Under the pieces are notes generated by a model, which saw only the letters and a program-made list of their open reading frames with translations, did no database searches and was not told where the DNA came from. The translations under genes were made by a program, and so were the position numbers. Positions 1-64,000 of a stretch of 64,000 nucleotides of DNA are shown one piece after another. The stretch comes from Podarcis liolepis. Its lineage: Eukaryota. Location of the stretch: the NCBI GenBank assembly GCA_965112155.1, contig OZ218099.1; one strand, written 5' to 3'. Each line of letters starts with the position of its first letter. Positions within the stretch are counted from its first letter, which is position 1.

Positions 1-305
1 AATGTAGATGCCAATGATAACGGAAATCACATATAACTGTGCCAATGTCATCATTAGCACAAATAATCATGAATGCATAAAAAGGATGTCTGCAGGGGCC
101 CTAGGTACAGTATAAAACCAATATAAAAGCAGAGTTTGTCTCACAGACGCTCCACTTGTGTGGACTGTCCTATAACGGAAATCACATATAACTGTGAGTA
201 TCCCAGATCACATATCCCAGAGTGAGTATATAAATTAAGGAAACCTCACTATCTTATCTGAGTGGGTTTCATCCTTTCTGGATCCTGACCTGGCTTGGAA
301 CTTAC

Positions 306-431
306 CTGACATGCTGCGCAAAGACACTTTGGCAGTGTGTGGACGAACTGGAAGATTGGCAATGTCACTGAGCGTGGGATGATGCCTTTGTGAGGACGAC
401 CGAATGAGCTTGTTTCTCGGTTTTAAAACAC
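306..431 (-). CDS. QRICH2: QRICH2 exon (GVLKPRNKLIRSSSQRHHPTLSDIANLPVRPHTAKVSLRSMS); gene continues beyond the window
   Basis: cag/gtaagt, 126 nt, phase 1-1; LPxRPxxA motif. Confidence 0.85.
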
Positions 432-1011
432 CTGGTGGGAAAAGCACAGAGGGTGGAAGGACACTTCAGTATTTCTGCTACACACATACAAATAGTGATG
501 TAGTGATTTAAAGAAGCCAAACAAGAGTCATCCTTTTACATGCATCAGGTCTCTTACAGATGTGCTTATTCAGTATACCAGGGGCGAGGATCCTGCAATC
601 TGATCTGCCAAGATGTTGCTCGACAGCAACTCCCATCAACCAAAGTCAGCCTGCCAATGGCCAGAGGTGATAGAGATGGTAGACCGGGAACATCTGAAGG
701 GTCACAGGTTCCCCATCCCTGCAGTAAACCATTTGGCAATTGCTGCACATATCCCAGCTCTGAGACTGGAGTAAGGGTCAATCAAGAGATGGACTAAAGC
801 TCTTTTTTCCCCTTAATCACCCCTATCCATAGAAACCGGCAGCAGGAAAACGGTGCTGGCTTTGCATTCTGCAGCTGAAGGCAAATGTTTCACATTGTTC
901 CATGCAAGGTAAAGCCAGCTCTGCATATTAACACTTAATAACCTGAACAGTGTTCATGAAAGGGTTAACAAAATGTACCCAAAGCATCTGCACATGGAAT
1001 GTAACACTTAC

Positions 1012-1099
1012 CGTCCTTTCCAGTTATTGATGGGAGTTGTGCGTCCATCCGTCCTTTGTAGATATGACCATCAAGACCCAGTATATCTACCTCTTCATG
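1012..1099 (-). CDS. QRICH2: QRICH2 exon (HEEVDILGLDGHIYKGRMDAQLPSITGKD)
   Basis: ctag/gtaagt, 88 nt, phase 0-1; EVDILGLDGHIYKGR motif. Confidence 0.95.
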
Positions 1100-4000
1100 C
1101 TAGGAATCAATGCAAGCACAGGGCAGATTTCAATTTAGCCCCAAGGGCAAACATTAAAAATCCATTACAAACCAGCCCTGCAGTTTCCCTCCATCAGTCT
1201 CAACACTTACGGTGGAGCTTGAAAAGCTTTCTCACTTTGACAGTAGGGTGGCCAGGCTGGAACCTAGTGATCCCTGCTTTGCCTTTTAAATTCCCTGATC
1301 CAGTGACAGCTTCCCTGTCCATCTCTGCCTTAGTACTGTTGTCCACTCACACCTGTTTGTATGTTACCTCCCACCTCCAGCTTTTGTCAGACTACAACTC
1401 CCATCAGCCCTAACCACTGGCCATTCTGACTGCAGCTGATGGGAGATGGGAGTCCAAAAACATCTGGAGGGCATACATTGTTGCAGAAGGCTGCCCTACT
1501 CTACCAAGGAGTTTACAAAGGTAGAAACTTCATCTCTAGGTTGCAACCTGTTGGTGGTTCCATTGACTGAGAAAGAGTGGGAAACGCTGGAATCCCTGCT
1601 CTGCAGTAAACAGATATAGACTGTCAATGATGTAACAGGCAACTTGGATTTTAAGATGAATTTGTCCCAACCCTTTATCACATTGGTTTCCATCTACTGG
1701 TTTAAAACTCTGACATCCAAAGTAGTCTCCCAGTGCATATATGTGTAAGATTTCAGCCCAAGCGGAAGATAAGCTCTCGTCTTCTAGACTGGCAGCTTTC
1801 ATGTAAATCCAACACGCCATGGTTGTCAACTTAAAAATGCAACAATATAATATTGTCTTAAAAACCTCAAGAATTAGAAAAGTTAATGAAAGAGCCCAGT
1901 TGCAGCCACTGGTGAGGAATTCTATACTTTGCCCTCAGAAAAGGGAGAACAGGAACTAATGGTCTGTAACCCACAACTGTACTGGGCTCTGTACTATGGT
2001 AAGGTCAGACCAAGAGAGCTATATGTTTACATTTTTCTAAGCAGAGGAAATAAAAGATTAACAAGTATGTTTTAAATTAAAAGCAGGTCCATCGTGCAGG
2101 TTTGGATTACAGGCAGAATGACTACTTGAATACTGTATTGTTTATGTGTGGCATTTAAATTTCCAAGCAGTAGGAGGAGCTTGAGCAATATTTTTTTGGA
2201 GGGGGGGGGATAATTGAAAGCTGGAGAAGGGAGAATTCTACTGTTCAATATTTTTACTTTCCAGTTGTTTTAATTTCTTGTGGTTAACTATTTTGAGTGC
2301 CATTCATGGGAGAGAGGTGGGGTGCACGTTTTACGTCAGGGAAATGTGGAAGGAAAGGAGGCCAAGGCTGTGGAAACCAAGATAGAGGCTGCACTTTGGA
2401 TGGTGGGCATCTGATTGGGTATCTGGGGGAGAAGAACATTTGAGATAAAAAAAGGAACTAAACAAATATCCACAATCAGGACATGTATCCTGATGCACAA
2501 GAAGCCTCCAAACCTTTTAGTCATTGTATTTCTTGCATGGCTTCTAGCAACAAGCACTATGAGAATTGGGATACTGGCCTAGAACTAGCACTGGTTTGAG
2601 CTAGCAAGGATGAACAAAACATTTTGCAATCTAAATTAACTTTTTGCTAACAAAAGATAATAAAAAAAAGAAATCAGGAGAGTGTGGTCAAAAGGAAATT
2701 TGTTTTTCAGTTATCTTCATGTTACATAATTCAGAGAGAGATAAGCTGGTGGCAGGTGGAATGTGTATCACAGGAACAATACCAAGCCATTAGTCCTGCC
2801 ATTAAGAGAAAATTGTAATGTCAGCTAGAAAGGAGTGTTTTCTACACACGGTGATCTTGTTCTCATTCTCATTTAGATAATACATTATTCCCTTTTTGCA
2901 GGGTCTGAAATAAGCCTATACAGCAACTTCCTCAAGGTCAACAAGTGTGTCCAGACCAATAATTGTGTTGCCTTCCATTTATTGTTGCCGTTCCAGTACT
3001 CAGCCTTTACACAGCACTCAGAATTGTGGGCCTGGGTTTTATAACATTTGCGTTTCTGAAAACCACCTTAAATGTGTCCCCCGTCCCCCGCCCACATGCA
3101 AGAGTAGAAGAGCCTTGAAATGGGAACCTAAAATTGGCCCGCTTCAGTTTCTACTAAAATAAATTAGCAGAAAATAGTAGCATAGAGCCTATGTGAACGA
3201 GTGCAAATTTATGAAGGAAAGTCAAGTCTCTAATACTGAAAGAAGGGTTACACCATGGTCAGGAAAAAGAAAGTATGTGGTTTCTCTTAAGACCAAGAGC
3301 AGTAAAATTCGTTTCTCTTCAGTTTCCTATATGAACCTGCCTGACTATTAAGTTCAGTAGGGAAGTTCATATAAGCCCTCTCCCCCATGTTAAAAATGAC
3401 AAGGGAATGGGGTTCTGGGGCCCTTTCCATTGACAACCACCGTCATGTCTGCTGCTGACAGCAAGCAGGAAGGAAATGCTCCCTCACACATTCAGACAGT
3501 GTGGGAAAGGGCTCTCCACAGGCACTGATGCACGCAGGTACTGTGTGTGCAGGTGGCAGAGGGTCAACCTCCTTATTGGCTGAGGCAAAAGGATCTTTCC
3601 AAATGGGGTAGGTAGGCAACAAAATGGGAGGTGGAAGCTCAGTGTACGTAAAGATGCACCTTGGGGCAAAAGTAAAAGTAATCTCAACTTCAGATATAGT
3701 TTGATCAGCCTGTACTGGCGGTGACATGGAAGAGGTCTCCGGATCTTGGAAGAAAAAGCTCAGTGTCAACCCAGTTTGTGGCAGATGCGAAGGAGGCAAA
3801 TTCCTTTCTAGGGATTAATAGGGAAGAGACTGAAAACAAACCTGTAGATATCACAGGGCCTTCATATCAATCTAGTTGAGATGCTATGTAGAAGTATGGC
3901 TGCCACATCTCCAAAAGGATATTGTAGAGGTGGAAAAGGTGCAGGAAATGAAGGGGCTGCAGCACTTCCCTTGTGACAAAAGAAAGCACTGGAGCTTTTT

Positions 4001-4393
4001 GGGAGGGCAGGGAGCAGACCAGGAAAAACATGCCTGAGGTTTATAAAATTAGGCATAGTATTGCCAAAACTGACGGGGGGAGTTTTTCTCTGTGTTATTA
4101 CTAGTGCTAGGGATCATCCAATGCAAGGTGCAGTAGTGTTTTCTTTTTTAAAAAAATCAAATAAATTTGATGAGGTTCAAAGTTACATGTGAAGAAACCA
4201 AATGGACAGAGGATGAGCAAATACTCAGTGCAATCCAGACTGTATTTCTCCCTCTTATGTGAAGTGGATCATGCAAAGTAAGTGCAGGCCTGTGCATCCC
4301 TTGTAGGCTCCAAAACCTACAGGTCAGCTATGAGTCCAGCCTGACTTCCACACCCTACCTTCCGTCTTCCTCCCCACCCCCAGTTCTTGTTAC

Positions 4394-4562
4394 CTTCATC
4401 ACCGCCAACATGGCGTTTTCGTCCGGTTGGACTGGTGCCATAGACTGTGCAAACTGCTGCAGCCGTCCGTAACGCCGGTATGGGTAAGTGAGGGTGTGGC
4501 TGCCTCCACAGTGCCGAGGAACGCTTATGTAGCTGAAATCTGACATATCAGCAAGCCTGTCG
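4394..4562 (-). CDS. QRICH2: QRICH2 exon (DRLADMSDFSYISVPRHCGGSHTLTYPYRR...LAVMK)
   Basis: cag/gtaaca, 169 nt, phase 2-0; RxCGGSHTLT motif; alternative in-frame acceptor at 4556. Confidence 0.93.
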
Positions 4563-7500
4563 CTGTTAGGAATCAAGGGTCAACAGGTCAAAGTGGGGAA
4601 ACCCGGTGTGTAAGGGGCCCGAATGCAAAAGAGCAGGCTCTTGAACCTTGAATGGTTTGTAGGAGGTGGAGTTTCAGCAAGTATAGCTTGTAACACAAAC
4701 TGCACCATCCTTTACACAACTGTCAAAGGCACAGGTGCTCTGTCTTCTTGCTCCCCTGGCTCCCCACTACCAGTGAGTCTGAAGCCGAACCAACTACACT
4801 AACCTGGTTTCTGGAGGACAACACCCCAAACCATACATAGGTACCTGGGGGATTGTGACAAAATCTGCATACTGTTGGATAACTGCTAGTGCTGGCTTTG
4901 CTTCTCCATGCTGCAGCAATTCTTTAACAGACCAGATGTCCCAACACACAGCCACAACTCCTCCTGCCTGATTCTTTATTTTCTCACCTCACTACAGTGG
5001 CCAGGTGAAAAGGGGGACCAGGGTGAGCTACCACATCTTTAAACTGTGCAGAAGACGAGAATCTCAGCCAGTAAGCCTTGCATGTGGAAATCCCATCTTC
5101 TAAGCAGCTCATAAAAGTACAGCACCCACCCACCCTGTCCTCTTACCCAACTGGGGAGCCCATCCATCGGCCACAATCACGGCTTACTAGCTAGACCAGT
5201 GATAACCAACAGGATGCTGTTGGCTTGCAGCTCCATTAAAGACCGATGGCCATGTTGGCTGGGGCTGAAGGGAGTCCAGCTTCTTCTGGAAGCTACCCTT
5301 GAGCTAGACCAGGCAGGACTTCCCTTTTGGACATTATAGCTGGGGAGAAGATGGTCAAGAGGGAACAGGAAATGAGCAAGGTGGAAGGTTTGTGGCACCA
5401 CCTTCTGTTGTGGCTGCAGAGAGGTTAAAAGGAACAGGAAAGGTCTTCTTTCCAGGTGCAATAGTAATTTGGTTTCGGTGCCGAATGTTAAAAAAATATT
5501 AGGTTGCAATCCTACACTTGCTTACTCCACAGTAAGCCCCATTGAACTCAGTGGGGCTTGCGTTGAGTGTACATGTGTTATATGGCACAGTAATGCTGTG
5601 CTTGATTTTTTATGGTACACTTTAGCAGCTACCTTGAGTCTCCTTTTGGAGGGAGAAAGGTGGGAACAGACAAGTAAATAAGATAAATATGAGAGAGCCA
5701 GCCAAATGCCTCTCCCAGGTTGTTTAGGGTCAAGTCCTGCCCAAGGATATTTTGAAATGCTAACTTCAGAAAGCACTTTTTTTTGGGGGGGGGGGCTTTG
5801 TCACAATTGTGTCTTTGTCACAATTTAGCACCGCTGTCCTTAATTGTCCCACAAAACACCACTCACAATTGCACTGAACATTTTCAGAATGTCAAAACTG
5901 ATTCATTTCCCAAATAAAGCAGAAAACACTAAGCCGCTCCAGAGAGGTCACGGTGGAAGGGAAAACTGAAATATTAGGTGCATACTCAGTGCACAAAACA
6001 ACCTGCTCCTGGCTTTGTCTCCCTGGCCTGCACTTCATCAAGCAGCAACACACACACACAAAACAGAATGAAAGAGTAGATCTTGTCGCAAGTCAGTATG
6101 TAGACAAGGAGGGAGCTTCCTAGACAGAAAGTAGAATTTCAGGCATGGAAGCAATAGGTGGAGCAGCAACTAGCAGCAACTAGCAAGCTAACAATGAAGC
6201 AGAAATAAAAATGCAAGCTACATTGCCAGTTTTGATGGGAGGGGTTTCTGAAGTCTTGGTGGAACTTTGCTGTTGGGAACTGGGGTGGCATACCTGACCT
6301 GCAGTATAAGGTTAGTGTTTGTTTGCATGTTACTTCTTTGGTTCTGCAGGTAAAGGAGTCGGCCTGCAGACATCAGTAAATATATTGTGAAGCTGTAACA
6401 GTCAGGTCCAACTTGTTCAACAGACATCTCAAGCTCAGAGTTTGCTTTGGAATTCCAGATTTTATTACCATGCAGCAACAGCAGCAAGTCTGACCACTAA
6501 ATATGTGCATTCTTTCCATTCACAGAGCTAAATGTACGCTAAGGAGAAGCACCTTAAGGGGTTGCTTCAGGCATGACGAAATTCCTACACTGAAGTTGGT
6601 TCTGCATAAGAATCTGCATAAATCCTGCATGTCAGGTATCCAATGTGGTAAGACTAAGAGCACGTGAGGAGTTTGTGGCTTCTTACCACACAGAAACTTG
6701 TTCCAAAATGTGGATTCTGTGTATAGGAATTTCCACCCATGTGTGAAAGAAAGTGAAGAAGTTCCACATTGGTAAGTGAGAAGGCTCAGCAAATAGTTAG
6801 CTGCTCCTACTCTTCTTGTGGCTGATTTCTTGCAAAGCTGATACTGTTCACACCCTATTCGGAATATCCACCTGGATAAAAAGAATTAACTAGGAGCTCG
6901 ACCCAGAGATTTAGCTAAGTATTAATGACTGTTTTATAAATCTGACTTTCAGGGATTTCTGAACAGGAGGTGGAGCTCTGTTGTGTCCATGCCCTGAAAT
7001 CCCTAGGATGGCTGTGTAATGAAGCATTACTTCAAGCCCAGCAACAGCACCTGAAATGATGGGGTAAATGTCTGGGCCCAGAAATCCCAGAAAGTCCACT
7101 GGAGCTGACTCTGCTGCCCTCCCCTTTTGATTTTTTAAACGTAGCTTACCCAACTCCATACTCATCAAAGAAGCACTGAGCAAAATGGCCTGAGCCACCA
7201 ACATCTTTTATTCCTCCAGACTCATTCTGGGATAATAAAATGGAGGCTGATGCAGCAACCACCCAGAGCCGGCTCGCCTGTGATGCAGGGAACAGCGCCT
7301 GCCTCAGGTGGTGGAAGTGCAAGAGGGAGCACTCTGCCCTCTCCACCACTTCTGCCACCAGGAGGAGGCATTCCCGTGTGCAGCGTTGCTGCTCCTTTTC
7401 CCAGCCTCCAGGTGGAGAAGCCAAGGAAGCAGCAATATTTGGGGGAGTGCCCTGGCTCCTGCCAAGTTTGGCAAGAGCCAGGGTGTTCCTGTGTGCTGGC

Positions 7501-7742
7501 TGCTGCTTGGTTTTCCCCTGGGGGAGCAACACTCAGAGGAGCACCCTGGCTCGCACCAGGTTTGGCAAGAACTGGGGCGTGGTGGCAGAAGTGGGGTACG
7601 GTGGGTGAGGCCAGGAAGCCACAATTGGGTGGGGCGTGGAGGTTGATCTGTCCCAGGTGCCTTCAAACTGAGTGCCAGCCCTACTTTGCTTCTCGTTGCT
7701 TTGGAGCTATGAACTTCAACTGCTCGAGACCTTTTCTCCTAC

Positions 7743-7946
7743 CGTTTGCCATACGGGGTTGAGCCAAGACACTGGGCCTGCAGCATCTCCCTGATCATCT
7801 GAGCGTTGACCTTCGCTGCTCCACCACTGTAATGGCTCTGCACCTTCTGTATATCCATGAGCATCTTGGAATGGATGCGGCGCAGCTTATTGAGACTCGC
7901 GCTCTTCTCCAGTGCATCAAAACGGACACCAGGTCCTAACTTCAGA
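7743..7946 (-). CDS. QRICH2: QRICH2 exon (LKLGPGVRFDALEKSASLNKLRRIHSKMLMDIQKVQSHY...GSTPYGKR)
   Basis: ctag/gtagga, 204 nt, phase 2-2; HSKMLMxIxKVQ motif as in mammalian QRICH2. Confidence 0.9.
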
Positions 7947-8981
7947 CTAGGGTGGGGTACAATAGGATGGGAAGGGGAAAGGTGGGGTGCAGCAGCACAA
8001 GCCAGAGAGCAAGGAGACGGCAAACAGCCACAGAAAGAGAACGGAAAAGAGAAATCATACTGTTAAGCAGGGCTGTTGCTTCCAGCATGCCTTGCTCGCA
8101 TTTTACACTCCTTTTGTGAGAAAGCAGGAACTAGTGAGAACATTTACATGGAGCTGTGCTACCCGGGAGGACCTAACCAGATTCACGTAAACTGACAGCT
8201 ATGAAGAATCTAAAAAGCAAAGGACACATGTTCAATGGGACACATTTTCTACAGAAGATCCTCTGGGTGTAACAAATGGAGGGGTTGCTGAGGCCTACTG
8301 CCCCATCCAGCGACACTTCTGTCTCAGAGATTGCCCAAAGGAAACTTTCAGCCAATTTTTGAGAGGGATGGTTGGAGGAAAGGGAGGGATTCACCCCCAC
8401 CTACCCCCTTATGTCCCCGTTTCCCTTCCACCACCAGTTTCCTAACTTTGGCACTTGGGCTCTTTCTTCTAGCCTCTGGTTAACAGATGCCACTGTAATT
8501 TTTTGCTACACGGTGACAGAATATTGTTTGCAAGAGAACTGTAGGCAACAAACAATGGCATCCACTAGCTGCCAGGAAAGCCCTCGCCACACCAACAGAG
8601 ACTAATTCCCTGTCCTGCTCCCCTAACCTGCCAATTTGCTGAAATGATTGCCCCATTCTTGTCACATGCAAATGGGGCAGAGGAAATGGGGGAGCTCCCT
8701 CTGTCCAACCTGTCAGTGAAAAATCTTGTTTTGCTAGGCAGGAGTATTTGGGCTGCAAGCTATTTTCCTACCACTCCTGCCTTCCCCCAACAGAACGATA
8801 GCAATATCACCAAGGCCAGAGGCACTTTGCATCTGCTCTCTTCTCAGTTTCATTCTCCCCAGCAGGCCCCCTATTTCCAAATCTGTGCCCCGTCCAATTC
8901 CCACCTGACCTGCCTCTTAAAATACACACAAGCTGGGAACCAGAAAAAAAAACCCTCCAAAGCCCCTTGTCCTCTGCGTAC

Positions 8982-9083
8982 CTGCGGTTCAGCTGCCTGA
9001 TTTGTTCCAATTCATAAACCATGTATGGCCGGAGGGATTGGTGAGCAGGTAAACCTGGCACAGCAGGGAGTGTAGTGATGTGT
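8982..9083 (-). CDS. QRICH2: QRICH2 exon (HITTLPAVPGLPAHQSLRPYMVYELEQIRQLNR)
   Basis: cag/gtacgc, 102 nt, phase 2-2; RPYxVxELEQxRQ motif. Confidence 0.93.
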
Positions 9084-9462
9084 CTGCCAAGACAATAAGC
9101 AGGCAGGTTAAGCAAAGGGAGGGGTGGGGAAACGAAGCAGCTACAGGACAAGGAAGTCGTCCCTGGTTCAGCTGCTAACATCTGCTTGTCACGGAAGGGC
9201 AGGCCATGCATGGCCCTGGGCTGGCTGATGGGATGTGTTTTTCCCAAGCTACCAGTTGGAGGCTGTGGTTGCCCCATCATGGCTGAGTGAGGAGGACTCA
9301 AATCCAAATCGCCCGGCTTCCAAGTCCTGTTCTGCACCAATTTTTAAACCACCACATACCCCTATAAATATTTATTGTTCATTTTCTATCCTTCCCCACA
9401 AAGGAGCCCAGGACAGGAGCATAAGCACAAAAGCACCATAAGAGTTCCACACATGGACTTAC

Positions 9463-9528
9463 GGGCCAGGAACCACCATTTCCAAAGGTCGATCGCAAGA
9501 GATGCAGTGGAAATGGGCCAGGAGTCTC
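9463..9528 (-). CDS. QRICH2: QRICH2 exon (RLLAHFHCISCDRPLEMVVPGP)
   Basis: cag/gtaagt, 66 nt, phase 2-2; FHCxSCDRP motif. Confidence 0.95.
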
Positions 9529-10148
9529 CTGTTTGGGTAGAAAAAGAGATGCTTAGGCCAAATAAAGGAATTACGGCAATGGGAGTATAGAGCAGGTTGG
9601 GGTTGGGAGATACAGGATATGCAAATGTTTGCCTGAACGGTCCGTGCGAAGGAGAGTAAAATGATAGTTTGTACACACGTTTTCATGAAGGGGGAGATGC
9701 CCTGGAGTTGAAAGGTTTGTGGGCTCACAACAGCAGAGGAAGAAGCAACATAAGTTGTGTCTAGGGAGCTCCTTACGTGCTTGGTAACACCAGGCACCCA
9801 CAGATCTCTCCGTGGATGAGGAGGAGATGCAGAAGGCACTTTTTACACACTGCAGCACAAGCAGGCCAGGCACATTCACCTGCTGCTGCCTTCTTACCCC
9901 GTTCCTATGTAGTTTCTGATTGCCTGGGTAGCAACATAACAGTGTGGAATTAACTTGGGCATCCTAACACTCAGCATGGGTGCCTCCTATTTAAAACTGA
10001 CCACCTGGGGAGCTGTCAGAGAGCATCAGGAGATCATTCTCGATATTTTAGAACGACACATTTTCAAAATCTAAATGTCAAATTGCATGTGAAAACAACA
10101 TTGGGAGTTGTTTTTAAAAAAGAACGTCAACAACCTGCTTTAGAAAAC

Positions 10149-10422
10149 CAGTGGTACCTCGGGTTACATACGTTTCAGGTTACAGACGCTTCATGTTACA
10201 GACTCCACTAACCCAGAAATAGTACCTCGGGTTAAGAACTTTGCTTCAGGATGAGAACAGAAATCGTGCAGCAGCGGCACAGCAGCAGCAGGAGGCCCCA
10301 TTAGCTAAAGTGGTGCTTCAGGTTAAGAACAGTTTCAAGTTAAGAACGGACAGGTTAAGAACAGTTTCAAGTTAAGAACGGACCTCCAGAACGAATTAAG
10401 TACTTAACCCGAGGTACCACTG
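10149..10422. mobile_element. Tc1/mariner-type MITE
   Basis: TIRs CAGTGGTACCTCGGGTTA...TAACCCGAGGTACCACTG followed by TA; internal about 32-bp tandem duplication; same family at 33015 and 36179. Confidence 0.85.
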
Positions 10423-11627
10423 TACTCCCCTCTTCAAAACTGCACTTAAGTTGCACTTTGTACTATACTTCTATTCCCTACCCCCCTTTTCCTTCTTCGA
10501 GGGAAGCAGATTCCTCCGGTGGAGATCTGGTAGCTATGGAGCTCCTTCCCTCCCAGACATGACACACCTTTACCTAATCCCACTGACTGACGTTAAGGAA
10601 GCAGAGGTGAGCGGGGTTATGAGTCAGGACTTGGCACCACCAGCTACTGCTGGGAAAGAGTACTTGGTGCATGGGGCAGGATTTGAGCAGCTTCAAGCCT
10701 CTCTGTTCCTTGAAGATCGCCCTGAAGGAAGAGCTGGAATTAACTGCGCACACACAACTTCGCCTGGGGATACCATGCTTCTTGTCGGAAAGCATTTGCT
10801 GGCGCCTTAATCCCCCACTCTTTCAAGTACAGTCACTGTTTCGTTCCATCAATGGATGTGGAGGGAAGCAACGAGCAAGGCCTGGGAGGCGGCTTGCCTG
10901 GCTGTTGGATCCAGTCTCTATCTTCTTACATAACGGGCATACAGTATGGGGGCTACTCACTGTGCCACCACCCTCCGCCCAGCAGAATGCATTCGTAATT
11001 GCCAGTTTCCATCGCTGAGGCTATTCGCTCTCCCTTCTTCGAGGTGAGTGAGCTGTGCCCCATGTCCCCATGCGACGCAAACACCACCACCCTCTGGTGG
11101 TGACACATGCGTGATGCAGCTTGCAGCAGTGAAGGAAAGAGCATCCATTGACAACAACGTGGAGGGATGAGAGAGTGCCAGCTGGCCAACTGGGCCACTC
11201 CTTCCAAAAGACTTCCAAAACAAAAACCCCCAAAAAGCTATGCAGCAGAGTGCGATTGAGATGCCCATAGGCAAGGGAACATCCAAGATTCAGAGCCCCA
11301 TCTGAACAAAATTATCAGTTTCGGTTTCTCACTTTTCCAGTCTTAAAAGTTCAGTTTGCCCCTTTTCCACATTAGTTTACATTAAAAAAAGGGGAAGGGG
11401 GGAAGGTCCAGGCAAAAGATTGTTTGCAATTTTGTGTACATTTCACTGTAGATGTGCACGTTATATGTAAATTTACCTAACACACACATTTCTCCTGGCA
11501 ATTTTCCATAACACAATTCATTTTTGTACTCTAACATACACAATTTTGTGTGTATTTTTTTTTTTACTGGAGAAATGCATTGCAAAAACACTGAAGGAGG
11601 ATCAGCAGGCTTGGGGGGGGGGGGGGC

Positions 11628-12033
11628 TGAATCATAGAACTGTAGTGTTGGAAGGGACCCTGAGGATCATTTAGTCCAGGGGTCAGCAAACTTTTTCAGC
11701 AGTGAGCCAGTCCACTGTCCCTCAGACCTTGTGGGGAGCCAGACTATATTTTTGGGGGGAAAATGAACGAATGCCTATGCCCCACAAATAACCCAGAGAT
11801 GCATTTTAAATAAAAGCACACGTTCTAATAATGTAAAAACACGCTGATTCCCAGACTGTCCGCAAGCTGGATTTAGAAGGCAATTGGGCCGGATCCGGCC
11901 CGTGAGCCTTAGTTTGCCTACCCATGATTTAGTCCAACCCCCTGCAATGCAGGAATATGCCACTGTCCCATAGGGGGACTCGAACCTGCAACCTTGGTGT
12001 TATTAGCACCATACTCTAACCAACTGAGCTATC
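11628..12033 (-). mobile_element. tRNA-derived SINE with CR1-like tail (POM/Squam2-type), split by the hAT element
   Basis: Minus-strand head gatagctcagttggttagag...ggttcgagtcc (A and B boxes); tail ...ttctatgattc. Confidence 0.75.
11677..11926. mobile_element. Non-autonomous hAT element
   Basis: CAGGGGTCAGCAAAC...GTTTGCCTACCCATG ends; 8-bp TSD atttagtc. Confidence 0.88.
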
Positions 12034-12433
12034 AATTCCACCACTCCTTTGACTTGCCTGCAACCAGGGAGAAGAGAGGGTGTCCTATGGGGAGAGTAAA
12101 GAGAGTAAGACAGAGAGGCTTGGAGGGACACACTTGACCCCAGGCCTACTCTAATCATACTGCAATAGTAAACGTGAAAGACTTCCAGTCTTCCAAAGCA
12201 GTTTTTTTTAAGCACTTCCCACCCCCCAATCATAACTTCTACTCTTTGAAAGCAGAGGTTTCTAGGCAACCTAATGGCATGGGAGAATAGATATATAGGC
12301 AGATAGGCAAGGTATACTCCTTCAAGCCAAGCGTGTATTGTTCCACAAACTGCTAACTATGCCTAGAAGCAGCAAACACTTCTGAAAAGAGTTTGAGCAG
12401 AAAGAACTAAGAAAAGCCAAGGATGGTGTAGAG

Positions 12434-12757
12434 CAGGGGCCAGCAATCTTTTTCTGCCATGGGCCGGTCCACCGTCCCTCAGACCATGTGGTGGGCCAGA
12501 TTGTATTTTTTGGGGGGAGGGGGGATGAATGAATCCCTATGCCCCACAAGTAACCCAGAGATGCAGTTTAAATAAAAGCACACATTCTACTCATGTAAAA
12601 ACAGCAGGCAGGCCCCACAAGTAACCCAGAGATGAGTTTTAAATCAATGGACACAGTCTACTCATGCAAAAATACGCTGATTCCTGGACCGTCCGTAGGC
12701 CAGATTGAGAAGGCGATTGGGCTGCATCCGGCCCACGGGCCTTAGGTTGCCTACCCG
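12434..12757. mobile_element. Non-autonomous hAT element, same family, with internal duplication
   Basis: 8-bp TSD gtgtagag; homologous to the 11677 and 53211 copies. Confidence 0.88.
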
Positions 12758-13281
12758 GTGTAGAGAAAGCATCTTTGGCAAGGCTTTTGGTGTTGCAACA
12801 GGGCTCACTGTTCCCAGCGTAAGTGTCAAAAACAAATACCTGGAGCCCAAAGAGTGCAGTAGAGAAGTAGGACATATGGACCCCAGCTTGCTGGAGAATA
12901 ACCATTCTCTTCAAAGTGCTAGGTTAGGGTGCAAGCTACTCCAAAGTCCTTTCTTTCAGGAACTCATACTAGATATACAAAGTGTGCTGAGGCCAGGCCA
13001 GGCCAAAGGGCCATAGTCCATCCAACACATCTTATCCTGACAGGCAGCGTCTCAGCATTCTGCTCCTCTACTTAAGACCCTTCAACTATAAAACCAGCAC
13101 ATGGTTCCAAGGAGCATGTTGTAGGCAGTGTGCATTGGCATGCTGGAGGCTTTCATTTTCACACCACACCCACAAACAGGAGACACGTGTGGCAACCTGC
13201 ATCAGATTTGGCTTGACACCTGCCCGCTGTTATCATACGTCTTCCGGAAGATAAGAGTTGTCTGTTTTCAGACCTTCTTAC

Positions 13282-13403
13282 CTCCTGATCCCAGCAGCTT
13301 CATCTCCTATTTCTTGTGGCATCCTCTCCTTCAGCTGTTTCCGGATATCCTTCCAGCGCTCCTCCAGCTGCTGTCGGAAGGGGTCCAGTTCCAAGCGGTC
13401 CAG
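13282..13403 (-). CDS. QRICH2: QRICH2 exon (LDRLELDPFRQQLEERWKDIRKQLKERMPQEIGDEAAGIR)
   Basis: cag/gtaaga, 122 nt, phase 0-2; LDRLELDP and DEAAG motifs. Confidence 0.95.
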
Positions 13404-14908
13404 CTGCACAGAAAGGGACAGAACGGTTCTGGAGAGAGCTGCATGTTCAAGGCACTGGCGCGGTAGGGTAGAGCTGCAACGCTACCAATCCTGGAAGCGG
13501 GACTGCTGGGAAGCTAGCACTGAAGCTCCGCCCCTTTGAATGAGTCGCTGCCATTCAAAATATTGTTCAGCCCACCTTTCTGGTGCTCAAGGCAGCTTGC
13601 AGCAGAAAAGTCATGCATCCATTTCAACACAAGCTGGGAAAATGGCACCGTCATTAATCAGTGCCTAAGTGGTAAAGGCCTAGATATGGAGGAGATACCC
13701 CGGCGGAGCATTTCAAAAGGTGAGGTGCCACCACAGGGTAGACCCTGTGATGGGCAGGGGGTGTGGAGAGACAGAAGAACAAATCGAAATATTTTGTTCC
13801 CCCTTTACCAATTAAATGAAGCAAAGATTTAACCGAGGGTCATTTAACGCTTTCTCACTGCTGAAATGAGATACGTTGAAAACAGTATGAAAGACCATAA
13901 AAGCTATATTAAATAATTAATGGCTGGATGGCAATATTAGCATACAAAAATGCATATTAACTTACACTGCATTGTTTTAGAGAGGGAGTGAGTTAGAACA
14001 TTTAAGATAATTGTATGGTGTGTAAAGACTGGAAATGTTCATATGTTTTATATGTTTAAATTAAAAGAAACTTAAAAGGGAAAGAAGAAAAAGGTCCAGG
14101 TTCTGAAGGCAGGTTAGCAGAGAAGAACCTCAGATGACAATTGGTATGAACAGGCAGGTTTCTATAGGAGAAGGCAAGCCTTCGGCCTAGGGATGCCCAA
14201 CTATTTCACTTGGCCTGTCATTTTCAAGTGACCTGGTCTGATTTGCATTCCTGGACAGCAGATTAGAACACAATTATCCCCCACTTTTTGCACCCTTATT
14301 ATTTTTGCAATATAGTTCTCAGGTAAAAGATAATAAAAATACTAAAATGCATTCAAAAATGTGTATTTAAGGACAAAGTTCATACACAAATATGTATTTT
14401 ATGTGATCAAACACATTAAACAGATTTTTTTAAAAAAATGCATTAAAAAGATTGATGCAGAAATGGGATAGAATGGGACCCACGAGTGAACATGTGCAAA
14501 ACACACATTGATTGGCAATTAGACTGGCCTGTCCATCCCTACTTCAGACATCCTGTTTACAGAGATTTACTGGTAAAAGCTGGCATTTCAAATCGTGTCC
14601 TGAAACAAACTGGAAGCCAGTATTTAGAGGCAGGAATCATGCGTATTCCTACCCTTCAGCCTACCCTGGCTCACCTGATTGTCAGGGACAGGCACGAGCA
14701 ATGAGACATGCATGGCTGGCTCACCAGCATAAGCACTTACAGTAAGTGTTGGGAACAGGGCAGAAAGGGGTGTGCTTCTGCATGAGTCACTGGGTACTCC
14801 CAGCCACATACCACAGAACTGAACCGCAAACATGGGAAGCTCTCGACACTTTGGGATGCCCTCATTGGCCTGTCTGTGAATCATGGGCAAGGCAAGAGCC
14901 TTGCTTAC

Positions 14909-15073
14909 CTTGGAGTCCATTTCAATCAAGAGTTTGTCAAGCATCTTCTGCCAATCTTGTTCTTGCCCAGCCATCTTGTTCAACAGCTCCTGCATCATCT
15001 TATGCAACTGCTCCGTGGTAGCATCGAACTGGCTACGGCTGACCTTCGCAGCAAGGGCAGCCTTATCTGCTTT
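14909..15073 (-). CDS. QRICH2: QRICH2 exon (KADKAALAAKVSRSQFDATTEQL...EMDSK)
   Basis: cag/gtaagc, 165 nt, phase 0-0; conserved DUF4795 sequence. Confidence 0.95.
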
Positions 15074-15397
15074 CTGGAAAAGTAGGGGGAAAGATGGGGG
15101 CATATCACTGGTAAGATCTGCATCGCAAAGAACACCCCCGCCCTTCCCATCAGTAGCTCTGAGTGTGGATGTCCAGAGAGCATCTCCCTCCAATCTATAA
15201 GGATGGCAAGCACCAGAATCCCTGTTCAAACGGCTAATGACTGCCCTGCAGGTTGGCTGCAGAGCTGGGAGCAGAATCCAGGCCCCATCTACTTCATACA
15301 CTAGTTCCCTCTGCAAGTAGAGCTTATGCAGGAGCACCTAGCCATGGCTCGATGCGCATGGGACAACTGTGATGTGTTATCAAGTACAACTCCTCAC

Positions 15398-15472
15398 CAC
15401 ATCGATTTCCATCACTAGGCTGTCTTTGTCCGCTTTTACATTTTCTAGTCTCTCCAGGGACTTGAACAACAT
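15398..15472 (-). CDS. QRICH2: QRICH2 exon (MLFKSLERLENVKADKDSLVMEIDV)
   Basis: cag/gtgagg, 75 nt, phase 0-0; KADK motif. Confidence 0.92.
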
Positions 15473-16361
15473 CTGTAAAGAGCACAAAGCAAAATAATCA
15501 AAGGTGGTTACCCAGAGACTCACATTCCTACTCAGCAGGGTAGAGGAATCTGGTGCCCTTCAGATGTTTCCAACTTCATCTCCCATCAGTCCAGGCAGCA
15601 TGGCCTATGATCAGAGATGATGGGAGTTGTTTGTAGTCCAACATCATCTGGAAGGCCACAGAGTTCTTCATTCCCACTACACTTTTATTTAAAATTATAT
15701 ATATATATTCATTTACTAGCACATGTTCTGCAAGGTCTCATTGCATCCAAATACTGCAAATCACACAACTCTCATTCCAAAGTGAGCCGTCTTGTGCTTC
15801 TATCTCATGAGTGATAACAGACTGCAGGCTTGTGTATTGACAAAGCATGCTTTAGGTCAACTAGCTCAACATTTTGGGAATCGATACTGGGGGCAGAGTG
15901 GGGGTGGGAGGACGCTCACTTGCCAAGGAGGGCAACAGGGTGATTTGATGGGGCCCCTGGCAACCCTACCAAAGTTTAGTGAACATCAGGTAGAACTCTT
16001 ACCCACTTGTTCTCCCATGAGGGGTCTGGGTGGCAGGGAACATGATGGCCCCTGGAGAACAGGCTGCCGTCCTGCCCAAATACCAAATGTTGGCACATCT
16101 GCTGTAAGAGGTGATTTGCTGATGCTGATTGAATTGTAGCTGCTTGTACCAAATGTCAACAAACCCAGCTGGATATCCAGTACTGCCACCACAGCTATAG
16201 TCTCATGGCCTCAGTCACCTGCTTTGTCTCTCGACAGTAAGCAGAGGGAGGAGAGTCAGCTGCTTCCCCCTGGAGGAAGCACCACCAAATCCTTGTGAAG
16301 CAACAACATTGGGAATGTCCCATGTCATTTGACCCTCTAACCTGGCGTCAAGATCACCTAC

Positions 16362-16484
16362 ACTGATCTCCTTCTGCTTCTGGCGATGATCTTCTACAAG
16401 AGTGCCTGCGGTGGCGTTCAGCTTCTCACAGTCATCCTGAACTTGCAGGATGGTGCTTTGGATCTGGTTAAGCATCTCTTCATC
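16362..16484 (-). CDS. QRICH2: QRICH2 exon (DEEMLNQIQSTILQVQDDCEKLNATAGTLVEDHRQKQKEIS)
   Basis: tag/gtaggt, 123 nt, phase 0-0; start of DUF4795-type region. Confidence 0.9.
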
Positions 16485-17318
16485 CTAATTGCAAAGGCAA
16501 CAAAGTAATGAAAGCCAACATTGACATGGGTCTCCTTAATTAAATCCCTCCCCAAGTGTGTCAATTCCCTTTCGTTTTGGTGCAATGCATATTTTATCTA
16601 CATTGGATCAGAACTACAGCCTGAAGATGACAGTACACCATCAAGCAAAAGCTTTGTATTTAGGAGCAGACACCTGTGGGTTCTGCCTTTGCATGTGCCT
16701 CCTCTCTGGATGGAAGCACGTGTGTTGTTCTCACCCCTGCCCCTGGTTATCATTTATGTTGCACTGTACTTCCATTCTGCCCCTAGGTGCTGATATTAAT
16801 GCACTTTCAGCATACAAAAGAAAGCACAAATCCTGGCACTTTGTCACAGAGCACAAAGAACAAAAAGATGCCATATGAGAAAACAGAATCACAAAAAAGC
16901 CATGGACATAACCATTATCTATGGTAGGGTGGCCTGTTCAATCCTTCTTAATTCCTTGCTTATGTTACCTAGGACAAGAATCTCTCTATGCCCCTTTGGA
17001 GGATGGGAGAGGGATTCAGAGATCCCGTCTCTAGGGATGGGCAGGATAATAAATGATATGAATACAGATGCACACATAATGCCGTCTGAGGACAGCAGGT
17101 TGACTCATGCATTTGGAGAGCCCTTCTACGATTCTGTAGCTTCTGCTTCCAAGCCTCAGTGTGCCGCGGCTTCCCAGCACGTAACTCCCCAAATGAGCCT
17201 TCTTCAGGCCTTACCACTAAGTCTCAGATCAGGCCTCAGCATCCACACAGAGCCCCCTGAACTCCTCCCTCTGCCCTCCTCCTGGAAACCTGAGGTCACG
17301 TTCTTGCGCCGGCCTTAC

Positions 17319-17567
17319 CTGGCGGTGCTTGGGTTTCTTGGCTAGTTTGCCTTCTGCCTGCCTTAACATGAAGTTGTTAATCAAGTCCTGCAGCTGCTCA
17401 TAGCGCTTGAACAGCTGGCTAACCTTCTCACTGACATCTAAGCTGCAAGCTGCACATGTGCTCTGGACCTGAGCCACCCCAGGCTCCGGGGTAGGTGGCA
17501 TGCTCATGGACAGCAGCGTGGACGAGGAAGCCATCATGTTCTCTATGACACCTCTAAGCTTGTCTAA
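17319..17567 (-). CDS. QRICH2: QRICH2 exon (LDKLRGVIENMMASSSTLLSMS...TCAACSLDVSEKVSQLFKRYEQLQDLIN...KHRQ)
   Basis: cag/gtaagg, 249 nt, phase 0-0; recognisable QRICH2 sequence. Confidence 0.92.
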
Positions 17568-20278
17568 CTGTGGGCAAGGGAGAGAAGGAGGAGTCCAGCT
17601 TTAGACAAGGGAGTCAGACGACAAGATCTTTCTTATCTTCCACAGAACTGGGGTCGAGTGCAGGTGGCGACAGTTATATCGTGCTGCTCTAATTGGCCCA
17701 CTCCATTGTCTCTCAAGAAAGATGGACGCCAACAATTTATTACAATATTTTCAGGCAGAGGCAAGAGGAGCAGGCAGGGTCTGGCAACACAAGCATAATG
17801 CCAAGAATCCCAGTGGCCACTTAAGAGATAAAGTTTCTAGAGCTCATGACTAGAGATGGGGTGGAAGTTTTAGAAAGCAGGTCTGCTAAACTCTCAAGGG
17901 CCAATGTGGACGTGACATATACCCCAGCCTACCTGCAAAGTTTCTATTTATTCTGGAAGGGAAGCTTTCACTGGTGCCAGCGGGAGCTCTTCCACACACA
18001 GAGTTAATAGCAATATTTGTGAAAATTATTTTTGTTAGGACTATGGGGGTTTGGAGAGTTAAACCAGTCTGCAGTCCAATGAAAATTGGTCCTTGCCCCC
18101 TTGCAATTTGAACAGATGCATTTAGCGCAATCTCTGGTTTAGCTCTCAGGCTGCCAAAGGGGAGGGGATGGAGGTTTCGGTGGCCAAGGAGTGGCACTTA
18201 TTTCATCATGTGTCGGTTCACTGGACACTCTACAGTCCCCTCCCTTTCCCCCTGCCTCTACACAGTTGCTCACAAATATCTCTTACTGCCGAGGGCATTT
18301 GCCTGGGATATCTGTGCCACTGTTGATGCCATTTTAGCTAACACGGACCCCTTCAGGATCAGGCTGTGGCTACACTGCCACCCTTCTGCACTTCACTCAT
18401 TCCCATCTGGTGTGGCTTATGGCAAAGTTGCATCTGTTTACAAATGGGTATCGTAGAGGTGTCAGAAACATGAGACCCTTGGCTGCTGCAGCTGCTCTGA
18501 AGCTCCCTGAGAATGCATGGCAGGAGTGGGTTTCCTGGGGAGTGCGGCAGGAACCTGCCCAAAGATCTCCTTCTGAAGCCCTTCCCTGGGTATTCCTGAC
18601 TTTAGAAGTGAAGGTGGCTGGCTGGGGGAAAGGGCTTTTTTCGTGGTGGCACCCCATCTGTGGAATGCTTGCTCCACCAAGGATCTATTCCTGCTGAACC
18701 TTTCTGTTCCCCAAGCAAATACCGTTTTACTAGCCCATGCCTCTTCAATCTGCTTAATGCAGTGGATGTTTTAGTAATTATTTGGTAACTTCTTTACAGT
18801 TTCATTGTTGGAATCGCTAATTGGAAGCAACCCGGAGCATTTTAGCACCTTGCCCTTCAGTTTTAAAAGTATCCCAGGTTGTCTTAAGCCAACAGCGTGA
18901 AATGTAGGGAGCACCACTGGGTCTGAGCTCCCACAGCTTCCTCAAATGTGGAAGTGTGCAGGAGCAGACAGAGGCTTAGAGAACCCCATTTCTCTTTAGG
19001 AAAAACCTCCTTTGGGATTTGGCCTGTTGATGACATGGTTCCTCCATCACTTTATTTGGGAATTCCCACATTTGGGCTTGCATAGATGATTTAGGGGCTG
19101 CTTGGTAGTGGTGGTGGGGACAAATGAACTAATTTAATCACCTTTGATGCTGAATGGTCAAAAGTCACGCTTCTCATCTGACTGTCAGTGGGAAGCCAAT
19201 AAGAGGTTAGGGGTGGGTGGGACTTCCCTTACAAATCCACAACAGCAGAAAGTGAGCATTCCAAGAAACCTAAGCTGGATGGCCATGGGAAAGAAACAGG
19301 GTTACCATTGGAGGAGAGGAACAGGGCAGTATGGCCTCCTTCTCTATACCTCTAGAAGAGGTTTGGTATGAGGGAAACAGCAGGTGATGTTTTACATGAC
19401 ATGGAGCCAAAGATTAACACCTGCCCATAGCTGCAAAACAAATAGCTGTTAAAAGCAGAAAGCTACAGGGGCCGGTTCAGAACACTGGCAACTCCAGAGC
19501 AAAAGGCCCTGCAAGACAGCAGGAAAGCAAGGCAACCAGAGTCTGCCCCACTGAGCAGAAGCGGCCAGAGCTTGAGTCAGCCTCCCTTATCTGGAGGATT
19601 AGGAAGAGAGCTTTTCATTAAAAATAAAAACAGGCAGCTGTCCATGTACCAACTGGGGGGATCCTGCAGGGACATATATCCTAATCCAGCCCAGATAACT
19701 CTCAGCTACCTATCTACTTGCAAAAGTGGAATCAGCCCTCCCAAATTAGATCAAAACTGTTCCTAGGGTTGTGGGCTTCCCCACATCACAGCAGGGCATG
19801 CTTATTAAATCAAGGACAGCATCATTGCAAACTCCTGATTAGCAAACCCAATGACACAGCTGAACCCAACAGTACAAGAAAGTTACAATTTTAGGAGTGT
19901 ACTTCTTCAGGGCAACCTGAAGAAGCGTATCTGGCAAGCTGATCACTGGCAAGGGATTCTTACTCCCTCTTTACTGTTACTCCTCCTGGCTAACTACAAG
20001 GTGGCTGTCAGCTTAAGGCGTCAGCAGAAGAACTTGGACCAATCTTCTTTCCTAGAATTTCTAAGCAGATTTGGCCCTGTCTGGCTCCTGCCTTAGAAAG
20101 CCTCATGTTTTTCTTCTCACTGTGAAAGAGCCACCTCCACAGAGCCTTTGCAAAGCACATATGTTTCAAGAGGAGATCTGACAGGCAAGGGACCTGAAAC
20201 CAAACTAATGGCCAGGGGAAACCATGTGACTGATTCTTGGCAGCCAGGAAGAAAGACCTCACATTTCCACTCGCTGAC

Positions 20279-20393
20279 CTGTTCTTGCAGGTAGATGGCA
20301 GTGTCGGTCACTGACTGCTCCAGCTTGGCTTTCCCCGTATCCTGCTTGTTTCTGAGCTCCTTTAGCTCTTTCTCTATATCCTGCACTGTTGCT
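20279..20393 (-). CDS. QRICH2: QRICH2 exon (ATVQDIEKELKELRNKQDTGKAKLEQSVTDTAIYLQEQ)
   Basis: cag/gtcagc, 115 nt, phase 2-0, coiled coil. Confidence 0.9.
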
Positions 20394-22528
20394 CTGTACC
20401 GCAAAGCCAACAACAATAGAGAGGAGTTACTTACCAAACAGGAAACAGAAAGTAGTTTTTGGAGTGTGGGTCTCTAGGAAATCAGAAACACTCACAACAC
20501 AGTTCTGGGGTAAACTGGGGTCACTGAACTAGACTCCCTAAATGCACCTTCTTGGCCAGCTTTCAAGGGTAGGGGGTTTGCTTTGGCATATTTATTTGTA
20601 ATCAAGTCACATTGCACTGCAAAATGCCCCAACGATATGTGAAATCATCCTGGCAATTCAACTTCTAGCTACTTTTTTCCAGAAATGTAGAATCAATTTG
20701 AGGAAGACAGACCACTTGCAGGGGCCTTCACAGCTGTGAATTAGAGAACTTTAAGTTTGGGGATGTGGAGCTTAAAATATCTCTTTCTAAGGTTTACAAA
20801 TGACAACTGTCTCCTAGGAATGCCAGGTGTTTCTTACGGCAATTGTCCCTTAGAAAACTGCAAGTTCACTCTCCATATTCTACTTGTTCTGTTTGTAGTT
20901 TTTGTAGTTGTTATCTTATTGCATTGTGAAAAACCTGTAATACTTTTTAAAATTAACATGAGAAAACTGTGAGTACAATAAAACATAAAGGATGTTCCAT
21001 ATTTCAGAACACAGCGAATCCATCAAAATTTATAAGACTCACAATATATCTACACAGTGTTCCTTCTTTCAGAGATTCTGACCCAGGAGTGCTGGGCTCC
21101 TCAGCACATTCACACTTACAATTAGAGGCATGGGAGCCATTTCCCACACAATTGTAATTAAGCCCCTGGCGAGAGGAACAATATGGACCAAGTCCATCAT
21201 TTGAGTCCTTCCTTCCTTCCTGGCACCCAAGGGATAGATGCAGGCACTGCCAAACAATAACTGAGTCATCCTAGTTACATGTGGGGGCAGAGTGAAGTGA
21301 GGTGATCATTTTTCCTGTCCTCAGAAGGTGCCAGTCAATAAAGCAAAGGAAGCCCCAAAAACAATGAAATCACATCACTCTTCCTCACGCCCAGAGTCAT
21401 ACTACTCGAGGGACTGCATGCCAGTAGCATCCGTGATCTTCTCACAAGCACTCATATACTGGTCGCTGACGTTTATTAAGAGAGTGCTGGAACTGTGGCT
21501 GTGCGAGGGGTATGCTCAAAACTCACAGCACTCTTAGCAAACTACAACTCCCATGATTCCTTGGGAGAAGCCTGCCACAACGGTTAAAGTGGTATACTGG
21601 AGCTTTAATTGTATGGTGTGCTTTTACAGAAGGGATGCAAGAACTGGAAAAGGGGCTCCCATGCTGACCTCTGCCAAGCCTCAGCTCCATCTACTGGGTC
21701 CAGTCTTAAGCAGCTGCTTAGGCCTCCCTATCTCCCCACACATGATTTATTTGGGGGATGCAAGACCTTTCTATGGTGTACTCACACCTTTTAAGCGTTT
21801 GGCCTTGTCACAATACCTCTCAAAACTCATTTCTGCACATTCACATTTTATACTATTTTGTTATATATATAATGGCAGCATAAAAATGTTTTAAGTAATT
21901 TCTAACTATGTTACAAATTAATGCGCTTGGGTGGTTGTGTTTGAAATCTCTTCTGTGTGTACATTGGTGCTATAAAGCGAAGGAGCCACTTTGCTAACCT
22001 TCTGCCTTCCAGATGTTGCTGGACTATGACTCCAATTTTTGGGCATTGATCACTTGCCATTCTAGCTGGGGCTAGTGGAAGTTATAGTCCAAAACATCTG
22101 GAGGGCACCAGGTCAGAGAAAGCTGCTCCACACAGAGAGTTTTCTACTTAATCTGTCTGGGGGAAAAGAATACCGATGACATTCCAAATATGATTGAAAA
22201 AAATTCAATTGAATCCTCCCCCCCCCTTAAAGTGTGTATATGCTAGAAAGCCAGTGAAATTTCAAACCACTTCTAATTTTTACTGAGAAATTCTTTGTGG
22301 CATCTTATTTCAGCTGCACTTTTGAGAAAGACCCCTCATCTTCCATGGAACTATTAACTGGTAAAAATCCCATTCTGGCTTCCCACTGTACAGCAAACAA
22401 TTACATAACTCCACAGTTAAGTTGGTTGTGGTGACACCAAACATGACAGGCCAATGTTTTGGCTGATAAGACTGAGACTGGACTTGCCTACTTGGTGGCT
22501 TCCTCTAGTCTAGTGGCTACTTATTTAC

Positions 22529-22626
22529 CTCAGAAAACCTATCTGCATGTTGATCTGACCAGCTCCTTCCAGTTTGTCATCTGTTTCTGCCAGCTCTCCT
22601 TCAAGTACATTCTGGATCTTGTTTAA
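22529..22626 (-). CDS. QRICH2: QRICH2 exon (LNKIQNVLEGELAETDDKLEGAGQINMQIGFLR)
   Basis: ctag/gtaaat, 98 nt, phase 0-2. Confidence 0.85.
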
Positions 22627-23767
22627 CTAGAATCACAATTGGGGTAGGGGGATCAAAAGCCATACTTGCCTTGAAGAACTTTGGTCACGAAACACTAATT
22701 TTCCTTTATGGAAAGTCCCTGGGAGAAAGGGGCACATCCTTACCTCCCCGTGTTGTAAACAATAGATAGTTTACATCCACATATACCAGAGCTAAGGTTC
22801 AGGTCTAGAGATTAAGAAAGTGCTTCCTATGAGGAATGTTAAACTGATTCATTGGTAACGGAGCATCATCATGATTCACAACGTTGGGGTTCTACTGGCT
22901 GTGTTTCAAGTTTAGATTCACAAAATCAGGCTGAAGATTAACCACCACCCATAATATCTCAAATAAAACAGAGCACATCTTTTAAAGACCCTTAAAGACA
23001 CCTCAACAACAGCAACAAAAAGTAAACTATATGACTACATTGTGAATATACTGAAAAGGTTATACGTTCATTAAATGAAGATCATGAGCAATAGTAACGT
23101 TGTAAAGGGAAAATAGTAGAGCAATGAATTTCCCTGTTAAAGGAACTAAGGATTATTAATTACAAAAAAAGGAGAGAAAGCTTGAGCTTGACACTGGGAA
23201 TACTGTCATCATATTCAGAAAAAAAGAAAAAGGCGGGAGCAATTATAATTAAATAACAATCCCCTTTAATGATCCTAAAGGCAGATTTATTTTCATGTTT
23301 ACTGATACAACCAGGCAAAACTAGACCCTGAGCAATTGACCAAGCGTCAGCAGGAGACTCAAGGAAATGACAACAGCAGGATGCAGGATCAAACTAAGCC
23401 TGGTGAAGTTAGGTGGTCACTGTGACCCAGAGAGGGGAACCACACTAGGACCACCCAAATACTCCACTCAGCTTCAAGCAGCTAGTGCACATTTTAAATT
23501 GCAGTTTGCAGAAGCACAGAAAAATCTAAAGTGTGTCTCACTGATCTCATCCAGGTAGGAATTGTGAGCACCTGATACCTCCTGTAGCTAACAAACATCA
23601 CTGTAATTCAGAAATGATGAATTGCAGGAAATCAGAAATATAAAATCATTTCTACAAGTTCTGCCATTAAAGTAGCATGCAAACTAGCTTACAGTTCTCA
23701 AAATCTCAGCTTTCAATTTAAGTGGCTTGGATTTCTGATGCTCAGAAGATTGTTTCAAGTAGTAGGG

Positions 23768-23903
23768 CAGGCATCCCCAAACTTGGCTCTCCAGATGTTT
23801 TGGGACTACAATTCCCATCAACCCTGACCACTGGTCCTGTTAGCTAGGGATGATGGGAGTTGTAGTCCCAAAACGTTTGGAGGGCTGAGTTTCGGGATGC
23901 CTG
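23768..23903. mobile_element. Short palindromic hAT-type MITE; degenerate relatives near 580, 1370, 15540, 22000, 41150, 50815 and 53650
   Basis: CAGGCATCCCC...GGGATGCCTG TIRs, 8-bp TSD tagtaggg, fold-back interior (gactacaattcccatca / tgatgggagttgtagtc). Confidence 0.85.
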
Positions 23904-24179
23904 TAGTAGGGTGTTGTCAATGGTGGCCAATTGACTGTGCAACTTCAAGAAAGTCCCCCCCACCTTGGTATTTAGGAAGTTGGTCAAAATATAGTCCATT
24001 CATAACGCTTTAATGGTTCAGTGCTGGTACAGTGAACTTTATGTTTCGGATATGTTTTGATGGCTTCTAAGAACAGGATGCTTCTTGGGACTGGGCAAAT
24101 TACCTCTTATATGAAAACCTGATTGAAAACATTCTTGCTGCAAATAAGGCAGCATATTCTCTCCCTGACAGTCTCCTAC

Positions 24180-24274
24180 CTTCTCTTTCTCAGTTTTCAT
24201 GTCTTCTTCCATGGCCTGGAGTGCAGCCAGCTTTTCAGGAAGATCAGGTGGGATGAGAGCAATGTTCCGGTAAA
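24180..24274 (-). CDS. QRICH2: QRICH2 exon (LYRNIALIPPDLPEKLAALQAMEEDMKTEKEK)
   Basis: tag/gtagga, 95 nt, phase 1-0, consistent with neighbours. Confidence 0.87.
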
Positions 24275-24607
24275 CTATCCAGCAAAAACACAGTAGAATT
24301 ATAAATATATACAAGTGAGCCATCAGGTGACAAAACAATTCAGGGCTCCAGCCAAACAGCCATGCCCTCTGTAGGTATAGTCCATCCCATCCCCTCCACT
24401 TCTTTAGGGACAGTCCATTCCAACTGCATTTAACAGTATCAGTGCACACTGTTTGGGGGTTTCAGTTTTTGTTGTTGTTGTTGTTGCAAACTTTGGGGTC
24501 CCCCTTCCCCACAAACAAGCCTACAGCTCCCTCTTGTGGGTAGATGATGCCAGTTTAGTTAAATAAGATTCAGCACTCACAGAACGAATGTTCGCTGTTA
24601 GTACATA

Positions 24608-24849
24608 CAGTTGTACCTTGGTTCTGGAATGCCTTGGTACTCATCCATTTTGGCTCCCGAACAGCGCAAACCCGGAAGTAACTGTTCTGGTTTGCAAATG
24701 TTTTTTGGAAGCCGAATGTCTGACACAGCTTCCGATTGAGTGCAGGAAGCTCCTGCAGCCAATGGGAAGCTGAGCCTTGGTTTTCTAATGTTTTTGGAAG
24801 TCAAATGGACTTCCGGAATGGATTACGTTCGAGAACCAAGGTATGACTG
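24608..24849. mobile_element. Tc1/mariner (Tigger-like) MITE
   Basis: TA-CAGTTGTACCTTGGTTCT...AGAACCAAGGTATGACTG-TA imperfect TIRs. Confidence 0.75.
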
Positions 24850-25247
24850 TATACAAGTAGGAATTAAAACATGGAAGGCTCCTATTCCAGCCAAGCTACC
24901 TTCCAGATTACTCAATGCTTCTCCATTTAGCCTCCCTGCAATGTGCCCACTGAACATGCTCATTCCTCATATGGATAGGTGGACTTTGACCCCCCAGACA
25001 TTATGCCCATCATCACTGGCCATACTGCCCAAGAAATCCTGCCAGGAAACGTCCAACAGGTTCCATGCTCCTGGTTAGCTCTAACCCCCAAACCAACCCT
25101 CCAAACATTTGGGTGGGCTTACATTTTTAGATTTTCCTTCCCAGAAAAAAATGGTAGCCCAACCTATTGGAAATTTGCTGAAGCAGGTTCCAGATATTTG
25201 CCATTTAAAACAGAAACCCAGAAAACCGGTACACATGCAATACATAC

Positions 25248-26628
25248 GTGCATCTGTGAGGAAGTCTTGTAGCCTGCGGAGATCGGCGTAGCCACACTTG
25301 AATTGATCTAGGAGACTGATCTGGTCTCGCAGAGTATAGTACAAGTCCGTCAGTTGAGCGAGAGACCGCAGGGCATCCACAGTCTCAGAGTAGCGGGCTG
25401 GGGCCAAAGTGGAGCCAGACTCGGACAATGGCATGGGGGTTGGGGCAGAGAGCAGCGGAGATGCTGGAGGCGTAGCTCCAAGGACAGGCCCAGGGGGCAA
25501 TACAAGCTGCATTCCAGGCTGCGCACCAGCCCCCTCACCAGGCTGGTAACCAAGAGGACTGGGCCAAAGAATCCCAGGCTGACCAAGGTACCCAGCTTGG
25601 GCATCAGGAGAACCAGGATAGAACGGAGGGGGTCCGGGAAATCCAGCTTGTATCCATGGAATGACAGCGCCTCCAGGGAAGGCTTCACCAGGCTGGGCGC
25701 CAAGGACTCCAGGATAGGCTCCAGGATAGGCTCCGGCATAGGGTGCCAGGCCTCCAGGGTAGGCTGTTTCATCTCCAGGTGCGCCAGGCTGGGCCCCAGG
25801 TGCTCCAGGTTGAGCCCCAGGTGCCCCAGGCTGGGCTCCAGGTGCCCCAGGGTATGCCCCGGCTGCTCCAGGGTATGGAGCTTGGGCTCCAGGTGCACCA
25901 GGCTGGGCTCCAGGAGCCCCAGGATAGGCCCCAGGTGCTCCGGGATAGGGTGCTTGGGCTCCAGGGGCTCCGGGATAGGCCCCGGGTGCCCCAGGGTAGG
26001 GTGCTTGGGCTCCAGGAGCACCAGGCTGGGCTCCAGGTGCCCCAGGATAGGCCCCAGGTGCACCGGGATAAGCCCCAGGTGCCCCAGGGTAGGGTGCTTG
26101 GGCTCCAGGAGCACCAGGCTGGGCTCCAGGTGCCCCAGGATAGGCCCCAGGTGCACCGGGATAAGCCCCAGGTGCTCCAGGATAGGGTCCTTGGGCTCCA
26201 GGGGCTCCAGGATAGGCTCCAGGCGCACCGGGATAGGCCCCGGGTGCCCCAGGGTAGGGTGCTCCGGGATAGGCCCCGGGTGCCCCAGGATAGGGTGCTT
26301 GGGCTCCAGGGGCTCCGGGATAGGCCCCAGGTGCCCCAGGATAGGGTGCTTGGGCTCCAGGGGCTCCGGGATAGGCCCCAGGTGCCCCGGGATAGGGTGC
26401 CTGGGCCCCAGGAGCTCCTGGCTGGGTCCCTGGAGCACCAGCAACACCAGGCTGGCCTGGCTGAGCTCCAGGAATGCCTGCTGGAGCACTTCTTGGAGCC
26501 CCTGGTGCACCAGCCGGTGTTCCTTCTCTTCTGTGAGTGCCAGGCAAAGTTCCTGGAGATCCAGGAGTGGCTCTGCTTTCTGGAGAGGTGGCAGAATCAG
26601 TTGGAGAGTGTTGGACTGGACTTGTCAC
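25248..26628 (-). CDS. QRICH2: QRICH2 large low-complexity exon (Pro/Gly/Ala/Tyr repeats)
   Basis: ctag|GTG ACA acceptor, GCAC|gtatgt donor, 1381 nt, phase 0-1, within the 515-aa ORF. Confidence 0.88.
25775..26433 (-). repeat. Coding minisatellite of 21-nt ([14 protein letters not shown]) and 30-nt ([10 protein letters not shown]) units
   Basis: Direct tandem repeats in the large QRICH2 exon. Confidence 0.95.
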
Positions 26629-29600
26629 CTAGAAACATATAGAGAAGAGTGACAAAAGCAGGGGTGGCTTTAGCTCAGGGCATTATCGCAGGCATCTCAC
26701 ATCTTGCAGTTGACTTCATAAGAACATCTCATGTCCACTGTGTATCAGGAACACTACCACCACCTTCAACTGCAGGGCTGCACCAGAGCAAATCCAAGAT
26801 GGCGGCCAGCACCCATGCCACAACCCCTCAGCAAATCCAAGGGCGTTGTCACTTTGGAAGCAGGTCAACTGGTTTTGGATCATCCTTAATTCAAACTAAC
26901 AATACATGCTGCACAATCTGAGGTGTTGACTGGATTGCCCTTAGTTGGGTAAGGCCACAAGAAATGGCCTTTTGAAGTTTCCTAAGTGTCCAAGGACAGT
27001 GTGGTGCAACAGGTAAGATTGCTGGATTCAGATCTAGGAGGCCTTTGATAGGAAATGGCATTCTAAGTGTCACAAGGCGCTGCTGAAATTTGAATGATCC
27101 AAGTCCGCCCCAGTGTCGCTACTGAAAAGCTCATAAACCCTCCTTTGTATAGGAGCAGTGGCTGGGCAATTTCATTCATAAGCTTCAGAGCTTCTCCTTT
27201 GTCCACATTGGGAGTTAACTGTGGTTAACTCACTGATGAGAGGAAGATAATCTGCATGTGCTCCGAGGCAACCTTTCATTACTATTACTTGCCATGTTCA
27301 AGGGGTCTAGGCTGGTATTGAAAATAAGGACCAGAACTGAATGGCATAAACCAGTCCTTTTTCCTCAAATACTTGAATCCCTAGCCTGTATCCCTCTGGT
27401 TCTGCAGTTGTTAGCTTATGCTACCTCTGTCCAAGATCTACAGGGAAATTATGCAGGAATGCATAAGAGCCATCATACACTCAGTCAGAACTACTTTTTC
27501 CCCTGAAATATTATTGCTGTTCAGATCAAAAAGCAGAAACTGACACCTGATCCTGCACTTAATAAGAAAAAGGAAAAAAGCAGGCGCCCATGGATTACAG
27601 CTATTCTCCATCATGAAGACTGCTTTTAGACATAGAAACAGCCTGAAAAGTAACACTCTGCTTCACTAAATTATACCATGTTGACTGAGAGACTGGAAAG
27701 ACTCAGTCATGGAATCAGAGTACATATAAACCAAGAGGGAATATTTCACTGCAGTGATTTCCTTCTATTGAGATTCTTTTAAGTCTGGAGGTAAGAAACG
27801 GCTGGGTCCAGAGCCCAAAGCCTGGCCTCAAACCAATCATTAAGCCATGGAAAGTTGCTACAGTGAAGTGGTATCTTTTTTAGATCTGTACTTTGCACAT
27901 GCACAGATGATCTACAGTGATGAATCTATTGTGCCACTTTAAAACAGTTCATTATTTTGTGGAAACGGGCTATATATCCAAATGCAGGCATTTAACATGC
28001 ATGCAAGTTTTGCCCTAACTGGCCTTATGGGACACTAGCTGCTCTGTGACTCTATGGAAATGTGGAATTAATGATGCTTACGACATTTCTAAATGAGTGC
28101 TTTGGAGCTGCACTGTTTTAAATGTTCTTCAGGGGCCGAAACAATAGCCCATAGGTGTTCTCACATTATTGCTTAGGTGCTAAATTGCTTTTCTCTCTCT
28201 CAAACTCCTGCATGCCTTTGCTCTCAAGTGAAAGAAATACAAACTTGCATAGTCTTTATAACACTGCAACATGGTTATGCTCAGGACACAGATTTTTCTT
28301 CAAGAAACCCATCCAGGAAATGCAGTATGCACAAGAGAACCAAGTGCAAATAAAAACAACAAAGAGCCTTGTGACACCTTAATAACTAATAAATTTATTA
28401 TGGCACAAGCTTTTACGGACTAGAGTTCGCTTCATCAGACTCTTCATGGGGCAAGACGACCTAAGCATTTAACACCAATTATGGCATGACTACACTAGCT
28501 ACCAATTAGTTTCTGGGCTCAACTCTGATTTTGTTGAGTGCTGATTTTGACCTAATGAAGCCTTATGAAGCTAAAGACTCCAATACCTCTTGGACTGCCT
28601 CTTCGCACATGAACCTACCCGGACACAGCAATCATCAGAAAAACTTTGTTGTGTGCCTTCAACAAAGAGAGGTGCGGAGGGTGGCAACATGAGAATGGGC
28701 CTTATGAGAATGGTGGCTCCCCATGTGAGGAATGCTCTCCCCACACCTGATACCATCATTGTCTGCTCCAGGTTCCAGGCTAAAAACATACACAAGATAA
28801 AGACTGACCTTGACCAGTGGGGGAAAGCATTGTTTGTTGTTCTGCCTCAGGCAGAAAAATGTCTGGAGATTGCCTTGTGCAAACAGCTTTGTGCTTCTAA
28901 CATAGGACCCTTTCTAAACACTTACCTTCTTTTGGTGGCAGTGGGAGAATAAAGCACCCATGTCAGTCACACATTCATGTCAGCCATGGGATACAGTCAA
29001 AGGGGAGGGGGTAGAACTAGCATTCTTCAAGGGGATGGGTTGGTTTCTGAGGTTTTAGAAGTATAAGCGGCATGTGCTCAAGCACTGGAGAGTATAAGCA
29101 AAGTCAACCTCCTATGAGGAAAACAGAGATATCCTCCACCTCCCACACTGTCCCCAATTTAAAACCACGTGGATACAGGCCTCACCATGACGCACCAGAA
29201 AATGATGACATGGCCACCTTCCAATAGGCAATTACCAACTTCACAGAAAATACCCATATTGGGGTATAATATTTGCTATTTTTCAGCAAGTACGATTAGT
29301 TTTCTGAATGCTGTATGGACAAACAGGCTGCCAGGCTGAGATGATGTCACCAGGATGGATTAGTGATGCCTGCCAGGAAAACAGATAATGTCCAGAAAGA
29401 CCAATCTCTGAACACTTGTAGCTAGATTAACTTGTGATTTCCATCCTCATGTATCTGCGCATTTTTATGCTAAAAAAGTGGCATTTTTATGTCATGCATT
29501 CGGTGCTTCATTTTTTATTTTTTTTAAAGAGAGATGTTGGGGCTCAAGTCTGTTTGGAAACATCACTTTCTGTTCCGAAGGCTTTCCTTGCACCCCGCCC

Positions 29601-30225
29601 AACAATATTCCTGATGGTTGAAAATACTCTGCAGTTATTCAGTAGCAAGGGGAATGCACCCTGCATCTGGCTTAAGGGCACTTTCATTTAGCTTTACTTT
29701 TCGTATTCTGGGCTTGAAACTGTAGCTGAGCTGCTGGCAGATTCTGTGGCTGAGTCCTGGCAGAACAAATAAAGCCCTGTAGTATCTTCATCCAGCATCT
29801 GCCAAGATAGTGACCAGACAGATGGCAAGCAGTGGAGGTCAATGGAAAGGTCCAGAACAATCTATGTGAGCCATACACTAGCTCGTCATCAACTTTGTTG
29901 CATGCTTATTAAATACAAAAGGCAGAAAACGAAGCCCCACATTGGGCTGATCAGAGGCCACTGAAAATTAGCACAAAATAAATGTTACCCCCACCCCTGG
30001 AACTGGCCATAAGGTGATGAAGAAATGTGCTTCATGGTGCACAGATTGTACGTAGAAAACTCTTTTTGTACACAATAATATAGGTCTAAGTGAAGGGGAT
30101 AAATAGGACATGGAATTCAACATATAAAGGATGCATGCACTGTCTTGGTATTTTTCATGAAGAAAACGTTCATGTGCAAACCTTTTATCCTCCAATCTTC
30201 ATTTTGCTACACAAATCATACTCAC

Positions 30226-30339
30226 AGGAGATGGGCTCCTCTTCCCTTTCACAAGGACGTCCTCTAGAACGTCCCACCGCACCATATTGCTCATCTCCTC
30301 TGGGGAAGGAAACTGGCTCAGCCTCTTCTCTAAGTCTTT
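30226..30339 (-). CDS. QRICH2: QRICH2 coding exon 4 (KDLEKRLSQFPSPEEMSNMVRWDVLEDVLVKGKRSPSP)
   Basis: tgtag acceptor, gtgagt donor, 114 nt, phase 0-0; FPSPEE..V.WDVLED motif. Confidence 0.85.
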
Positions 30340-30571
30340 CTACAGACAAACAAAAACATTAAAGAGGTCACACTTTATTCCCCATGAATAGTATGGAAGA
30401 GGCCATTGCAGCCACCTTCATTTATTCTTCATTAGGAACCCTGGCTGTGTAGAGGTATCAGATGACTAGGATACATACCAGCGAAGAGCTAGTGGGTACA
30501 TCAAACTATCGGACAACCCTTTTTGGAGAAGTGTCAACAGGGCAGGGATGGGAAGGTGCTGAATGTTGCAA

Positions 30572-30573
<2 letters not shown>

Positions 30574-30611
<38 letters not shown>
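30574..30611. repeat. (CA)n microsatellite
   Basis: Seen directly. Confidence 0.95.
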
Positions 30612-30613
<2 letters not shown>

Positions 30614-30991
30614 GATTAGTAGGTGCTGCTTGAACTAACCAGTGAGGGTACATCTTCAAGGCAGCTTCTGATGCTATGAATCTGATACATTAGCACAAAG
30701 CTGGGAGTACAGAAAATGAACAAATCATGTGCCAGCGAGTGGCTGGGTTCCCCTCTATGGACAAATTGAGCACTGTATGCTAGTCTGACACTGCAGATGT
30801 GCTGGAACAGGCAGGGTGGGGAAGTAGGCTTGGGACCAGTGTGGATGGAATTTGCCAATGCCTATTGACCATGGCAATCAGATAGGACACTGAATTTACA
30901 TCTGATCCTCTGCAAAACTAGCACACAGCAGGAAGAGGTTGCTATCTGCATGGAGACTGGTGTTCTGTAGAGGAGCTGTGTAGGAACATAC

Positions 30992-31063
30992 CACTTCATT
31001 GTCCAAACTTATCTGATCACTTAAGCAAGTCTTCAGTCGATCGTCAAATGCATGGGGGTCCAA
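30992..31063 (-). CDS. QRICH2: QRICH2 coding exon 3 (LDPHAFDDRLKTCLSDQISLDNEV)
   Basis: Strong pyrimidine tract + cag, gtatgt donor, 72 nt, phase 0-0. Confidence 0.8.
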
Positions 31064-31780
31064 CTGCGAAAGGAAGGAAAAGATAATTTAGGATTTCCCC
31101 AGGCTGCTCAGGAATAATGTATGAGTGCAAACATGTTCTAATATTGTAAAAAGGAGCACTGCAAAAGTGAGCTTGTTTTCCCACACTTTTAGAATACAAG
31201 AGGTGAGCACCTGGGGAAAAGCCTTGCAGGGAAAATAAAACTCAAGCACCTTTATGCATGCCCAGTTCACAGCAAATGCATAGCACAGGGGGCCATTTTC
31301 CCTCCCAACAAGCCTTTGGGGACAGAAGCAAACATCACGTTTCCAAGAGAACAAAGAAACAAAAGCACAGCCCAGAAACCTGCATTGCTCTCATGGGATA
31401 GCCTCTGGGGATGTATCTGGGTATTCAATATTGCTCAAAAATACACAGTATTAAGCATAGCATCCCAGTGCCTGCTATGAATATGCCAGGTTGAGTTTTG
31501 GATTGCCAAGGCTGAGAACGGCTTCTTCCAACACTTCCAGACCTATTGCTAGGCCTGGGGCAAATAATACACAATGACAATCAGCCGATTTCTTTAACAG
31601 TAGGTCTCCCCAATCAAAATGGGAGCGAAGTTCCAGTTTGACAAACATACTGAACATGTGGGATAGACTGCTGAACCTCTCATCCTCTCAGTGTTGCTTT
31701 CCTCCTGAACTCTGAGGGGTTAGGTGGACCCAACAGGAAAAGTGGTTAAATAGAAGGAAATAAGGGGTGGACTAGTTTAC

Positions 31781-31885
31781 CAATGCTAAGTGATCCTTGA
31801 TTTTTTGTACTTCATCCTCTAAATTGGCTGTGGCTGCCTTCATTTTGCCAGCCTCATCTATGACATCCTGCAACAAAGATATGGC
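31781..31885 (-). CDS. QRICH2: QRICH2 coding exon 2 (AISLLQDVIDEAGKMKAATANLEDEVQKIKDHLAL)
   Basis: tctag acceptor, gtaaac donor, 105 nt, phase 0-0, open coiled-coil-like frame. Confidence 0.85.
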
Positions 31886-33014
31886 CTAGAATACAAAAAG
31901 AGATACAATATCAGTGAAAGGAATGAATGCATGGACTCCTCTAAATATCAGCCTAAATATAATTTCCAACTGACAAGAAGCTACCATGTGTTTCCTAATG
32001 TCTCTGACTGCCAAAGACAGAAGACATACTGTAGGAAACCTATTTTCAGGTCTTACAGAGCCCATTCCCACTTTACTCTAAGCAGCCTACGCTGGGGAGG
32101 AGCTGTTTTCCCAGGATAAACTACATCCAAAAGAGGAAAAGAGGGAACAGCATCAATATAGCTCCCCAAAAGCCCACTACCTACTGCAAGGTGGTAGGAC
32201 AGAACATATTGAGCAAGGGCAAGGGGGTCCTCCAACAATTTTTTGATGCCCAATATGTTTTAACCATTCGCTTTTCTGCAGAGGCAACAATATTTTTCTA
32301 AACTTCAGTATAAGAAAGTCAACTATCTTCAAGCAGGTACAAACTCTTTATCTTGAAATTCAGGTATTATTGCCTTTAAAAGAGTGCTGATGCACAGGAG
32401 CACCTTAGGCGTCTAAAATAGGGCTGCCATACATCTGGGATTTAAAAGGCAGAATTGACGTCCAGGGGGATTTCTGGAAGGCGGCGCTTTGTTCTGGCAA
32501 GTCATTAAAAAAAGATTGTGTTTCTTTGGCATTTTTGTAGAAAAACAACTTTCAGGGGGACCTGGTTCTTACTTTTTGAAATATGGCAACCCTATCTATA
32601 ATACTTGTCAGATCCTATCCCAGCACCTTCAGATTTGCACACAAACACCCGACTAGATCTGTACTTCAGGATTAACATAGGGGATTGGCATTAGACATCT
32701 GACTATACTCTGGAGCCGCCTGGTCCTGGCCACTACTGCCCATTCAGCCTTGCTCTCCAAGTGAGTAAAGTAAGGAGAAGGAGCAGTAACTTCCACAAGC
32801 TTGTCCCTCTGGGAAGTGGTGCAGATTAGGTCCGGAGGAAGAGACAAGTGAATGGGCAGTGATAAGAAGGAAGTGGGTGCCGTCAGAGATCTTGCCCAAG
32901 CCCTTCCAAAAATGAAACCTAGAACCAGGACAGCTTTCCAGCAGGACTGCTACACTTTCCCTAAATAGCTTAATAGCCTCATAGGGATGATGTAGTGGTT
33001 GTGGAATAAAGATA

Positions 33015-33985
33015 CAGTGGTACCTCAGGTTACATACACTTCAGGTTACATACGCTTCAGGTTACAGACTCTGCTAACCCAGAAATAGTGCTTCAGGTTA
33101 AGAACTTTGCTTCAGGATGAGAACAGAAATCGTGCTCCGGCGGCGCGACAGGAGCAGGAGGCCCCATTAGATAAAGATTGAGGTTGAATCCTGACAAGAC
33201 AGAAGTACTGTTTTGGGGGGACAGGCGGGTGTGGGGGATTTCCTGGTCCTGAATGGGGTAACTGTGCCCCTGAAGGACCAGGTGCGCAGCCTGGGAGTCA
33301 TTTTGGACTCACAGCTGTCCATGGAGGCACAGGTTAATTCTGTGTCCAGGGCAGCTGTTTACCAGCTCCACCTGGTACGCAGGCTAAGACCCTACCTGCC
33401 CGTGGACTGTCTCACCAGAGTGGTGCATGCTCTAGTTATCTCCCGCTTGGACTACTGCAACGTGCTCTACCTTTGAAGGTGACCCGGAAACTGCAATTAA
33501 TCCAGAATGCGGCAGCTAGACTGGTGACTGGGAGTGGCCACCGGGACCACATAACACCGGTTCTGAGAGATCTGCATTGGCTCCCAGTACGTTTCCGAGC
33601 ACAATTAAAAGTGTTGGTGCTGACCTTTAAAGCCCTAAACGGCCTCAGTCCTGAATACCTGAAGGAGCGTCTCCACCCCCATCGTTCAGCCCGCACACTG
33701 AGATCCAGCACCGAGGGCCTTCTGCCGGTTCCCTCATTGCGAGAAGTAAGGTTACAGGGAACCAGGCAGAGGGCCTTCTCGGTAGTGGCGCCCACCCTGT
33801 GGAACACCCTCCCTTCAGATGTGAAGGAAATAAGTAGCTATCCTATCTTTAAAAGACATCTGAAGGAAGCCCTGTTCAGGGTATTTTTTAATATTTAACG
33901 CTGTATTGTTTTTAATACTTAATTGGGAGCTGCCCAGAATGGCTGGGGAAACTCAGCCAGATGGGCGGGGTTTAAATAATAAATT

Positions 33986-34030
<45 letters not shown>

Positions 34031-34104
34031 ATAAAGTTAAGAACAGTTTCAGGTTAAGTACGGACCTCTGGAACGAATTAAGTACTTAACCTGAGGTACC
34101 ACTG
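33015..34104. mobile_element. Tc1/mariner-type MITE interrupted by an L2 insertion
   Basis: TA-CAGTGGTACCTC and GAGGTACCACTG-TA ends; halves at 33015-33176 and 34031-34104. Confidence 0.85.
33177..34030 (+). mobile_element. 5'-truncated L2-clade LINE (ORF2 C-terminus, 3' UTR, (TTG)n tail)
   Basis: LRLNPDKTEVL, SLGVILDSQLSM, ISRLDYCN, LQLIQNAAARLV, HITPVLRDLHWLPV motifs with frameshifts; flanked by ataaag duplication. Confidence 0.9.
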
Positions 34105-35501
34105 TACTGGTTTTCTTCAACCCTGCTTCCTCCCTAAATAGTTTACCTGCCTCAAGTTTTATGTGCCTCTTGATTCTGGTGTTATGAAGAGTCACATTTA
34201 TGGTAGCTATTCCCTATGTACTTAAAGCCATGCATAAGGAAAACAGCATAGCTTTCACTTGCACCACAGGAGATGCATGGTGATTCTTAGAAAGTTGGTT
34301 TGGAGCCAGAAGAAAACCCAACAGAGCAGTCTTAAGATTCCAGTAGGATTATGTGGATGGTGGGGGGGGGGGGGAAATAGTCTGCTACCTTGCTCACCAG
34401 GACATGAACAGAATAAAGGCAACATTCTCAAAGTAAGTTTCTAGTTCTCCTGTTGGCTACAAAAACAAACCAACCATAAAATGTGCTTGCAATATGTGCT
34501 GTCATTAATGTCCCTCAAGTTCATTCACACACAAGTCCACGGTGAGGAGCTTTTATGTCCTGGTATTGGTTGTCTTGACTAATCTGATAAGGCCTAGGCA
34601 ATGAATCATCTACTAAAGGAAATAATCAAGTCTCTGTCTTGCTTTGTTGTGGAAGCCTCCCCAAATAGGAACCAGGAAATAGTACTGTAGTTCAAATTCA
34701 CTAAATGATTACATTTCCTACCACCCTCTTCAATGCACTAGACACCAGGAGGTTAGTTGAAAATCAGAATAGCAGCTATCTCACTAAGAATTCAAGTATA
34801 GACTTGTCCCAGGCCTTTGCCAGATGCGACTGGACATAACAATTTGCTGCTCATTAACTCATAGGCAGTTTCACACAGAGCTTGCCCTGTCATCACTATC
34901 CACTCTGAATCTGGAATACTTATGAGCATGTACTTATTGCTATAGCATGTTGTCTGGGGGGACTCTATACTGCAAAATGCTCCTGTTCTTCTTATCTAAT
35001 GAAACATAGAAATCTGATAAATATTATATACGCTGATTAATTCAATTTAATATACCACTTTTCAGTTGACTCTCACAAAGCAGTTTACATTAAAATCTTA
35101 AAACAAGAGGCAGCAATTAAATCTATAGAATAAGCCAGCCAAGATAATCTACAAGAGGGATATTTTTTGAAAGCTACATCTCCCCTTCCCACAGGTAAAG
35201 AGGTTCTTTGAGTAGCCCTGGGGTGGCGGTTAGGGAGGGAGAGGTCACCTCAACTCCAATACTGGGAACCAGGTTGTAGGCAGCTCTCCAGGCCAGTTTG
35301 TCTTTAGTCTCTCCTCCCTTCAGGGAAAGATGGTCCTCAGAAGGCCCCATAGTGGTGGATAGTAGAGATGGAAACCACCTCACTCACTCGCAAATGTCTG
35401 TATATGAGTGTATGTCTGTGTCCAGAAGGACTGGAATTCAGTCCCAGATGGCGAAAACGGAAAGTGGAGCCTTCAGTGCTCCCAGCGGGGATTGGAGCTC
35501 A

Positions 35502-35502
<1 letters not shown>

Positions 35503-35535
<33 letters not shown>
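35503..35535. repeat. (CA)n microsatellite
   Basis: Seen directly. Confidence 0.95.
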
Positions 35536-35537
<2 letters not shown>

Positions 35538-36178
35538 CTCCTACCAAAACTGCATTCATATTCATTTGTTATCAGCACTATACAGACGATAACTAGACCT
35601 AACTAACTGGAAGGCTGCCTGATTTAAAACATCCTGGTGTGTGCATCAAGAGATGGCTAGAACTAACAGGCCAAAGCCAGGCCAAGAGACATTTTGCTGC
35701 CTGAGGTGAGGGAGAAGATGGTGCTCCCCTTTTCCACATACAAAAGGCCATTCAACTGGCGGCTGAAACTTACTCCAGTGCTGGTTGACAGAGACAGCAG
35801 CAGCATCCTGAGAGCAGCAGGTTAGCTTAGGGGGCACAGGACAGACTGCATGGCAGGACTGGGGGGGGGGGTGCCGTTACTGCCCCCAAAACCTCCCTCA
35901 CTCTGCCACAGAGGTGGAAAAGCTCAGCCTCAGGGACCAAATGTGGCCTTCTAGAATTCACTGTCTGGTCCTCAGGACTCTCTCCATGCCACACCCTTTC
36001 TCCCTAGGCCCCAACCCTCCCTGCCCCTGCTGTGCTCCTTCCTTGACTGTTTTTGCCTTGCTGGTCTGTGTCCTTGAACTCTGATAATGCCTCTTGCTTG
36101 CCTAGATAGAGGGGATAGAGAAGAGTGTGGGAGCATGTGCACAAACTAGTCTACTGTACAAAGATGAGATTTACATTG

Positions 36179-36397
36179 CAGTGGTACCTTGGGTTAAGAA
36201 CTTAATTTGTTCTGGAGGTCTGTTCTTAACCTGAAACTGTTTTTAACCTGAAGCACCACTTTAGCTATGGGGCCTCCCACTGCGCCGCCACTGCACGATT
36301 TCTGTTCTCATCCTGAAGCAAAGTTCTTAACCCGAGGTAATATTTCTGGGTTAGCGGAGTCTGTAAACTGAAGCGTATGTAACCCGAGGTACCACTG
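36179..36397. mobile_element. Tc1/mariner-type MITE, opposite orientation to the 33015 copy, apparently inside an older hAT-like element (about 35908-36515)
   Basis: CAGTGGTACC...GGTACCACTG TIRs; internal sequence is the reverse complement of the 10149 copy. Confidence 0.8.
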
Positions 36398-37696
36398 TAA
36401 TTGCTCCACCAACATTTTGTTCTGGACTGGTCCCATCCACTAGTGGCATGTGGCTCCTGGAAGACTGCCCAGATAGGAATGTGGCCCTCAGGCTGAAAAA
36501 TATTCCATGTCTCTGCTCTATTTAATGTTATTCCTATGCACGGAATACAGGGAACGGACTCCTGCCCACCCAGCTGGGGTCTCAGCACAAGCCAGAATAA
36601 GCCAGCTTCTAAATAGCAAGAGATGAGTCTCTACATGTCCAACTCACTGGAGCATCTAGAACTAATGGAAACTTAAGGAATGCAAGATATTTCAACTGCT
36701 CCTTCAGTTGCCTGTTGCAAAGCTTAGCTCTGCTGGGAGACAATCTTGGCATAGCATACCTCACAGTTCACAAACTGTGCTGCCTTTGGTTCACCAATTC
36801 TAATGCAGGGAAAGATGTTCAGGGCAGAGGGTGGGGGCACACAGTGTTACTGGCATCCATCCAGCTTTCCACTTTAGCTAGTCCCAGTGCTCCTTTGACA
36901 GGTAAATCAATGCCTGTCTGGTGTAACTTAGCAAATCCTCTGGATTTCTCAGAACTTTAGCAAAACAATGATTTCTCTGTTGCCAATGACTTTACGAAGC
37001 ACTACAAGTAACGAAAGCTTTGGCATGAACTGTTTTTGAAATGTATGAACCAACATTTTAATAATCAGTCGCTTGAAAGAGTATTCAAACTCTTAAGTCA
37101 AAAACGTAAAACAGGAATTAATACTAATTCTGGAAATTTGAAGGTGAAGCTTGTATTGACAAGGTACCTAGATGTAAATACCAAGTGCATACTTGGTGCA
37201 TTTTCTTAAGGGTTACTAAATGATTCCATGGGGAAACATTTATTTATGCTTCTGTTCATAATTCCAGGAGGCATCACCTCCACAGAGGAATACGTGTGAA
37301 GCTTCAGGTACTGCCAAGATCTGCACAACAGATCTAGAATCACGGTGCAGCAGTTTATGGTGTTTGCCAACACAACATAACAATGCATAATAGTTCTCTT
37401 TGTCTCTTCACTCCAACACAAGTTGACAGTTAAACATCTTTGGAGCGGGGTGAAACTTTCAGAAAGGAATGATTGACAGCTTGCTGTACCGTATCCCTGC
37501 AGCGAGCTAGGCCTTTAAAGGAAAAAAAAACCAAACCAAAACAGTCCGTATGCCCATCATGCCTCCTTCAAAAACTAGTCTAAAATTAATATTGTTCACA
37601 ATCGCTATAAAGGGCACTCTTAACTCAATTCTGATGTAACCTTTGCATGCCCCTGAAATTTCTACAATCTGGGTGTTTTTTTAATCGTTCACATAC

Positions 37697-38473
37697 CTTG
37701 TTGATGCCCTCTTCGTTGGCTTCAACTTTCTTCTGCAACTGCATCGCTTGCCATAGATCGGCCACAGAGCCACTCCTGGCTTTATCCATCAAGTCGGTAC
37801 CAGAAGGCAGCTTCTCTAGGCCAGACATTTGCTGTTCAAACCCTTTGACCCGCTTTCCCAACCCCTGCACTTTCCCCTGGACTCCCTGCACTTGATCTTG
37901 CATTCCTTGGACCTGATCTTCCACCCCTTGCACCTGATCTGCCATCCCTTGGAGGTTAGCCTGCAGCGCGAACATTTTATTTTCCAAGTCGTCAAGGCGA
38001 GATTCTATGTCTTTGTCTGAAACCCCCTTTTCCTTCCTGGGCCTGCCTTCTTTGCCTTCCTTGCCCTCCAGGCCTTCTTTGCCTTCCTTGCCCTCCAGGC
38101 CTTCTTTGCCTTCCTTGCCCTCCAGGCCTTCCTTGCCTTCCTTGCCTTCCTTGCCCTTCAAGCCTTCCTTGCCTGCCCTGCCTTCCTTGCCTGCCCTGCC
38201 TTCCTGGCCCTCCTTGCCTGCCCTGCCATCCTTACCCTTCAGTAACTCTTCATCGGACAGTATCTCCCCAACCCCCGTCTCAATAGCCACCGGCATGTCT
38301 GGCTTGGGTGGCGGGCCCCGATCCATCTTGACCTCCGTCATGGCATCCTGGATTTTGAGGTACCTGAGGATGGCATGGAGGAGGGTGTGGAGGGCATTGA
38401 AATTGACATGGCCAACTTCGGGAGTCCCTATGGAGATGTCCGCCAACTCGTACAAGGTGACTTTCAGAGACAT
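37697..38473 (-). CDS. QRICH2: QRICH2 first coding exon (259 codons)
   Basis: ATG at 38473 gives MSLKVTLYELADISIGTPEVGHVNFNALHTLLHAIL, matching the QRICH2 long-isoform N-terminal motif (ELADLAIGTPEVGAVNFTALHTL). Ends EANEEGINK|gtatgt, phase 0. A pyrimidine tract plus cag suggests the exon begins at 38519. Confidence 0.9.
37859..37951 (-). repeat. Coding 21-nt heptad repeat (QGMADQV QGVEDQV QGMQDQV QGVQGKV QGL)
   Basis: Seen in translation and DNA periodicity. Confidence 0.85.
38039..38236 (-). repeat. Coding 9-nt tandem repeat giving 22 Gly-X-Y triplets (GKE/GLE/GRA)
   Basis: (ccttccttg)-type repeat on the + strand; translation GKD GRA GKE ... GKE GRP. Confidence 0.95.
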
Positions 38474-38879
38474 GTCTGCACCCCTTTCGACCCACCCTTC
38501 GCTTTGCGACAACCGCCAGCTGCCTTATTTAAGAAAAATAAAATAAAACCTTCTTTTAAGAAATAACAAAACAAAAACAAAACAAAAAACCCGGTCCCAA
38601 TCTTTTATTAACCCCTATGAAAATATAACGCTGGGATGGGAAGGCAGTTCAATAAATAAAAGCTCTTCCCTTTTTTAAAAACAAGGAATATCTGTCTGGA
38701 GTATATATATATATATATATTTAAGCCCAATTTATTGTAAGCCCATTCCTAAAAGTGAGCAGGCTCGCGCCATAAAGGGATGAGCAGCGCCTCTATCTCG
38801 CTTTATCTTTTTGCTCTTTTTGCCTATCCTTTTCCTACCCGCCCCCCTCAAAACGACCACCCCTATTTAAAGGGCTTTT

Positions 38880-39270
38880 TCAAAGCTCCCCTCAGCCTAA
38901 GCAGCACCCGCCCCCAGCGCAGCTCGCAGCTCGGGCGAGCGACGGACTGACGAGCAGCTCCCTGCCGAAGCTCGGAAAAGAAGCCGCCTCCGCCGCGGAC
39001 AATCCGGCCCCGTTCGAATCCTTGCGTTCCATTGGTTGCCTCACAAACCTTCTCGTTCCCGGATTGGCTTCGAGAACTGCTCGTGTGCTTTTGTTTACCT
39101 CGCCGGCTGCCGGCTGATTGCGAGCCGGCGTTTGTGGTTGCTACGCAACGGAGGCGACCGCCCTCCGCCGTTCCGGGACTCGCGGCGCCGCGCGAATTAT
39201 GACTCCGCGCGCTCCCTCCCCCCTCGCCCTTGCTAAACAGAGAGGAATGGGCGGGAGCCGAAGGAATCGG
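38880..39270 (-). promoter_or_regulatory. CpG-island promoter of QRICH2 with X-box, CCAAT and GC boxes
   Basis: Densest CpG stretch in the window, 400-800 bp upstream of the ATG; GTTGCTACGCAAC at 39137-39149; ATTGG at about 39031 and 39063; CCCGCCCC boxes. Confidence 0.8.
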
Positions 39271-41548
39271 GGAGGTTTGTTAGCCAGTTTAATATATTCC
39301 CAGTTTAATTAAGCTATTTCTTTCCCAAGAGTTTCCGAGCAGCAGATTCAAAAAGTATAAGATAAAATTTAGACGCCACACACAGAGATTTTTTTTAAGG
39401 GGGGTGCCTGTTGGTGGCATTCGTAGATCTGTTTACATTAAACATTTAAATTACCTTGTAGGTTTTCCTGAAATAAAGGAAAAAGTGCTGAAATACTGTG
39501 CAGAACCACGTAAGCGTGATTTAGCCCTAAGGTCATCTGGTCCAACTGTTTGCCAGAAGCAAGACTCCTGCAAAAGCTCTCCTTGCAGCCAAAGGCCTTG
39601 GATGGTGGAAAGCGACGAGTCTCAGGTACGGCTTAGTTTGTACCAGCCTTGTTTTCAGTGTTCAAGATACTGGGAACAGATGAACTGTGGACAGCGGCAA
39701 GCGGGGGAAATAGCTCAGTGGTGAGAAAAACAGGCTCTGTGTATCATAGAATGGTAGAGTTGGAAGGTATCTCAAGGTTCATCTCGCCAAACTCCATACA
39801 CTCTATTTAACGGTTAGTTTTGCATTGATTTGTGAAATCTAAATATTATTATTATTTATTAAATTTATATAGTCATTCTATTTTTATATATAGCTATAGA
39901 TACAGATATAAAAACCTATGCACATTTCAAGCAGATTTATGTCCAATGGGCTTGTGGCCCAGTCTTTTAAATATTTGTGATGCCCGTTTCAATAAATATC
40001 ATTTAAAAAAATAAAAAATAAATATTTGTGATGCCCTCTACTCCAAAGCATGTTTCCTCCAACAATGGGCAACTGCAAAGTTCCCATGCGACACTGAGTA
40101 CAGCAGACGGGGGGACTTTGTGGCCTTCTAAGTGCGGTTGGACTCCCATCAGTGCCAAGACAGCACAGGAAGAGAGTTGCAGTCCAACATCTGGAGGACC
40201 ACAGGGTCCTTATCCCTGCAGCCCTGATCTCTCTCTTGCTCTTTCCCAAATTTCAAAGCAAATATTCACCTACAACAGTGACTTCCAACAAGCAGTAGCT
40301 GTCTGTCACATCTCAACTGAAATATCCCCATGCTTTGCCTCTCTCGCAATTGGAAGGCTCTTTTTAACATCTCACTTCCGCTGTTTAATTGCAGTTTGAG
40401 CTCCTTTGCTCCTGTCTTCTCCACAGTAGCACAAAAGAGCAACTGGTCCTTGATTTCTCATAACTAGGATGGAGTGAAAAAAGGGGCAAAAGTGAAACAG
40501 ATGTAGGACCGGGATGGGGAACTCTGGCTCTCATTAGTCCCAGGCAGCTTGGCTGAGGGCCAGAAATGATGAACTTCTATATTCTTAACAGTGTTGGCAA
40601 TTTCCCTATCAACAGAGCCAAAATTTCTGTGGCAGACACTTGGGAGTAAACCACCACAGAACAGAGTTGGATGTATCTCTGAGTGAAATGCATAGGATCA
40701 GTCTACTCATGTTAGCTACTCTAGAACAATGTGAATTGACTTTGTAGGACCTAATCATGTTTTCATGGTATGCTGACTAGTAGTTTTTTACTACTATGGT
40801 TATATTTGTAACTATGCAATTTTTTTTCATGTTCTAAGCCAACTTGAGCATGGTTTTAGCTATGGAAAGGCGGAATTCAAATAAAATGATGTATATACGT
40901 AACATCAGCTCAGAACAGCTCTCTGTGTGTACTGAAAGGTCAACTTCTCCATTTATGGAGTGCAGTCTATATTACCATGAGGACTAGCACCCTGAATCTG
41001 GAAAAAAAATAGCAGATTCTTTGCCGAGTCTCTTATGTATGATTAGATGCCCTGATCATGTGATGAGAGCTGGTGGCTGTGCTCAGTTCCTCTCACCCAA
41101 GCCAATTGCATTTACAGATGAGAAAATACCCTTAGGGACCTACTGTAGAGCAGGGGTAGCCAACACATTAGTGACCACAGCTCCAGTTCTAGCTTTGGAC
41201 CTGATGGCTGGGGCTGATGAGCACCTCTAAACATCTGAAGGGCACATTGGCTACCCCTGCTTTACAGTCTGCACATGAAATTAATGCTCAACATTTGATT
41301 CATAAGTGTAAGGAATCCTGGCTGAATTCTAATACAGATCACTATGGAATTACTGTTTTAAGGTTATGCATGGGGTTGTTTATTTTTATTGCTGTTTTAA
41401 TTGTGTCTTTACAAATTGCAACCCATCCTAAGACTGGCTGTTGAAGGGAAATTAAGAAATATGTAGCAGCAACAGCAACAAGGACAGCTTCTCTAAAACC
41501 ATGATCAAGAATATATCTTTGCAGTATTTTCTGCTTCTCCTAAGTGTT

Positions 41549-42239
41549 TTTTTTTTTTTATAAAATTTTTATTGGTTTTGCAACATTTTTAAGAAAAACA
41601 AACAAACATTAAAAATGACAAACATACACGTATAGTTTCAAACATATTTTCATAAACCTCTTTTCTTGGACTTCCCCATACCCCCCCTCTCTGCATCCCA
41701 ATGTCCGTAGTTCAACTAGCAACTCCCAATTGTTACTTTCCAATCTCAATCATCTTAGTCCTCTTTTATAGTCTAACCTTATATCCCTGTACCCCTTTGT
41801 CTCTGAAAACCACGACATTTTAGCATTCATTAAGTTTATAGTAGTCCTTAAGGTAGCTTTTAAATTTTCTCCATTCTTCTTCCACCGTCTCTTTTCGTTG
41901 GTCACGGATTCTGCCTGTCATCTCGGCCAGTGTCATATAGTCCATCACTTTCATCTGCCATTCTTCCAAAGTGGGTAAATCTTGTGTCTTCCAATACTTT
42001 GCGATGAGTATTCTTGCTGCTGTTGTGGCATACATGAAAAAAGCTCTATCTTTCTTTGTCACCAGTTGGCCGACAATGCCCAAGAGAAAGGCCTCTGGTT
42101 TTTTAGGAAAGGTACATTTAAGTACCTTTTTCATTTCATTATAGATCGTTTCCCAGAAGGCCTTAATCTTCGGGCATGTCCACCAAAGGTGATAAAAGGT
42201 ACCTTCAGTCTCTTTACACTTCCAACATTTGTTATCGGG
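41549..42239 (-). mobile_element. 5'-truncated L1/Tx1-type LINE (ORF2 C-terminus with CCHC-like region, 3' UTR, polyA)
   Basis: CWKCKETEGTFYHLWWTCPK...AARILIAKYWK...EEW motifs; polyT at 41547; 18-bp TSD ctgcttctcctaagtgtt (41531-41548, 42240-42257). Confidence 0.9.
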
Positions 42240-42973
42240 CTGCTTCTCCTAAGTGTTGGGCTAGATAGCGGTGTTCTACTTCTGGCCTGACTGCATTGCA
42301 GTGGAGGTGAAATGATATTCTATATATAGTTTGTAATATACCCAGGGACCACTTTTAAAGGTGCACTGCACGGATGGGCACTGTAATGCTCTCAGATCTG
42401 AGATACAAACAGAACAAGAAACATATGGTTAAAGGAGTGTATGTCCATGTTGGTTGTGTGTGTGTGTGTGTGCATGTGTGTGAGAGAGAAAGGGAGGGAG
42501 GGAGGTGGTCTGGATAGTGCCCAAGTGCCCTTCTCTAAACAAAGTAGGAAATTCAAGACCCACTTACTGTGCAATGAAATCAGGGGAGCCTTACATTAGG
42601 TATGGTAGGATGCTGCAGCTATATATTTTTTTGTATATGTGAGTGAAGCTAAATAGAAAAATCAGGATTCATTTTGGTCCATATGTGAATCCCAGTAGAT
42701 AAAACTGAATTCAGGACAAGAATCACAGACTCATGACTGTAAATGAAACAAATTGACTGGTTTGTTGATATACAATGCTCAGAACAAGAATAGCAGTAAA
42801 TGTTTTAAGTTCAAATAACTGCGCAAATACATAGTTCTTGAACTACACAAGCTCTTCCGTGTAATTGACAAGCCAATGCAACAACTTATACGATCATTTA
42901 AACAATAATTTATCATCAAACCCTTGTCTGCATCTCCCTGCCTAACCTCCTCCAGTCCATCTAGTTTATGGGC

Positions 42974-43078
42974 CACAGCTCAGTGGTGTTTTACATACAG
43001 AAGGCCCCAGGTTCAATCCCCAGTGTCTCTAGGTAGCGCTGGGAATGTCCCCTGCCTGAAACCCTGGAGAACCACTGT
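42974..43078 (+). mobile_element. tRNA-derived SINE fragment (Squam3-like)
   Basis: agctcagtgg...ccaggttcaatccc...cctgcctgaaaccctggaga. Confidence 0.65.
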
Positions 43079-43860
43079 AGTATATAAGGCAGCATCTTAC
43101 ATTTCCAAGCTGTTCTTGGCATTTTTGCATGGAATTCATAGCTATCAATCCATTCTAGTGCATCCCCAGTTTCCTATAGGCTGGGAATAGTGAAAGAACG
43201 AAGGGGGGGGGACACAATAGGCAGCCTAGCAAGAACAGCAGAAGAATCCTATATGTGTCTACTCTGATGCAAGTTCCACAGAGTTCAATATGATTTCTCT
43301 ACCCTTCTGACATGCACTGGCTTCACCTGCAAGCAAATGCTGACATTCCGCGAAGCAACTACCAAGCTGCATGAGTCTCTGGCCGTACCCTGACCCTTAA
43401 ATATACAACCAATAAGAAGACAGATGTGTGCAAGCCTCCTGCAGGTGGCAGCATATCACATGAAATAGGACATAGGCAGCTATTGACAAAGCCTTGTATG
43501 AGTGTCTACTGAGAAAATATTCTGCTTACACACTGCACACTTTCTGTGTTGTGGATGTGACCCATATCACAGTCTTCAAGTATGCCTGTATCACCCAGAT
43601 CAGATAAGCACCAGAAAGCAGTGTATAGGTAACAACACACATCTCTTTTGCTTTTCTTTTGACCACAAGCAAATCTGGTCTAGCTAAAGAATCACAATCA
43701 CTGCTGCTGCTTAAATTTGAATTTTGTCCAGAAACACCCTTCACATTTCCCCCTCATATTTTATTCTATTTTGTTAAGAACAATATTTATAACCCACCCT
43801 TCATCTCAATGCATCCCAGGGGTGATTTAACTCCTTGAAAGAATGCCCTGCTTTTTCTTA

Positions 43861-44222
43861 AAGGTAAAGGTACCCCTGCCCGAAGGCCAGTCGTGACCAA
43901 CTCTAAGGTTGCGCGCCCATCTCGCTCAAGAGGCTGGGAGCTGGCGCTGTCCGAAGACACTTCTGGGTCACGTGGCCAACGTGACGAAGCTGCATCTGGC
44001 GAGCCAGCGCCAGCACCGCACACGGAAACGCCGTTTACCTTCCCGCTATAAAGCGGTCCCTATTTATCTACTTGCACTTAGGAGTGCTTTCGAACTGCTA
44101 GGTTGACAGGAGCTGGGACCGAACGACGGGAGCTCACCCCGCTGCGGGGATTCGAACCGCCGACCTTACGATTGGCAAGTCCTAGGCACTGAGGTTTTAT
44201 CCACAGCGCCACTTGTGTCCCT
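43861..44222 (-). mobile_element. Sauria SINE, full length
   Basis: Head gggacac..gtggcgctgtgg, ggttcgaatcc B box, (accttt) tail; 13-bp TSD ctgctttttctta. Confidence 0.92.
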
Positions 44223-44490
44223 CTGCTTTTTCTTAGGACATTCCTATTTCCATTCGATAAATGTTGGAGGATATGGTAGGATGTTCCTATCTTCATCAGA
44301 GAAATGCTGGAGGGTATGGAGTTATCCAACTCCTGTATTGGGAAGGATTTTTAAAAAAATGTTTAATGTTTCACTATGTTTATCTAGATGCTGGAAGCCA
44401 CGCAGAGTGGCAACCCAGTCATATGGGTGGGGTATAAATAGTAAAGTCCTTCTTATTATTATGGAATAGGATGTCCCTATTTTCATCAGA

Positions 44491-44778
44491 GGGACGTGGG
44501 TGGCACTGTGGGTTAAACCACAGAGCCTAGGACTTGCCGATCAGAAGGTCGGTGGTTCGAATCCCCGCGACGGGGTGAGCTCCTGTTGCTCGGTCCCTGC
44601 TGCTGCCCACCCAGCATTTCTGTGCGCTGCTCTGGTTCACCAGAAGCGGCTTAGTCATGCTGGCCACATGACCCAGAAGCTGTACGCAGGCTCCCTCAGC
44701 CAATAAAGCGAGATGAGCGCCGCAACCCCAGAGTCGGTCACGACTGGACCTAATGGTCAGGGGTCCCCTTTACCTTAC
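44491..44778 (+). mobile_element. Sauria SINE with internal deletion
   Basis: gggacgtgggtggcactgtgggttaaaccac...ggttcgaatcc...cccctttacctt. Confidence 0.9.
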
Positions 44779-45861
44779 TCACACTAGAAACTCTTAAGAC
44801 ATATAGCTGTAGATTTAAAATCATGTGTTTATAAGCTTCCTCAAGTGCTTACTTGGACGCAGACAGTTCTTGGCATATACTTTGAAGAAGCACAACTGTC
44901 GACTTATTTACTGTTGTTAACAGCTCCAAAGCTGTGGGTTACAGTACAGCATCCTCTGTATCCTTTTTGTGTTCCTTCACTCTTCTCAGGAAAGTGGGTG
45001 GTCACCTTCACTTACTGGAGATCTCTGCTCACTAATGATGTATATAACAAGTCAGAGGGCCGCAGCTGATGTGTGTGCACTGTTTATACATAATCTGCAA
45101 TTGACTCCTCATAATTGCTGGCACAACTTAATTGCTGTTTCCAGTTTAGAGATAAGTACCAGCAGCTCTTGGGATATTTTGAAGACAACAGCTGGAAAGG
45201 GAATCTGTGACCATTTTCTCTGATCTCATTGTTATAACAAGCCTTCATTCATAACTCCAATCACAGTTTGCCCCACTTGTTGTATAAACAATTCCAGGTA
45301 TGTAAGGGAAGAAATGTCACTTTCTCTTTCAGTTGCTGGCACTCAAAAGGGCTATTAAACCCTGGCATTGCTAAATTCAAATACTGAGTTATTAAACAAG
45401 GACCTTCAAATTACAAGAATTAAAGACCCTCTGGAATGATACTTTGATTTGCTTTTCGTTTTAACAGAATGATTCACCCACTGCATCCTTCACAAGGTCC
45501 TTAGCTAGCAGCACCAATTCTATCATAAGTATGGATCTGAAACTCTGCAACAGATTTTCCGCCTATAAAATAGTGCATCATGTGGAATTCTCCATGTCTT
45601 GTTGAAGCTGTTACTGATGTACAAGCCTAATTCAGTTATTTTGTATCACTACAAAACGCAGGAATCCCTTCTAAACCTTATACTGTATTTATATTCTATA
45701 AAACCTCAGGTGGATCTTCATTTCAGGAGCAAAATTTAAACCTCACGAGTCCTACTGATCATATGATATATTCAAAAACACCTCTCTTCCCAGGAGAAAT
45801 TTATGCAGGGAAATGTGTAAGATTACACCTAAAAGGTGTAATTTTGCATGTGATAATTCTT

Positions 45862-46150
45862 TCATAGAATCATAGAATCATAGAGTTGGAAGAGACAAGG
45901 GCCATCGAGTCCAACCCCCTGCCAAGCAGGAAACACCATCAGAGCACTCCTGACATATGGTTGTCAAGCCTCTGCTTAAAGACCTCCAAAGAAGGAGACT
46001 CCACCACACTCCTTGGCAGCAAATTCCACTGTCGAACAGCTCTTACTGTCAGGAAGTTCTTCCTAATGTTTAGGTGGAATCTTCTTTCTTGTAGTTTGGC
46101 TCCATTGCTCAGTGTCCGCTTCTCTGGAGCAGCAGAAAACAACCTTTCTC
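45862..46150 (-). mobile_element. CR1 LINE 3' fragment
   Basis: RFHLNIRKNFLTVRAVRQWNLLPRSVVESPSLEVFKQRLD; (attctatg)n tail. Confidence 0.92.
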
Positions 46151-49100
46151 CCTTTCTCTTTGAGGAAGGATACTCACTTAACCCCCTTTAAGCCTTCTGT
46201 TATGGGAAATTATTCCCAGGGCATGTTTAGCATGTGATTGGCACTGTTCATACACTGAAAAGGAACCTTGGTCTCTTAAGGCTCATCTGATTTCCTTTTG
46301 AGCTGTGCTTTCCAGACACGGGCACACACTTTAAAGCTCTGTGTTGTGGGGTTTTGTTTTGTTTTGTTTTTGGTCCCAGCACTTTCCTCAGGGAAACCCA
46401 TGTTTTATTGCTGAATCTGAGCAAATCTACAGAGAATCCAATTGCCATTTTCTCCAATTCAGCAGTAAAACAGATTTCCCTGGGGAAAGTGCTTTGGCAA
46501 AAAAACAACACTTGGACACAGAGCTTTAAAACCCCGACCTGTGTCTAGAAACACAGCACAAAAGGCAGTCTGGATGAGCCCTTAGTGTGGAAGAGCTTTC
46601 CAGGTTATCATAAAAATACATGCAAGTGGAAGGCTGTGTCCTGTGAGATACCCAAAGGCAAGAGCATGCACATAGATTTTTCTGTGCACCTCCCTCTAGG
46701 CTTTGCCTGCAGATTTGCTCATGGCAAAGCAAACATTATTAAAAATCAATCCCAAACAGAAAGGAAAACTGAAAAGAAAAACAAGGCGCAAAGCACACCA
46801 TTGTCAAGAAGTGACAGTCACTGCAAGTTTAATTTAAAGTGTTACTGTGGCTGCCTCCTTATGCCAACCCACAAAGCTCCATCATGCTAAGTTCCTTTCT
46901 CAGGTTAGTATGGAAGTCAAGAAATACAGGTTTAAGATAACAAAGTTCCTATTCCAATGGTTGAAAAGGATTTTTGTTTGGGATTCCTAGCAGCAATCAT
47001 AGCAGTTGAGAACAGGCTCTAGCAAGCAGGCTTGACAAAAAGTAGATGCTTAGATTTTTTTCCCCACTTCACCCTGATTTGGAAGGCTAAAAACAACTGA
47101 CTGCATGTGCATGATAGCAGGCTTTTCATACTGCCCACTGCACCATCAGTATCTCTGAGAAATGCACAAAGGGTTCATAGATGTTAAACACTACAGGAAT
47201 ATTCTGAATAAATCACCTCTTCTTTGGATACATTATAAAATTTCTGCTCCAGACGGCAATCTTCACAGCTTGCACAAAGGAATAGTACACCTAGAATGTT
47301 CAAAACAGAGGCCAGAGATCCTACCATGGTGTACAGGCTAAGGCATATAAGCCCTGATCAAACTGCCTTCTGGTTCAACAAGGATCAGGATCTATTAGGC
47401 AGTGCATCAGATCAGGACTAGTTTCAGCCCTGTTTCTCAAAAGCACACCAAGGTTCTTTCTGAAGTATCTAGGGTTTTTTTTGTTTGTTTTGCATGTCCA
47501 CAGCAAGTGGCAAAATTCCACTCTTATTTTGACAGCTCTGATTAAGAGAAGACTCTGCATGGTTATAAACATAATCAAATTTGAAAAAGATAATATGCAA
47601 TGGAAGCATGCTTTTTCTGATCACGCAAGAAGGCTACTGGACATTTGCCCATTTCTCAGTTGTATGGTTTGCCTCCTCTGTGAAACTTGGATCATGTTCT
47701 GTGTGCTGTTTTGTGACCAGTTGCATGGTGTGGCATGACAGAACTTCTTTTGTCTTAGAATCTCAGAAAGCTAAGGTATAAAATATACTCCCTTCTCCCA
47801 TAGCTTCAGCTTGAGGCAGGCAATTTACTTGAGATGGAGGTTGCAACTGTCTGCACTAGTAAGTGGGTTTGATGCATCACCCTGTCACCCTAATTAAAAA
47901 GCATGAAAAAAAAGCAAAACAGAACAAAATGAGAATGAGGGGGATAAATGTTAAAATGTCAAAGCAGTTTTAAAAATTGTGCATCTGGAAAAAAAATATT
48001 CTAAATATCTGAAAAAGAAGTGATTTCCCATTTAAAACCAAAAGCCAGCTCCCTCCAAAAGCTCTAACTTAAACTAGCAAAAATAACCTCTTCAAGTCTT
48101 CCCCAGGAGCTGGGGGTGATGGAAAAGGAGAGGTTATGGGCTTTCTTTCTAAAACCTACAAGACTAAAGGGAAAATGCTGCAACAACTGGAATATGTAAA
48201 GAAAACCCTCTAGGATTAGTGTGGACAGAAACAAAATTCAAATGCCATGTGTAACACTTTTACATCACTTTAATTTTCATCCACCATCCCTCTTGTTGTA
48301 GTCCAGGGTCTTGACATATCGATTGTCCCTGCCAAATTGCTTAGAACATTAGGGACCAATATAGTGTTCAAACAAAGCAGTATGATAATGCACAGATGAA
48401 CATTTTAACCCTCCAACATGAATATAGGTGGTTTTCATCGTTGTAAAACTGGCAACAGTAATCCATCATGAATATTTGAACCGCTTTTGAGAGCAAAGGA
48501 GACCTCACGATGTTTGGGACTTTACCCACAACTTTACACAATGCCGCTAATACTTTAACTGTTAACATTAGAAGTTTCTCAGACAAATTCAAATCCGAGT
48601 TCATAAAAATCACAGCAATGGATGAGAGTAACTTTGCTCTAATGCTCAGCATTCATAGTAAACCTATCCCAAGGTATTGCTTATGTTTAAAACCATCTGG
48701 GAGGGCTTTTAAAAGACAGCATCTCAACAAGATGTGCATACCTAGGTAGTCGTGATGAGACGGAAAGGTAGTTAAGTTGTGTTGTGTGCATTTTTGCATA
48801 CATAAATGGAGGAAACTTTATTTGCTGACCAGTTAAAAGCCTGTCCTGGACTTGCAGTTTTCTTGCCTGTAATTTAATATGGAATGATATACATTTTAAA
48901 ATGTGCTTGAGTTGGAGGGAAAATATGTTGGGGAAAGGTGAAGAACAACCCTCCCCCCCAAAGATAAGTGAAGACGACATTCTGCATGGTACTTTTGAAA
49001 GCCTCGTCTGTGTTTTTGATAACTCAGGCTATTAAGGGAGAGTTTCAACATTACAAGTTGTTTCCATTTTTATCAGTCTAGAAGATACTGTATGCTTGGG

Positions 49101-52034
49101 CTCTGTTCTTACAACCTCAAGTGTGAATTAGAATTGCCACTTCACCCTTAAGGCACTTAAACCGTGCCTGGGTGTGCCTGAATATCTGCTTGCATGGCTG
49201 GTGAAATGTTGCTGTTTTAGCATCCTGTTGCCATGGCTATTGGGACCATTTATGGTTTGGCGTCAACTCTTAGAATGTGGCTGTTGATAATTAGTTAACA
49301 AATGGGTTGTTTAGTCCATAGCAGGTTTTTGTTTTCTCATCTTTCAATGCAAGTATTTGAACGCACTCTCAAGATCCTATAATCCAGGTGTAGCCAATGG
49401 AATGCACTCAATAAGTTGCTAGACACCAACCTCCACCCATTACAGCTATTCTAACAAAATCTGAAGGGTATATGTTGGCTGCCCCTGTGTATTCTCTATT
49501 GTAATGCAGTAAACAAAAAAAAAATACTCCACGGTAGTAAAGCTTCTGACAGCAATTGGCTGAGCAGCTATGACACCATGGAGTTTTAATTAGTGTTCTA
49601 ACTGCTGAGGTAATAAAAGCTGACTTATTGAAAGCAAGCCCAGTGCTCAGGCCAGGCAACAGCTTGAGACATGAAATTTCCAGAACAGAACATAGTATAC
49701 AGTATCTGTCTTCAGTTTGACTGGGAAAAGGTCCTCTGCAAGAGGCTGAGATAAGAAGAGCTGTTATGAGCCAAGGACCTAAGTGGTTTGGCTGCTACAG
49801 AGCGTGCTAAAAGGATGAGTCGCACATCCTTTCTAAGCTTCTGGTGCTTCATGTCCACAGTGGCAGTGGGTTTCTGGAATTCACACACCACCCCCCCACT
49901 GCTTTAGTCATTACACTGTAGGAGGAGCCTGTATAATCTTGTAATGGTCAGAGCCACTCTCAGTAGGAAGCTGAGGGGCCGTGAGCCGAGACAAAGGTTT
50001 ACTACAGGTTCAATCATAGACTGAAGCAAAGAGCTGGTGGAGTTGATAAAGTGGGACTTGGGGAAACCCCCTCACATGGTGATTTGTTAAAATAACAAGG
50101 TGGCCAGGAGAGGGGGTTTTGGAAGCTGAGAAGAACTATGGCCAGAGGTGTAGAGTTTCTTAGACCTTCAATCCCTTTATGTCCACTCTCAGGAATAAAT
50201 ATTTCACCAGGTGCAGTTTTTCTCCTGTTACACCATCACACGTGGTAAGGAAAAAGCTACCTTGATCTAAATCTTCCTTCAGCTGAACTGTTAAAAAGAA
50301 ATAGGGTCTGGTCCTAGAAAATGTAAGGGGACAACTGGGCCCAAAGCGGGGAAGCAGGGCTAAATGGATTGGACCAGGCATAGCCACGGCAGAGCAAAGG
50401 ACTGGGTCATGTTCCAGGGGCTCCCTCAAAAGGAACTGCCAGATTAGTATGGTGGGCAGCATCAGGCTTGCTTCCCTTTTCTCCATCTCTATGATAGCTA
50501 GTAACACTGAGTGGGCTTTTGAGTAGCAGCCACCAGGCAGGCAAGCAGTGGCTGTGGCTTGCACCTAGTCATCTCTCATCCCAATTGCCCACTCAGAGTG
50601 GAACGACAGCCTTAGGCCTCTGGTAGTTGGCAAATGCAACATTCTTGCTTTTAATCAAACAGTTATCAGAGTAAATACAATTAACACTAGCTGCTTTTGT
50701 GAGCTGTCTTGAAGGGAGTGTTTTGTTACTTAGCAGACCTTAAAGAAGTTGGTAATTTGTCATATAAGTATGCTATTCATTCTTACTAATGACCAAGCGT
50801 TCTATTGCTTAGATCAGGAATGGGGAACTTAGGGCCCTCCAGGTGTTCCTGGACTACAGCTTCATCAACACCAGCCAGCATGGCTCAATGATCAGGGAGG
50901 CTGGGAGTCATTGGACCTCAACAACTGAAAGGTACAAAGAAAAGGTTATGCTAGACAGTTGCAGGAATCTTACAGGTCAAACACTAGCACCCTAGGAGAA
51001 CACAGCACAAGGGGTAGGCAGTTTTACTGTTAGCTGGAGGCTGCCATATAATGGGACTGTCTCAAACAGATTTGAATTTTGCATACCTTCTCAGTAAAAT
51101 GTTTTAAGAAACACTGCACTGGGCAGCAGGCAGAATCACCCTATATGTTAATAGATAGCACTATAGAATTATCTCTTAGGGACGCAACAGATAAAAAACT
51201 GTTCTAGATTTACCATTCTGCATCAAGAGTACAGCTGTGTAAAACACACAGGAAGGTATTACATGGATGTTTCTATACTTTCTGGCCAATGTGCTTTAAT
51301 TTTTGGCCATGAGGGAACACAGAATACCACCAGAAGCAAATCCCATTAGACCGTACTTAATCTTACAAATTTACTCACAAACTGTAGCAAGAGTCTTAAA
51401 ATGTTATAGACTCTTGTTACATGGCCAGCTAGGCAGAACTGGAAGCTAGGGCTCTATAGAGGAGGAGAGGTAGCACATTCTAGTTTCTACCATGACTTTG
51501 GAACCCCTTAGCATCATGCTATGTTATTGCTGATAAAATTACCTAGACTGCAATGAAATGTACCTATGTGTAGATGGTTTCACAAGAGGAAGCTCTGCTG
51601 CACCCATATTAAGAATGGCTCCAAAGGCAGTAAGAGGGCATTGCACATTCCAGCAGTGCAAGAAGAATCACACCTCCTTCCAAACAGCTTGAAGACATGC
51701 ATGACTGAGAATTTATGAAGTCAAATCTCTGTAAGCAACTGAATACACAAGATCTGCTGAACAAGAACAGAAGGCCACCACCAGTACCAGTTTTTAAAAC
51801 AGACTGCAGTGCCTATTTGCACCCTGATCTAGCTGGCTCTGAGGACTGTTGGCCAGTGAAATTGAAATACCTGGGCCTCACGGCATCAGTCTCTTGACAC
51901 CCAGACCCATAATAATGCTTCCCCCAACCAAATAGCATCAACTTTATGGCACTGCTGATTCATGCATATTTCCTTGCACATTTCTTTTCTCCCTTCTATT
52001 TAAGGAATGAGGATGTGGGAATGATAAAGAGAAT

Positions 52035-52193
52035 CTAATCATCCATGGTAATGTTGCGGAAGAGGTAAGCCATGGATTCCCCATTGTGGATTCGGCGGAT
52101 GGCTTCAGAGAGGATCAAACTGATATCCACAGTCTTTATCTTGGGACACTGCAGTTTCTGCACTTCATGAGGAACTGTATTGGTGACCACCAC
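52035..52193 (-). CDS. PRPSAP1: PRPSAP1 last coding exon ([52 protein letters not shown])
   Basis: ctag acceptor, TAG stop at 52035-52037. Confidence 0.97.
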
Positions 52194-53210
52194 CTAGCAG
52201 TGCACAGGGAAGTAAAAAGATTAAATTTAGAAATGTGGCTGAAACATAATTCAAAGAATCTAACTTTTAAAAAATAAAATCAAACCAGAAGTTCCTTGAT
52301 GGGTCACCAAACACAAACAGTGTGCATTTGCATTTAAATTCCTTAATGGAAATAGAGGTTGCAGCCAAAGTTTTGAGACTGTGTAAGGTATTTGCATTTG
52401 ATGCCCCGCAATAGTTGGAGGTGTCATTAATATAATTATTGCAAGAACCACAAAGAAAACTATAAAGCTGCAAGAGAACGGGGAAACTGGTAATAAGGAG
52501 CACAGGAGAGGCAGCTGAAAGCAACACCTGGTGTCTCTGCTCCTCAGAAGCAGCTGCTGTTGCCTGAACTGCTTGAGATAAACAGATGGGCCAGAGAAAG
52601 GAGAGTTGTGAGTGAGCAAGCAAGCTGAAACACTAGTCCTAGTATGATGTGTCAAGTAATAAGCTCAGCAGCACCCACTCACTGAAAAAGCAACAATTCA
52701 CCTGGATCAAAGGGGGCTGGGGCGTTCAATGCCTGTCTGCCTAAATTTAAAACCTAGGATTTAAGACAAATCTAGCAGTACAGCTGCAGTTTTATTTAAA
52801 TAGTGCTAAAATCCTAGACACTTAGACCTACAATTTCCCATGATATCTGGTCATGGGGAAAGCATATTGAGTGGTATTCAACTAAGTTTTACTCAGAGTA
52901 GACCCCCTGAAATGAGTGGTTAAGTTAGGTCCATTAATTTCAGTAGGTGTAATCTGAGTACAACTCAGTGTTTTGCATAGATGGGCACTGTGTTAATGGC
53001 TCTTGACTGTAAACCTCCAGGCCAGAAGACAAAATGCACCACAAGTATTGCCGCTGTAGCAATCTGCTGCATTTTCCTGCTTGAAAAATGCAGCCACATT
53101 GTTGCAGCTTCAAGTTTCCACAATGCTTCATCCTTTTTTCTTAAGCAGTAAGACAAGGAGGCACTACAGCACAGCATTCCTCTTGGTGGGAAAAATGTTA
53201 TGGTCTGAAG

Positions 53211-53460
53211 CAGGGGTCAGCAACCTTTTTCAGCCATGGGCCGGTCCACTGTCCCTCAGACCATGTGGTGGGCCAGACTATATTTTGAAAAAAAATATGA
53301 ACGAATTCCTATGCCCCATAAATAACCCAGAGATGCAGTTTAAATAAAAGCACACATTCTACTCATGTCAAAACACGCTGATTCCCGGACCGTTCACGGG
53401 CTGGATTGAGAAAGCGATTGGGCCGCACCCGGACCACGGGCCTTAGGTTGCCTACCTCTG
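53211..53460. mobile_element. Non-autonomous hAT element in the PRPSAP1 last intron
   Basis: CAGGGGTCAGCAACC...GGTTGCCTACCTCTG; 8-bp TSD gtctgaag. Confidence 0.9.
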
Positions 53461-53930
53461 GTCTGAAGTATGAGATTTCTGAGCTATAGCAGTGGGAGAA
53501 TGGGAATCCCTGTTTGTAAGGTTCTTGTTTAAACCAGCCATTCTTTTTCTTGGAGTAATGAACCAGTAGCATTTGGTCTCAATCTCAGCAAAACTCTTTA
53601 ACTCAAGTTAGTTTACCATCTACTGAAAAAAATATGCTGCAGCAGGGCAGGAGGCTAGTCCTCAAGATGCTGTACTACAATTCCTGTCATTCCTGAAAAT
53701 GGATTATTCTGCATGGGGCTGATGGGAATCCTAGTCCAGCAACAGCTAGATTCATGCAGAAGCCAACTGATGCTGTGTGTTTATATATTCAGTATATGCA
53801 ACAGTCTTGTACTCCATATACAAATCTGTCAACTTATTGATCAATCTAAATCCATCATTTGCTATTTAAAACAACACTAATACACAAATAAGAAGGAATC
53901 TGGCCCATAGAGCAATATACCAAGACTTGC

Positions 53931-54077
53931 CTCATCAATTGATGACTCTTCAATTAGACGTGGAGCGTCAGCAGACAAAAGCCCATGAGTTGCCATGATG
54001 AAGATCTTGTAAGCACCACGCTCTTTCAGGATTTCTGCAGCTGCCACAAAGCTTTCCACATCATCAATGATGTCATC
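53931..54077 (-). CDS. PRPSAP1: PRPSAP1 exon ([49 protein letters not shown])
   Basis: cag acceptor, non-canonical gcaagt donor, 147 nt, phase 0-0. Confidence 0.95.
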
Positions 54078-55084
54078 CTGAGAAGCAAAACAACTCCCAG
54101 TTAAAATCTGGAAGTTATTAGCAAGCACAAACTGCTCCACTGTCCCACAAGCAGTATGTAACCACTTTGGCAAATCTGGAATAATTTGAAGATGCTTCAG
54201 TGTCTAACATAAAGTTACATATGAACTTTTGGTACATTGCCAATAAGTATTTCAGTAGCAGGTATTTATACCAGCATGGTATGAGTCTGCTTCCTGGGCA
54301 GGGCTAAGTTCCTATAATGAGCACATGACAGGCACAAATTTTCCGAAGATTTATGAAGGAGTGCTGTTTGGAAAATATACATGAAAATGCTTCTTTGGGC
54401 AAAGATATATTTGAAAATACAAAAATGGGTTTAGTTAGCTCTCTCTCAAGGAGAGGTACAGAATGCAAGCTGCCCATGCTCCTGGTTACAAACCCAAGAA
54501 GTGTCTTGTGGAAAGGCAGGCACTAGGAAGCTAGTCACACAGGCTACACAAAGTGCACTGGTTTGGCACAAGGCCCTGTCAATTTTGTTGACTGTTTGAG
54601 AAACCAGAATAGGGACCTTTGGGTAGGAGGCTTGTTCATATGGAGTTCTATGACACAGTGGCAACATGTACACTATACAAGCTTGGATAGGCCAGGATGT
54701 CTAGTTTTGCATCTTAAAACAATCATCCCTCCAAATGGAAAGGCTACTGTACCTAGACTTTTGTCCAGGAGGTTAGCAATGAACCCCAAAGCTTCACTCA
54801 GTGAGGTGTCACTGTCTATCAGAGTTGGATTTTCTTTCTAGATAGAAAACTAACAGGAATTTATACCACAGCCTCATAAGGCTATTTAATACTGGAGGAT
54901 AGCTTCCTTATTTAATTAGTAGAAAAAAAGTGAAACCAGACAATACAATGTGACTGCTTAGTTTTCCTGCATGGCTTCTAGCCCAGTCCTGAAATCCCAA
55001 CTGCATCCAAGCATAAATATTTGAGATGTAATAAAACCTAGAAAAAAATATCCCATTTGTCATCATGGCCTTTTAGTTCCTTAC

Positions 55085-55155
55085 CACAATGATGGCAATT
55101 CTACCTCCAACATCTCCAACTACTGTTATTGGTGGCTTCTCTTTGGCCATCATAA
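55085..55155 (-). CDS. PRPSAP1: PRPSAP1 exon (FMMAKEKPPITVVGDVGGRIAIIV)
   Basis: tag/gtaagg, 71 nt, phase 1-0. Confidence 0.96.
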
Positions 55156-55844
55156 CTAAGGAATAAAAAACCCAACATCAGAATCACAGCTTCATTGTAA
55201 TATGCATATTCATCTTTCATGCTTTGTATGAAAGAGACCTCATACTGGACATTTTGTTTCACTTAAATGAAAGACAGTTCAAATAGCAGCTGTTATTATT
55301 ACTGAACATAAACAAACCTTGTCACATTTAAGCAATTCTGAATGAACTATGTTGAGGCACAAAAATTATGTCTCACAGCACTGATTTCAGCCACCCTTTA
55401 AAAGGTCATCTTTAGATACTCCTCAAAGGGGAGGGGAGGAGGAGGGGTGGTTATGGTGGTGAAACCTACTGGTATTTAGGGTTTTACTTTTTGAAATATG
55501 GCAACCCTATTTGAGCACATGCTCAGCCCAGGTTTTCAGGACCAGTCCTTTCACACTCAAATCACAAATCACCCAGTTTTCATTTTAGAAAGTTAATGTG
55601 GGGAGAGAGATTTCTGGTGTTGCCATTAAACAACTGATTGCAGATTATTCCTGGGTGTGTGCATGACCTCTGATTTAAAAGCAACTTAATTTTGCTTGGT
55701 TCCTTATCTCCCTTTAGATAGCTACAACTTATTATGTGTGCAGAGTTTGTTTCCTCAGCAGAGAATTCAGATTGCTCTTACGTTGAAATGCCTTGCACAT
55801 CAAACCAAAGGAAAATAAAAGTAAAGAAAAATGCAACAACATAC

Positions 55845-55990
55845 AGGGTAGCTCCAGACCAGTGTGCAGAGTAGTATTTTTTACTGTTGGAGGAGAGTGG
55901 CGTCCATCATCCATGTCTTGCTCTGTGCACTGAGCCTCCCCGTGGATAACTGCTAGTCCTAGCCGTAGCCGCTCTGCATAAGACTGGGCC
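55845..55990 (-). CDS. PRPSAP1: PRPSAP1 exon ([48 protein letters not shown])
   Basis: tag/gtatgt, 146 nt, phase 2-1; includes the PAP-specific insertion; AQSY/GLAV/AQCTE favour PRPSAP1 over PRPSAP2. Confidence 0.95.
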
Positions 55991-57563
55991 CTACATAAAA
56001 GCAACAAGATATTAGTGGGGTGAAATACATTCACTTTTGAAAAGTCCTCTGCTTTAGCTCATTTCCATGTGCTTCATTTAAACAGGATTCAGCTTGGGAA
56101 AGGAGTTTGCTTTTTCAACTAACAGTAAGTAGTTAATGCTTAAGAATGTTGCTTTTCACTATTGTTTTTCAATTTCCTTTTAACAAAATAGACTCCATGC
56201 ACAATCACCTTCCGCCACTTTAATATGAAAAGCAGATGCTTTTTATTTTGGAAGTGTGTCAAACACTTCCAAAACAAGATGCTCCTTTCCTCTGTCTCAG
56301 TAATAATTTCAAATGTTGAAATGAAGATATAACCTAGGTCTGGATTAATCTAAATAGCTGTGCTGGCGGAAGCCAGGGCAACAAGTACCACTAACACAAC
56401 GGGGCTCCCCCCACCCCACACTCAGATCAGCCCTGGAAGGTTGGAAAATTCCTCCAGAACAGCTTGCAGGAGGAGAGGGGAGACCATTCCATCTGGAAAG
56501 CAGAAATCCTTGTGTTGATGGGAGTGATCTCCTTAGCATTACTTTACATTCCACTCAAAAGGGAAAAGAGGAAAGTGTCTCAAAGTGATCAGCTGTTCAA
56601 AGTATTCCAGAAATAGTGTCTCCAAAGGTTCAAAAATATTTGTATTGGTATTCACTGAAAGCTGATGTAATTGAACAAGGAGGATCAGTACACACACACT
56701 GTTTTTCTGCTGGCATGGATGGACTGATCCCAAGCCTTAAAAAAATAATAATCAAGAAAAACCCCTAAGCAGTTTACATATATTCTTGGTTTCCTTCAGA
56801 TGGTCTATGGGGCCACACCAGAATAGTCACATAAAGAGTAATACAGCTAAGTTATAGAACGGTAAACAGATATGGGAAGGGATGAAGACTGTGCATGCAC
56901 CAGATCCAAACAGGTTGAAGATGCTGCAATTGCATCAACTGTCACTCCATTTCGATTTTTATAGAGAGAGAATTACCACTTCAATTCAGGAAAACTAAGG
57001 GAGACATGTCAGTTGCTCTTGAGCTAGATACTGAATAAAGCTCTCCAAATATAGGTGGTGGTCCAGAAATGCATTGAGCTATGCATCTTTCAAACACTGT
57101 ATCTGCCACATTGATGCAGTTTTCCAGTGGCCATCTTATATTTAAAAATTGTCCTAGGTTCATTATATTAAGAAGATCTTTGCCCACACTATCCTTCCAC
57201 AGATGAACTTTTCACAGCTCAGAGGGGGATGAATTTATCATATATCTTTAAAATCTATTTTAGGGTTTCTCGCTGGTGTTTTAAGGTATGCAGTAGAAGA
57301 ATATGAAGAAGAGCATTTCAGCATTTCCCACAAGTTCTTGCTGCATCTCCTTGCTATACTTCTGATAAAAATAAACTGTTTCCTAGCAGAGCCTGTCACT
57401 TTCTCCAGCAAGAGAGAAAACAGAAACCAATCACCTTTTGATTTTCTTTTCCCAATTCCTCACATATCAACCATTTAATCTCTAGCGCTAAGGCATCCTT
57501 AAACATTGCCTGTACAAGCTGATTTTGTAGGGTTTATTCACATCAAAATTAAACTGTATTTAC

Positions 57564-57619
57564 CTCTTAGCAGCATCAGGACTCTTTGCTACAATTACTG
57601 CATTTCTGTAATCAGGAAT
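57564..57619 (-). CDS. PRPSAP1: PRPSAP1 exon (IPDYRNAVIVAKSPDAAKR)
   Basis: cag/gtaaat, 56 nt, phase 0-2. Confidence 0.95.
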
Positions 57620-58205
57620 CTGGAGCACATTGAAACCATGGTGAGACTTTAAAGCAGTTAAAACTCTGACACAAAATTAATTAGGTTTTTTTCATAAATA
57701 AAATTGCTCTTTTATTACATAGGGTGACAGCTGAGAGCAATGCTATCATCATTCTCAAAACACTGGGAGACATTCAACTAAAATTGGCTTTTAAATAGTT
57801 CTACACAGTTTTTACTTTCATTGCTGCAGGATGTTTAAGTAATTAGACCCCATCCATATATATATATATATTTGACTAGCCTTAGCTCTGGGCCACACTA
57901 AAACATGAAACATGAAACTTCATTAACAACCACCACAAGCAGGTAGAGGCAAAGTCAGAAGAAAATCTATGAAGAAAAATTCCGCCAGTATTAACCAAGC
58001 TATCAGCAAATGCTTCCCAACATGCCAAGCAGCTTGCACTTTTAGCAAGGAGGCTGTTAAGATACATTACTGGGATCCCCTTTAACAGCAAAGATTAGTT
58101 GCCTATAGCAAGCATAAGCAATATACAAGTCTAAAAAAGACCAGCACTAAACAGTGTTCTAATCAAGCTGAGATTATAACTATTGATGGATCAAAGTAAC
58201 TTCAC

Positions 58206-58321
58206 CTCTTCTTGTATATACTGAAGCAAGAAAGGGGAAGCCCTCAGGTTATCAACAGGAAAGCTGAAAAATCCCTGGATTTCTTTTTGATGAAGATCCA
58301 TAGTGATGATGTGTGTCAAGC
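58206..58321 (-). CDS. PRPSAP1: PRPSAP1 exon ([39 protein letters not shown])
   Basis: tag/gtgaag, 116 nt, phase 1-0. Confidence 0.97.
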
Positions 58322-59785
58322 CTATAACAAAGAAAGAACATACGTTACACCAGGGTGCTAACTGCCAGCCTAGGGGCCTGATGCACACCCAACCCACCCT
58401 CGCAAGACCTCACTAAATCTGACAGCAAGAGCTGATGGGGGAAAGAAAGTAAAGTGGACATGGTGCTGAGGTGGGTGAAATGGTGTAAGCTTCTTTCCTT
58501 CCCCACCCCACTGCCCAGTGGCCTAATGCAGATGAACGGATCAGCTGAGAAAAGGGAACATGTGCAAAGTCTGTGTGCAAGCGAGGTAACCAGCTCCCTT
58601 TCAGCCACTTCCACCCTGGGGTTTAGCAAAGGTTAAATGTGACCCTCAGGCAAAAAAAAAAAAAAGGTTAGTCCATTAAACTCACTTAAGAAATGCAGTA
58701 GGGTATCAGTCACATTGATGTACCCAGGTAACATGGGTTTGAAGCACTTCTGCTCAAAGAGGTAGTCTGCAGACCAGTGCTGGTTCACTAGTCATTGGCT
58801 GCCAGTCCATGGTGGCTCCATCACAGCCAAGGTTGGGCAGAATGCTTCAGGAACTAAATATGGCACCAGTCCCTGGCACATGGTGAGGAGGGCAGGGCTT
58901 GCCAGTCCACCACATCACATAGTTTGAGAAACACTGGTTTAAAGAATCTCATTCACAAATTTGACTCCTAACAGGTAACTGATCTCTTGGGTTTGGGTAT
59001 CCCATCATGATTATTGCTACACACATTTCTGCATTATAGGTGACAGGGACCATTGAACCTTAGATGGAGGTACCAGATGTTGACTCACAACGGACTTTGG
59101 CACTGAAACAGTAGTAACACGTAGAGCAAGAACAAGACTAAAAACCCCCAACTGCTTTATGCCAATGTTTTTGTGCAATATTTAGAACAGGGCTTTTTTT
59201 TTTTAAAAAAAAAAAAGAGCCAGACAGGGTTTCATCCAAGGTTCAGTAGGCCCCAGAAACAGTCCTTCTTGTGAACTTTGTTACTTTAGTGGTCACCTTT
59301 GCTGCTTCAGCCTTCGCAAACTTATGTCTCTCAAAAAGAGGCCTGGTCTCCTACCTACAGTGAGCAAAGCCAGGAATTTTAAGGATTCCATTTCTAGTTC
59401 ACCCTTCGTCTAAGAAAAAACATATATGTATGTTTTTTACCCTCTATTTTATCCTAACAAACACCCTGGGAGAAAGGTGTGGTGAAATTCAACCACTGTT
59501 TCAAGAGCAACAAAAGAGTTTCTTGTTCTATTATATAAAATCAAACTCTTAGTTTGAGGGTAGCTATTTCTAGTTTTTTTCTGAATAGAAATCACTGTTA
59601 GTATTACAAATGCCATCCCAAATATGTGGCTTGCTTTAGGATTATTTTTGGCTATTCTTTCTGCAAAAAAAGAAATGTATTCTTATAGCAGGAAAGTCTC
59701 TCTCTGCAAAAACAGCCACTCCCTTCTTCAGGGTCAGATCTGTTGTGGGAGGTAAAATCTTGCTGCTTCTGGTCAGCTCACTCAC

Positions 59786-59958
59786 CTGCTTTGGCCAACA
59801 TGGAAGCAAGGAGTTTGCAGACTATAGAGCCTCTCTTCCTCATCTTGCTTTGTTTGCTGTAGGGGAAGTAGGGAATTACCCCAATGATATTTTTGGCACA
59901 GGATGTCCTCAGTGCATAAGCCATGATTAACAGTTCCATCACCGCAGTGTTCACATCT
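59786..59958 (-). CDS. PRPSAP1: PRPSAP1 exon ([57 protein letters not shown])
   Basis: cag/gtgagt, 173 nt, phase 2-1; near-identical to PAP39. Confidence 0.97.
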
Positions 59959-60489
59959 CTGAAATTGTTCAAAAATATTAATCAGTAATCCATCTGCCAA
60001 TCAAATTCTAGAAACAGCTTCTTCTAAGAAGAAAGCAATGTCAGCCAAAATAATGTGACCAGATTTTTAAAAATCATTTATTTCATTTCTTAGGCCACAG
60101 CAAACAAATTAATTTTTAAACCTAACCTAAAAGTTTTCAAAGTAGTATTCACAGAATCTCTGGGGTTTTGCAGAAACTTGCCAGGGGTTTCTGAATGCAA
60201 ATATCAGAAATGGTGGAGACACTGCCCAGTAAACTGCTTGTGCACCATTACCAATCTTATTTCTTTATTCCATAAAATACAGCTTGAATTTTTTTTTCAA
60301 ACAACCTCAAAGCAGTTTACAAAAATGACATTATCCATAAAAACTCAGTTAAACACAACTATTTTAGCATTTAACCAAATGATTAAAATCAATGATAAAC
60401 TAAAAGCCAGATTAAAATTCATGTCACCTGCAGAGCTTGTAGCCAGGGCTGCTGCAACAAACAGCTGTGAAAGCCTTTGGGAGGCAAAG

Positions 60490-60624
60490 NNNNNNNNNNN
60501 NNNNNNNNNNNNNNNNNNNNNNNNNNNNNNNNNNNNNNNNNNNNNNNNNNNNNNNNNNNNNNNNNNNNNNNNNNNNNNNNNNNNNNNNNNNNNNNNNNNN
60601 NNNNNNNNNNNNNNNNNNNNNNNN
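60490..60624. other. Assembly gap (135 N) in a PRPSAP1 intron
   Basis: Run of N. Confidence 1.
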
Positions 60625-61661
60625 CGGCACCCCTGAGCATCATTCAAAGCAGACCAGGGTGCCAAGGCACACTAGTTGAAAACCACTGCACTAAAAGATC
60701 AATTCCTTCCAAATACAGGGTATTGTGGCATCTGTGGCAGTGTTAATGTTCACCATGTCAACATGTATCAAAAGTTCCTTTGCACCAGCTATAGCTTTTT
60801 GCTTTTTACATAGTGCCTGACAGACCCACTGATCACCAGTTTCAAAAAAGAATGTATGTGGGAGGGATGTTAGCAGTAGCCTTTTGCAACAGGGAGCTAA
60901 ACAGTGTTGGCAGAAGGTGAAAAGGCCTAAACATGCCCAATCACTTGCTGAAGGTATTAGGGGAACTCTGGACCGGGAAGCACTCTAGGAGCACACTCTC
61001 TGAAGCACAGTGAACATTCATGCTGCAACCCTTCTTTCATCTGCACTTGGCGTTCCACCAGATTTGGACCACAGTCTTTCCTGATCATCTGAGATGATAC
61101 CCTTAGGAGTCTTTTGGCTCTCAAAGACATGTGACTGATTAAGTCTGTGTTTTAGCCAGCTGCTCTCATTTCTTCCACTGTAAGCTTTCCCTCGGAAAAT
61201 TAAACCCCCATTTATCTTGACACATTTGCCAACGTTCTCCAAATTGGTTTGTTCTGCCTCCTATCTCCACCACACTGCACTGTTTATATACACAAAAAAG
61301 CTTTGTTCACCATCAAGGAAGTAGCCAAGAATTACATAAAACCACTCCATCCCCCAAGCAATTAAGACAAAAAGTTAACAGTGCACAATTTCCCCCTTCT
61401 GTGGCTTAAGGTGGCAGAGGCTAAGGAAGGACAGTCATTGTTTCCTAGGATTATGCATTTCACAAGCTGTCAACTTATGCTTATGATTTTAAACTAAGGT
61501 TCATAATGACCAAGTATGAACAACAACAGCCCCAATGCTTCAGGCACATGTACATGTTAAGGAAATAGGCCTAGGTTAAAACTGTTCAGAAGTCTCAAGG
61601 CAGGAAAAACAGGGAGTGGGAGAGAGAAAGAACACAAGGTCTTTCCAGCATCATAGATATA

Positions 61662-61839
61662 CAGTACTTACACAAATCTAATGCACCATTGAATCTAAAG
61701 CGCGCCTCGATTTTCAAAACTTTGAAATAAAACAGTATTTGCTGGCAAATGTAAAATTGCCATCAAATCTAATGAGCACCCTAATTTTTGTGATGTAATT
61801 TGGCCCCAAAAGGTGCCCATTACATTTGAGTAAATACGG
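61662..61839. mobile_element. Degenerate mariner/pogo-type MITE
   Basis: TA-CAGTACTTACACAAAT...ATTTGAGTAAATACGG-TA imperfect TIRs. Confidence 0.55.
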
Positions 61840-62914
61840 TACGTGGTAGGATACCAACTATGTTACTCCTATCTATTCTTACTCACCATTCACGTCTACT
61901 GCAGTGCTGGTTCAAGAGCCATCATCCCAGCCCCATAACGCGCCTCATCATCTGGGGCATTAAGCTCTTACCAGACAGAGAGGTTTGTGCGAACTAGAAC
62001 AGAATAGTTCTTTTTTTTATTCTTGAAGGCTATTTCTGCACCCCAAACTACTAACCTAGATATGTGCAGGCAAGCAAGCTACACCATATCTGGGAGGCAG
62101 GAAGAAGAAGAAAACTGCTTTTATAAATTGATTTGAAAGGGTGCCTTATACATATACATCAGAGATGTTGAGTCGCAGCTTTGCTGCGATTCAGACCTTC
62201 CCAACACCACAAACTTAAACAGCACCCATGAACTGCCCTTGCTGCTCCTTGGATATTATTACTGATTAAATTTCTATCCTGCCCTTTCTCCCAAAGTTGA
62301 CTAGGGCAGGTTGTCTGCATAGCAGATAAAGAGAGCGGCAGCTGATACACTCCACATGGGGAAAGGATAAAACCAAATCCCAGGCAAGATAGGATCATTT
62401 TTTGAAGCTACAGCACACAGCCAGATAGGCAGGGAACTCCTGGGCAGATACGCTGTAACTAAACAGCACTAAAGGCTATCAAGCAGACACATTACTGGCA
62501 AGAGGCATTTTATTATAGAGTTCTGCTATAAAGATTAATCTAGTTAAAGGAGCAAGAACCTTAAAAAAAAAAAAAAGAGGATCCCAAAATAGCAAGTAAA
62601 TGGAAGAGTAACTAATAGAGTCTTCAGGAGAGTTTTGCAGACTGAGGCATTGCATCGTATTTCATTTACTGTCACTTTTAAGTGCCACATTAAGGTGTCG
62701 GATTTAAAGTCCACACTGTTGGTGTAAAAGATTAACTAGCATTAATAACATCATAGGCTCTCTTGTTAATGATGGTGAATGGGTAGTAGGGATGGCAGAA
62801 GTATATTTACACATATAAATAGAAAGGAAAGACTCCAGAACAAATCCACTCAACCAGAGTTCCGACATATCCAAGGATGTGGGTTTATAAAATTCAGAAT
62901 TCAATCCACACATA

Positions 62915-62946
62915 ATAAATAATAACAATAACAACAACAACAATAA

Positions 62947-63003
<57 letters not shown>

Positions 63004-63112
63004 TTATTATTTATACCCCGCCCATCTGGCTGAGTTTCCCCAGCCACTCTGGGCAGTTCCCAATCGAGTGTTAAAAACAATACACAGCATTAAATATTAA
63101 AAACTTCCCTAA
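62915..63112 (-). mobile_element. L2 3'-end fragment with long (AAT)n tail
   Basis: Reverse complement of the 33870-34030 3' UTR (cccgcccatctggctgagtttccccagcca). Confidence 0.85.
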
Positions 63113-63156
63113 AGTACATGCGCGCGCGCACACACACACACCTCACAAACCCTTAC

Positions 63157-63223
63157 CTGGGTATTGTCTGAATAATGAACACATCCTGACCTCGAACAGA
63201 TTCTTTTATTTCAACCCTTGTCT
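63157..63223 (-). CDS. PRPSAP1: PRPSAP1 exon (ETRVEIKESVRGQDVFIIQTIPR); upstream exons are outside the window
   Basis: tttacag/gtaagg, 67 nt, phase 1-2; PAP39 sequence. Confidence 0.95.
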
Positions 63224-64000
63224 CTGTAAAGGAAGCACAGATATTTGAAAATAATCCTAGTAGTACCTACGTATAAGTAGCATGGCTGGAATGGGCCGGG
63301 TGGGTTTAAAGACTTAACAACAAACAACTTTATTATGGTTGTAGACCAGCATAAAGACTTCACCAAATCAAAGTAATAAAATGCTTTCCAAGTGTGTATT
63401 TGAGATAATGGATCTTTAGAGTCTGTCTGATAGCTTGAGCCTGCCTGATGCATTGCTGTGTTTTTAAACTTTCTTTTTTCTTTTAGCCTTCCTAGGGTTC
63501 AAGTTGCATTCTAATGCATTCACAATTTTAAGCTGGCTGGAGGAATATCCGTGTTGTGATCAGTGGACAGGGGCATGCGGTTTAGATGTGGTGAGCATGG
63601 GAAGGGATTACTAGTGCATCCAAACAGGTGGGAGGACTGCAAGTCCTACCCTGCCAAGCCATTCCCACCACTGTCCATCAGCGCAACTTGTCCAAAACTC
63701 TTCCAAACCATTCCACCTAAGCTCTGCCAATGGATGCCCCTCCTCATCAGCTGAAAGAACAAAGTTAATCATCCATGTTGAAAGGCAGTATACTTCTTTG
63801 AAAACCAGGTGCTGGGGTCAAACAGGGAAACATTGTTGTCCTCGTGCCCTGCTCATTAGCCTCCCAGAGACATTTGGTTGGCCAAAGCTGGAAACACAGT
63901 AATAGGCAAGATAGGGGCAAGGGACTTGGCCAAGGTCACAAAACTAGGTACAAGAGGTGGAATCTGAACAGAATTATCACTCCACAGTGGTACAAATGTG

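Follow-up and report, generated by a model that had tools for sequence, protein, structure and literature searches.

The sperm hexokinase HK1S is made from a germ-cell promoter with alternative N-terminal exons, and is described as myristoylated at Gly2 and putatively palmitoylated at Cys5 (PMC4736023). Dual-acylated flagellar and ciliary proteins are likewise known, among them calflagin and RP2 (PMC6678300), and alternative first exons are reported to be common (PMC13082882). A different class of exon-like sequence is formed by pseudoexons, described as intronic stretches of 50-200 nt that lie between a good acceptor and a good donor and that may outnumber real exons tenfold (PMC1935003). For the gene studied here, QRICH2, the human protein is reported along the sperm flagellum together with alpha-tubulin, and its loss leads to malformed tails (PMC6347614). 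A recombinant N-terminal part of QRICH2 is reported to promote tubulin polymerisation in vitro (PMC11006759), and bovine QRICH2 RNA carrying a premature stop is degraded (PMC8900305).

The candidate examined here lies in intron 4 of QRICH2 within the window, by which we mean the whole 64,000-nt stretch of Podarcis liolepis DNA that was analysed. The initial annotation had proposed that an alternative promoter in this intron yields a membrane-anchored QRICH2. This model resembles HK1S in its testis alternative N-terminus, its two lipids and the movement of the protein to a membrane (PMC4736023). HK1S, however, is annotated, its Met-Gly start is conserved across mammals and the G2A change has been tested, whereas the candidate is known from sequence alone and has its cysteine at position 8. 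Calflagin/FCaBP and RP2 similarly combine Gly2 with a nearby cysteine, but that cysteine is at position 3, the proteins are unrelated and the acylated N-terminus is their main form (PMC6678300). With pseudoexons and poison exons the locus shares its size, good flanking sites and in-frame stops (PMC1935003); it differs from them in that the sites of its core, unit B (Table 1), beat any other pair in the gene's introns, and in that the units stand in tandem. Annotated Podarcis QRICH2 matches in host gene, exons and PRPSAP1 neighbour, but no fetched isoform uses unit A or unit B, or starts at 28961. The locus belongs to a known class on any reading, either that of the pseudoexon or poison exon (PMC1935003) or that of an HK1S-like acylating first exon (PMC4736023), as these sources describe them.

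Host gene and exon-like units of intron 4

The window holds a Podarcis-type QRICH2 locus on the minus strand. The exon at 17.3-17.6 kb (minus strand) shows 100% identity to QRICH2 of Podarcis raffonei, P. lilfordi and P. muralis (exon 9) and 96-98% identity to that of Zootoca and Lacerta. Spliced mapping places the QRICH2 exons on the minus strand at 38473-37697, 31885-31781, 31063-30992, 30339-30226, 26628-25248 and onward, and 17 of 17 junctions agree with P. muralis isoform X1, each with 17 of 17 residues; the last junction stands outside this automated comparison, and exons 18-19 were placed by hand. The assignment extends to the domain and neighbourhood level, with DUF4795 (PF16043) on the matching P. 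muralis protein at E 2.3e-81 and PRPSAP1 as the upstream neighbour of QRICH2 on the same strand (E 7.2e-31). The QRICH2 N-terminus is conserved from lizards to mammals, and the collagen-like N-terminus of which the initial annotation spoke is indeed encoded in exon 1, as a repeat that matches Pfam PF01391 (E 1.8e-9). A solved relative of the C-terminal part of QRICH2 was not found in the PDB.

Table 1. Features of the QRICH2 locus and of intron 4 in the window
Feature	Position	Strand	Remarks
QRICH2 first coding exon	37697..38473	-	conserved N-terminus, collagen-like repeat, coiled coil
QRICH2 exon 4	30226..30339	-	weak donor CCT/GTGAGT, score 2.6
QRICH2 intron 4	26629..30225	-	3597 nt, phase 0; exon 4-5 junction as in P. 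muralis X1, 17/17 residues
Single GC box	29595..29600	-	upstream of unit A; motif set chosen post hoc
CCAAT-type 5-mers	29405, 29262, 29225, 29158	-	post hoc motif set
Exon-like unit A	29186..29369	-	184 nt; acceptor 6.5 and donor 5.0; rank 2 in sense introns
Intron-like stretch GTGAGG...CTCATAG	29112..29185	-	74 nt, GT-AG, G-runs, donor score 5.0
Exon-like unit B	28926..29111	-	186 nt (3n), phase 0-0; stops at codon 19 (29057) and codon 44 (28982)
Three out-of-frame upstream ATGs (28987, 28978, 28974)	28963..28987	-	short frames end 5 nt and 1 nt ahead of ATG 28961
12-codon frame MGALFSHCHQKK, myristoylation-type motif	28926..28961	-	ATG 28961-28959, context GACATGG; in-frame stop upstream at 28982
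Consensus donor AAG/GTAAGT	28920..28928	-	one of two exact MAGGTAAGT matches in the window
QRICH2 exon 5	25248..26628	-	1381 nt, Gly-Pro-Ala-Tyr repeat exon, acceptor 26628

The elements on which the isoform proposal was built are all present in intron 4, namely the ATG at 28961, the 12 codons, the donor after 28926 and a phase 0 that matches the acceptor at 26628. The GT-AG stretch put forward as a 74-nt intron is also there, and no clear branch-point consensus was found upstream of its pyrimidine tract. An acceptor at 29369, overlooked at first, adds a second exon-like unit (29369-29186) right upstream of unit B. This unit A contains a Met-Gly frame of its own, with an ATG at 29257 (A at -3, G at +4), 24 codons, phase 0 and Glu at position 6; joined to exon 4, it runs into stops at 29285, 29243 and 29234. 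The caveat entered with the proposal, that the 186-nt unit has upstream ATGs and in-frame stops, is borne out by the stops at 29057 and 28982 and by the ATGs upstream, and the reading offered in that caveat, a poison exon or chance, is more likely than the isoform.

Donors were scored with an approximate vertebrate matrix; for acceptors the scores come from a model fitted to the real ones of this gene. Both are simple matrices and not MaxEntScan. On this scale the candidate donor reaches 8.25, higher than any real donor of exons 1-17 (17 donors, maximum 8.05) and just short of that of exon 19 (8.8); no other donor in the 33,342 nt of sense intron is near-perfect. The other exact MAGGTAAGT match in the window, at 300-308, serves exon 19 as its real donor. 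The acceptor (8.0) and donor (8.25) of unit B compare with real-exon medians of about 5.7 and about 3.6, the latter on the approximate donor matrix. Their sum of 16.2 ranks first among the acceptor-donor pairs of the 17 sense introns in our census, which ends before intron 18, and is level with the best of 18 real exons; the next sense pair reaches 11.5 and the best antisense pair 11.7. Unit B thus has the length (186 nt, within 50-200 nt) and the good acceptor and donor of a pseudoexon, and its TAA at 29057, 129 nt before the end of the unit, is a stop of the kind that marks a poison exon.

Comparison of intron 4 with the rest of the window found no repeat copy of 28926-29369. Neither the unit A frame nor unit B, with its stops ignored, matched a Pfam family, and Rfam returned one weak tRNA-like match, far from the candidate, and nothing else. 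An origin of A and B by tandem exon duplication was rejected, as random segments matched the global score in 81 of 991 trials, the local score in 258 of 991 and the exon bodies in 363 of 1000.

Chance expectation and use in annotated proteins

Chance expectation was estimated from order-4 Markov simulations, in which the full pattern was a purine at -3, Met-Gly-x3-Ser/Thr, an open in-phase frame and a donor. The pattern, pair and chain tests share the donor, and they were framed, and their thresholds set, after the site had been seen. With a near-perfect donor, 5 of 6149 simulations of the 17-intron set contained the full pattern; at looser donors it arose in 29 (score of at least 6), 223 (median) and 516 (lower quartile) of the 6149. 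Met-Gly frames ahead of median-strength donors number four against 0.95 expected. The pair score of unit B was reached by 259 of 3446 simulated intron sets, and the two-unit chain of A and B by 50 of 2813 simulations. The exact consensus donor is by itself not rare, with two in the window against 1.29 expected and 36 of 100 shuffles reaching two.

Further up the window, strong pairs without an open frame score 15.2 (62089-61887) and 13.6 (plus strand, 52005-52064). On both strands together the only other hit to the start motif is an antisense look-alike at 10946 (plus strand), a myristoylation-type Met-Gly start with a donor of 7.3 and without Ser/Thr at position 6. The pattern is stronger than ordinary intron background. 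At a rate of 0.08-4% per gene of such intron length, we infer that a genome-wide scan would turn up sites of this kind regularly.

We compared 172 QRICH2-type proteins (7 unnamed records), and the peptide MGALFSHCHQKK occurs in none of them, including none of the 19 lacertid proteins (five species; unnamed hits fall outside this count), with isoforms X1-X4 of P. raffonei and X1-X3 of P. muralis covered. Exon-4 residues precede the exon-5 start in 16 of the 19 lacertid proteins, and the exon-5 start is absent in three. Among squamate QRICH2 proteins (n=84), exon 4 runs into exon 5 in 69, exon 1 runs into exon 5 in one, and 14 models, which are truncated, wrong-frame or divergent, have no recognisable exon-5 start. 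The single exon 1 to exon 5 case, Crotalus tigris X7, indicates that annotation does record a minor junction into the exon-5 acceptor.

Wider searches gave a similar picture. Fetched proteins did not match intron 4 in any frame (best tblastn E 0.099), and the unit A peptide is absent from all of them. The search for the exon-5 start in proteins of 92-2000 aa found eight hits among 323 candidates, all joined to exon 4, and at 28-91 aa it found no candidate short fragment. A scan of cluster representatives is uninformative, as QRICH2 itself was not recovered and the two hits look like repeat proteins of no relation. As far as proteins show, the reading of an ancestral exon since lost could be rejected, because squamate and turtle isoforms go directly from the exon-4 motif to the repeat exon. 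P. lilfordi was annotated without testis (PMC10214862), and in P. muralis a single male supplied the testis RNA (bioRxiv 10.1101/481895). With testis coverage so limited, and with protein sets blind to stop-carrying or untranslated exons, the absence from annotation counts as weak evidence.

Cryptic exon, poison exon or alternative start

We favour, with moderate confidence, the reading in which unit B is a cryptic exon: splicing would normally leave it out, its inclusion would bring in a stop, and its 12 codons are likely a product of chance that gives no protein. The probabilities attached to this and the other readings are our judgement from the counts and were not computed. Transcription would proceed from the CpG-island promoter near 39 kb, where the island is observed and its use is suggested by the annotated isoforms. 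Splicing would then run from 30226, the end of exon 4, to the exon-5 acceptor at 26628, an arrangement shared by all lacertid models that have both exons, with unit B presumably passed over. Nonsense-mediated decay generally follows when a stop lies some 50-55 nt or more upstream of a later junction. If unit B were included after exon 4, the frame would be kept and the TAA at codon 19 would stand 129 nt short of the next junction, with at least 15 introns still to come before the gene's end, so that the RNA would be expected to decay. The position of this TAA and the precedent of stop-carrying bovine QRICH2 RNA (PMC8900305) both point to that outcome.

Inclusion of unit A would end in the same way through a TGA at codon 29. 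A ribosome on an RNA started at exon 1 would begin about 9.5 kb of gene upstream, and initiation at 28961 would not be expected. Selection usually erodes strong unused splice sites on the sense strand, which makes the survival of such a site under the cryptic-exon reading less likely.

A reading that we consider unlikely takes unit B, with or without A, as a regulated poison exon under selection and the 12 codons as incidental. Inclusion would lead to decay of QRICH2 RNA in tissues that have an active CpG-island promoter but no need of the protein. Splice sites as strong as those of the best real exon, and stops well upstream of later junctions, are what such an exon would have, but the same pair score was reached in 259 of the 3446 simulations. 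The P. lilfordi isoforms, reported from non-gonadal tissues, are compatible with somatic transcription (PMC10214862), and the proposed fate agrees with that of the stop-carrying bovine QRICH2 RNA, which is degraded (PMC8900305). An exon of this type would not be revealed by protein databases.

The isoform proposal, which we regard as rather improbable, supposes a spermatid promoter in intron 4, a first coding exon ending at 28926 and translation from ATG 28961 into a membrane-anchored QRICH2 myristoylated at Gly2. Cys8 would possibly be palmitoylated, and the repeat region, the coiled coil and DUF4795 would be tethered to the flagellar membrane. The predicted protein would have about 1105 residues, dropping the first 355 and keeping 1093 (P. 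muralis X1 numbering), and the dropped part includes the conserved N-terminus and the collagen-like repeat. The candidate fits the PROSITE-type myristoylation rule, and from position 2 to position 20 its predicted N-terminus is free of acidic residues. The match claimed to the N-myristoylation consensus, given as MGXXXS/T (PMC4736023), holds, with Ser at position 6. If translated, this N-terminus would probably be myristoylated, judging from its motif. The second membrane signal, a nearby cysteine with basic residues, survives in part: one cysteine is present, at position 8, but the basic component amounts to two Lys in residues 2-20. Since two Lys fall short of a polybasic patch, it is Cys8 that would have to provide stable anchoring, from a position that differs from the 3 or 5 of calflagin, RP2 and HK1S.

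The proposal gains from the scarcity of the strict pattern in simulation (5 of 6149), from a phase that matches exon 5 and from an in-frame stop just upstream, as at a true start. Precedents exist in HK1S (PMC4736023) and in dual-acylated ciliary proteins (PMC6678300), and alternative first exons are described as frequent (PMC13082882). It is opposed by the absence of the peptide from all 19 lacertid proteins, by the antisense look-alike, by the recurrence of the pattern in 0.08-4% per gene of such intron length, and by the reported co-localisation of human QRICH2 with axonemal tubulin (PMC6347614).

The promoter evidence also bears on this proposal. CpG observed/expected is 0.16-0.32 over 28.8-29.7 kb, where the island at about 39 kb has 1.22 and the median of the window is 0.18, and no CpG island was found near the candidate (28.8-29.7 kb). 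Testis promoters are often CpG-poor. The CRE-like motifs cited in support of a promoter are present, as TGACG at 29188-29192 and TGATGTCA at 29342-29349, but they occur at chance level (11 one-mismatch CRE sites in the window against 14.15 expected) and both lie inside unit A. The segment 29600-29101 is the sole one of 628 windows of 500 nt with a GC box, CCAAT and both CRE-type motifs, on a motif set chosen post hoc.

Depending on where the RNA starts, translation from ATG 28961 may meet an obstacle in the leader. Joined, A and B would give a leader of 334 nt with eight ATGs, where intron background predicts 6.1; it shows no depletion, whereas working leaders are expected to show ATG depletion. 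The three out-of-frame upstream ATGs lie at most 26 nt from ATG 28961, and the gaps between their stops and the candidate ATG are so short that they disfavour reinitiation. ATGs 29257 and 29188 have strong context and fall in the candidate's frame after splicing, and are closed by the TAA at 29057. A longer distance helped reinitiation in one test system, and the optimum varies (PMC10275272). Given these upstream ATGs, the isoform would require transcription to begin no more than about 12 nt from ATG 28961, or ribosomes to reach that ATG by leaky scanning past the others, and a start site so placed would leave the strong acceptor and unit A unexplained.

In its evolutionary form, which is just as improbable, the proposal would have lacertids gain an intron-4 spermatid promoter in QRICH2 and swap the N-terminus and collagen-like repeat for a myristoyl plus palmitoyl anchor, with a two-exon leader packed with uORFs that would delay translation. 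The available tests lean against the isoform, and its anatomy stands above the typical intron background.

The least likely of the readings, finally, has A and B as spliced exons of an independent RNA, non-coding or poorly translated, whose transcription begins in intron 4, or has A alone spliced to exon 5 with a 24-residue Met-Gly start at 29257. In its favour stand the adjacency of the units ranked first and second, the chain frequency (50 of 2813), the A at -3, G at +4 and phase 0 of that ATG, and the GC box and CCAAT motifs upstream. Against it, the unit A peptide is in no fetched protein, Glu at position 6 misfits the motif in its usual form, a first exon would have no use for the acceptor that unit A carries, and all the tests are post hoc.

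Standing in the literature and meaning

Searches of the literature for QRICH2 with myristoyl returned nothing on topic by title or abstract. Those for QRICH2 with isoform gave, among the matches listed, no acylated form in the title or the start of the abstract, and those for QRICH2 with lizard gave passing mentions. QRICH2 is not mentioned in PMC12860763.

On the most likely reading, that of a cryptic exon, the finding is of little importance, as cryptic exons are common. If the isoform were real, it would be an unreported membrane-anchored lizard form of a gene on which the assembly of the sperm tail depends in humans, mice and cattle. Such a form would be made as sperm hexokinase HK1S is, and it would offer a datable targeting signal born from intron sequence. 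It would then be the first lipid-anchored form of QRICH2, with a sperm-tail scaffold tied to the flagellar membrane.

Unit A and other exon-like patterns

Unit A, which shares intron 4 of QRICH2 with the candidate exon (unit B, 28926-29111), takes second place when every acceptor-donor pair of the scanned sense introns is ranked, and its ATG at 29257 opens a Met-Gly frame of 24 codons in phase 0. That units A and B are duplicates of each other was considered and rejected, despite an 11-nt run common to their acceptors. The antisense Met-Gly frame served as a chance control, and the strong acceptor-donor pair, flanked by exons resembling the upstream neighbour gene PRPSAP1 (63223-63157 and 59960-59786), is likely another pseudoexon.

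Features of the window beside unit B
Feature	Position	Strand	Remark
Antisense Met-Gly frame	from 10946	+	32 codons; ends at strong donor, score 7.3
Weak tRNA match	11972-12032	-	Rfam, 33.8 bits
Alternative open reading frame of exon 5	26624-25350	-	424 codons without stop
Unit A, second exon-like unit	29369-29186	-	next unit upstream of unit B
Small upstream exon	about 39083-39048	-	inside CpG island
Assembly gap	60490-60624		135 N
Strong acceptor-donor pair	62089-61887	-	score 15.2; without open frame

Probable repeat-derived sequence

The weak Rfam match is likely a tRNA-derived repeat; ARAGORN makes no tRNA call at this locus. Frames at 33338-33898 and 41820-42248 resemble protein fragments of LINE-type retroelements.

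Exon 5 and the upstream exon of QRICH2

Some gene models of other lizards take exon 5 in its second frame. Codons with T at position 2 are scarce in the exon-5 repeats (32 of 423), and the second open frame is likely a by-product of repeats of this composition. Exon 5 is also joined directly to exon 1, with exons 2-4 skipped, in the Crotalus tigris QRICH2 isoform X7 (P0129).

Isoforms of P. lilfordi and L. agilis have a Met start in the CpG-island exon, from which splicing leads to the final part of the first coding exon. Because the window codon at this start is ACG, an RNA from the CpG-island exon would likely begin translation at the next Met, as in P. raffonei X4.

What the first reader, a model, noticed from the sequence alone, without database searches (positions are those of the whole stretch)
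37859..38236. Charged, nearly proline-free collagen-like (Gly-X-Y)22 tract followed by a heptad repeat in QRICH2
Seen: 22 uninterrupted Gly-X-Y triplets (GKD GRA GKE GQE ... GKE GLE GKE GKE GRP), mostly Lys/Glu, with Pro only in the last triplet. About 30 residues later come 4+ heptads QG[MV]xDQV with Val/Met at a/d-like spacing. Established: hydroxyproline-free bacterial collagens such as streptococcal Scl2 (GKD-rich) are stabilised by charge pairs, and collagen tracts often use an adjacent trimeric coiled coil for registration (collectins, class A scavenger receptors). Inference: this lizard QRICH2 may have gained an intracellular collagen-like trimerising stalk by 9-nt microsatellite expansion. 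I do not recall such a tract in mammalian QRICH2.
Basis: partly seen in the sequence, partly recalled or inferred. Interest (0 to 1): 0.75.

Follow-up and report, generated by a model that had tools for sequence, protein, structure and literature searches.

The report
Young collagen-like repeat in lizard QRICH2
Wall lizards have recently gained a collagen-like repeat in a sperm-tail protein by DNA repeat expansion; it is real and translated, but relatives break it, so it is more likely a flexible by-product than a working collagen rod, although it sits beside an old, probably three-stranded coiled coil that could make it fold.

Summary
Observation confirmed: 22 unbroken Gly-X-Y triplets (12 GKE, one Pro) lie in exon 1 of QRICH2, minus strand 38236-38039. 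Spliced contigs from two runs join exon 2 to the tract's 3' part. The tract is a lacertid 9-nt expansion: 0 of 17 other squamates have it, a skink has a glycine-free charged expansion at the same spot, and 2 of 4 Podarcis species break the glycine register. Glycine shows no measurable constraint (low power), and the tract has no KGE/KGD salt-bridge triplets. The heptad segment is not new. It keeps a 7-residue register in 33 of 33 amniote proteins, starts with an RhxxhE trimer motif in 19 of 22 squamates, and dominates a three-chain model (0.53, best control 0.02). That model also draws the triple helix, and bacterial collagen-like proteins use GKE runs of similar length, so folding is not excluded. 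Best reading (0.55): a by-product charged linker, with the old coiled coil doing the oligomerising. Rival (0.30): a triple helix held in register by the coiled coil. The scan had no QRICH2 note; it made similar by-product calls on bacterial repeats.

The parts
38339..38473 (-). QRICH2 start codon (38473) and conserved N-terminal domain, residues 1-45, two short helices in the model; no signal peptide
   Evidence: highest 19-residue hydropathy 0.78 in exon 1
38237..38338 (-). Variable linker before the tract, residues 46-79; fast-evolving
   Evidence: 9 replacement and 2 silent differences against run X11; length and sequence vary across reptiles
38039..38236 (-). (Gly-X-Y)22 tract, residues 80-145, encoded by a purine-rich (81%) 9-nt tandem repeat, commonest unit GGC AAG GAA, with a higher-order 27-nt block in three identical copies
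38230..38238 (-). Donor-like site AGG|GTAAGG (first intron base would be 38235). No use seen; GT is GC in run X11
38000..38038 (-). 13-residue charged spacer between tract and coiled coil
   Evidence: 5 replacement and 0 silent differences against X11
37982..37999 (-). RLDDLE, a match to the R-hxxhE coiled-coil trimerisation motif, at g-a-b-c-d-e
   Evidence: Present in 19 of 22 squamate proteins, 0 of 11 others; motif definition from PMC3653964
37820..37996 (-). Old heptad coiled coil, residues 160-218, Val/Met/Leu at a and d, including the QG[MV]xDQV heptads (37951-37847) and a 21-nt repeat
   Evidence: Length 3 mod 7 in 33 of 33 proteins; one helix in the monomer model; lowest-error contacts in the trimer model; TRF period 21 at 37893-37953
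37697..37819 (-). Conserved LPSG turn and further helices to the end of exon 1; donor AAG|GTATGT, intron starts at 37696
   Evidence: loose ends at 37696 in X1 and X11
31775..31885 (-). Exon 2 (acceptor TTCTAG|GCC), joined to exon 1 in the contigs
39049..39085 (-). 3' end of a candidate alternative first exon in the CpG island (donor AAG|GTTTGT, intron from 39048). Gene models that use it enter at LPSG and lack N-domain, tract and heptads. The models' start codon reads ACG in this window
   Evidence: Match to the N-termini of P0041 and P0065; not covered by the read lay

Best explanation
The tract is a by-product. In the lacertid line, replication slippage amplified a 9-nt purine-rich seed (K-E-G) that already lay in a hypervariable, charged, in-frame linker between QRICH2's N-terminal domain and its coiled coil. 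Glycine recurs every third residue because the amplified unit is three codons long and holds one Gly codon. The tract is translated (shown for its 3' part at RNA level; inferred for the protein) and most likely acts as a flexible, near-neutral polyampholyte spacer that is at most transiently triple-helical (inferred). [quoted passage not shown]
For: Recent and narrow: 0 of 17 non-lacertid squamates have a Gly-period run longer than 2 in this linker, including the amphisbaenian Rhineura; none in 8 turtles, 2 birds, 1 marsupial. 21 of 22 Gly codons are GGC. Seeds KEG or KGE sit at the same spot in 7 of 17 outgroup linkers, and 83 of 391 tripeptide windows there hold one Gly. A second reading frame of the same DNA also gives an 8-triplet Gly run. 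Tiliqua has an independent Gly-free (R/K)E expansion at the same place, linker 97 residues, 63% charged. Register or Gly broken in 2 of 4 Podarcis species: P. muralis one-residue deletion in both assembly versions, P. raffonei Gly to Ser; P. muralis v1 also Gly to Arg; run X11 has one extra codon in the first triplet. No deficit of Gly replacements: p 0.20-0.38 under three ways of counting. 0 KGE/KGD, 1 Pro in 22 triplets; only 1 of 116 GKE-bearing collagen-like proteins has both 40% or more GKE and so little Pro. By contrast the heptad register holds in 33 of 33 proteins over seven length classes, and 25 of the 25 lowest-error contacts in the trimer model are in the coiled coil.
Against: The trimer model also places tract residues 79-139 in Gly-period contacts under 8 A error. 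Bacterial collagen-like proteins with GKE runs exist, with a median of 19.5 triplets and a median of 0 KGE/KGD (116 of 120 hits have 10 or more triplets). GKE is not depleted against its marginals in 150 other collagen-like proteins (O/E 2.8). The tract has persisted in a relative about 5% divergent, with no Gly replacement in the 71 bases covered, and its replacement rate there (2 of 53 sites) is lower than in the flanking linkers (14 of 102; Fisher p 0.09). All five Podarcis versions but P. muralis v1 keep 10 or more unbroken triplets next to the coiled coil. Real collagens tolerate interruptions (393-394 in human collagens, PMC11923368). The Gly test has little power, and repeat homogenisation confounds both directions.
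Confidence: 0.55

Rival explanations
1. The tract folds as a collagen triple helix inside the cell, nucleated from its C-terminal side by the pre-existing trimeric coiled coil, as in collectins. It forms a rigid stalk of roughly 60 residues that holds the three N-terminal domains away from the coiled coil. It may be a passenger structure (about 0.2) or a selected one (about 0.1).
For: 22 unbroken triplets, where 9-10 can suffice for stable helices (PMC13138384). R-hxxhE motif and Val-rich a/d core 13 residues downstream. Three-chain model 0.53 against best control 0.02, with Gly-period contacts in the tract. GKE-rich bacterial collagen-like proteins of the same length. Scl2 folds without hydroxyproline, with 30% charged residues and a coiled-coil trimerisation domain (PMC10765305). 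Lower replacement rate than the flanks, p 0.09.
Against: Register breaks in 2 of 4 Podarcis species. No KGE/KGD pairs, 1 Pro against about 12% Pro in Scl2 and a median 0.29 Pro per triplet in the bacterial look-alikes. A model can draw a triple helix from memory for any G-X-Y run; on eukaryotes only 1 of 7 cases with no older solved relative passed. In the human proteome all proteins with 9 or more triplets but WDR33 are secreted or type II membrane proteins. Most reptile QRICH2 proteins do without the tract.
Confidence: 0.3
2. What is selected is a longer, highly charged spacer, not glycine periodicity: an alternating Lys/Glu tract that tunes reach, solubility or binding to tubulin tails or fibrous-sheath proteins. 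Lacertids and a skink reached it independently.
For: Two independent charged expansions at one site, Podarcis (53% charged, net +1) and Tiliqua. The linker is 27-63% charged in all 33 proteins anchored. Mouse QRICH2 binds alpha-tubulin and its N-terminal part promoted tubulin polymerisation in vitro (PMC11006759). The flanks carry 14 replacements to 2 silent changes against X11.
Against: Most squamates have short linkers (37-55 residues). Purine-rich repeats slip readily, so two expansions need no selection. No functional data exist for any reptile QRICH2 in the searches run.
Confidence: 0.1
3. The tract is mostly absent from the mature message: it is removed as an in-frame internal intron from the donor at 38235 to the TAG at 37816 (420 bases, 140 codons), or the main isoform uses the upstream first exon and enters at LPSG.
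For: Donor-like AGG|GTAAGG at 38235 and a weak TAG acceptor at 37816 are in frame. Annotated isoforms in P. lilfordi, P. raffonei and L. agilis lack the whole region (P0041, P0037, P0065). Run X1 has no cover from 38102 to 38372.
Against: Contigs in X1 (99%+ alike) and X11 run from exon 2 unbroken through 37816 into the tract (37696-38074 and 37696-38087), and no joint or loose end appears at 38235, 37816 or 37810. X11 reads through 38235, where GT is GC. The N-terminal domain and heptads that would be lost are conserved from fish or amniotes onward. Contigs show presence, not proportions.
Confidence: 0.05

Closest known systems
QRICH2 (glutamine-rich protein 2; DUF4795 / PF16043 family with C16orf96)
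   Same: Orthologue: same N-terminal domain, heptad segment, central low-complexity exon and DUF4795; 17 pieces of the P. muralis protein map in order. Mammalian QRICH2 is a sperm-flagellum and manchette protein (PMC6347614, PMC11006759).
   Different: The Gly-X-Y tract is found only in lacertids among the proteins examined. The central repeat is Pro/Gly/Ala/Tyr-rich here, not the mammalian Gln-rich one.
WDR33 (WDC146), nuclear CPSF subunit with 23 continuous G-X-Y triplets
   Same: Intracellular vertebrate protein with a collagen-like run of nearly the same length and unknown function; the one non-secreted case in a human survey (PMC13138384; PMC11331416).
   Different: WDR33's region is described as vertebrate-wide; this one is lineage-specific and Lys/Glu-rich, and it sits beside a candidate trimeric coiled coil. 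AlphaFold3 was inconclusive for WDR33 according to the paper.
Streptococcal Scl2 and other prokaryotic collagen-like proteins (including the unnamed GKE-rich proteins, several labelled Solirubrobacteraceae)
   Same: Hydroxyproline-free, charge-rich G-X-Y; trimerisation by an adjacent domain; GKEGKEGLEGKEGKEG-like runs occur in the set.
   Different: They are secreted or surface proteins. Scl2.28 has 79 triplets and about 12% Pro; the GKE-rich set has a median 0.29 Pro per triplet against 0.05 here. None of the proteins is shown here to be triple-helical. No homology: the likeness is the repeat pattern.
Collectins (SP-D, MBL) and class A scavenger receptors
   Same: Order of parts: collagen-like run followed on its C-terminal side by a three-stranded coiled-coil candidate (recalled knowledge; no call tested these proteins).
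   Different: Those are secreted or type II membrane proteins with Pro/Hyp-rich, old and conserved collagen domains and lectin or SRCR heads. QRICH2 has no signal peptide or membrane helix and none of those domains.
Short trimeric coiled coils with the R-hxxhE motif (coronin-1 type)
   Same: RLDDLE at g-a-x-x-d-e, with beta-branched residues common at both a and d (V 165 and 121 of the positions counted).
   Different: [quoted passage not shown] Here each heptad carries a Gly at c, and turtles, birds and the marsupial lack the Arg.

Membership tests
QRICH2 / DUF4795 family | DUF4795 domain in the C-terminal part | tested here: met
   PF16043 at E 3.7e-20, above cut-off, in window 14624-15337
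QRICH2 / DUF4795 family | Orthology over the N-terminus and the whole exon chain | tested here: met
   93-97% identity to Podarcis QRICH2 over residues 1-60; 17 tblastn pieces above 80% identity in order
Collagen-like (triple-helical) protein | Gly at every third residue for 9 or more triplets | tested here: met
   22 triplets; PF01391 above cut-off
Collagen-like (triple-helical) protein | Forms a cooperative triple helix | not testable with these tools
   A model draws Gly-period contacts in the tract but may do so from memory; a monomer model cannot show it
Collagen-like (triple-helical) protein | Gly register kept by selection among orthologues | tested here: inconclusive
   Broken in 2 of 4 Podarcis species; no Gly deficit, p 0.20-0.38, low power; tract replacement rate below flanks at p 0.09
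Collagen-like (triple-helical) protein | Stabilising residues: Pro/Hyp or axial KGE/KGD salt bridges | tested here: not met
   1 Pro, 0 KGE/KGD, 0 i+5 pairs (rule from PMC11923368). Same-triplet Lys-Glu pairs were not assessed
Collagen-like (triple-helical) protein | Adjacent trimerisation domain | tested here: inconclusive
   Heptads, R-hxxhE and a three-chain model at 0.53 against 0.02; two and four copies were not modelled
Animal collagens, collectins, scavenger receptors | Secretory route (signal peptide or type II membrane helix) with prolyl hydroxylation | tested here: not met
   Highest 19-residue hydropathy 0.78 in exon 1 and 1.0 in the full P. lilfordi protein; no Pro-Gly site in the tract. 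A hydropathy scan, not a signal-peptide predictor
Parallel three-stranded coiled coil | Heptad a/d hydrophobic pattern with register kept through indels | tested here: met
   Lengths 31, 52, 59, 66, 73, 80, 87, all 3 mod 7, in 33 of 33 (the marsupial and Rhineura anchors were set by hand after one search gave 32 of 33 with Rhineura unanchored); continuous helix 152-219
Parallel three-stranded coiled coil | Trimer stoichiometry in solution | not testable with these tools
   Motif and model favour it; needs SEC-MALS or ultracentrifugation

The most novel reading that the evidence does not exclude
A collagen triple helix born de novo inside a cytoplasmic vertebrate protein: a microsatellite expansion happened to land next to an old trimeric coiled coil, which registers three chains and lets a proline-free (Gly-Lys-Glu)-rich run fold into a rigid stalk in lizard spermatids. 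The four Podarcis versions would then be a natural series of intact and interrupted helices, showing how collagen domains can start before selection refines them.
Probability: 0.25. Interest if true: 0.75.

Novelty: new variant of a known kind. Interest (0 to 1): 0.4.

Why it matters
If the tract folds, it would be an intracellular, hydroxyproline-free vertebrate triple helix of recent origin; the one human precedent for such a sequence (WDR33) is unresolved. It would make two questions directly testable with a 150-residue fragment and its natural variants: whether new collagen domains can arise by repeat slippage next to a trimeriser, and whether GKE runs without KGE/KGD pairs can hold a helix. 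If it does not fold, it is a clean example of a Pfam 'Collagen' hit that is a repeat by-product. Either way, the conserved heptad register and trimer motif suggest that QRICH2, a male-infertility gene with no solved relative found here beyond weak generic coiled-coil matches, oligomerises through an N-terminal coiled coil. I did not find that stated in the passages I read.

Tried and rejected
Whole genome: none is held for this window, so no genome-wide base rate of such repeats was obtained. Run search: no holder is on record as RNA; the 15 'RNA?' labels are guesses. Of four runs laid, X2 could not be read and X10 gave 0 contigs; neither is evidence. The X1 gap at 38102-38372 is not evidence of splicing, since no contig joins across it. 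Chance as the source of the Gly period at protein level: rejected. Assembly artefact: rejected, since three other Podarcis assemblies and two runs hold the tract. Homology to a real collagen: PDB and representative-library hits are 33-54% pattern matches spread over long collagens. My first argument that GKE is disfavoured in natural triple helices did not hold: it is rare in one set (22 of 27,476 triplets) but above expectation there (O/E 2.8), and common in another. A second R-hxxhE-like match (RVKGFE) has Phe at d and fails the strict definition. ESM Atlas: best score 0.84 to collagen clusters, low recognition, a lead only. Rows dropped from the orthologue counts: Python and Elgaria models lack the N-terminus; the current Zootoca and both L. 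agilis models start after the tract; the older Zootoca model has a 5-triplet remnant joined in a way that looks patched; amphibian and fish proteins were aligned but not put in the heptad count. Literature: no host-guest stability data for GKE could be read (one search found nothing relevant; not held), so no melting temperature was estimated. Earlier scan notes near this place: none.

Full report
The observation. The minus strand holds an open frame from an ATG at 38473 to a splice donor after 37697. Residues 80-145 (window 38236-38039) are 22 unbroken Gly-X-Y triplets: 12 GKE, 3 GRA, 3 GLE and one each of GKD, GQE, GLK, GRP. Shuffling the exon-1 protein 20,000 times never gave more than 8. 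Pfam Collagen passes its cut-off. The DNA is a 9-nt tandem repeat, 21.1 copies, 73% matches, 81% purine, with GGC in 21 of 22 Gly codons. Three strict QG[MV]xDQV heptads start 29 residues later, followed by two looser ones.

The gene. The first 60 residues are 93-97% identical to annotated QRICH2 of three Podarcis species. The P. muralis protein maps in 17 pieces above 80% identity from 38473 down to 1010, and DUF4795 is present. No signal peptide or membrane helix shows in a hydropathy scan. Mammalian QRICH2 is a flagellar and manchette protein that binds AKAP3, ODF2, TSSK4 and alpha-tubulin, and its loss causes malformed sperm tails (PMC6347614; PMC11006759; PMC8900305; passages only).

Is the tract in the message? 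I laid 4 of the 23 listed runs; one was unreadable and one gave nothing. In X1 (99%+ alike) one contig covers 37696-38074 and in X11 (18 other letters in 392) one covers 37696-38087; both continue at 37696 into letters that are exon 2 (31884 downward, acceptor TTCTAG|GCC). Spliced molecules therefore include the heptads and at least the last 4-5 triplets. Another X11 contig runs from 38676 through the proposed cryptic donor into the first 71 bases of the tract, and the GT there is GC. No contig spans the whole tract, the RNA label is a guess, and X1 does not cover 38235. An in-frame 420-base internal intron (38235 to the TAG at 37816) is possible on paper but was not seen. Separately, gene models in three lacertids use an upstream exon (its match ends at 39049) or a later start and lack this whole region.

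How old is it, and is the register kept? Window 22 triplets, clean. P. lilfordi 19, clean. P. raffonei 20 with Ser for Gly at triplet 4. P. muralis 65 residues, with one residue missing after triplet 11 in both assembly versions, and Arg for Gly at triplet 18 in the older one only. So 2 of 4 Podarcis species are interrupted. X11 has one extra codon in the first triplet and a 45-base in-register length difference. Outside lacertids, 0 of 17 squamates have a Gly-period run above 2 in this linker, and none of 8 turtles, 2 birds and 1 marsupial has the tract. The outgroup linkers are Lys/Glu-rich and 7 of 17 carry KEG or KGE at the spot; 83 of 391 tripeptide windows hold one Gly, so about one slippage seed in five would give a Gly-X-Y run. 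The skink Tiliqua expanded the same linker into a Gly-free (R/K)E tract. Counting distinct replacements, Gly is not spared significantly (1-2 of 9-12 events against 30% expected, p 0.20-0.38), but the test is weak and the events were counted by hand. Against my reading: in the part covered by X11 the tract has 2 replacements in 53 sites, the flanks 14 in 102 (p 0.09), and four of five Podarcis versions keep 10 or more clean triplets beside the coiled coil. Current Zootoca and Lacerta models begin after the tract and could not be used.

The heptad segment is old. From the conserved LxDLE start to the LxxLPSG turn the length is 31, 52, 59, 66, 73, 80 or 87 residues, always 3 modulo 7, in 33 of 33 proteins (two anchors set by hand). 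Slippage of a 21-nt unit would also add sevens, so the point is the contrast: no break here across amniotes, two breaks in the tract within one genus. Val, Leu, Met and Ile fill a and d. The segment opens with RLDDLE, a match to the R-hxxhE trimer motif, in 19 of 22 squamates and 0 of 11 others; the motif favours parallel trimers but also occurs in some dimers (PMC3653964, passages). The monomer model gives one helix over 152-219 and low-confidence coil over the tract, which cannot address a triple helix. Three copies of residues 72-258 scored 0.53 against a best control of 0.02; runs agreed in at least 71% of contacts and partner pLDDT was at least 58. The mark was reached by 21 of 30 microbial self-pairs and 0 of 23 single chains; on eukaryotes by 17 of 29 (animals 7 of 16), by 1 of 7 with no older solved relative, and by 0 of 30 single chains; the calibration used two copies, not three. 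All 25 lowest-error pairs are in residues 162-208. Tract residues 79-139 are also named at a three-residue period, so the model draws the triple helix; both features resemble solved structures and may come from memory. Two and four copies were not modelled.

Could this sequence fold? Against: one Pro, and none of the Lys(Y) to Asp/Glu(X) pairs (KGE, KGD, i+5) that PMC11923368 describes as the stabilising bridges; the polarity here is reversed (8 EGK). In 150 long collagen-like proteins KGE occurs 169 times, EGK 12 times, and GKE never twice in a row. For: GKE is above expectation in that set, and a word search found 120 shorter, mostly prokaryotic proteins of which 116 have 10 or more triplets, with median 19.5 triplets, 24% GKE and no KGE/KGD. 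They carry more Pro (median 0.29 per triplet), and only 1 of 116 is both as GKE-rich and as Pro-poor as this tract. None is shown here to be helical. Scl2 folds with about 12% Pro, 30% charged residues and a trimerising V domain (PMC10765305; PMC8968730; passages). From recall and untested: host-guest peptide work rates GKE close to GKD. The tract is thus at the low-stability edge of what may fold, helped by a neighbouring trimeriser and a cool host.

Comparison and novelty. A human survey found every protein with 9 or more triplets to be secreted or type II membrane, except nuclear WDR33 with 23 (PMC13138384), whose region has no known function (PMC11331416). An intracellular collagen-like sequence is therefore rare but not unprecedented. 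I found no paper on this tract or on a QRICH2 trimer: one search listed 30 of 212 papers with 'QRICH2', none on reptile sperm by title or abstract start, and none of the 15 papers listed of 220 contains the word. Subscription journals and supplements were not seen. The tract is already visible as a precomputed Pfam Collagen hit on P. lilfordi and P. raffonei records.

Verdict. Shown: the tract, its repeat origin, its lacertid range among the proteins examined, partial presence in spliced contigs, interruptions in two congeners, and the age and register of the heptads. Inferred: translation, a trimeric coiled coil, and the tract's physical state. I put 0.55 on a by-product flexible linker, 0.30 on a coiled-coil-templated triple helix, 0.10 on a selected charged spacer and 0.05 on removal by splicing. 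It works like a candidate collectin-type stalk but fails the secretion and stabilising-residue tests, so I do not file it as a collagen. Interest 0.4.

Noticed in passing
window 37820-37999 (minus) and proteins P0006-P0106: The QRICH2 heptad segment grows and shrinks only by whole heptads across amniotes (31-87 residues), has Gly at position c of most heptads, and opens with an R-hxxhE trimer motif in most squamates. This points to an old, probably trimeric coiled coil in a male-infertility protein.
   Followed up: partly
P0061 / P0064 (Tiliqua scincoides), residues about 75-135: Independent Gly-free (R/K)E-rich expansion at the same linker, resembling a charged single alpha-helix.
   Followed up: partly
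window 39049-39085 (minus), CpG island about 38500-39500: Candidate alternative first exon that joins at LPSG and skips the N-domain, tract and heptads in gene models; the models' start codon reads ACG in this window, so the next Met (MDKARS) would be used.
   Followed up: partly
window 25249-26628 (minus): Large central QRICH2 exon encoding an elastin-like Pro/Gly/Ala/Tyr repeat ([14 protein letters not shown] type; 21-nt-based arrays) where mammals have the Gln-rich repeat; copy number differs among Podarcis species.
   Followed up: no
window 37697-38473 (minus) against run X11: Exon 1 outside the N-terminal domain shows many replacements and few silent changes (linker 9:2, spacer 5:0, coiled coil 12:1), which suggests relaxed or positive selection; based on single contigs.
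   Followed up: partly
P0272-P0391: A large set of short prokaryotic proteins (several labelled Solirubrobacteraceae) with a hydrophobic N-terminus, about 20 GKE-rich triplets lacking KGE/KGD, and varied C-terminal domains; apparently uncharacterised.
   Followed up: partly
window about 60500-60620: A run of N (assembly gap) shows as X in the frame 60094-60636.
   Followed up: no
window 33338-33898 (plus): Open frame that looks like the C-terminal end of a LINE reverse transcriptase remnant in intron 1 (recalled resemblance, not tested).
   Followed up: no
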